Origin: Sphingomonadales bacterium
GTDB taxonomy: Bacteria > Pseudomonadota > Alphaproteobacteria > Sphingomonadales > Sphingomonadaceae
DNA: 30,293 nt
Assembly: GCA_038326295.1 (NCBI GenBank)
Contig: JBBQJX010000001.1
Span: 1-30,293 of the forward strand
Reading direction: 5' to 3'
The notes under the pieces are model-generated. The model was not told the DNA's origin and searched no databases. It worked only from the letters and a program-made list of their open reading frames with translations. The translations under genes were made by a program, and so were the position numbers. This document shows, one piece after another, positions 1-30,293 of this stretch; the stretch's first letter is position 1; the number at the start of each line of letters is the position of its first letter.

Positions 1-791
1 TCGCGGTCATCGATCATCACCTCGATGCCGCCGACATCGAGGTGCGCGGCGCGGGCGATGCGCTCGGCGGCGTCGATCAGTTCGGGGGCGGGATCGGCGC
101 GGGCGATTCGGATGGCGGAGGCACCGCGACCGATCTGGCACGCATCGGCGGGGCAGAGATCGAAACTGTCGGCGGGGCTTTCGATATCGATCGCATAGAG
201 GAATTTGCCGCCGAGCGTCTCGATGCGCGTGATCCTGCCGTCGCGCGCCGGTACATAATCTTGGACGAGGAGCACGTTGTCGATGCTTTCGGGCATCGTG
301 CGCGCCGCGATCGACGCCGCCAGCTCCGGGGCATCGTGATAGCGCACGATCCCCGCGCCCGAGCCGCCGAGGTTCGCCTTGACGATCAGCGGGAAGCCGA
401 TTGCTTGGTCCGCGGCGGGCAGATCGGCCGTGCGATGGACGACGCGCGTGCGTGGAATGCCGAGGCCGAGCCCGGCGATCAGCGACATCTGCCGCGCCTT
501 CGAACTATCGACCGCGATCACGTCCGCGCCGTTGATGACGCGCGCGCCCCGCGCGGCCCAGTGCGCGAAGAGCGCCTCGGCATAGAAAATGCCGTGCTCC
601 GCCTCGCGCAGGAAGCTCGACATCGCGACGCGACTGAGGATGACGGGCGCGGGCGGCACCGGATCGGCGGGATCGAAGCTGTGCCCCGAGAGGTGGAACG
701 CCTCATAGAGGACCCCGCGCCGGTCGAGCGCCGCGAACAGCGGGGTGAACCAGGCGGGATGTTCGTAGAGGATGGCGAGATCGGTCGGCAT
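1..791 (-). CDS. RimK-like ATP-grasp ligase, 3' end runs off the left edge
   Basis: Not in the ORF track because no stop lies in the window. Manual translation from ATG at 791: MPTDLAILYEHPAWFTPLFAALDRRG...SKARQMSLIAGLGLGIPRT...FPLIVKANLGGSGAGI...LLVQDYVP...GGIEVMIDDR. This has the ATP-grasp K-x-N-x-GGSGxG loop and the Q-[DE]-Y motif. Confidence 0.85.
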   Translation of the reverse strand, partial: MPTDLAILYEHPAWFTPLFAALDRRGVLYEAFHLSGHSFDPADPVPPAPVILSRVAMSSFLREAEHGIFYAEALFAHWAARGARVINGADVIAVDSSKARQMSLIAGLGLGIPRTRVVHRTADLPAADQAIGFPLIVKANLGGSGAGIVRYHDAPELAASIAARTMPESIDNVLLVQDYVPARDGRITRIETLGGKFLYAIDIESPADSFDLCPADACQIGRGASAIRIARADPAPELIDAAERIARAAHLDVGGIEVMIDDR

Positions 792-1026
792 CGGGACCAC
801 ATAGCAACGAACGCCGGGGTGTCATCCGCTCGTGGCGTAGAGACCGCGTTTGCGCGTCGGGCGAGCGGTTCTTCGACATCGTAAGGTTGGGCGCGAAGCG
901 GAAGCAGGCTACTTCCCAGTGTGCGAATTCTGGCTGACGTTTGAACTTTTGCGCAACGTAGCGCCCAGCTGTGTCATGTGGCGATGGTCCTGACCGGAAA
1001 CCCTCCAACCAAGAGCCGAAAACCGC

Positions 1027-1992
1027 ATGGCCGATCCAATCGTAACGTCGATCGCCTCGGGCCGCCTCACCGCGACCGTCTCGTCGTTCGGTGCCGAACT
1101 GCGCAGCCTCGCCGACGCGCAGGGGAACGAGCTGCAATGGGACGGCGATCCAGCCATCTGGAGCGGGCGCGCACCCATCCTGTTCCCGGTGATCGGAATG
1201 CTCCACGGCGGCGGCTACCGGCTGGGTGACGCGCACTATCCAATGCCCAAGCACGGCTTCGCGCGGCACTCCACGTTCGAGACCGTCGAGCGAACGCCGA
1301 ACGCCATCACGCTACGGCTCGCAGCGAGCGCGGCGAGCCGCGCCATCTACCCCTTCGAGTTCCGGCTCGACATCGCCTTTACAATCCACGAAGCCACGCT
1401 CGACATGAAGGCGACGATCGCCAATCGGGGCGACACCGCGATGCCTGCGAGCTTCGGCTTCCACCCCGCGCTGCGCTGGCCGCTGCCGTTCGGCCAGCCG
1501 CGCGGCGAACACACGATCCGTTTCGCCGAGCCCGAGCCCGCGCCGGTCCGGCGGATCGACGCGGGCGGCTTGCTCACGCCCGCCCCGCGCCCAAGTCCGG
1601 TGGTCGGCGACACGCTCGCGCTTCGCGACGATCTTTTCGTCGAGGACGCGCTGATCTTCGATCGCCTGTCGAGCCGCCGCGTCACCTTCGGTGCGCCGAC
1701 CGGCCGCCGGATCGAGCTGCGCTTCGAAGATTTCCCGACGCTCGGCATCTGGACCAAACCCGGCGCGAACTTCATCTGCATCGAGCCATGGCGGGGCGTC
1801 TCCGATCCGGTCGGCTTCAACGGCGATCTGCGCGACAAACCCGGCATCGCCCTGATCGCGCCGGGCGCGAGCCTGCCTCTGGGGATGAGCATTGCGGTGC
1901 TGCCGAAGGGGCCGACGCGCGTGCTGCCGTCGCGGAGCTATGGCGCAAGTACCGGGACGGAGAGGAGATCGAGCTGCGGCGAGCGCATGTAG
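1027..1992 (+). CDS. Aldose 1-epimerase (galactose mutarotase-like) family protein; last ~30 aa appear to be read-through into integrase DNA
   Basis: Motifs APILFPVIG, HGFAR, GFHPA and CIEPW. Family-like sequence ends near GMSIAVL (~1900). Confidence 0.85.
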   Translation: MADPIVTSIASGRLTATVSSFGAELRSLADAQGNELQWDGDPAIWSGRAPILFPVIGMLHGGGYRLGDAHYPMPKHGFARHSTFETVERTPNAITLRLAASAASRAIYPFEFRLDIAFTIHEATLDMKATIANRGDTAMPASFGFHPALRWPLPFGQPRGEHTIRFAEPEPAPVRRIDAGGLLTPAPRPSPVVGDTLALRDDLFVEDALIFDRLSSRRVTFGAPTGRRIELRFEDFPTLGIWTKPGANFICIEPWRGVSDPVGFNGDLRDKPGIALIAPGASLPLGMSIAVLPKGPTRVLPSRSYGASTGTERRSSCGERM

Positions 1993-2745
1993 GCCCCAGG
2001 CCCGGAATACCCACCTTCGAACAGGCGGCGCGCGCGTGTCATGCGGCGATCAGGCAGGGATGGCACAATGCCAAGCACAGCGATTCCTCGAGGGCCTGCC
2101 TCGAAAACCATATGTTCCCGACGATCGGAAGGGAGCCGGTCGATCGGATCGACAGCATCAAGGTGCGTGACGCACTCGCGCCGATGTGGCTGTCCGTGCC
2201 CGAGACGGCGCGGCGCACGCTCCAGCGGATCGGGACCGTTCTCGACTTTGCCCATGGGAACGGCTGGTGCCCGACTGAGGCGGCGCTGCGCTCGGTCCGC
2301 AAGGGATTGCCGCACCAGCCCGGGCGGGACGCGCATTGCGAGGCGATGGCGTTTGCGGACGTCCCCGCGTTCCTGACCGCGCTACAGGCGCTGACCACCA
2401 CCGCAGGGCTCCTCAGACATTGCGTTGGTGTTCGCCAACGATGGCGAGAGATCGCTGAGCGATATGACGATGACCAAGGTGTTGCGCGACATGGGCTACG
2501 CCCGGATCATGGTGCATGGCTTCCGCTTGGCGTTCACGGACTGGGCAGCCGAGGAGACCGATACGCCAAAAGAGGTGGTGGGTAAGGCATTGGCGCATCG
2601 CATTCCCGATCGGGTCGAAGCCGCGTACCGGCGCACCGACTGCTTCGAGAAGCGGCGCGTCCTGATGGAAGGCTGGTGCAAGTCCGTCGAGGGACCTGGC
2701 GAAAGATGCTCGACCGATCGTGACGCAATCATGCGATCTATGTAG
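1900..2745 (+). pseudogene. P4-like tyrosine integrase, in two fragments and two frames
   Basis: Fragment 1 (~1900-2413): PTFEQAARACH...GWHNAKH...LENHMFPTIG...PETARRTLQRIGTVLDFAH...MAFADVPAF. Fragment 2 (2425-2745): SDMTMTKVLR...HGFR...DWAAEET...ALAH...EAAYRRTD..EKRRVLM..W. The arm-binding N-terminus and the segment with the first catalytic Arg are absent. Confidence 0.85.
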
Positions 2746-2773
2746 ACCGCAGGCGCAGCGGAAAGGCAGCACG

Positions 2774-4288
2774 ATGGACGACCGTATCGCCAAACCGGAA
2801 CCGGGCGGCTCCGGTCCCGTGGCCATGCTCGTCACGCGGCTCGCGCGCGGTGTGGATCATGCGCACGTGCTGACACACCTGGCCGAGCAGGGCATGATTT
2901 CGGGGCGGTATATTCTGCTGACGATCCTGTCGGCCGCGATCGCCATGCTGGGACTGCTGCTGTCCTCGCCCGCAGTTATTATCGGCGCGATGCTGGTGTC
3001 ACCGCTGATGGGGCCGATCATCCTGCTTGGGCTGAGCTTCTGGCGCGTCGACTGGCAATCGATCCGCCGCGCCGTGACGAGCCTCGCGACCGGGTTCGCG
3101 GTTGCCTTCGCGGTCGCTGCGCTGCTGACCTGGGCTTCGCCGCTCAAGGAGCCGACGGCGGAAATCCTTTCGCGCACGCGCCCCAACCTGTTCGATCTGC
3201 TGGTCGCGGTCTTTTCGGGCGTTGCGGGCGGCTATGCGGTCGTGCGCGAGCGCGGCGAAACGGTGATCGGCGTCGCGATCGCGACCGCGCTGATGCCGCC
3301 GGTCGCGGCGGTCGGTTTTGGTGTCGGTATCGGGGACTGGCGTATCGCGGGCGGTGCGCTGCTGCTGTTTACGACGAACCTGATCGCGATCGCCATCGCG
3401 GCGGCTGCGGTCGCGGCGCTGTTCGGCTTCCACCGTCAATCGCCGGGGCGCGGCTGGCTGGGCAATGTGGCAGTGTTCGCGGTGCTGGCGGGGCTGTGTG
3501 TCCCGCTGACGCTGTCGCTGCGCACGATCGTGCGCGAAAGCCGCGCGACGGTGCTGACGCACAAGCAAGTAAAGGCGATTTTCGGATCAAATGCGCGGCT
3601 GAGCGGACTGACTGCGCGCGAAGAGGATGGGCGAATGCGCATCGGCGGCCTCGTCGCCACACCCAGGTTCGTCCGCACCGGCAATGACGATCTCACGCGG
3701 CACCTGGCGGACGCGCTTGGCCAGCCGGTGGAAGTGACGATCGGCCAGGTCGTGCTCGCGCATCCCGAGCGGTTGTCCATTACCACGTCCAATCCCGCAA
3801 CGAGGCCCTCACCGACCGATCCCGCCGCGCAGACGGTGCAGTCGCTGCGCGATGCGGTGCCTTTCGCCACGCAGTCGATCGCCTACGATCCCGCGAGCGA
3901 GACAGCCCTGGTGATGCTCGCTGCGCGTAGCGGTCTGGCACTCCACACTGCCCGCGTGCTCGAAGAACGATTGCGTGCGCGTGACGGGCTGGCGAAGGTT
4001 CGCGTTCTTCCGCCCGTCGCATCGCTCGCGCCCGCGCCGCTGACGATGATCGACAAGGCTCCCGTGTTCGGCGCCGAGCTCGACGATGCGCTCTGGGCGC
4101 TCACGCGCTGGCGAGCGGCGGCGGTAAGCGCGCACCTCTGCCGAGCGCCGCGATCGACGCGAGAACCGGTTCGTGCGCTGCTTGCCGAGCGCCTGCAGGA
4201 CACGGTGGTGACGTTCGACACCCCGTCCCGCTCGGCGTGCCGCACGCTCGGGGCAACCGCGCCCGCGCTTGTCCTCGTGCCCGGATGA
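2774..4288 (+). CDS. DUF389 (TIGR00341-like) membrane protein with C-terminal soluble extension
   Basis: Motifs SSPAVIIGAMLVSPLMGPI, EILSRTRPNLFDLLVA and GVAIATALMPP. GAAAGG ribosome-binding site before ATG 2774. Confidence 0.85.
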   Translation: MDDRIAKPEPGGSGPVAMLVTRLARGVDHAHVLTHLAEQGMISGRYILLTILSAAIAMLGLLLSSPAVIIGAMLVSPLMGPIILLGLSFWRVDWQSIRRAVTSLATGFAVAFAVAALLTWASPLKEPTAEILSRTRPNLFDLLVAVFSGVAGGYAVVRERGETVIGVAIATALMPPVAAVGFGVGIGDWRIAGGALLLFTTNLIAIAIAAAAVAALFGFHRQSPGRGWLGNVAVFAVLAGLCVPLTLSLRTIVRESRATVLTHKQVKAIFGSNARLSGLTAREEDGRMRIGGLVATPRFVRTGNDDLTRHLADALGQPVEVTIGQVVLAHPERLSITTSNPATRPSPTDPAAQTVQSLRDAVPFATQSIAYDPASETALVMLAARSGLALHTARVLEERLRARDGLAKVRVLPPVASLAPAPLTMIDKAPVFGAELDDALWALTRWRAAAVSAHLCRAPRSTREPVRALLAERLQDTVVTFDTPSRSACRTLGATAPALVLVPG

Positions 4289-4310
4289 TACCGCGAATCG
4301 CGCGCAGCCG

Positions 4311-5465
4311 ATGGAACCATCGGCGAAGCACACCGATTTGGCGAGCGTGAGCCGACTGCCTTCCGACCTCGTGACCCAAGACAATGCTGGCGGGGTCGAC
4401 GAGCGGACTCCGGTGCCGCGCTCCTCGTGGGCGCTCGGCTTGCTTGCCGCGCTGGCGCTCGCTCAGGCGTTGAAGGTCAGCGCTCCGATTTCGTTGCCGA
4501 TCGCCACCGCGTTCCTTATCGCGCTCTCGGTCTGGCCGCTGTGCCGCGTGGTGCGCGACCGGATGCCGAAGAAATTGCGCTGGGTGGGGGTGACGACCGC
4601 GATGCTGATCGTGCTCGTGTTGATCGCCGCCTTCATCGCGGGGCTGGCGCTCGCAGCCTCGCAGGTCGCGGCCGGGATCGACCAGTTCGGCGGGGAAGCG
4701 CGGGCCCGCCTGCAGGAAACGTTCACAAGCGGACGGCTTGGATCGCTCGTCACTGCGGCACAGCAGTTTGTGGGAGGTGCGACGAGCGCGCTGCAACAAG
4801 TTCAGGGGTTCGCACGCGGTCTGCTCGCCGCGCTCTGGAGCACGATCGCGGGCATGGGGCTGATCGTCGTGCTCGTGCTTCTCATGCTGACCGAGGGCGA
4901 CGCCTGGAGCGCAAAGCTCGCCGCGATCGCGCGTGATAATCGTTGGCACGAAGCGGCAACCGCGATCGGACAACGCTTTCGCGATTACTTCCTGGCGACC
5001 CTGGCGATCGGTGGCGCGACCGGGCTGCTATACGCGGGATTCCTGTCGGTTGTGGGGCTGCGTTTCGCGTTCGTGTTCGCGCTGCTGGGCGGACTTGGGA
5101 ATTTCATCCCGAGCCTGGGCTCGATCTTCACGGTTGCGCTGCCGACCGCGTTCGCGCTCGCGCTGAATGATCCCTCGACCGCGCTCTTCGTATTCGGCGG
5201 CTTGTTGGTGATCGAAATCGTGATGGGTAATGTGATCCAGCCGCTCTTCACCGGCGATCGGCTCGCAATCTCGCCGCTGGTCGTGATCGTATCGCTCCTC
5301 GTATGGAGCTGGATCTGGGGAACGGCGGGAGCGTTGCTCGCGGTGCCGATGACCGCACTGATGCTGATCGTCCTCGCGCAGGTGCCAAGGCTGCGTCCGC
5401 TCGCGCTGATGCTGAGCGACAAGCGCGCGATCGCCGCAGTGCGCGCGGCGGCGAAGCCGCGCTGA
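4311..5465 (+). CDS. AI-2E family transporter
   Basis: Multi-TM protein with NFIPSLGS, GNVIQPLFTG..LAISPLVVIVSLLVWSWIWG..GALLAVP. Start is uncertain. Confidence 0.85.
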   Translation: MEPSAKHTDLASVSRLPSDLVTQDNAGGVDERTPVPRSSWALGLLAALALAQALKVSAPISLPIATAFLIALSVWPLCRVVRDRMPKKLRWVGVTTAMLIVLVLIAAFIAGLALAASQVAAGIDQFGGEARARLQETFTSGRLGSLVTAAQQFVGGATSALQQVQGFARGLLAALWSTIAGMGLIVVLVLLMLTEGDAWSAKLAAIARDNRWHEAATAIGQRFRDYFLATLAIGGATGLLYAGFLSVVGLRFAFVFALLGGLGNFIPSLGSIFTVALPTAFALALNDPSTALFVFGGLLVIEIVMGNVIQPLFTGDRLAISPLVVIVSLLVWSWIWGTAGALLAVPMTALMLIVLAQVPRLRPLALMLSDKRAIAAVRAAAKPR

Positions 5466-5702
5466 TGATGGCGCACTGGGCGATCGCGCTCGGCGCGGCG
5501 CGCGCGCCGTGGCTGTCGCGGCTCGTGGAAGGGCGCGTCGTCGATCTCGCGACCGGCGGACGGCTCGCCGAGCGCACGCGGCGGGTGCACGGCGTGTCCG
5601 ACGCCGATCTGGACGAGGCGCTGCGCGGGCGTGGAACGGGTGGAGGAAACGCGCAAGATCACGTTCGAGCCGAGCGGCAAGATCAACGTGCTCAAAGCCT
5701 GA
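5465..5702 (+). pseudogene. YetF/DUF421 C-terminal fragment with a frameshift near 5635
   Basis: Frame 1: ...SRLVEGRVVDLATGGRL....HGVSDADLDEALR. A shifted frame continues VEETRKITFEPSGKINVLKA* (TGA 5700-5702). The N-terminal TM part is missing. Confidence 0.7.
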
Positions 5703-6085
5703 TGCTCGATACGATCAAGACGCTCACCGTATGGCTCGCGACGGGAACCGAAGGGATCGGCGGGCTGATCATCGCCGTCGCGGTGATCGAGGCGGCGCTC
5801 CGAACCGTGCGACTGTTTTTCGTCCCCGCCGCGCCCGCGCAGGCGGAGGCCAGCCACGAAGCCAAGGAGGAAGTGCGCCTCCGGCTCGGCCGCTGGCTCG
5901 CGCTCGCGCTTGAGTTCGAGCTGGGTGCCGATATCCTGCGCACGGCGGTCGCACCGACCTGGTCCGAGATCGGGCAGCTCGCCGCGATCGCGACCGTGCG
6001 CACCGCGCTCAACTATTTCCTGCAACGCGAGATCGACAACGCTGCGGCGCGGCGTGGCGCGGCGCGGGTAAAGACAAACCCGTAG
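5702..6085 (+). CDS. DUF1622 family membrane protein
   Basis: RLRLGRWLALALEFELGADILRTAVAPTWSEIGQLAAIATVRTALNYFL. ATG overlaps the upstream TGA (TGATG). Confidence 0.85.
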   Translation: MLDTIKTLTVWLATGTEGIGGLIIAVAVIEAALRTVRLFFVPAAPAQAEASHEAKEEVRLRLGRWLALALEFELGADILRTAVAPTWSEIGQLAAIATVRTALNYFLQREIDNAAARRGAARVKTNP

Positions 6086-6121
6086 CGCGCGCGAGACGCG
6101 CCTACGATCAGAGTTCGTCAG

Positions 6122-7318
6122 CTATTTCTCCTTGCCTGGCTCCACCAGGCCCAGCGCGCGCAGCAGCAGCGGCATCGTCAGGCCCTGGCCGAAGATCGAG
6201 ATCGCCACGACCGCGAACGCAGTCAGGATGATTGTGCCGCGCTGCGGCAGGTCGGCGGGCAGGCCGAGCGCCAGCGCGAGCGCAAGCGCGCCACGCAGCC
6301 CGCCCCAAACGAGGATATGCTGATGGCGCGGATCGACCCGCAAGCGCGAGCGCGCGAACAGCGCGCTCAGCGGATAGATGGCGGACGCGCGTGCGACGAG
6401 GATGACGAGCGACGCGAGCAGCGCGGGCTTCCAGATATCAAGCAGCGGCAAGCCGCCGCTCCGCCCGCCGATCAGCACGAAGACGAGCGAGTTGGCGAGG
6501 AAGGCCGCATATTCCCAGAACGCCCAAACGCCCGGACGGCTCGCCTCGGCGATCGGACCCAGGCGGCCCAGATTACCCACCACCAGCCCGGCGGTGAGCG
6601 AGGCGAGCACGCCCGACAGATGAAAATGCTCGGCCAAGAGGAAGCTTCCGTAGGCCGCGAGCGTGGTCAGCGTGATTTCGACGAGCTTGTCGGTAGTGCG
6701 CCCCGCGACGAGCAGCAGCGCGCCCGCGACCAGCCCGCCCGCCGCGATGCCTCCCGCGACCGATCGCGCGATCTCGAGCGCGATGCCGGGCGCGGTCAGC
6801 GCTTCGCCCGAGGCGAACTCGAGCGCGAGCGCGAACAGCACGGCGGCGACCCCGTCGTTCAGCAGGCTTTCGGACTCGACGAGCAGATGCAGCCGATCAC
6901 CGACCCTGGTTTCCTTGAACAGCGCGATCACCGAGACCGGATCGGTCGCGGCGATGAGCGAGCCGAAGAGCGCCGCCCCGGCCCAGCTCCAGCCGATGAT
7001 GAAATGCATCCCCGCCGCGACCACGCACGAAGACACGCCGACGCCGATGAAGGCGAGCGTGATGACGACGGGCAGATCGCGCCGGAGCGCGGGCCAGCGG
7101 ATATTGAGCGCGGCCTCGAACACGAGCGGCGGCAGGAAGACCAGGAACACGATTGTCTTGGACAGCGGAAAATCGATGCTGACCGGCGCGATCGCGAGCG
7201 CCAAGCCCGCCGCGACCAGCCCGACGCTGTAGGGGACGCGCAGCTTCTCGGCCACGATCGCGGTCAGCATCGCTACGAACAGCAGCATCCCGAGCGTGGT
7301 GATATTGGCTTCTAGCAC
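6122..7318 (-). CDS. CPA1 family cation:proton (Na+/H+) antiporter
   Basis: Motifs FLPPLVFEAA, AATDPVSVIALF, ESLLNDGVA and WGGLRGAL. GTG start; no cytoplasmic C-terminal domain. Confidence 0.9.
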   Translation of the reverse strand: MLEANITTLGMLLFVAMLTAIVAEKLRVPYSVGLVAAGLALAIAPVSIDFPLSKTIVFLVFLPPLVFEAALNIRWPALRRDLPVVITLAFIGVGVSSCVVAAGMHFIIGWSWAGAALFGSLIAATDPVSVIALFKETRVGDRLHLLVESESLLNDGVAAVLFALALEFASGEALTAPGIALEIARSVAGGIAAGGLVAGALLLVAGRTTDKLVEITLTTLAAYGSFLLAEHFHLSGVLASLTAGLVVGNLGRLGPIAEASRPGVWAFWEYAAFLANSLVFVLIGGRSGGLPLLDIWKPALLASLVILVARASAIYPLSALFARSRLRVDPRHQHILVWGGLRGALALALALGLPADLPQRGTIILTAFAVVAISIFGQGLTMPLLLRALGLVEPGKEK

Positions 7319-7345
7319 CGGCCCCTCGTCCGCGTTTGCAACCGC

Positions 7346-8329
7346 TCAGGCAACCCCCTCGCGCGCCGGTGGGTTCCCATCGTTATTTAGCGGGGGCTGC
7401 CGCATACCCACCGCGAGCGGGCGCGGTTTGGGCGGCGCGTCGCCTGCGGGCCATCCCTCGCGCTGGCGGCTACGATCGCCGTCAGTTTCTTCGGTCTGAT
7501 CGTGCCATAATACCACCTGCGTCGGGAAAGGCAGGTCGAAACCCGCCTTCACCGCCGCCTGCTTGACCGCGAGGATCACCTTTGCGCGCGTCGCGACGAC
7601 ATCGGCGCGCGAAGCCTTGGTCCACCAGCGAAGCTTGATGTTGACGCTCGATCCGGCGAGTTCCCAGGCCAGCGCCTCGGGTGCGGGGTCCTTGGCGATC
7701 GAGGCGATCCCGCTTAGCGCCTCGATCAGCACACGCTGCGTTCTCGCCACGTCGTCGCCGTAGCCGATGCCGACGTCATATTCGTCGCGCCGCGTCTCGA
7801 ACGCGGTCATCACGGTGACCGGGTTGGTGTAGACGTCGGCGTTGGGGATGACGATCCGGCGCGCGTCGTAGGTGCGGATCATGGTGGCGCGCGACGTGAT
7901 ATGTTCGACCGTGCCCTCCAGCCCCTTCACGATGATCTGATCGCCTTGCCGGAACGGCTGGTTGAGGAGGATGAGCAGCCCCGAGACCCAGTTCTGCAAG
8001 ATATCCTTGAACGCGAACCCGATCGCGACCGAGCCGAAGCCGAGCGCGGTCAGGATGTTCGCGGGTTGGATCGAGGGAAAGATGATCGCGGCAACGACGA
8101 GCACGCCAAGCACGATGATCGCCCATTTGGCGGTGCCGCCCAGGATGTTGCCCAGATCGCGCCGATCGCGCAGTCCGAAGCCGCGCTCGATTGCGGTATG
8201 CGCCAGCCGGGCGACGACGTAGAAGATCGCCATTACGATCACACCGAAGACGATGTTGGGGAGCTGGTAGAAGAAGCCGTTCGCCATATCGTGCAGCTTG
8301 GCGGTGGCGGAGGCGAGATCGGCCTGCAT
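7346..8329 (-). CDS. Small-conductance mechanosensitive channel (MscS family)
   Basis: GFAFKDILQNWVSGLLIL...PFRQGDQI...GTVEHITSRAT...IPNADVYTNPV...FPTQ. AAGGA ribosome-binding site before ATG 8329. Confidence 0.9.
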   Translation of the reverse strand: MQADLASATAKLHDMANGFFYQLPNIVFGVIVMAIFYVVARLAHTAIERGFGLRDRRDLGNILGGTAKWAIIVLGVLVVAAIIFPSIQPANILTALGFGSVAIGFAFKDILQNWVSGLLILLNQPFRQGDQIIVKGLEGTVEHITSRATMIRTYDARRIVIPNADVYTNPVTVMTAFETRRDEYDVGIGYGDDVARTQRVLIEALSGIASIAKDPAPEALAWELAGSSVNIKLRWWTKASRADVVATRAKVILAVKQAAVKAGFDLPFPTQVVLWHDQTEETDGDRSRQREGWPAGDAPPKPRPLAVGMRQPPLNNDGNPPAREGVA

Positions 8330-8375
8330 CGTGTGTTCCTTGGGTGATCCGGCTGCGATAGGACGCAGAGCGCCG

Positions 8376-8400
8376 AACGACCGGCTGGCAAGCGTGTTGC
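8376..8400 (-). promoter_or_regulatory. Possible EcfG/sigmaT general-stress promoter for mscS (GCAAC-N16-CGTT)
   Basis: Minus strand reads GCAAC-acgcttgccagccggt-CGTT, ~45 nt upstream of the mscS ATG; one mismatch to GGAAC. Confidence 0.4.
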
Positions 8401-8408
8401 CAGCCGGT
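8380..8408. repeat. Perfect 12-bp inverted repeat (hairpin or terminator candidate)
   Basis: ACCGGCTGGCAA-gcgtg-TTGCCAGCCGGT, just past the stop of the 8415-8675 gene. Confidence 0.75.
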
Positions 8409-8414
8409 GTCTTC

Positions 8415-8675
8415 CTACTTGGGCTGCGCGGAGTCCATCGCCTTGTCGGCCGCCTTCGCATGCGCGATCGCCGACTGCTTGGCGTGATACGCTGCACGCC
8501 GGTGCTGCATCGCCTTGTGGCGCGGCGAGGCCGAGGCCTTGGCCATCGAGCTTGCCTGCGCCGCCATGGCGGTATGTTCGTCGGCGGGCGTCGTGCCCGT
8601 CGTGGTCTGCGCGAACGATGGTGCCACGACCGCGAGGCTGAGTGCCGACGCGGCGAGCAGGTGCCGGATTTTCAT
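8415..8675 (-). CDS. Small secreted Ala/His/Lys-rich low-complexity protein (86 aa)
   Basis: GAAAGGA ribosome-binding site; signal peptide MKIRHLLAASALSLAVVAPSFA; followed by the hairpin. Confidence 0.75.
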   Translation of the reverse strand: MKIRHLLAASALSLAVVAPSFAQTTTGTTPADEHTAMAAQASSMAKASASPRHKAMQHRRAAYHAKQSAIAHAKAADKAMDSAQPK

Positions 8676-8781
8676 GATGTCGTCCTTTCGGGTTCTCGAT
8701 CGGTGCGGGGGCACCGAAATCGGCGATCCGTCAGCATGGGTCTCATAGCGACGAAGCTTTCGTTACATCGCTTTTAACTGG

Positions 8782-9237
8782 CTAGTGTCGCTTCGTGCCG
8801 GACAGACGCCCAGCCCACGGCCCCGCTCCATATCGAAGCCGATGAAGGCGGCGAGGTCGCGTTTGAGGTCGCCGCTTGTCGGACGCCATGTCCTTGCTCC
8901 GCTCGCGCGACAGCGCGCGCACGAGGTTGTCGCGGTCGGCAAAGTCATCCTGGCCGTAGTAGAGCTGAACACCGTCGCGGTGGCGTGACAGGCCGACGTA
9001 CGCAAAATATCGGTCCATGCCGGGCGCGGCGAGCACGTGCGCGCGATCGACGGTAACGCCCTGCGCCTTGTGGAAGGTCGCAGCATAGCCGTAGTCGATG
9101 TGGGCGTAGTCCTTGAGGTCGAACGCGACGCTGCGCCCGTCGTCGAGCCGCACCGCCATGCGCTCGGGCGAGACCTGCTCGACGGTGGCCAGCGTGCCGT
9201 TCTTCACGCCGAGGCTTCGCTCGTTCTTGAGGAACAC
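8782..9237 (-). pseudogene. traA: Ti-type conjugative relaxase/helicase TraA, C-terminal helicase fragment
   Basis: VFLKNERSLGVKNGT...IDYGYAATFHKAQGVTVDRAHVLA...AYVGLSRHRD...LSRERSKDMASD matches the RecD-like helicase motifs of TraA. No relaxase domain is present. Confidence 0.85.
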
Positions 9238-9516
9238 GTGAACCTCGCCGCGCACCTGCTGCGCGATGCGTATCGGGGTGCCTGCGCCTGCGCGGTCATC
9301 GTCTCAAACGATTCCGATCTGCTGACGCCAATCCGAATGGCCAAGGTGGACTGCGGAATAACAATCGGCCTCGTGCCGCCTCGAGCCAAGGGCAGCGTCG
9401 AGCTGAAATGGCTTGCCGATTTCAAGATCGATCCCCGTATCCATCTGCTTGCCAGTTCGCAGTTCCCGGATGCCGTGCCCACTCCGGGGGGCGTGATCCA
9501 CAAGCCCGCGCGTTGG
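9238..9516 (+). pseudogene. NYN (LabA/DUF88, PIN-like) domain protein, C-terminal half
   Basis: VNLAAHLLRDAY....AVIVSNDSDL...SSQFPD....HKPARW. The N-terminal half and the expected stop after W are missing. Confidence 0.7.
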
Positions 9517-9637
9517 GGAATGCCCGAGCATCGTCCGCCCGTCTGCGTTATCAGTTTGAAAGCTCGTCGCCAATGGAAAGCTGGTATCAGAACGTGCCGT
9601 TTCAGCTCATCCAACGTCGCCAGAGCGCACCCGAAGC

Positions 9638-9656
9638 GTGGGACGGATTGTGGGAC
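9638..9656 (+). repeat. Tandem GTGGGAC direct repeat (12-nt period) near the tRNA 3' end
   Basis: GTGGGAC at 9638-9644 and 9650-9656. Confidence 0.5.
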
Positions 9657-9713
9657 CGAAATGTCATGAGAAGGAGCAAAACCCCCAAATCGCGTTGGAT
9701 TTCCGCTCTCCCG

Positions 9714-9789
9714 TGGTGGAGCCGAGGGGGATCGAACCCCTGACCTTCGCAATGCCATTGCGACGCTCTCCCAGCTGAGCTACGGCCCC
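9714..9789 (-). tRNA. tRNA-Ala(GGC)
   Basis: GGGGCCG TA GCTC AGCTGGGA GAGC G TCGCA AT GGC AT TGCGA AGGTC AGGGG TTCGATC CCCCT CGGCTCC A CCA. 76 nt, G3:U70 pair, encoded CCA. Confidence 0.97.
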
Positions 9790-9799
9790 GGGAAACGGC

Positions 9800-9828
9800 G
9801 CGTTACGCGATGGCGGGCGTGGGCGCAA
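9800..9828 (-). promoter_or_regulatory. Sigma70-type promoter of tRNA-Ala
   Basis: TTGCGC-N17-TAACGC, 10 nt upstream of the tRNA. Confidence 0.55.
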
Positions 9829-9913
9829 GGGTGCGGGGGCGCGACCCGGAGTCCGCTTGTCGCGCGCGTCGGTCTGCGTCAAACCAGCAGGCGAAGCAAT
9901 CGGAGATGCGGGG

Positions 9914-10342
9914 ATGCTGAGGGAATTTCGCGCGTTCATCATGCGCGGCAACGTACTCGATCTGGCGGTGGCGGTAATCATCGGCGCGGCGTTCGCATCG
10001 ATCGTCAAATCGCTGACCGACGATGTGCTGATGCCGATCATCGGCGCGCTGACGGGCGGGCTGGATTTCAGCGAATATTACGCGGTGCTGGGACCCATCC
10101 CTGCGAAGCTGCAGGGCGTGCACGATTATGCCGAGCTTAAGAAGGCGGGCGTGCCGTTGCTCGGCTACGGAGCGTTCATCACGAGCTGCGTGAGCTTCGC
10201 GATCCTCGCGGCGATCATTTTCATGATCATCCGGTTCGCCGACCGCGCGTTCCGCACCACGATGGCGACACCTGCCGTGCCCGACGATGTGGTGGCGCTG
10301 CGGGAGATCCTCGCCGAGCTGAAGAAGCGGCCGCTGGTTTAG
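9914..10342 (+). CDS. mscL: Large-conductance mechanosensitive channel
   Basis: MLREFRAFIMRGNVLDLAVAVIIGAAF...DVLMPIIG...YGAFI...LREILAELK. Confidence 0.95.
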   Translation: MLREFRAFIMRGNVLDLAVAVIIGAAFASIVKSLTDDVLMPIIGALTGGLDFSEYYAVLGPIPAKLQGVHDYAELKKAGVPLLGYGAFITSCVSFAILAAIIFMIIRFADRAFRTTMATPAVPDDVVALREILAELKKRPLV

Positions 10343-10442
10343 CGCCTCGCACGGCGGGGGAATGGGACAGCGATCCCATTTCGCCCGGTACCGCCGTTAT
10401 CCGCCGGCATCGGGCCGTGAAATCGGTAAGCCGTGCCTGATT

Positions 10443-10790
10443 CTACTTCTTCGTGAACATACCCATCACGTCGTCGATCACCGAACCGTCATGGTTCTTG
10501 TCGAGCATACTCGTTGCCATGCCCATGAGGCCGCCCATTGCGCCGCCTGCGCCCGCGCCGCCCGCCAGCTGGGTCAACAGACCGCCGATCATACCCGCGT
10601 CGATGCCGGTGTGCTCGGCCGCCTGGGCCACCGCCGTGCCCGGATCGGTCTCGCCCGCAGTCGCCTGCCCGCCCATGTGGTTGACGATTGCGGTCACCTG
10701 ATCGGGCGTGAGGCCGACTTTTGCGCCGATCTGCGCCATTTGCGGCCCGGCAACGCCTTCGAGGCCTTCCAGGATCATGCTCAGGTCCAT
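10443..10790 (-). CDS. Gly/Ala-rich DUF937-like protein
   Basis: AGGAGG ribosome-binding site; C-terminal LDKNHDGSVIDDV (EF-hand-like) tail typical of this group. Confidence 0.65.
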   Translation of the reverse strand: MDLSMILEGLEGVAGPQMAQIGAKVGLTPDQVTAIVNHMGGQATAGETDPGTAVAQAAEHTGIDAGMIGGLLTQLAGGAGAGGAMGGLMGMATSMLDKNHDGSVIDDVMGMFTKK

Positions 10791-10890
10791 GGTGATATCC
10801 TCCTGTTCAATGCGCGTCCGCCATGCCCGTTTCGTCGGTGCGTCACAAGCAGGTTGGCGGGCGGGGGCGCGGCCATGCTAGGCGCCGGCA

Positions 10891-12702
10891 ATGGTCGCCG
10901 TCGCCTTGTCCCTCCCCGAGGCGCCGACCCCCGAGGCGGTACTACGCGACGTGTTCGGCCACCCCGGCTTTCGCGGGCGGCAGGCCGAGGTGGTGCACGC
11001 GGTGGTCGCCGGGCGCGACGCGCTGGCGGTAATGCCGACGGGGGCGGGCAAATCGATCTGCTATCAGGTGCCATCGCTGGTGCGGCAGGGGACCGGGCTG
11101 GTGGTCTCGCCATTGAAGGCGCTGATGCGCGATCAGGTGCGCGCGCTGCGGGCGAACGGGGTGCGCGCGGCGTCGCTCTCGGGGGACGAGCCCGATCCGG
11201 CGGGCGTGCTGCGCTCAGCGCGGGCGGGGGAACTCGACATCCTCTACATCACCCCCGAGCGCGCGGCGTCGCCGGGATTCGCGGAACGGCTCGACGACGT
11301 GCCGCTCGCGCTGATTGCGATCGACGAAGCGCACTGCATCAGCCAGTGGGGGCATGATTTCCGCCCCGAATATCGCAAGTTGCGCGCCTTTGCCGATCAG
11401 TTTCCCGGCGTGCCGCGGCTCGGGCTGACCGCGACTGCCGATACCGAGACGCGCGCCGATATTCTGGCGCAGCTCGGCATCGCGCCGGACGGGCTGGTGG
11501 TGGCCGGGTTCGATCGGCCCAACATCCGATACGAGGTGCGCGCCAAGGACGTGCCGCACGCGCAGATCCTCGAGGTGATCCGCGCGCAGCCGGGAAGCGG
11601 CATCCTGTACGCGCCCACGCGCGACGCGGTGGAGCGCACGGCGGAGTGGCTGCGAACGCAAGGCGTGGACACACGCGCGTACCATGCGGGAATGGACGAG
11701 GCGACGCGCACCGCGAACCAGGACGCGTTCGCTACCGCCGAACGCATGGCGATGGTGGCGACGATCGCGTTCGGCATGGGGATCGACAAGCCCGATGTGC
11801 GCTGGGTGATCCACCTTGGCCTGCCAAAAAGCATCGAGGCCTATTACCAGGAGACCGGGCGTGCGGGGCGCGACGGCGATCCAGCAGTGGCGCACATGCT
11901 GTGGGGCGCGGACGATGTGGTCCGCATGCGTGGCTGGATCGATCGGGGCGATGCGCCCGACGAGCGCAAGCGCGAGGAACATGCGCGGCTGGCCGGGCTG
12001 GTAGCGTTTGCCGAGTGCGTCGGCTGCAGGCGCGTGCCGCTGCTGACGCATTTCGGCGAGGCAGCGCCGCCGCCTTGCGGCAACTGCGACAATTGCCTGA
12101 ACCCGCCCGCGCTGGTGGATGCGAGCGATGAGGCGAGGAAGCTGCTCAGCGCGGCGTACCGGACGGGGCAGCGCTTTGGCGTTGGGCATCTGGTTGCGGT
12201 ACTGCTGGGCCAGCCCAACGAGCGCACCGAGCGCCTCGCGCACGACCAGCTGACGGTGTGGGGCGTGGGCGTGGGGGTGAGCGCGGCCCGCTGGAAGGCG
12301 GTTGGCGCGGCGCTGATCGCAGCGGACGCGCTGCGGGCGGACGAACATGGGGGCCTGAGCTTCGGCCCGGCCGCGCGCGCGATCCTGAAGGGCGAAGTGC
12401 CGTTTTCGATGCGCGCGGCGGAGGCGGCGATCCCCAAACGGCGACGCGGCGCGGGAGCTTCGGGCGCGGCAAGCGAGGCGATACCGGACGATCCCGTGTT
12501 CGAGCGGCTGCGCGCCGCCCGACGCGACCTGGCGGCGGCAGCCAAAGTGCCGCCCTATGTGATCTTCCACGATAGCACGCTGCGGGCCGTCGCGGCGGCC
12601 CGGCCGCGTACGCTGGCCGCACTCGGGCAGTTGGCGGGTGTGGGCGTGCGCAAGCTGGACGCCTATGGCCCCGCGATACTGGCGGCGCTTGCCGAAGCCT
12701 AG
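10891..12702 (+). CDS. recQ: ATP-dependent DNA helicase RecQ
   Basis: MPTGAGKS, DEAHCISQWGHDFRPEY, AFGMGIDK, QETGRAGRDG, the CRR...CGNCDNC zinc module, and a C-terminal HRDC domain. Confidence 0.95.
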   Translation: MVAVALSLPEAPTPEAVLRDVFGHPGFRGRQAEVVHAVVAGRDALAVMPTGAGKSICYQVPSLVRQGTGLVVSPLKALMRDQVRALRANGVRAASLSGDEPDPAGVLRSARAGELDILYITPERAASPGFAERLDDVPLALIAIDEAHCISQWGHDFRPEYRKLRAFADQFPGVPRLGLTATADTETRADILAQLGIAPDGLVVAGFDRPNIRYEVRAKDVPHAQILEVIRAQPGSGILYAPTRDAVERTAEWLRTQGVDTRAYHAGMDEATRTANQDAFATAERMAMVATIAFGMGIDKPDVRWVIHLGLPKSIEAYYQETGRAGRDGDPAVAHMLWGADDVVRMRGWIDRGDAPDERKREEHARLAGLVAFAECVGCRRVPLLTHFGEAAPPPCGNCDNCLNPPALVDASDEARKLLSAAYRTGQRFGVGHLVAVLLGQPNERTERLAHDQLTVWGVGVGVSAARWKAVGAALIAADALRADEHGGLSFGPAARAILKGEVPFSMRAAEAAIPKRRRGAGASGAASEAIPDDPVFERLRAARRDLAAAAKVPPYVIFHDSTLRAVAAARPRTLAALGQLAGVGVRKLDAYGPAILAALAEA

Positions 12703-12908
12703 ATCTTCGTCAACGCGTCCGCCTTGTGCGCCGCCTGCGCCCCCGTCTTGTCGCTCTTGACGAGAAATTCGGGGTTCTCCGCCGACGCCGCGACATGATG
12801 GCCCTTGATGTCCATCGGGCTGGTCAGCTTCTTCTCGACCACGCCCTTGATCTTCCCCTGGCTGCTGCCCCACGCGACATGATCGCCCTTTTTGGGTTCG
12901 GTGTTCAT
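12699..12908 (-). CDS. DUF2945 (Tudor-like) small protein
   Basis: KGDHVAWGSSQG...IKGHHVAASAENPEFLVKSDKTG..AAHK. AAGGAG ribosome-binding site. Confidence 0.85.
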   Translation of the reverse strand: MNTEPKKGDHVAWGSSQGKIKGVVEKKLTSPMDIKGHHVAASAENPEFLVKSDKTGAQAAHKADALTKI

Positions 12909-12931
12909 CGTGCGTCTCCTTCGCGAAGGCT

Positions 12932-12957
12932 AACCCGGCGGCGCACTGCACCGTTCC
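12932..12957 (-). promoter_or_regulatory. EcfG/sigmaT general-stress-type promoter (GGAAC-N17-GGTT)
   Basis: Minus strand GGAAC-ggtgcagtgcgccgccg-GGTT, 23 nt upstream of the DUF2945 ATG. Confidence 0.6.
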
Positions 12958-13014
12958 CGCGTGCGCGGCGCTGCGACCACTTGCCAAGCGCGTTTATGGA
13001 GGGTTGCATAGGCC

Positions 13015-13260
13015 ATGCCCGATCGCGCCAAGATTCTAGCCCGCATCCTCGAGTTCATCGCGCCCCTGAACAAGGCGGGCGTGGCGGTGGGCGAAACCAC
13101 GCGCTTCGCCGACGACCTGATGTTCGATAGTCTGACCGTCATGGATCTGGTCGCCGGCATCGAGGATGAGTGGAACATCGTGCTGCCGCTGAACGCGCTG
13201 CCCGAACTCGAGACGGTGGGGCAGCTGACCGATGCGGTAACGAGGCTGACCAACAAATGA
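13015..13260 (+). CDS. Specialised acyl carrier protein coupled to SPT
   Basis: FDSL phosphopantetheine-attachment motif; ATGA overlap with spt. Confidence 0.9.
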   Translation: MPDRAKILARILEFIAPLNKAGVAVGETTRFADDLMFDSLTVMDLVAGIEDEWNIVLPLNALPELETVGQLTDAVTRLTNK

Positions 13261-14489
13261 CCGATTTGATGAGCAAGTTCGATGCGCTGATCGCCGAGCG
13301 CGCGTCGCTGGGCCATGCCGGCATCCGCGATCCCTTCTCGATCATCATGAGCGAGGTGCGGTCGCCGACGCAGGCCGTGATCGACGGGCGCGAGACGATC
13401 CTGGTCGGCACCTATAATTACATGGGCATGACGTTCGATGCGGACGTGATGCGCGCGGGCCAGGAGGCGATCGCCAAGTTCGGCGCGGGCACGACGGGCA
13501 GCCGCGTGCTGAACGGCACCTATCAGGGTCACGCCGAATGCGAGGCGGCGTTGCGCGATTTCTATGACATGGCGGGCGCGATCGTGTTCAGCACGGGGTA
13601 CCAGGCCAATCTGGGCGTCATCTCGGCGCTCGCGGTGCGCGGCGAATATGTGATCCTCGATGCGGACAGTCACGCATCGATCTACGATGGCTGCTCGATG
13701 GGCACGGCGGACACGATCCGTTTCAAACACAATAGCCCCGAAGACATGGCGAAGCGGCTGGGCCGCCTGCCTGCGGATGCGGGCAAGCTGGTGGTGCTGG
13801 AGGGCGTCTATTCGATGCTGGGCGATATCGGTCGGCTGAGGGAGATGGTCCCGGCTGCCAAGGAAGCTGGCGCGATGGTGCTGGTGGACGAGGCGCACGC
13901 GATGGGCTTTTACGGGCCCAACGGGCGCGGCGTTTACGAGGAGCAGGGGGTCGCCGACAGCATCGATTTCGTCGTCGGCACCTTCTCCAAAAGCGTCGGC
14001 ACTGTGGGCGGCTTCTGCGTTTCCGATCATCCCAAGCTCGACGTTCTGCGGCTGGTCTCGCGGCCCTACGTGTTCACCGCCTCGCTGCCGCCTACTGTGG
14101 TCGCGATGGCGGAAGCCTCGATCCGCAAGCTCATGCACGCGGCCCCCAAGCGCGCCCGGCTGTGGGAGAACACCCGCGCGCTGCACGGGGGGCTGAAGGC
14201 GCTGGGCTTCGATATCGCCACCGACAAGCCCGAAAGCGCGATCATCGCGGTGCTGATGCCCGATCAGGTGACGACCGCGCGCATGTGGGCAACGCTGCTC
14301 GAGATGGGCGTCTATGTGAATATGGCGCGGCCCCCCGCCACGCCTGCGGGCATGTTCCTGCTGCGCTGCTCGCTCTGCGCCGAGCACACGCCCGGCCAGA
14401 TCGCCACCGTGCTTGGCGCGTTCGAGGTGGCCGCCGCGAAGGTGGGGCTGCCCCTGACCGAAAGTATACGCACGCTCCAGGCCGCCTGA
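13257..14489 (+). CDS. spt: Serine palmitoyltransferase (PLP-dependent alpha-oxoamine synthase)
   Basis: GTYNYMG, GSRVLNGT, HASIYDG, DEAH and GTFSKS (PLP lysine) motifs; adjacent ACP. Confidence 0.9.
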   Translation: MTDLMSKFDALIAERASLGHAGIRDPFSIIMSEVRSPTQAVIDGRETILVGTYNYMGMTFDADVMRAGQEAIAKFGAGTTGSRVLNGTYQGHAECEAALRDFYDMAGAIVFSTGYQANLGVISALAVRGEYVILDADSHASIYDGCSMGTADTIRFKHNSPEDMAKRLGRLPADAGKLVVLEGVYSMLGDIGRLREMVPAAKEAGAMVLVDEAHAMGFYGPNGRGVYEEQGVADSIDFVVGTFSKSVGTVGGFCVSDHPKLDVLRLVSRPYVFTASLPPTVVAMAEASIRKLMHAAPKRARLWENTRALHGGLKALGFDIATDKPESAIIAVLMPDQVTTARMWATLLEMGVYVNMARPPATPAGMFLLRCSLCAEHTPGQIATVLGAFEVAAAKVGLPLTESIRTLQAA

Positions 14490-14509
14490 CCGCCGCACCA
14501 CCGGCGGTC
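14488..14509 (+). terminator. GC-rich hairpin between spt and the tRNA (weak U-tract)
   Basis: GACCGCCG-caccac-CGGCGGTC followed by only TT. Confidence 0.4.
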
Positions 14510-14514
14510 TTCGG

Positions 14515-14607
14515 CCGCCGGTAGCTCAACTGGCAGAGCGGTGGACTTATACTCCATGACCCCCGGATCAGGGGACGATGCGGGTTCGAACCCTGCCCGG
14601 CGGACCA
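14515..14607 (+). tRNA. Atypical tRNA with UAU anticodon (nominally Ile, AUA) and long variable arm
   Basis: CCGCCGG TA GCTC AACTGGCA GAGC G GTGGA CT TAT AC TCCAT [GACCCCCGGATCAGGGGACGAT] GCGGG TTCGAAC CCTGC CCGGCGG A CCA. All four stems pair; G18G19, TTCGA and an encoded CCA are present. Confidence 0.9.
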
Positions 14608-14611
14608 TCTT

Positions 14612-15793
14612 TCAGGCCATTACCGCGCTCGGCGCTCGCGTGGATCGTGAGCGCGACCTCGCCGTCAGGCCGAACAGCGGCCGGAACATCCCGGCGCGCT
14701 CCCCCACCCAGGCGAAAGCGAGGCAGCCGAGCACCGTCACCGACAACAGCACCGCGAACTCGCCCGCCGCGCCCAGCGCGAACGGCTTCACCCAATGTTC
14801 GACAACGATGATGATCGTCTGATGCGCGATGTAGAAGGGGAAGACCGCGCGCGTCAGCCAGCGGCGCGCGGCGCTGTCGCGCTGGAGGTGCGCGGTGGCG
14901 AGGCCGATCAGCCCCAGGATCGTCGCCCACACATCCACCGCGCGCGCGGCCTGTGCGCACAGCGTGATCCACTCGGGCGCGTCGGGGTCGCCGTCGGGGA
15001 AGGACAGGTTGTACGCCATGCGCGCGCCATAGGCGGCGAGCGCGGCAAGCAGGAGCGGCCGCCATGCCGCCGCCGCGCGTGCGAGCAGCGCGGGCGATCG
15101 CGCGAGCCCCATGCCGAACAGGAACAGCGGCAAATAGGCGGCGTGCGCGTACGGATCGTCCAGCAGCCCATGCGTCTCGCCGAAGCGCGGATAGAGCCAG
15201 ACGCGCGTGGCGAATTCCCACGCAAGCGGGAGCGCGTACAGCCGCCAGCCGCCGAACAGTCGGTCGAACACCGCCTGTCCGCGCCGGCCAAGCGCCCACG
15301 CCAGGGCTGCGGCGACCAGCGTATAGACCCAGAGATAGACGACGAACCACAGGTGGTTCCACGTCGGCAGGATGAAGCCCGACTTGTACGCGGCGAAGCT
15401 GGAGCCGAAGACGAAATAGTCGCGCGTCCAGAAGTGCGCGAAGCTTGCGGTGTAGCCCGCTTTCTCGGTCAGCTCGACCCAGGGCTGCGGCGCGACCCAG
15501 AGCGCCATACCGGCGGCGAGCGGGATCAACAGCCTTGCCGAGCGCGAGGCCACAAACGCGCCCGGCGATCGCAGCTTGCCGAGCAGGTGGCGCGAGGCGA
15601 CGCCCGATATCAGGAACAGGAGGCCCAGCCGCCACGGGTTGAGCAGCAGCATCGGCCACTGCACCCAGTCCATCGGATGCGCGGTCTTGATGTGAAAGTC
15701 CCATGGCACGAAGACCATGCCGATATGATAGAATATGAGGAGCCCGAACGCCCCGATGCGAAGCCAATCGAGCCCGTAATGTCGCTGATCCAT
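14612..15793 (-). CDS. Acyltransferase-3 family membrane protein (OpgC/MdoC-like)
   Basis: RHYGLDWLRI....YH, WRLGLLFLISG, WNHLWFVVYL and FPFYIAHQTII motifs. Confidence 0.85.
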   Translation of the reverse strand: MDQRHYGLDWLRIGAFGLLIFYHIGMVFVPWDFHIKTAHPMDWVQWPMLLLNPWRLGLLFLISGVASRHLLGKLRSPGAFVASRSARLLIPLAAGMALWVAPQPWVELTEKAGYTASFAHFWTRDYFVFGSSFAAYKSGFILPTWNHLWFVVYLWVYTLVAAALAWALGRRGQAVFDRLFGGWRLYALPLAWEFATRVWLYPRFGETHGLLDDPYAHAAYLPLFLFGMGLARSPALLARAAAAWRPLLLAALAAYGARMAYNLSFPDGDPDAPEWITLCAQAARAVDVWATILGLIGLATAHLQRDSAARRWLTRAVFPFYIAHQTIIIVVEHWVKPFALGAAGEFAVLLSVTVLGCLAFAWVGERAGMFRPLFGLTARSRSRSTRAPSAVMA

Positions 15794-15887
15794 GCCGCTC
15801 TCCCGCGTTGAAGCTTCGCCCGGCGTAGCCACGGACGGCGGTGCGCGCGCCGCGCAAGGGCCGCGCGGCGACGCCGATGGGACGTGC

Positions 15888-15922
15888 GGGACGAGCGGCG
15901 GCGGGGCAGGGACGAGCGGCGG
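15888..15922 (+). repeat. 14-nt direct repeat with 21-nt period (candidate LytTR operator)
   Basis: GGGACGAGCGGCGG at 15888-15901 and 15909-15922, plus a partial GGGACG at 15879. Confidence 0.6.
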
Positions 15923-15926
15923 GAGT

Positions 15927-16736
15927 GTGGCGCGCTTCTGGCGCACGCACCGGCTGTTCCTCCTGTTCTCGTGGGCGCTGACCGCGACGATCGCGGCGGT
16001 GAACGCGCTGAGCACGCTCAGCGACCGCGCGGGACGCGTCGCCGCGTGGGAGCCTTGGGCGTGGGAGGGGACGAGCGCGATCGGCTGGGCGCTGCTGGTC
16101 CCGGCAATCGGATTCGCGGCGCTGCGCCTGCGCCCGCCGCGCGTCCGGTGGGGCACGGCGGCGGCGGTCCATGCCGGGCTGAGCCTTCCGGCATCGCTCG
16201 CGCATGTGGGCGTGATGGCGGCGCTGCGCAGCGCGATCTACGCGGCGCACGGTGTGGCTTACGATTTTGGCCCTGTCTGGCCGACGCTGGCGTATGAATA
16301 TCGCAAGGACGCGCTGAGCTACGTGCTGGTGACGCTGGGGTTCCTCGCGTGGGACGTGGTAAGGCGCGCGCGTGCGGGGGTCCCTCCGGCCATACCCGCG
16401 TCGTTGACCGATACGCGGCTGACGGTGCGTGACGGCGCACGGACGCATCTGATCGCGCCCGCCGAGATCGGGTATGCGCAGGCGGCGGGCAACTATGTGG
16501 AGCTGCACACCGCGCGCGGGCCCGTGCTGCACCGGACCAGTCTCGCCGCGCTGGAGGTCGAACTGGGCGCGCACGGCTTCGCGCGCGTACACCGGTCGCG
16601 GCTGGTGCGGCTGGCGGCCGTGTGCGCGATCGAGCCGACGGCGTCGGGCGATTTCGAGCTGTTGCTGGAGGACGGCACCAGGATCGGCGGGAGCCGAAGG
16701 TTCCGCAGCGCGCTCGATCCCTACACGAAGCTGTAA
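15927..16736 (+). CDS. Membrane-anchored LytTR-domain transcriptional regulator (start uncertain, 15792-15927)
   Basis: N-terminal TM helices (WEPWAWEGTS, YEYRKD) followed by AAGNYVELH...FARVHRSRLV...GDFELLLEDG..IGGSRRFR. Confidence 0.85.
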   Translation: MARFWRTHRLFLLFSWALTATIAAVNALSTLSDRAGRVAAWEPWAWEGTSAIGWALLVPAIGFAALRLRPPRVRWGTAAAVHAGLSLPASLAHVGVMAALRSAIYAAHGVAYDFGPVWPTLAYEYRKDALSYVLVTLGFLAWDVVRRARAGVPPAIPASLTDTRLTVRDGARTHLIAPAEIGYAQAAGNYVELHTARGPVLHRTSLAALEVELGAHGFARVHRSRLVRLAAVCAIEPTASGDFELLLEDGTRIGGSRRFRSALDPYTKL

Positions 16737-18895
16737 GGATCGACGTCCACCGCCACGCGCACGTTCGACGGGACTGGGACGCTTGCAAGCCAGACGCGCA
16801 GCACGCGCTGCAGGTCGGCGCTGCGGCGGGCCTGCGCCAGCAGCCGCCAGCGGTGGCGGCCGCGCAACATCGCCATCGGCGCCTGCGCGGGGCCGAGAAT
16901 GCGGATGCCCCCGGCAACAGGCGCGGCGCGACCCAAGGCGCGCGCGGTGGCTTCGGCCCGCGCCGGATCGGTGGAGGACACGATCAGCGCCGCCAGTCGA
17001 CCGTAGGGCGGCATCCCGGCCTCCTTGCGCGCGGCGGCTTCGGCGGTGTGGAAGCGCTCGGCATCGCCCGTCACCAGCGCGCGGAGCACGGGGGCCTTGG
17101 GCTCGTAGGTTTGCAGCATCACCCGGCCGGGCTTCGCGCTGCGTCCGGCCCTGCCCCCCGCCTGCGCGATCTGCTGGAACGTGCGCTCGGCAGCGCGGAG
17201 ATCGCCGCCCGCGAGACCCAGATCCGCATCGACGATCCCCACCAGCGTCAACTCGGGGAAATGGTGGCCCTTGGCCACCAGCTGCGTGCCGATGACGATA
17301 TCGATCTCCCGCGCGTCCATCGCGGCCACGAAGGCGGCGGCGCGCTGTGGAGTACCGAGCGTGTCCGACGTGGCGATCGCGAGGCGCGCCTGGGGGAACA
17401 GGCGCGCAACCTCGTCCGCGATGCGCTCCACCCCCGGGCCGCACGCCGCAAGCGTGCCCAGAGAGCCGCAGGCAGGACAGGCGGGGGGGACGGGGACGGT
17501 GTGGCCGCAATGGTGGCACATCAGCCGCTGGAGCAACCGATGTTCCACCAGCCACGACGAGCAATCGGGGCAGCCGATGCGCTCGCCGCAGGTGCGGCAC
17601 AGCGTGAGCGGTGCATAGCCGCGGCGGTTGAGGAACAGGAGCGACTGCTCGGCGCGCGCCAGCGTCTCGGTGAGCGCCGCCACCAGCGGGGGGGAGAGCC
17701 AGCGGCCGCGCGGGGGCGGGGTGCGTTTGAGGTCGATCGCCGCCACCGTGGGAAGCGTCGCGCCCGCGAAACGCGTGGGCAGACGCAGGTGCAGGTAGCG
17801 GCCCGCTTCGGCCTGCGCGCGGGTTTCGAGCGCGGGGGTGGCGGTGGCGAGGATCACCGGGCAGTCCTCGAAGCGCGCGCGCATGACCGCGGCGTCGCGG
17901 CCGTGATAGGGGACGCCGTCCTCCTGTTTGAAGCTCGCCTCGTGCGCCTCGTCCACCACGATCAGGCGCAGCGCCGCGAAGGGGAGGAACAGCGCGGATC
18001 GCGCGCCCACCACCACGCGGGCCTCGCCGCTGGCGATGGCGCGCCAGGTGGCGCGGCGCAGTGTGGAGGTGAGGCCCGAATGCCAGACGGCCGGGGCGGC
18101 CCCGAAGCGCGCGGCGAAACGCGCAAGGAAGGGGGCCGTAAGCGCGATCTCGGGCAGCAGCACGAGCGCCTGGCCCCCGGCCCGCAGCGCGGCGGCAACC
18201 GCCTCGAAATACACCTCGGTCTTGCCCGAGCCGGTGACGCCCTCGATCAAAACGGGCGCAAAGGCGGCGGCGGCGACCGTATCGACGAGCGTGGCGGCGG
18301 CTTCGGCCTGCGCGGGTTCGAGGCTGGGCGCGGCGGCGTCCGGATCGGGGGACGCGAAGGTCGCGGGTGGGGCGAGCACGACGGGTTCGAGCGCGCCCGT
18401 GTCGATCAGCGCGCGGATGATCGCGGTGGAGGCGGACGCCGCGCGGGCGAGTTCGGCGACGGTGCCGGCGTGGCTGCCGATCGCGGCAAGCGCGCGGACG
18501 CGGGCGGGGGTGAGCGGTTTGGGGGAGGGGTGGCCGCTCGCGCGCCATCCCTGGATGTCCGCCACCGGCTCCAGCGCCGACGTGGACGGCAGTGCCATCC
18601 GCAACACCGCACCGGGTGCGGCGAGATAATAGTCCGCTACCCAGTCGATCAGCCGCCGCAGCGGCGCCGCGACCGGGGGCGCATCCACTCGCACGCGCAC
18701 CGGGCGCAGCCGCGCATCCTCGATCGTGCGCGCGGGCGCGGCATCGGCCTCCCACACCACGCCCAGAATATCGCGCGGGCCGAGCGGGGCGACCACGATA
18801 TCGCCGGGGACGAGCGGCGTGTCGGCGCGGTAATCGAGCGCGCCGAGGCCGGGCTGGAGCGGGATGACGCGGACGCGGGTGGGGATCGGGATCAC
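16721..18895 (-). CDS. priA: Primosomal protein N'
   Basis: GVTGSGKT, DEAH, LNRRGY, four CxxC motifs, GTQLVAKGHHFP and VDVDP. Confidence 0.95.
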   Translation of the reverse strand: MIPIPTRVRVIPLQPGLGALDYRADTPLVPGDIVVAPLGPRDILGVVWEADAAPARTIEDARLRPVRVRVDAPPVAAPLRRLIDWVADYYLAAPGAVLRMALPSTSALEPVADIQGWRASGHPSPKPLTPARVRALAAIGSHAGTVAELARAASASTAIIRALIDTGALEPVVLAPPATFASPDPDAAAPSLEPAQAEAAATLVDTVAAAAFAPVLIEGVTGSGKTEVYFEAVAAALRAGGQALVLLPEIALTAPFLARFAARFGAAPAVWHSGLTSTLRRATWRAIASGEARVVVGARSALFLPFAALRLIVVDEAHEASFKQEDGVPYHGRDAAVMRARFEDCPVILATATPALETRAQAEAGRYLHLRLPTRFAGATLPTVAAIDLKRTPPPRGRWLSPPLVAALTETLARAEQSLLFLNRRGYAPLTLCRTCGERIGCPDCSSWLVEHRLLQRLMCHHCGHTVPVPPACPACGSLGTLAACGPGVERIADEVARLFPQARLAIATSDTLGTPQRAAAFVAAMDAREIDIVIGTQLVAKGHHFPELTLVGIVDADLGLAGGDLRAAERTFQQIAQAGGRAGRSAKPGRVMLQTYEPKAPVLRALVTGDAERFHTAEAAARKEAGMPPYGRLAALIVSSTDPARAEATARALGRAAPVAGGIRILGPAQAPMAMLRGRHRWRLLAQARRSADLQRVLRVWLASVPVPSNVRVAVDVDPYSFV

Positions 18896-18959
18896 GCAGG
18901 CAATATAGGCAGACTCAATTCAATTCTGTCCTCCCCCGCTTACGGGGGGACAAGGGGGT

Positions 18960-20459
18960 TCAGCGTGCCGCGTCCCGATCGGTTTGCCAGTCGCTCCAGA
19001 TGCGTCGCACGCGCGCGCCGTTGGCGAGGGTGTCGTAGCGCGCGACGTCGATGCTCAGGTCTTCCACGTTCGCGCGGCCCGTGGCGGCCAGCAGGTTGAA
19101 GCCCGCCACATATTCGTCGTGCCGCGCGCGAACCAGCAGCACGCGGGAGTTCAGCAATTCCTGCTCGGCGTTCAGCACCTCGATGATCGTGCGCAGGCCG
19201 ACGCTGTTCTCTGCACGCACACCTTCCAGCGCGAGCGCGTTGGCGCGGACCGCAACCTCGGCGGATTGCACCTGCGCGTGGGCGGAGACCAGATTCTCAT
19301 ACGCATCGCGCGCCTGCTCGGTGACGAGCCGCTCGACGCGCGCGATTTCGGTGAGCGCCTGCGACTGGCGAGCCTGCGCCTGGCGGATGCGCGAGGAGGC
19401 CGCGCCGCCCTGCAAGATGGGGATCGTAAGCGTCAGCCCAACCGATTGCGAAGCGCGCGCGTTGGCGATGCCCGGCGTCTCCTGCGGCACACCGAACGCG
19501 GCGTTCGGATCGCCCAGATAATTGACATAGCTCGCGCCGCCTGTGGCGTTCAGCGTCGGCCGTCGTCCTGCGCGCGACACGCCGACATCGTACCCCGACG
19601 CCTTCTCGCTCGCGCGCGCGGCGAGCAGATTGGGATTGCCGTCGACCGCGAGCGCAACCGCCTTTTCGGACGTTTCGGGCAACATGCCCAGCGGCGGCGG
19701 CGGCGCGAGCACACCCGGCGCATGGCCGACCACACGCACGAACGCCTGCTGGCTTGCCACCAGCGTCGCCTGCGCCGCGCGCAGCACCGCGTCCGCGTTC
19801 GCCAGTCGCGCCTCGGACTGCGCCACATCGGTCCGCGTCAGATCGCCAACCTCGAAGCGGTCGCGCGACTGGCGCAACTGCTCGGCGAGCACGCGGACCT
19901 GATTGCGATCGAGATCAACCACTTCGGCGTCGCGGCGCGTATCCTCATACGCGATCGTGGTGCGCGTCAGGATATCGTTCTCGAGCGCGGCCAGATCGTA
20001 GCGCCCCGCCGAAACGCGACCCTCGGCAGCGCGGATCGAATTGCGGATCAGCCCGCCGCGATACAGCGGCAACGTGGCCTGCGCCTGCGCGGTCACATCG
20101 CGGCCCTTGTTGCCGAAGGTATCGAGCTGCGCGTAATTCTGCGCGAAGCCCAGATTGGCGCTGAGCGTTGGCCGCCGGAGCGCCTCCGCCTGCGCTACAC
20201 CCTCGTCGAGTGAACGGAGATTGTCGCGGCTGCCCGCAAGCTCGGGGTTGGTGAGATAGGCGGACGCGAGCGCGGCGCGCAGGTCTTCGGTGGGCGCGGG
20301 TTCGGGCGCGGGGCTGGGCGCTTTCGCGAGATCGGGCTGCGCCGGGGTGGAGACCTTGGCCACGGGTGTCGGGCGGGCGCGGCGCGGCGCGGCCTCGGCG
20401 AGTGGCGCGGCGAGGAGGCCGAGCGCGAGCGCGGCGGTGAGGCGGTGCGTGAGCGTCAT
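18960..20459 (-). CDS. tolC: TolC family outer membrane protein
   Basis: Signal peptide; AYLTNPEL, FEVGDLTRTDVAQSEARL and GLRTIIEVLNAEQEL motifs. Confidence 0.9.
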   Translation of the reverse strand: MTLTHRLTAALALGLLAAPLAEAAPRRARPTPVAKVSTPAQPDLAKAPSPAPEPAPTEDLRAALASAYLTNPELAGSRDNLRSLDEGVAQAEALRRPTLSANLGFAQNYAQLDTFGNKGRDVTAQAQATLPLYRGGLIRNSIRAAEGRVSAGRYDLAALENDILTRTTIAYEDTRRDAEVVDLDRNQVRVLAEQLRQSRDRFEVGDLTRTDVAQSEARLANADAVLRAAQATLVASQQAFVRVVGHAPGVLAPPPPLGMLPETSEKAVALAVDGNPNLLAARASEKASGYDVGVSRAGRRPTLNATGGASYVNYLGDPNAAFGVPQETPGIANARASQSVGLTLTIPILQGGAASSRIRQAQARQSQALTEIARVERLVTEQARDAYENLVSAHAQVQSAEVAVRANALALEGVRAENSVGLRTIIEVLNAEQELLNSRVLLVRARHDEYVAGFNLLAATGRANVEDLSIDVARYDTLANGARVRRIWSDWQTDRDAAR

Positions 20460-21118
20460 CAGAACACGAAGCCGCGCGGGCGCGCGAAGCCGGGCAGCGG
20501 AGTGGCGACAGTTTCCATGAAACCGATCATGCCGATCGTGCCGCCACCGTTCAGCCCGGTGGTGGCGCGCGCGGTGCCCGCCTCGTCGATCAGGATGCCC
20601 GCGAAGCGGCCGTCCGGCGCGAGCTGCCCGGTCAGCGCGGGCAGAAGGATCTCGGCGGCACCGTTGAGGAACAGGATGTCATAAGGGGCCTCGCCGGGCC
20701 ACCCGGCGGCGAGTGCGCCTTCGACGACGCGGACGTTGGCCGCCCCTTCGGCGGCGAGCGCGGCACGGGCCGAGGCAGCAAGCGCGGGATCGGCTTCGAG
20801 CGCGATCACCTGCGCGACGAGGCGGCCCAGCACGGCGGCCTCGTAGCCGCTGCCCGCACCGATCAGGAGCACGCGGTCCGCCGCCCCGGGCTCGCAGCGC
20901 ATCGCCAGATTGCCGAACATCATCGGCTCGAGCATCGCGCGGCCGGGCGCGAGTTCGACAGCCGCGTCAAGATAGGCGCGCGCGCGGGCGCTCTCGGGCA
21001 CGAAGGCCTCGCGCCGAACGGGCATGAAGGCTTCGAGGACGCGCACATTGTTGACGCCGGTGGGCCGCAACTGGCTATCGATCATTGCCGCGCGAAGGGT
21101 TTCGTAACTGGGCTGCAT
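20459..21118 (-). CDS. pcm: Protein-L-isoaspartate O-methyltransferase family protein
   Basis: MIDSQLRP, RREAFVP, VLLIGAGSGY and GWPGEAPYDIL; conserved position upstream of tolC. Confidence 0.88.
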   Translation of the reverse strand: MQPSYETLRAAMIDSQLRPTGVNNVRVLEAFMPVRREAFVPESARARAYLDAAVELAPGRAMLEPMMFGNLAMRCEPGAADRVLLIGAGSGYEAAVLGRLVAQVIALEADPALAASARAALAAEGAANVRVVEGALAAGWPGEAPYDILFLNGAAEILLPALTGQLAPDGRFAGILIDEAGTARATTGLNGGGTIGMIGFMETVATPLPGFARPRGFVF

Positions 21119-21139
21119 GGGGGTCCCCGGACGCTCGGC

Positions 21140-21157
21140 GTCTTATTGTACTAAGAC
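21140..21157. promoter_or_regulatory. Palindromic operator candidate overlapping the -10 of pcm-tolC
   Basis: GTCTTA-ttgtac-TAAGAC. The minus strand has TACAAT inside it and CTTGCC 16 nt upstream. Confidence 0.5.
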
Positions 21158-21216
21158 AGTCGGGCTGGCAAGTGCCTGCTGTAGCGGCGGGGGCGCGGGA
21201 GGCCAAGGCGGACGGA

Positions 21217-22401
21217 TCAGCGGGCGAGTTCGTCGGCGATCCTTTGCGCGAGGCGGCGGGCGACTTCGGTCTTGGGCAAGCGGGGCCACGGCTCCAGGCC
21301 GTTGGCGGTGGCGATAACGACCGCGTTTTCCGCTCCGCCCATCGTGTCGCCCATCACATCGTTGCCAACGATCCAGTCCGCGTGCTTGGCGCTGCGCTTG
21401 GCGGCGGCGCGGGCGGCGACGTCCTGCGTTTCGGCGGCGAAGCCCACGACAAGGCGCGGGCGGCGCGGGCCGGGGGCGGCGATAACGGCGAGGATGTCCG
21501 GATTGGGGACGAAGGCGGGCGTGGGCGGGCCATCGGTCTTCTTCAGCTTGTGCGCGGCCACCTCCGCGATCCCCCAGTCCGCGACGGCGGCGACCATCAC
21601 GGCCACATCGGCGGGCAGCGCAGCCTCGACCGCCGCCGCCATCTCGCGCCCGCTGGTGACATCCACGCGCTTCGCACCGGGCGGGGTGGGCAGGGCCACC
21701 GGCCCCGCGACCAGCGTCACCCGCGCACCGAGCGCTGCAAGCGCGCCCGCAATGGCAAAGCCCTGACGGCCGCTCGATCGATTGGCGATGTAGCGCACCG
21801 GATCGATCGCCTCGTGCGTGGGACCGGCGGTGACGAGCGCGTGGCGGCCGGAGAGCGGGCCTGTCGCCAGCATCGCGCGGGCGGCCGCCAAGATCGCGGG
21901 CGGTTCGGGCAGGCGGCCGGGGCCGGTCTCGCCGCACGCCATCGCGCCGGTATCGGGTTCCATCACGTGCACGCCGTCGTCGCGCAGCCGCGCGACGTTG
22001 CGCTGCGTCGCGGGGTGCGTCCACATGCGGTGGTTCATCGCGGGCGCGATCAGGACCGGCTTGTCCGCCGCGAGCAACACCGCATCCGCGAGATCGCCAC
22101 CAAGCCCGGCGGCCATGCGCGCGATGCGGTCCGCGCTTGCGGGGCACACCACGATCAGGTCGGCCTCGCGGCTCAGCCGGATATGGCCCATCTCGGCCTC
22201 GTCCTTGAGGCTCCAGAGGTCCTCGTAAACCGGCCCCTCGGTCAGCGCGGCGAGCGACAGCGCGGTGACGAATCGCGCGCCGCCGGGCGTAAGGACCGCG
22301 CGCACGCGTGCCCCCTCGCCGCGCAGAAGGCGCAGCAGTTCGAGCGACTTATACGCCGCGATGCCGCCGCCGACGATGAGCAGGATGCGCACCCCGTTCA
22401 C
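21217..22401 (-). CDS. coaBC: Bifunctional phosphopantothenoylcysteine decarboxylase/synthetase
   Basis: GGGIAAYK, APAMN, MACGETGPGR, TAGPT, NRSSGRQG and GFAAET motifs. Confidence 0.95.
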   Translation of the reverse strand: MNGVRILLIVGGGIAAYKSLELLRLLRGEGARVRAVLTPGGARFVTALSLAALTEGPVYEDLWSLKDEAEMGHIRLSREADLIVVCPASADRIARMAAGLGGDLADAVLLAADKPVLIAPAMNHRMWTHPATQRNVARLRDDGVHVMEPDTGAMACGETGPGRLPEPPAILAAARAMLATGPLSGRHALVTAGPTHEAIDPVRYIANRSSGRQGFAIAGALAALGARVTLVAGPVALPTPPGAKRVDVTSGREMAAAVEAALPADVAVMVAAVADWGIAEVAAHKLKKTDGPPTPAFVPNPDILAVIAAPGPRRPRLVVGFAAETQDVAARAAAKRSAKHADWIVGNDVMGDTMGGAENAVVIATANGLEPWPRLPKTEVARRLAQRIADELAR

Positions 22402-22886
22402 GAGCTAACCCAATAGCTAGCGGCTGAAATACCGATCGCTATCAATAACATTACACCAAGACAGCCCCGACTCGATGACGTATTCGTCATCTCTAGCCTC
22501 TTTGACTTGCTTTCTCTCCAGTCCATTTGCTGGTGGTCAAGGAATTTATATGGTCGAAATTCCTCACCGTTCTTCCGAATGGCTATTCGGCAGCCTATAA
22601 ACTCTGCCTGTCCAACACCACCGCGCATCTCATGAATTCTTGCCGCCATAATCTCTCCCGCATCAATCTGCGGGGCAAGTTGCACGGCATCAGCAGCGGA
22701 AATATACCCTATGCAGACTTGGTTAACAGAAAATACCTTGATAGCGTTGCGGTCGTGCGGATTGTCCGGCTCGCGTAAAAGTCCAACCTTTGTTCCCGGA
22801 TCGAGCCGCAGCAATTCTAGTTGTCGGTAACTCCCATCGTCATTTCGCTTGGACTCACCCACCAGATCGAAAATCCGCTTCCGCAT
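22398..22886 (-). CDS. HIRAN-domain protein with C-terminal transmembrane helix; low GC
   Basis: LLREPDNPHDRNAIKV....IGYI HIRAN signature; hydrophobic tail GCLGVMLLIAIGISAASYWV; GGAAGGGGGG upstream of ATG 22886. Confidence 0.8.
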   Translation of the reverse strand: MRKRIFDLVGESKRNDDGSYRQLELLRLDPGTKVGLLREPDNPHDRNAIKVFSVNQVCIGYISAADAVQLAPQIDAGEIMAARIHEMRGGVGQAEFIGCRIAIRKNGEEFRPYKFLDHQQMDWRESKSKRLEMTNTSSSRGCLGVMLLIAIGISAASYWVSS

Positions 22887-22913
22887 ATCCCCCCCTTCCG
22901 GATTACCTCGCAT

Positions 22914-24437
22914 TTAGCCGAAGACAGCGGCCGCGCCCAGCGCGACGGCCGCGCCCAGCGCGGCGGCGGCGACGAACAGTTCCCACGGGACGCGGATGCG
23001 CGCCGCGACGGGCAGTTCGGCCTCCAGCGTCTGGATTTCCTCGGGCACCATCGCCGCCAGCCGCCGCGCTACGCCGGGCAGGCCGACAAGCAGCCTCAGG
23101 CCATGCGTCAGCGCGTCTGCCACGCGCGCCTCGGGGCCCAGTTCGTCGCGCATCCAGCCGCGCACATAGGGTTCGGCGATCGCCCAGGTGTTCACATGCG
23201 GATCGAGGCTGGCGGCCACGCCTTCGACCATTACCATCGTCTTCTGCAGCAGCAGCAGGTGCGGCTGGGTGGGCATTTCGAACTGGCGCGTGATCGCGAA
23301 CAGGCCGTCGAGCAGATTGGCGATCGAGATGTCCTTGACCGGCAGGCCGCGGATCGGCTCCCCCACCGCGCGCAGCGCCACCGCGAAATCCTCGATGCTA
23401 TGGTGCTTGGGCACATAGCCCGCATCGAAGTGCACTTGCGCCACCGTGACGTAATCGGCGGTCAGCAGCCCGTAAAGGATCTTCGCCAGATCGATCCGCG
23501 CGCGCCGGTCAAGCCGACCCATGATGCCGAAATCGATCACCCCCAGCCGCCCATCGGGCAGCGCGAACAGGTTCCCCTGATGCAGATCGGCGTGGAAGAA
23601 GCCGCGCCCGATCGCCTGATGCAGGAAGGCGCGCACCAGCGTCGTCGCGGCCTTCGTGCCATCCACCCCGGCGGCCGCCAGCGCGGCGCGATCCGAGACC
23701 TTGACCCCCTCCATCCATTCGAGCGTGAGGACGCGTTTGGACGTGCGCGCCCAATCGATCGCGGGGATTTTCAGCCCGGGATCGCCCGGATCGGCGGCGA
23801 GTTCGGATGCGGACGCGGCTTCCATGCGCAGATCGAGCTCGCGCTCGGTCCATCGGCGGAAGGCTTCAATCACCGCGCGCGGGCGCAGGCGTGCGGCCTC
23901 TCCGCCCATGCTCTCGATATGCGCGGCTGCCCACGCGAAGGTGTCGGTATCGCGCGCGATGCGGGCCTCGACGCCCGGGCGCAGCACCTTGATCGCCACA
24001 TCGCGGCCTTCGGTGGTGACCGCGCGGTGCACCTGCGCGACCGAGGCCGCGCCGACCGCATTTGCGTCGATGCTGCGGAACAGCGCGCCGATCGGTTTCT
24101 CCAGCCCCGCCTCGATCGCGGCGCGTACCTTGGCGAACGGTTCGGGCGGCAGCCGGTCCTGCAACGCGGCGAAATCGCGCGCTGCCGCCTCGCCCACCAG
24201 ATCGGGCCGCGTGGCGAGCGCCTGGCCGAGCTTGATCGCGGCGGGACCGAGTTTGGTGAAGGCTTCGGCGTAGCGCGGCGTGGTGGGCGCGAACGTGCCC
24301 AGCCGCGCCAGCCACGCCAGCCGCCGCACGCTGAGGGGTGCCTGCGGGCTGCGCTCGATCCCGCGCAGCGCGCCGTTGGCACCCAGCGTGCGCCCCCAGC
24401 GCGCGATGCGCCAAACATGCGTCGCGCTGCTGGTCAA
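22914..24437 (-). CDS. ubiB: Ubiquinone biosynthesis protein kinase-like UbiB
   Basis: IKLGQALATRPD, AASVAQVH, VAIKVLRP, FFHADLHQGN and DFGIMG. TTG start coupled to ubiE. Confidence 0.93.
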   Translation of the reverse strand: MTSSATHVWRIARWGRTLGANGALRGIERSPQAPLSVRRLAWLARLGTFAPTTPRYAEAFTKLGPAAIKLGQALATRPDLVGEAAARDFAALQDRLPPEPFAKVRAAIEAGLEKPIGALFRSIDANAVGAASVAQVHRAVTTEGRDVAIKVLRPGVEARIARDTDTFAWAAAHIESMGGEAARLRPRAVIEAFRRWTERELDLRMEAASASELAADPGDPGLKIPAIDWARTSKRVLTLEWMEGVKVSDRAALAAAGVDGTKAATTLVRAFLHQAIGRGFFHADLHQGNLFALPDGRLGVIDFGIMGRLDRRARIDLAKILYGLLTADYVTVAQVHFDAGYVPKHHSIEDFAVALRAVGEPIRGLPVKDISIANLLDGLFAITRQFEMPTQPHLLLLQKTMVMVEGVAASLDPHVNTWAIAEPYVRGWMRDELGPEARVADALTHGLRLLVGLPGVARRLAAMVPEEIQTLEAELPVAARIRVPWELFVAAAALGAAVALGAAAVFG

Positions 24438-25156
24438 ACCTTCCAGCCGCTGTGGATCGCGACCGCGCCGCCGAAGATGGGAGTAGAGGCCACCTGCCCG
24501 AACCCCACCGCGCGGATCATGTCGGCAAATGCAGGCATGTCGGGGAAGCGGCGAATGCTCTCGACCAGATACTGGTAGGATGCGCGGTCGCGCGCGATCA
24601 GCCCGCCCAGCCGGGGGACGATGTTGAAGCTGTACGCGTCATAAAGCTGCGCGAAGCCCGGCCATTCGGTCGTGCTGAACTCGAGGCACCAGAACCGCCC
24701 GCCCCATTTCAGCACGCGGTACGCCTCGGCGAGCGCGGCGGGAAGATCGGTGACGTTCCTCAGGCCGAACGCGCAGGTGTAGGCGTCGAACGCTGCGTCC
24801 GGCGAGGTGAGACGCTCGGCATTTTCCTCCGCCCACGCGATCCCCCCCAGCCCGCGCTTCTGCGCGCGCGCCATGCCCACAGCGAGCATCTCGGGATTGA
24901 TATCCGCGCACGTCACATGCGCGCCCGCCCCCGCCATGCGGAACGCAATATCCCCGGTGCCCCCCGCCATGTCGAGGATCGCTTCGCCCTCGCGGGGCCG
25001 CACCAACCTGACGAAGCGATCCTTCCAGCTCCGGTGCATCCCGGCGCTCATTGCATCGTTCATGATATCGTAGCGCCGCGCCACGCGCGCGAACACCTCG
25101 CCTACCTTCGCGGTCTTCTCCGCCGCGGGCACGTCCTCAAAACCGAAACTGGCCAT
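24434..25156 (-). CDS. ubiE: Ubiquinone/menaquinone C-methyltransferase
   Basis: FGFEDV, YDIMNDAMSAGMHR, LDMAGGTGDIA, FGLRNV and YLVESIRRFP motifs. Confidence 0.95.
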   Translation of the reverse strand: MASFGFEDVPAAEKTAKVGEVFARVARRYDIMNDAMSAGMHRSWKDRFVRLVRPREGEAILDMAGGTGDIAFRMAGAGAHVTCADINPEMLAVGMARAQKRGLGGIAWAEENAERLTSPDAAFDAYTCAFGLRNVTDLPAALAEAYRVLKWGGRFWCLEFSTTEWPGFAQLYDAYSFNIVPRLGGLIARDRASYQYLVESIRRFPDMPAFADMIRAVGFGQVASTPIFGGAVAIHSGWKV

Positions 25157-25217
25157 GGCGCTGCAATAGGCGCGCGCACTCGCGGGGCAAAGGGCGTTCG
25201 GTCGCCTGCGACCAAAC

Positions 25218-25256
25218 GAACGGGAGCGCCGCCCCGTGAGCGGCGACGCTCCGTTC
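25218..25256 (-). terminator. Intrinsic terminator-like hairpin after the S1/P1 nuclease gene
   Basis: GAACGGGAGCGCCGC / GCGGCGACGCTCCGTTC imperfect stem, followed by GTTTGGT on the minus strand. Confidence 0.55.
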
Positions 25257-25275
25257 CCGGTTAAGGCCCGATGGA

Positions 25276-26433
25276 TCAATCGCCCGCGAAACGATCCCTC
25301 GTCAGCAGCACGGTGCCTGCCTCGATCTCGGAGACCTTGATCAGGGGGAAGCCGACCGTCACGTTCGCGCTCTGGCGCCATGCATCGACGATGATGTCGC
25401 GCAGCTCGGTCGAAGCGGCCGCGAGGCGCACCTGCGCGAACGCGGTCGATGCCGGATCGGCAACCGAAAACACGTTCGCCGCGCCGGGCAACTGGTACAT
25501 CGGCTCGACCTGCGCGAGCGTGGCCTTCATGTAGCGCACGGTGCGCTCCTCGAATGTGAGCGTGGTCGGCACGTAATCGGTCACCAGCGCTGCGACCGCC
25601 GTGAAATCGACATTGGCCTTCACATACGCACCTTCGAACGGTCCGTGGATGCCCGCCAGCGTGTAGTTGTTCGGGTTGGGATAGGGACCCCAGCCATTGA
25701 AGTGCACCGACACGTGCAGCGGCTGGCTGCCATCGCCGATGAAGTGGCTGGCGTAACCGATGTCGCGCAGCGTCAGCGTCTTGCGCAGGCCGAGCTGATA
25801 CTGGAAGAAGCTCTTCTCGTCGGGCGTCGTCGCGGTGGCGATCGCCTTGGTGAACGCGCGGATATAGGCAAAATCCTTGCGGATCTGCTGGGCGTGATCG
25901 ACGATGTTGAAGGGCAGGTAGCCGACGAAATACTGCGTGTTGCTGTAGAAGCTCGTCGTCGTGACCGTGGTCACATTGCCGACCCTGACCGATGTGCCCG
26001 AGCCCAGGCGCAGGGTCGAATCATAGTCGCGACGGCCGGGCGAGTTGAAGTTCGGCAGCACGAACGCGTTGGGAACCGCCGCGATCGGGGCAGTGGTGCC
26101 GAGGAACGTGCCATCGTCGTTCAGATCGACATAGTGGCCCGGATCGCGCTCGCCGTCGTGCACCGCAAACGTGGTGCGGATGTCGCGCCCGGCGTAGCTG
26201 CCCGAGGTGACGAGGCCGGTGGTCTTGGACACGTCCGCCTCGGCACCGAGTTCGCCGATCTGCTGCGCGGCCTGCGCGGTGCGGACGAAATCGGGGACTT
26301 CGGCGGGCAGCTTCTGGATGGCGATGCGGCTCACCATGACGTGGCCGGTGTGGCCCCAGGCGAGCGCCTGGGTGGGGGCGGTGGCGGCGAGAAGCGCGCC
26401 GACGATCGCGGCGGAACGGGTGTTGAGTGTCAT
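25276..26433 (-). CDS. Secreted S1/P1 nuclease (phospholipase C/P1 fold) family protein
   Basis: Signal peptide ending ALA then WGHTGH; GHYVD, HFIGDGSQPLH and IHGPFE metal-ligand motifs. Confidence 0.8.
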   Translation of the reverse strand: MTLNTRSAAIVGALLAATAPTQALAWGHTGHVMVSRIAIQKLPAEVPDFVRTAQAAQQIGELGAEADVSKTTGLVTSGSYAGRDIRTTFAVHDGERDPGHYVDLNDDGTFLGTTAPIAAVPNAFVLPNFNSPGRRDYDSTLRLGSGTSVRVGNVTTVTTTSFYSNTQYFVGYLPFNIVDHAQQIRKDFAYIRAFTKAIATATTPDEKSFFQYQLGLRKTLTLRDIGYASHFIGDGSQPLHVSVHFNGWGPYPNPNNYTLAGIHGPFEGAYVKANVDFTAVAALVTDYVPTTLTFEERTVRYMKATLAQVEPMYQLPGAANVFSVADPASTAFAQVRLAAASTELRDIIVDAWRQSANVTVGFPLIKVSEIEAGTVLLTRDRFAGD

Positions 26434-26460
26434 CGAATTTTTCCCTCTTCGAAAATGGAT

Positions 26461-27045
26461 TTAGGCGGTGGCGCGGCGGCGAAGCGCGGCGGCTGCGACA
26501 AGGCCCATGCCGAACAGCGCGAAGGCCGATGGCTCGGGGACGGTGACATTGATATTGTCGATCGCAAACGAGAGCGCGTCCGAGCTGAGCGTGACGCTGT
26601 TGAAGCGCGGCCCGGCAAAACTCAGCACGCCCTCGGGATAGAGGAAGCTCCCGCCGGGTGCGATGCCGGTTGCGGTTGCACCGCCGCGCGCGCTCGTGGA
26701 AAGCGTCAACGTCGGAGCGGTATCGACCGCAAAGTTGAGCGTGATCGAGCGCACGGCCTGACTGAAGCTGATCGTCAGCGTGTTGCCGGTCACGAAATCG
26801 GGACCGGGGCCCGCGAGGTAATTGCCGGTGAGCGTCTGGTAGAAGGCGCTCGTGATCTGGAAGCCCTCGGCATCGGTGGCGGATGCGAAGGTGGCGGTCA
26901 GGCCATCGACAGTCGAGGTGAGCGGCGTGACCGCGCCATACTCTTGATCTTCGAAATCGAAGACCACGGTTTTGGCGTTGGCTGACGCGGCCGTCAGGCC
27001 TGCGACGATCGCAGTCAGGAAGAGAGTTGGATTTGGACGCGGCAT
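26461..27045 (-). CDS. PEP-CTERM sorting-domain protein
   Basis: Signal peptide; Thr/Ser-rich body; VPEPSAFALFGMGLVAAAALRRR C-terminus. Confidence 0.92.
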   Translation of the reverse strand: MPRPNPTLFLTAIVAGLTAASANAKTVVFDFEDQEYGAVTPLTSTVDGLTATFASATDAEGFQITSAFYQTLTGNYLAGPGPDFVTGNTLTISFSQAVRSITLNFAVDTAPTLTLSTSARGGATATGIAPGGSFLYPEGVLSFAGPRFNSVTLSSDALSFAIDNINVTVPEPSAFALFGMGLVAAAALRRRATA

Positions 27046-27344
27046 GGATGCGATCCTTTCATGGCAGTCACAGGACTGTAACAAACAGCCGCACCGGCTT
27101 CGCCGTCCCTATCGGTAGGAACAAGCGACGGCACGGTTGCAACAAAGCCGGTTGTCACAAAAAGTTCTTGTTGGGTCAGGCCCCTCGCTACTTGGCTAAC
27201 AGATGTCAGCACTCGTATCGAGTTGATGACGGACTGACGGATTGCCGACGTTAAGTCAACGGTTCATGCGATGGACAGTTTGCGGACCCGCGCGCGCGCG
27301 TGCGTGGCTTCCCAAATCCCGCGCCTCGCTGTCTATCGCCCGCA

Positions 27345-28160
27345 ATGCCCGAGCTTCCCGAAGTTGAAACCGTCGTGCGCGGCCTCGCGCCCGTGCTGGT
27401 AGGCCAGCGGCTGGCGAGTGCGGTTGCGTACCGCCCCGACCTGCGCCGCCCGATCCCTCCCGATCTGGGGCAGAGGTTGACGGGCGCGCGGGTCACCGCC
27501 GTCACGCGCCGCGCCAAATACGGGCTGATCGCAACCGATCGCGACGATACGCTCATCTTCCACCTGGGAATGTCGGGGCGGATGCGCCTCGATCCCGCCG
27601 ATAGCGGCGTGCACGATCATGTGGTCCTCACCACGGAGGAGGGCCGCCGCATCGTGTTTACCGATCCGCGCCGCTTCGGCCTGCTGGCGCTCGCGGCGAC
27701 CGCCGATCTGGCCGCGCATCCGCTGCTGGCGGGGATCGGTCCCGAACCGCTCGGCGCCGGGTTCACTGCGGCGTGGGCGGCCGCGCGATTTGCGGGCCGG
27801 ATCGCGCCCGTGAAGGCGTTGCTGCTCGATCAGCACGTGGTCGCGGGCATCGGCAACATCTATGCGTCCGAGGCGCTGCACCGCGCGCGCATTCAGCCTG
27901 CGCGCGCGGGCGGCAGTCTCTCGCGCGCCGAGGTGGCCGCGCTGGTCCGCGCGCTGCGCGCCACCCTGAAGGAAGCCATCGTGGCGGGCGGCTCCTCGCT
28001 GCGCGATCACATCGGCGTCGATGGCGTGCTCGGCCTCTTCCAGAAAAGCTGGCGGGTGTACGGGCGCGAGGGCGAGCCGTGCCCAGTGTGTGGCGACGCC
28101 GTGGTGCGGACGGTGCAATCGGGCCGATCGAGCTTCTTGTGCACGCGCTGCCAGTACTGA
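27345..28160 (+). CDS. mutM: Formamidopyrimidine-DNA glycosylase
   Basis: MPELPEVE, HLGMSG, DPRRFG, GIGNIYASE and a CPVC..CTRC zinc finger. Confidence 0.97.
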   Translation: MPELPEVETVVRGLAPVLVGQRLASAVAYRPDLRRPIPPDLGQRLTGARVTAVTRRAKYGLIATDRDDTLIFHLGMSGRMRLDPADSGVHDHVVLTTEEGRRIVFTDPRRFGLLALAATADLAAHPLLAGIGPEPLGAGFTAAWAAARFAGRIAPVKALLLDQHVVAGIGNIYASEALHRARIQPARAGGSLSRAEVAALVRALRATLKEAIVAGGSSLRDHIGVDGVLGLFQKSWRVYGREGEPCPVCGDAVVRTVQSGRSSFLCTRCQY

Positions 28161-28239
28161 CGCTCCGGCGGCGCGATTCGCCGGTGGATAACTCCCGCCA
28201 TTCGCTTGCCTCCCGCCCTCGCCTGATTCACACACCCCC

Positions 28240-29988
28240 ATGCTGCCACTCGCCTCCTCGATCCTCGGCCGCGCGTGGCGCTGGCGCGGGCATGGCCCCG
28301 GTTTGCCGGGGGCGGGGCGCGCGGCGGGGATTCCCGATCTGGTCGCCGAACTGTTCGCGGCGCGCGGCGGCGAGGCCCGGGATTTCGCGCGCCTTGCCGA
28401 TCCGCGCCTGCGCGACTGGCTGCCCGATCCGCATGTCCTCATCGATATGGAAGCCGCCGCCGCCCGCGTTGCGCACGCGGTGATCGCGGGCGAGGCGATC
28501 ACGGTCTTCGGCGATTACGATGTCGATGGCGCAACTTCGGCGGCGCTGCTGATCCGCTTCCTGCGCGCCGCCGGAGCGGACCCGCAGGCTTACATCCCGG
28601 ACCGGCTGCTCGAAGGCTATGGACCGAGCGCGGACGCGATGCGCGTGATCGCCGCGCGAGGCACGCGGCTGGTGATCACCGTCGATTGCGGTGCGCAGGG
28701 CTTCGAGGCGCTCGCCGCCGCGCGCGATGCCGGGCTCGATGTGGTGGTGATCGACCACCACCAGTGCGCAACTGAACTTCCGATCGCCCACGCGCTCGTC
28801 AATCCCAACCGGCTCGATCAGGCCCCGGGCTACGGCCATCTGGCGGCGGTGGGCGTGTGTTTTCTGCTCGCGGTCGCCACCGCGCGCACGCTGCGCGAAC
28901 GGGGCCACTGGGCGCAACGGGCCGAACCCGATCTGCTCGGCCTGCTCGATCTGGTCGCGCTGGGGACGGTCGCGGACGTTGTGCCGCTCATTGGCCTCAA
29001 CCGCGCCTTCGTCGCGCAGGGACTGAAAGTGCTCGCGCGGCGCGGCAATCCGGGCCTCGCCGCATTGGCAGACGTCGCGGGCCTGACCGCGCGGCCGGTG
29101 GCGCGCGATCTCGGCTTCGCGCTCGGTCCGCGTGTGAATGCGGGCGGCCGCATCGGTGCGGCGGACCTGGGTGTGCGCCTGCTCACCACCGACGATCCCT
29201 CCGAAGCCGCCGCGCTCGCCGCCGATCTCAACCGGCTGAACGCGGAGCGCCGCGCGATCGAGACCGGCGTCGGCGAAGCCGCGATGGATGCCGCCGCCGC
29301 GCGCGCCGCCGATCCCGTGATCGTCGTCGCGGGGGAGGGCTGGCATGCGGGCGTGATCGGCATCGTGGCCGCGCGCGTGAAGGAGCGCTTCGGCCGCCCC
29401 GCGATCGTGATCGGGCTGAGCGGTGCGACGGGCAAAGGCTCGGGCCGGTCGATCGCGGGGGTGGATCTGGGTGCCGCCGTGATCGCCGCGCGCGATATGG
29501 GTCTGCTGGTTGCAGGCGGAGGCCATGCGATGGCGGCGGGGCTCAGTATCGCCGCCGCACGGATCGACGATCTGCGCGATGCGCTGAACGAGCGGCTCGC
29601 CGCCCCCGTCGCCGCCGCGCGCGCGGACAGCGCGCTCATGTTCGATGCCGTCCTCGCGCCTGCTGGTGTGTGCGCGGGGCTGGCGGATGCGCTCGATGCG
29701 GCGGGCCCTTACGGCGCGGGATGGCCCGCGCCGCGCGTGGTGGCGGGGCCGGGCCAGATCGTCGACGCGCGCACAGTGGGCGAAAACCATCTGCGGCTGG
29801 TCTTCGCAGGCGCGGACGGCGGACGCTTCAAGGCGATCGCGTTCCGGCAGGCCGATACCGTACTCGGCGCAGCCCTGCTCGGTGCGCGTGGCCGTCGCGT
29901 CCACCTTGCGGGCCGCGTCGCGCGCGACGACTGGGGCAGCAAACCGGCGGCCGAACTCCACGTCGAGGATGCCGCCTGGGCCGATTGA
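28240..29988 (+). CDS. recJ: Single-stranded DNA exonuclease RecJ
   Basis: GDYDVDGATS, TVDCG, DHH, LGTVADVV, GPRVNAGGRIG and GGHAMAAG motifs. Confidence 0.95.
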   Translation: MLPLASSILGRAWRWRGHGPGLPGAGRAAGIPDLVAELFAARGGEARDFARLADPRLRDWLPDPHVLIDMEAAAARVAHAVIAGEAITVFGDYDVDGATSAALLIRFLRAAGADPQAYIPDRLLEGYGPSADAMRVIAARGTRLVITVDCGAQGFEALAAARDAGLDVVVIDHHQCATELPIAHALVNPNRLDQAPGYGHLAAVGVCFLLAVATARTLRERGHWAQRAEPDLLGLLDLVALGTVADVVPLIGLNRAFVAQGLKVLARRGNPGLAALADVAGLTARPVARDLGFALGPRVNAGGRIGAADLGVRLLTTDDPSEAAALAADLNRLNAERRAIETGVGEAAMDAAAARAADPVIVVAGEGWHAGVIGIVAARVKERFGRPAIVIGLSGATGKGSGRSIAGVDLGAAVIAARDMGLLVAGGGHAMAAGLSIAAARIDDLRDALNERLAAPVAAARADSALMFDAVLAPAGVCAGLADALDAAGPYGAGWPAPRVVAGPGQIVDARTVGENHLRLVFAGADGGRFKAIAFRQADTVLGAALLGARGRRVHLAGRVARDDWGSKPAAELHVEDAAWAD

Positions 29989-30011
29989 CCGGCTGCGACG
30001 GCGCGCCTTGC

Positions 30012-30040
30012 TTGACCCGTTGCCCGCACCCGCCTAGGTC
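30012..30040 (+). promoter_or_regulatory. Sigma70-type promoter of tRNA-Glu
   Basis: TTGACC-N17-TAGGTC, 13 nt upstream of the tRNA. Confidence 0.6.
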
Positions 30041-30053
30041 CGCCCGCTCGGCT

Positions 30054-30129
30054 GGCCCCATCGTCTAGCGGTCTAGGACGTCGCCCTTTCACGGCGAAAA
30101 CACGGGTTCGATTCCCGTTGGGGTCACCA
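30054..30129 (+). tRNA. tRNA-Glu(UUC)
   Basis: GGCCCCATCGTCTAGCGGTCTAGGACG TCGCC CT TTC AC GGCGA AAAC ACGGG TTCGATT CCCGT TGGGGTC A CCA; 76 nt. Confidence 0.97.
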
Positions 30130-30293
30130 GCTTTTCCGCCAGTGTCTCGCTGGCAGCATCCTTGCCCAGATCGAGCAGTGCCTTGCCGAGCGCCTTGCCC
30201 TCGTCGTCGGCGATGGCTGCCCGGTGCAGCGCTGCCAGATGCGCCGCACCGTCGGCGCACGCGGCGAGATAGGGCAGCGCGCGCAGGATCGCG
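30089..30293 (-). CDS. 3' end of an unidentified ORF entering from the right edge; overlaps tRNA-Glu antisense
   Basis: Open frame ...AILRALPYLAACADGAAHLAALHRAAIADDEGKALGKALLDLGKDAASETLAEKLVTPTGIEPVFSP* with GC-rich third positions. The stop is at 30091-30089. Confidence 0.5.
   Translation of the reverse strand, partial: AILRALPYLAACADGAAHLAALHRAAIADDEGKALGKALLDLGKDAASETLAEKLVTPTGIEPVFSP

Follow-up and report, generated by a model that had tools for sequence, protein, structure and literature searches.

Can a ribosome that terminates on a protein-coding gene control the maturation of a tRNA encoded directly behind it? This question is raised by a locus of a Sphingomonadales bacterium known only as a metagenome-assembled genome (68% GC). 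In the stretch of 30,293 nucleotides that was analysed, here called the window, the gene spt is followed by a tRNA gene with the anticodon UAU (Table 1), and the leader between both can adopt two mutually exclusive folds, hairpins A and B, the second of which takes up the 5' strand of the acceptor stem. A sequence-only reading had suggested that a ribosome at the spt stop codon disrupts A, favours B and thereby couples the processing of the tRNA by RNase P to the translation of spt. Our analysis indicates that the structure is real and probably incidental; it did not show it to act as a translation-sensing switch.

Table 1. Features of the spt-tRNA locus, in positions of the window
Feature	Position	Strand	Basis or remark
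spt (serine palmitoyltransferase-type PLP enzyme, 410 aa)	13257..14489	+	last gene of acp-spt; Pfam Aminotran_1_2, E = 1.9e-46
ATA codon, the sole one in spt	14466..14468	+	codon 433 of the 439-codon ORF starting at 13170
Fold C (third fold)	14477..14521	+	MFE structures; 14477-14486 (last spt codons) with 14512-14521, enclosing hairpin A
spt stop codon TGA	14487..14489	+	final two bases start hairpin A
Hairpin A	14488..14509	+	sequence; -15.9 kcal/mol; P~1 in the free transcript
Left copy of the interrupted direct repeat, CCGGCGG-TCTT	14501..14511	+	sequence
Hairpin B	14501..14521	+	21-nt palindrome; -17.8 kcal/mol (9-bp stem, triloop)
tRNA, anticodon UAU, 22-nt variable region, encoded CCA	14515..14607	+	ARAGORN; Rfam RF00005; near-cloverleaf MFE
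Right copy of the direct repeat, CCGGCGG-ACCA-TCTT	14597..14611	+	sequence; 3' acceptor strand, ACCA and TCTT
acyltransferase_3 gene, converging on spt	14612..16156	-	ORF; Pfam PF01757, E = 2.5e-21

Close homologs of the spt product were found, and some carry the name serine palmitoyltransferase (P0121 is the 410-aa form). The spacer between the spt stop codon and the tRNA measures 25 nt, and the stop codon of the converging acyltransferase_3 gene lies 4 nt past the CCA end. Between positions 13000 and 15200, neither a sigma-70-like promoter (searched by consensus scan only) nor a terminator-like site was found, and no intrinsic terminator follows the tRNA. With the tRNA immediately following the reading frame in the same orientation, and neither room nor a consensus signal for a promoter of its own, the locus has the layout of a co-transcription unit. 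A tRNA promoter hidden in the 3' end of spt is not indicated: the consensus scan found none, and the spt tails show no conservation between the window and G002, the only other genome with this module.

The tRNA is canonical by the Rfam model RF00005 (56.6 bits with a cut-off of 29 bits), which it matches in full (1-71) with an insert of 19 nt in the variable region. ARAGORN calls on three further contigs (C255, C278 and C304) lack CCA, have poor arms and were treated as false positives. The combination of a UAU anticodon with a long variable region is shared with the V-arm tRNAs of nematodes (PMC3333845), whereas the D arm of the window's tRNA is of the class-I type and its variable region looks like an insertion, not like an arm of the Leu/Ser type. 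The tRNA-Ile(UAU) of Mycoplasma mobile (PMC3575796) has the same anticodon, in an organism without TilS; the genome studied here has TilS, which was found in G000, G001 and G002. As a likely tRNA-Ile2(CAU) is also present (on C295), and as G002 has lost the anticodon and variable arms of its copy, the tRNA(UAU) is dispensable. In L065, a related tRNA(UAU) of the ordinary kind shares the acceptor stem but has an unrelated leader.

The description of the leader in the sequence-only reading proved correct throughout, from the position of the stop codon and its overlap with hairpin A to the arms of A, the acceptor-strand copy, its complementarity, the cUUCGg and the bulged U. Hairpin A is a perfect, GC-rich 8-bp inverted repeat, GACCGCCG (14488-14495) / CGGCGGTC (14502-14509), with a 6-nt loop, and six of its pairs copy the acceptor pairs 1-6. 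A relic of a tandem tRNA copy, which this likeness might suggest, was rejected, as no further tRNA-like sequence lies between the arms. Rejected likewise was an intrinsic terminator of spt (no U tract; the tail behind A has 3 T in 8, where at least 5 T in 8 were demanded). The U-tract terminator of a ribosome-mediated transcription attenuator is missing as well, A being followed by UCUUCGG.

Hairpin B consists of the leader copy of the 3' acceptor strand (CCGGCGG at 14501-14507, as at 14597-14603), seven central bases and the exactly complementary 5' acceptor strand (CCGCCGG, 14515-14521). It had been drawn with a c-UUCG-g loop at 14509-14514 and U14508 bulged (-15.1 kcal/mol); judged by the model energies it is best read as a 21-nt palindrome, namely a 9-bp stem with a U.G pair and a UUC triloop, predicted at -17.8 kcal/mol. 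Since 14501-14509 are common to A (-15.9 kcal/mol) and B, the two hairpins, both of them real, exclude each other. They are however not independent coincidences, because CCGCCGG, its centre base aside, equals its own reverse complement, and for the same reason a direct repeat of the acceptor strand automatically makes hairpin B.

In the presence of A the tRNA 5' strand is not simply free, since fold C pairs it around A and covers the RNase P site as well (-48.9 kcal/mol for A, C and the arms, compared with -52.5 for A and the cloverleaf in the model). In silico, the leader bases -1 to -5 are unpaired in fold A, whereas those at -1/-2 are paired in B and those at -3 to -1 in C, each together with the tRNA bases +1 to +7, so that alternative folds mask or expose the surroundings of the cleavage site as in control of RNase P by leader sequestration.

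How often would such a leader arise by chance? The heptamer CCGGCGG occurs in this genome 0.35 times per kb and strand. Among 20,000 random genomic 25-mers used as substitute leaders, 0.7% held the exact 7-mer, 3.6% gave a B-like and 3.0% an A-like hairpin, and an A-like hairpin overlapping a B-like one was found in only 0.045% (9 of the 20,000). The arrangement of A and B is thus rarer than random sequence would yield. In addition, no other of the genome's 35 real tRNAs has as strong a hairpin between leader and acceptor strand (-17.2 kcal/mol; the next, at -11.3, follows after a gap of about 6 kcal/mol). Both the rarity of the overlapping pair and this first rank are observations that run against a view of the structure as a by-product.

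About 45 related spt loci were checked, among them 29 family loci and 17 loci on metagenome contigs from the closest clade. Only two of them, the window and G002, have the leader and tRNA module; no tRNA follows spt in 28 of the 29 family loci or in the 17 metagenome-contig loci of the closest spt relatives, and blastn-short found no remnant. The window and G002 do not group as sisters in the spt tree. The flanks, spt and a converging acyltransferase gene, are shared by two groups of relatives (L082-L085 and L077/78), whose spacer is only 24 or 22 nt long. In the window, the tRNA lies inside a 100-nt block (14512-14611) with the direct repeat CCGGCGG..TCTT on both sides, and when this block is taken out, a spacer of 22 nt is left, like that of L082 and L077. 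The blockless window then folds as the relatives do, with an inner hairpin and an outer stem that spans both stop codons (-24.8 kcal/mol as against -24.4 and -25.6), and hairpin A is the inner hairpin of this restored stop-to-stop structure.

From the repeat, the energies and the distribution, all of which are observed, we infer the history of the insertion and are inclined to regard 14488-14521 as the seam between an older hairpin and an inserted tRNA block, with the competition of A, B and C as a by-product. Hairpin A would belong, as its inner part, to a GC-rich hairpin of greater age closing the converging spt/acyltransferase pair, the block with its accessory tRNA(UAU) would sit in the 3' flank of that hairpin, and the leader copy of the 3' acceptor strand would be the left copy of the repeat. 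The repeat most likely represents the microhomology by which the tRNA entered, or by which it drops out again; judging from the compared loci, the block may either have been gained in the window's lineage or have been lost precisely in the others. The homology between the spacers of the window and the relatives is weak (12 of about 20 positions) and G002 does not show the TCTT part of the repeat, two observations that do not sit well with this reading.

As to homologs of the element that might show covariation, a scan of genome contigs and metagenome contigs with a T-arm/acceptor pattern returned G002 only, and one with the 5' half returned one ordinary tRNA(UAU) and unrelated 5' fragments. 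Viral sequences yielded only a tRNA with a UCC anticodon, BLAST against plasmids and phages gave no matches, and 400 family genomes gave generic tRNA arm matches only. An origin from a mobile element was rejected because no integrase or transposase adjoins the tRNA in the window or in G002.

With no room for a promoter of its own, the tRNA would be read through from acp-spt and RNase P would cut at 14514/14515, so that the spt message would end in hairpin A and a 5-nt tail. The competition of A, B and C would at most slow folding and cutting, and a dedicated sensor of spt translation would not be part of this scheme.

The rival explanation that survives best, although we consider it rather unlikely, takes the tRNA or tRNA-like element as a processing handle in the manner of a t-element: RNase P would cut at its 5' end, hairpin A, which ends 5 nt before the cut site, would cap the 3' end of the acp-spt mRNA, and decoding would be secondary. 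The loss of the anticodon arm in G002, with the CCA, the acceptor stem and the D and T arms retained, would then be understandable. The element of G002 indeed lacks the anticodon and variable arms and keeps a three-way fold of acceptor, D and T arm, the ACCA and 16 of 17 positions of the T arm, while its D stem has changed on both sides (GCTC/GAGC to GCTT/AAGC). Of the retained tRNA-like parts, 46 of 54 positions are identical, which is above the 68% expected from 4-fold synonymous sites (P = 0.003), suggesting that the element has not simply drifted. This retention, like that of the palindrome described below, is also at odds with a mere by-product. The T-arm motif GGTTCRANYCC is found in both elements (GGTTCGAACCC in the window and GGTTCGACCCC in G002), which start 24-25 nt after the stop codon, and a tRNA-like fold, this motif and an abutting reading frame together characterize t-elements. 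G002 also has a 7-bp outer stem analogous to fold C.

However, almost all close relatives express spt without the element. The copy in G002 has a G.G mismatch at the acceptor pair 2:71 and reaches only 23 bits with RF00005, below the cut-off of 29, and its high identity could predate a recent deletion. A relation of this copy to the Y RNA-like YrlA (RF02553) was rejected (17.9 bits against a cut-off of 69 bits, E = 0.24).

Precedents for such a handle exist. In plant mitochondria, t-elements and tRNAs are considered to define mRNA 3' ends through RNase P (PMC1920247); the T-arm motif and the place directly behind a reading frame are alike, and the copy in G002 is a non-canonical cloverleaf. 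Those systems are organellar with mapped transcript ends, whereas here one bacterial locus in two genomes is known from its sequence, with no sign that spt needs the element. [quoted passage not shown] Whereas the spacer of the window is a stable hairpin, that of secG is short, and for secG-leuU experiments have demonstrated the joint transcript, its cleavage and a Rho-independent terminator behind the tRNA, while the window has no terminator-like site. Moreover, the cut destabilises the secG mRNA, which is degraded fast (PMC2241853), and thus does not protect it as the handle would require.

Less probable still, and in our view quite unlikely, is the switch itself, in which a ribosome terminating at 14487-14489 melts A, the freed CCGGCGG forms B, RNase P is held back and the output of tRNA(UAU) follows spt translation. 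When the mRNA is blocked up to 14496-14499 in the model, mimicking a ribosome whose A site is occupied by the stop codon, A (P~1.0 before) gives way to B (P~1.0 after); B is likewise at P~1 with 14488-14496 blocked, so that the proposed shift at the stop codon is supported in silico. Its effect on the tRNA could go either way, as in fold C the tRNA 5' strand is paired with the end of the spt reading frame and a translating ribosome could equally release this strand and help processing. Without A, hairpin B (-17.8 kcal/mol) is slightly better than closure of the acceptor stem (-15.6) and would form first. Once the ribosome leaves, however, A with the cloverleaf (-52.5) is better than B with the arms (-38.8) by about 14 kcal/mol and no irreversible step follows, so B would only be a brief trap that could delay processing.

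That the coupling is an evolved regulator is not supported by the comparison with G002, the second of only two genomes with the module and one in which the tRNA is broken. The leaders are identical at 17 of 25 positions, very close to a lack of the conservation on which the sequence-only reading had made its proposal depend, and the 4-fold synonymous sites at 68% (212 sites); at this rate, 17 or more of 25 are expected with P = 0.59 and the intact CCGGCGG (7/7) with P = 0.067. The leader thus appears to evolve at the synonymous rate, with no sign of selection in this pair of sequences. The 5' acceptor strand of G002 has a single change, C2 to G, which disrupts B as well as the acceptor pair 2:71 and is not compensated, and with G002 as the one homolog neither conservation nor covariation of the switching helices was found. 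The 21-nt palindrome itself is kept in G002 (-15.1 kcal/mol with one G.G mismatch), although its three loop bases have all changed and the U.G pair has become C-G, a pattern consistent with selection on structure; this and the rarity of the arrangement speak for the switch.

Regarding RNase P, a masked leader blocks the enzyme in designed riboswitches with a sequestor hairpin (PMC7897497), and pairing of the leader inhibits the bacterial enzyme (PMC9433436). The designed riboswitches resemble the window in that alternative hairpins mask or expose the bases beside the cleavage site. They are however synthetic and ligand-driven, with a measured effect on cleavage, while the folds here are predicted, the proposed trigger is the ribosome and the 'on' fold leaves merely five free leader bases. 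As structured proximal leaders are poor substrates of RNase P (PMC7897497) and A ends 5 nt before the cleavage site, A is not a clean 'on' state. A search of the literature for a natural counterpart of such a switch found designed ones only.

A possible extension of the switch is a feedback through the rare AUA codon, read by the same tRNA, that lies 21 nt before the stop codon, six sense codons before it. Among the isoleucine codons of spt, 19 are ATC, none is ATT and this one is ATA, in a genome with 0.83 ATA per 1000 codons. The feedback is weakened by L074, which has ATA at the same position and no tRNA (L089 has GTA), so that the codon is not tied to the tRNA; besides, TilS and the CAU tRNA already cover AUA. 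A natural ribosome-gated RNase P switch, in which a ribosome positioned at the spt end would select either an acceptor mimic (A) or an anti-acceptor (B), set the maturation of an accessory AUA-reading tRNA and might close a feedback loop through the rare AUA, appears very unlikely.

In attenuation of the trp-operon type, overlapping hairpins compete and the choice between them is set by the position of the ribosome on an upstream reading frame. A rare codon shortly before the stop and overlapping hairpins, with a choice that depends on the ribosome in the model, are features of the window, too, but a U-tract terminator is missing and with it an irreversible decision on termination, and the rare codon also occurs where the tRNA is absent.

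That the palindrome is a DNA-level core site of a recombinase (7-bp inverted arms, 7-bp centre) serving insertion or rearrangement at the tRNA boundary, with the RNA folds irrelevant, we regard as highly improbable: the 7-7-7 geometry does lie exactly at the tRNA 5' boundary and is kept in G002 with a changed centre, and almost all close relatives have different genes behind spt, G002 having the breakpoint of an inversion here, but the rearrangements are located at the 3' side of the tRNA, away from the palindrome, no integrase or recombinase gene lies beside the locus in the window or in G002, and elsewhere in the genome there are only two loose CCGGCGG..CCGCCGG inverted pairs, whose centres and flanks are unrelated.

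If the switch were true, nature would provide a first example of an upstream gene whose translation gates the 5' maturation of a tRNA, so far known from designed RNAs only. With the seam of an older hairpin and an inserted tRNA block as the favoured reading, the locus shows how a GC-rich, near-palindromic acceptor stem and the hairpin of a converging gene pair can mimic a switch by accident. It also documents a small accessory tRNA(UAU) gene with a patchy distribution among close relatives, lying in a block of 100 nt that is enclosed by short direct repeats. The more interesting lead for RNA processing is the remnant in G002, which has no anticodon arm and is better conserved than synonymous sites.

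Direct reading of the sequence confirmed the stop codon, hairpin A, the CCGGCGG copy and the UUCG loop as the sequence-only reading had described them (see table). The intergenic gap of 122 nt between spt, the serine palmitoyltransferase-type gene, and the converging acyltransferase_3 gene consists of a 25-nt leader, the tRNA and 4 bases. As positions 14501-14507 repeat the 3' acceptor strand, they are also an exact complement of the tRNA 5' strand (14515-14521). The tRNA scores 56.6 bits with the Rfam tRNA model, against which its variable region has an insertion of 19 nt. It is unusual in combining C1:G72, A73, a D arm of class-I type and the anticodon UAU; its variable region of 22 nt contains a CCCC/GGGG stem and the 7-nt loop C-G-GAU-C-A.

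Features of the spt-tRNA gap and folding energies of the competing structures
Feature	Position	Energy (kcal/mol)	Remarks
spt stop TGA	14487-14489		read from sequence
Hairpin A	GACCGCCG 14488-14495 + CGGCGGTC 14502-14509	-15.9	perfect 8-bp stem, 6-nt loop
CCGGCGG leader copy	14501-14507		same as tRNA 3' acceptor strand 14597-14603
C-UUCG-G	14509-14514		read from sequence
Hairpin B, as first drawn		-15.1	
Hairpin B, 21-nt palindrome	14501-14521	-17.8	9 pairs including U.G, UUC triloop
tRNA, anticodon UAU, 93 nt	14515-14607		ARAGORN
Acceptor-stem closure		-15.6	
A + cloverleaf		-52.5	
A + fold C + arms		-48.9	
B + four arms		-38.8	
acyltransferase_3 stop codon	14612-14614		converging gene
G002 tRNA-like element without anticodon arm	L003:1711-1767		24 nt behind spt stop, same position as window tRNA

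In the window's genome the motif CCGGCGG has a frequency of 0.35 per kb and strand. When 20,000 random genomic 25-mers were set as the leader, 0.7% gave the exact 7-mer, 3.6% a B-like and 3.0% an A-like hairpin, and both together, overlapping, were found in 0.045%. Of the genome's 35 credible tRNAs, none has a stronger hairpin between leader and acceptor strand than this one (-17.2; the second reaches -11.3), and weaker pairings of the same kind occur in six of the 35. The A/B arrangement is unusual, yet its parts are not independent, since CCGCCGG is self-reverse-complementary save for the centre base and A is built of copies of acceptor pairs 1-6. Three further long calls by ARAGORN in this genome (Arg-TCG, 93 nt, on contig C255; Pyl-CTA, 86 nt, on C278; Thr-TGT, 97 nt, on C304) lack CCA and have poor arms, so that they probably represent spurious hits within GC-rich coding sequence.

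The tRNA is bracketed by a direct repeat, CCGGCGG-TCTT (14501-14511) and CCGGCGG-ACCA-TCTT (14597-14611), and the 100-nt block between the repeats contains the tRNA alone. Relatives with the same flanking genes, spt and the converging acyltransferase, have no such block, and their spacer is just 24 or 22 nt (loci L082-L085 and L077/78). Deleting 14512-14611 (100 nt) from the window leaves a spacer of 22 nt, which folds like those of the tRNA-less relatives, with an outer stem of the converging stop-codon regions around an inner hairpin (-24.8 as compared to -24.4 and -25.6). Because this fold is shared, hairpin A is best read as the inner part of an older hairpin between spt and the acyltransferase. 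The acceptor-strand copy in the leader is one half of the short direct repeat bracketing the block, and hairpin B arises from the near-palindromic acceptor sequence. We therefore lean, with somewhat more confidence than doubt, towards the A/B folds being a by-product of a tRNA block beside an older hairpin.

The sole homolog of leader plus tRNA was found in G002, a Sphingomonadales metagenome-assembled genome. Its tRNA has lost bases 28-47 (anticodon and variable arms) and retains CCA, the acceptor stem and the D and T arms; it scores 23 bits, under the Rfam cut-off. The T arm is identical to that of the window at 16 of 17 positions, the D stem is changed on both sides, and the retained parts (46/54 identical) exceed the synonymous-rate expectation (P = 0.003). 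The closest analogue of this remnant is the plant mitochondrial t-element, whose tRNA-like structure guides RNase P in generating mRNA 3' ends (PMC1920247). That the element serves as an RNA-processing handle is rather unlikely in our judgement.

The sequence-only reading had proposed that a ribosome terminating on spt disrupts A and favours B, so that spt translation gates tRNA maturation by RNase P. Its premise that A and B exclude each other, with the choice set by ribosome position, holds in the folding model: on the free transcript the probability of A is about 1 and that of B about 0, and B approaches 1 once the bases up to 14496-14499 are made unavailable, as they would be under a ribosome whose A site holds the stop codon. 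That A leaves the tRNA 5' strand free is not simply so, as the model also has A enclosed by a stem between the last spt codons (14477-14486) and 14512-14521; this fold C covers the RNase P site and the 5' strand and, together with A and the arms, lies just 3.6 kcal/mol above A plus cloverleaf. A ribosome could therefore aid processing as readily as impede it. After its departure A plus cloverleaf is favoured over B by about 14 kcal/mol in the model and no irreversible step follows, so B could cause a delay only. The 3' end of hairpin A lies 5 nt before the RNase P cut site, and a structured proximal leader makes a poor RNase P substrate, as shown with designed switches (PMC7897497).

Comparative support for this switch is lacking. 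Besides being restricted to the window and G002, the leader (17/25 identical) is overall no better conserved than the 4-fold degenerate sites of spt (68% identity, 212 sites; P = 0.59), and conservation of all seven bases of CCGGCGG has P = 0.067. In the 5' acceptor strand of G002 a single base has changed, C2 to G, which disrupts fold B as well as acceptor pair 2:71 (G.G mismatch); the palindrome persists there at -15.1, with one G.G mismatch, despite changes in all three loop bases. Among documented systems secG-leuU of E. coli comes closest: its tRNA lies 14 nt behind the stop codon, and one cut by RNase P frees it from the joint transcript (PMC2241853). Control of RNase P by leader masking is known solely from designed switches (PMC7897497) and from leader pairing in vitro (PMC9433436), and our literature search found no natural translation-coupled case. 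The switch is thus feasible on paper, but with its logic ambiguous and comparative support absent we consider it improbable.

TilS was found in G000 (the window's genome), G001 and G002, and a likely tRNA-Ile2(CAU) lies on contig C295, so the UAU tRNA is accessory. AUA is used 0.83 times per 1000 codons in the genome; the sole ATA of spt (14466-14468) stands six codons before the stop. Its place hinted at feedback, an idea weakened by the same codon being ATA in the tRNA-less L074 and GTA in L089. In this clade rare Ile codons occur in the variable C-terminal tail of spt (ATA in the window and L074; ATT in L077, L082 and L079), and outside the tail ATC is the sole Ile codon. A metagenome contig (L065:6020-6093) carries an ordinary 74-nt tRNA(UAU) that matches the window's in acceptor stem (CCGCCGG/TCGGCGG, A73) and anticodon loop (CTTATAC); it has no encoded CCA, low-GC surroundings and an unrelated leader, and may belong to the family that gave rise to the window's tRNA. 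On several other metagenome contigs (L066-L073) a 26-nt tRNA 5' fragment (acceptor strand and D arm) directly follows the 3' end of another tRNA; no complete tRNA was called at these fragments, which could be interrupted tRNA genes or integration-site scars.

A tRNA downstream of spt is absent from 28 of 29 loci of the same family and order, and neither a tRNA nor remnants of one were found in 17 metagenome-contig loci encoding the closest spt proteins (87-91% identity). Pattern scans of genome and metagenome collections and plasmid/phage BLAST gave no further copies. That the 21-nt palindrome is a DNA-level recombination site appears very improbable. All close relatives (L074-L090, L062) share synteny of recQ, Hva1_TUDOR, acp and spt, and the gene 3' of spt varies in nearly every case (ClpB, PriA, acyltransferase, rhodanese, molybdopterin oxidoreductase or low-GC hypotheticals); in G002 the recQ block is found some 6.6 kb downstream, in inverted orientation. 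The spt tree puts the window and G002 in a well-supported clade of eight but not as sisters, so the element was either lost several times or transferred between lineages. The region downstream of spt looks like a rearrangement hot spot, and, returning to the tRNA block beside an older hairpin, the block was either gained in the window's lineage or precisely lost between the repeats elsewhere.

Follow-up and report, generated by a model that had tools for sequence, protein, structure and literature searches.

A tRNA(UAU) gene between spt and a convergent acyltransferase gene

The window, meaning the whole stretch of 30,293 nt analyzed here, is the entire contig C1 of a Sphingomonadaceae MAG (G000; 2.19 Mb, 77% complete, 68% GC). 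It carries a tRNA gene that starts 25 nt past the stop of spt, which is itself preceded by an ACP gene (PF00550), and a membrane acyltransferase gene converges on it from the other side (Table 1). This location directly behind acp-spt had been proposed in the initial annotation and is confirmed by the NF047603 and PF00550 matches. ARAGORN called three tRNAs in the whole window, this one as a 93-nt tRNA-Ile(tat), and Rfam RF00005 matched positions 14515-14604 from end to end (56.6 bits, E 7e-10).

Read from the sequence, the tRNA forms a 7/5 cloverleaf with a 7-bp acceptor stem (CCGCCGG/CCGGCGG, including the pairs C1:G72 and C4:G69), a 5-bp T stem and a U8-A9 linker. The D arm has a 4-bp stem (GCUC/GAGC, with U12:A23) and an 8-nt loop containing G18G19, while the anticodon stem GUGGA/UCCAU, with the pair G29:C41, closes the loop CU-UAU-AC, which has U33 and A37. 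The T arm, GCGGG-UUCGAAC-CCUGC, is followed by the acceptor 3′ strand, A73 and an encoded CCA. The five helices are free of mismatches, the bases that make tertiary contacts are kept (U8, A14, A15:U48, G18G19 and the T loop), and the GC content of 66% is like that of the host. Positions 14515-14607 are a real, well-formed tRNA gene.

The UAU anticodon, 22-nt arm, C1:G72, A73 and CCA described in the initial annotation were all recovered by ARAGORN, Rfam or the sequence itself, and its further structural details (C4:G69, U12:A23, C38, G29:C41 and the CCCC/GGGG arm stem) can be read directly. Its description of the tRNA as class-II-shaped holds for the long variable arm and fails for the D arm, since a 4-bp Watson-Crick stem with an 8-nt loop is of class I type and unlike the D arms of the host Leu, Ser and Tyr tRNAs. 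A canonical class II tRNA (Leu, Ser or Tyr) was ruled out by this D arm, by the UAU anticodon and, for Ser, by the lack of G73. The combination of C1:G72 and A73 also occurs in tRNA-Pro, which was ruled out because the anticodon is UAU and not NGG and because the host's three tRNA-Pro genes are class I and dissimilar. An artefact of the MAG assembly as the source of the TAT anticodon was likewise rejected: the source sample, assembled separately, gave a Logan contig of 745 nt and depth 7 that agrees with 14353-15000 at every position.

Table 1. Features of the tRNA(UAU) locus in window coordinates.
Feature	Position	Strand	Evidence
Serine palmitoyltransferase (spt) gene, start approximate	13260..14489	+	NF047603, 700 bits (cut-off 670); PF00155
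Leader, 25 nt; hairpin CCGCCG-CACCAC-CGGCGG duplicates both acceptor-stem strands of tRNA(UAU)	14490..14514	+	sequence; fold
tRNA(UAU) gene, 93 nt including CCA (14605-14607); A73 at 14604	14515..14607	+	ARAGORN; Rfam RF00005, 56.6 bits; model R1, 79.3 bits
Anticodon TAT, in the 7-nt loop CTTATAC (14546-14552)	14548..14550	+	sequence; ARAGORN; independent source-run contig
Variable arm, 22 nt: GA + CCCC (14560-14563) + CGGAUCA (14564-14570) + GGGG (14571-14574) + ACGAU (U48 last)	14558..14579	+	sequence; layout equals that of 30 family members
GAU, variable-arm loop positions 3-5, where an anticodon would sit	14566..14568	+	AGAU invariant in 30/30 family members
Convergent Acyl_transf_3 membrane acyltransferase gene, stop 4 nt past tRNA(UAU)	14612..15793	-	PF01757; 393-aa product P0121

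The leader hairpin is followed by TCTT, as is the tRNA itself, and it looks like a collapsed tandem copy. Alternative pairing of the leader hairpin with the 5′ acceptor strand of the tRNA is possible. In the predicted MFE fold of 14490-14607 (-55.4 kcal/mol, z -2.4), the tRNA 5′ strand lies in a 10-bp hairpin and the leader replaces it on the 3′ strand; by sequestering the 5′ acceptor strand in this way, the leader might hinder RNase P. A promoter and terminator scan found neither a sigma-70 promoter nor a terminator for the tRNA(UAU) locus, and the locus turned up in no RNA sequencing run. With no promoter found, transcription, if any, would probably proceed by read-through from acp-spt, followed by processing.

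Extra-arm tRNA(UAU) genes in phage tRNA arrays

We scanned GTDB species genomes, JGI metagenome contigs and IMG/VR viral contigs for the anticodon loop and the T loop at the spacing they have in the window tRNA. The GTDB species genomes held no such tRNA apart from the window's own genome, which is possibly absent from the scanned set. Many matches were obtained on JGI metagenome and IMG/VR contigs, where ARAGORN called them as tRNA(tat) of 90-94 nt, and trimming left 30 distinct sequences (89-91 nt from position 1 to the discriminator). All 30 lie inside arrays of 2-10 tRNAs, on contigs that reach 300 kb and have 34-55% GC, with tRNA(CAU), Leu(UAA), Arg(UCU), Lys(UUU) and Glu(UUC) as their usual array neighbors and a virion protein and polynucleotide kinase near the arrays. 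Phage tRNA arrays include genes for A/U-ending codons, one example being the T4-type set with Ile, Leu-UAA and Arg-UCU.

Because the search pattern was taken from the window tRNA, it imposed the agreement in anticodon loop, arm length and T loop; it left the layout of the arm free. In an alignment of these sequences (A1), the variable region has the constant layout of 2 nt, 4 bp, a 7-nt loop, 4 bp and 5 nt, with U48 last. All five helices covary (99% of cells paired, two-sided changes in 19 of 25 pairs), the shuffle and slid controls coming nowhere close; in the variable-arm stem pairing is complete (100%), and three of the four pairs have changed on both sides. Beyond the search pattern, every member has A15, U48 and, in the arm loop, AGAU (30/30), whose GAU occupies loop positions 3-5; A73 is found in 29 of the 30. 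The first pair is weak, being G1.U72 in 23 members and A:U in five.

A covariance model built from the 30 members with the window tRNA left out (R1) gave the window tRNA 79.3 bits. Two of the training members scored 82-86 bits, and the best other host tRNAs reached 46.9 (Arg-UCU) and 42-43 bits (Tyr and Leu). The window tRNA has, besides this score, the UAU 7-nt loop, the 22-nt arm layout, the loop GAU, A15:U48 and A73. It departs from the family in having C1:G72 instead of a weak first pair, G in place of the invariant A before GAU, and a solitary chromosomal location outside any viral tRNA array. These results place the window tRNA, as judged from its sequence, within a mostly phage-borne family of extra-arm (GAU-loop) tRNA(UAU) genes. 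The identity elements that had been described as conflicting in the initial annotation lose their weight in this comparison, since C4:G69, U12:A23 and C1:G72 are not conserved in the wider family and are probably incidental.

A second scan, keyed on the D arm (GCUC-AAC(U)GGCA-GAGC), returned phage tRNA(UAU) genes that share this arm, most of them class I. It also returned one further extra-arm member (L474), which has A38 and lies in an array of at least 12 tRNAs, so the family is wider than the first pattern could see. Among ten distinct class I phage tRNA(UAU) genes that have GCUC-AACGGCA-GAGC as their D arm (L467-L478), six carry GAU as the middle three bases of the 5-nt variable loop, and GAU in the variable region may matter even where there is no arm. 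Arrays with extra-arm tRNA(UAU) also contain a class I tRNA(GAU) with the loop CCGAUUA, in which C33 and U37 are both unusual (L243:956-1029; L255:9228-9301, minus strand); this loop is near the arm-loop consensus CAGAUUA. A match to R1 of 65 bits in another genome of the same bacterial family (G055, L479:1501-1591) was rejected as a member, being that genome's only, ordinary tRNA-Leu(UAA). This tRNA has AGAU in its variable-arm loop, and its D loop, AACUGGCA, is identical to that of the window tRNA. There are hints here that the extra-arm family may have descended from tRNA-Leu(UAA).

We compared the window tRNA with the systems it most resembles. The phage array genes are alike in that family members stand beside tRNA(UAA), tRNA(UCU), tRNA(UUU) and tRNA(CAU), whereas the window copy is solitary, chromosomal and GC-rich and is flanked by housekeeping genes. 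In allo-tRNAs the 12-bp acceptor/T branch is split 8/4 or 9/3 and the body resembles that of tRNA-Sec/Ser; UAU is their commonest anticodon, and a role in translation was doubted (Mukai et al. 2017, Nucleic Acids Res 45:2776, PMC5389517). Allo-tRNA(UAU) shares with the window tRNA the long variable arm and the UAU anticodon, is found in metagenomes and soil bacteria, and has an unsettled function (PMC5389517). In contrast, the window tRNA has a plain 7/5 branch, U8-A9, a class I D arm and A73, and the 7/5 branch in place of 8/4 or 9/3 ruled out an allo-tRNA. Two class I bacterial tRNA-Ile(UAU), the tRNA-Ile2 of Mycoplasma mobile (PMC3575796) and a redundant tRNA of Lactobacillus plantarum (cited in PMC9976931), likewise read AUA through a UAU anticodon without lysidine, and in L. 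plantarum, as in the window host, the CAU/TilS system is present as well. Both differ in having a 4-5-nt variable loop and no extra arm, and M. mobile is without TilS. A TilS-independent system of the M. mobile type was ruled out for the window, since its host has TilS and its tRNA is not class I. The nematode nev-tRNA-Ile(UAU) (PMC3333845, PMC4300185) is similar in its variable arm, UAU anticodon and A73; it differs in being a eukaryotic tRNA-Leu derivative that is Leu-charged in vitro, with an unrelated sequence and no GAU-loop motif on record.

A full-text literature search turned up no account of a GAU-tipped arm on a 7/5 tRNA(UAU), and the combination looks like an undescribed tRNA design. 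This widespread design, joining a plain UAU for AUA to a constant GAU-tipped arm, would be a new solution to AUA decoding, and the window adds to it a rare chromosomal, GC-adapted copy. It is as a member of such a design, more than as a partner of sphingolipid genes, that the window tRNA is of interest.

Distribution of the tRNA among relatives

BLAST of the 93-mer against 40 relatives gave no match beyond a generic 39-nt tRNA match, and searches of plasmid and phage collections returned generic partial tRNA matches only. With up to three mismatches allowed, the 3′ 28-mer of the tRNA occurred only in G000 and G002 among 400 genomes of the bacterial family; as a degenerate pattern run against all GTDB species and JGI contigs, it matched in G002 only. 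Near-identical copies of the tRNA were confined to the source sample. In G002, which belongs to the same genus, a remnant lies directly behind spt (L004:2848-2903), with a similar leader before it. The D and T arms stand between the two strands of the acceptor stem, ACCA comes last, and nothing takes the place of the anticodon and variable arms. Its fold is no better than that of shuffled sequence, and ARAGORN and R1 both missed it. Its D-stem pair 13:22 has changed from C:G to U:A, a compensatory change. No integrase or phage genes adjoin the tRNA in the window or the remnant in G002, where the downstream genes include cmk and rpsA, and an integrated element using the tRNA as its att site is unsupported.

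G001 and the other close relatives examined have no tRNA behind spt (Spt homologues of 81-90% identity, P0001-P0008, at loci L098-L105 and L462-L466; acyltransferase homologue of 78%, L106). The stops of spt and of the convergent acyltransferase gene are ~24 nt apart in L099, L100, L103-105 and L106, compared to 122 nt in the window, indicating that leader and tRNA(UAU) together are an insertion of ~120 nt. The Spt tree contains a supported clade of eight, in which one member has the full copy (G000), one the truncated copy (G002) and six no tRNA; G000 and G002 are not sisters. No comparable tRNA was found at 80 spt loci and 80 acyltransferase loci elsewhere in Sphingomonadales. The DNA just 3′ of spt differs in almost every close relative, with ClpB, PriA, an acyltransferase, a low-GC gene or others at that place (L098-L105, L462-L466, L004, L005), and this change of genes from genome to genome marks the site as a rearrangement hot spot and synteny breakpoint.

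A syntenic homologue was found in a third organism, in a run from a different study (X4), on a contig of 2546 nt with a depth of 98. The contig carries in order the end of spt, 109 unaligned bases, a match to 14535-14607 and the end of the acyltransferase gene. The match is identical at 66 of 73 positions without gaps and spans the anticodon, variable and T arms; the one listed of its seven differences, 14565 G>C, lies beside GAU and does not alter it. Identity over these 73 nt is 90%, whereas the intergenic DNA on either side is not alignable at 82%.

The initial annotation had tied the tRNA to sphingolipid synthesis and asked whether its homologs stay next to spt. Most near relatives have none there, with the G002 remnant and the X4 homologue as exceptions, and the unconserved position, the insertion into a ~24-nt spacer, the six of eight clade members without the tRNA and the 160 negative loci (80 and 80) all speak against the link. 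The copy was inserted, two organisms have it intact, a third has it with an internal deletion and most relatives have none, the last of which suggests that selection on it is weak or absent. If its origin was a phage, as we infer, this history would illustrate the passage of such tRNAs from phages into cells and their later loss.

AUA decoding in the host and the probable role of the tRNA

Among sense codons, AUA alone normally requires an essential base modification before bacteria can read it, namely the lysidine that TilS makes. The host has TilS on contig C394 (PF01171, 158 bits; TIGR02432, 164 bits with a cut-off of 93.6) and two tRNA(CAU) genes, one of them of the elongator Met type. The second, on contig C295, has C4:G69 and C5:G68 and no initiator features, which makes it probably a tRNA-Ile2. 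AUA is used at 0.88 per 1000 codons and accounts for 1.9% of Ile codons (939 long ORFs). With TilS and a probable tRNA-Ile2(CAU) present, the TilS-independent AUA decoder suggested in the initial annotation is not needed; the best reading is that tRNA(UAU) would be dispensable in this host and redundant with the TilS/tRNA-Ile2(CAU) system.

We consider it fairly probable that the window tRNA is a captured AUA decoder of the mostly phage-borne extra-arm family, probably charged with isoleucine and unrelated to sphingolipid synthesis; that it stands behind genes of this pathway looks like chance. The tRNA and its short leader would have been acquired by the ancestor of a small Sphingomonadaceae group, presumably from a phage or another mobile tRNA array, as a ~120-nt insertion into a spacer of ~24 nt where spt and the acyltransferase gene converge. 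The tRNA would then have been lost by most relatives, or never present in them, with one relative keeping the truncated copy. If transcribed and processed, the tRNA would most likely carry isoleucine and supplement the decoding of AUA, which is rare (0.9 per 1000 codons), and we infer that it is expressed and that AUA is read as Ile. Isoleucine is favored by several observations. The identity of E. coli tRNA-Ile for IleRS depends on A35, U36 and A37 in the anticodon loop and on the discriminator A73, and the window tRNA has all four. Class I phage tRNA(UAU) genes share its D arm, and the array L255, which is ordered by amino acid, places tRNA(UAU) beside two tRNA(GAU) genes. AT-rich phages, moreover, could hardly afford mistranslation of AUA throughout. 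Leucine would be the main alternative charge, as LeuRS would be suited by A73, by A15:U48 and by the D loop, which recurs unchanged in a sphingomonad tRNA-Leu(UAA).

Less likely, though the strongest of the rival explanations, is that the tRNA is a neutral relic, acquired or duplicated once, unexpressed or unused, and decaying, so that its intact stems would reflect youth and not selection. The missing tRNA in six of eight clade members and the G002 remnant, which has lost the anticodon and variable arms and folds like shuffled sequence, are consistent with decay. The lack of a detectable promoter, a leader that competes with the acceptor stem, a host already equipped with TilS and tRNA-Ile2, and near-identical copies in the source sample only also point this way. 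However, a decaying gene would not be expected to keep five perfect helices together with U8, A14, A15:U48, G18G19, the T loop, GAU and an encoded CCA, nor would the X4 homologue be expected to hold 90% identity over 73 nt between stretches of intergenic DNA that do not align at 82%.

Ordinary IleRS enzymes handle U34 poorly. We regard as rather doubtful a more elaborate form of isoleucine decoding in which the GAU arm loop is a second anticodon-like module that copies the anticodon of the main isoleucine tRNA, tRNA-Ile(GAU), such that IleRS accepts the tRNA through it and UAU decodes, the sphingomonad lineage having domesticated a phage device. Were this so, what is loaded would be separated from what is read. 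Sterically, such a mechanism is hard to picture, since the point at which the variable arm emerges from the tRNA core is far from the anticodon-binding site of IleRS.

LeuRS does not read the anticodon, and a missense tRNA charged by LeuRS, through which AUA would be read partly as Leu, is improbable. It would have a precedent in the Leu-charged nematode nev-tRNA-Ile(UAU) (PMC3333845, PMC4300185), and A73, the A15:U48 Levitt pair and the D loop AACUGGCA shared with the G055 tRNA-Leu(UAA) agree with it. The D stem with its four Watson-Crick pairs is, however, unlike that of tRNA-Leu, an invariant GAU would be unnecessary for LeuRS, and the L255 array groups tRNA(UAU) with tRNA-Ile genes; AUA is a heavily used codon in the AT-rich phages bearing the family, and these would presumably be mistranslated throughout.

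With the arm hairpin removed, the window tRNA body is closest to the host tRNA-Arg(UCU) (59-62 identical positions, ~80%), followed by the tRNA(CAU) of C295, so that a local origin, or gene conversion of arms, is possible. It is nonetheless quite improbable that the gene arose wholly at home, as a duplicate of tRNA-Arg(UCU) in which C35 became A and a hairpin was gained, resembling the phage family by convergence. The T arm and anticodon stem are alike in the two tRNAs, UCU and UAU are one change apart, and the GC content of 66% is host-like; yet convergence would require a chance match to the 2+4+7+4+5 layout, to GAU at loop positions 3-5 and to U48 paired with A15, the R1 score lies 32 bits above that of tRNA-Arg(UCU), and the D arm is the same in phage tRNA(UAU) genes.

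A non-translational role tied to the neighbors (as a donor of aminoacyl groups in lipid modification, as a regulator, or in 3′ processing or stability of the acp-spt mRNA) is highly improbable, since the placement 25 nt behind spt on the same strand and beside a membrane acyltransferase gene, and the suspicion of Mukai et al. that allo-tRNA(UAU) is unused in translation (PMC5389517), are outweighed by a position that is not conserved, with no tRNA after spt at 80 other Sphingomonadales loci or in most near relatives, and by family members that lie in phage tRNA arrays and not by lipid genes. Missense and non-ribosomal roles for the window tRNA, both raised in the initial annotation, are possible, and nothing in the analysis points to them. 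The window also removes a false lead that was tempting, that of a tRNA dedicated to sphingolipid synthesis.

Three long tRNA calls that ARAGORN made elsewhere in the host genome, C255:1411-1503 (Arg-tcg), C278:1544-1629 (Pyl-cta) and C304:847-943 (Thr-tgt), have mismatched stems and no proper T loop and are probably false positives in GC-rich coding DNA. Two further kinds of unusual tRNA were seen in the phage arrays. Freshwater phage arrays (L232:2665-2737; L261:2742-2816, minus strand; and similar ones) contain a tRNA(UAA), nominally Leu, that is 73-75 nt long and without a long variable arm, next to a tRNA(UAU) that has one. The viral arrays at L442:3782-3875 and L450:2292-2385 (minus strand) carry a 94-nt tRNA(CUA) with a long variable arm and G73, a serine-type amber suppressor, which hints at TAG recoding in those phages.
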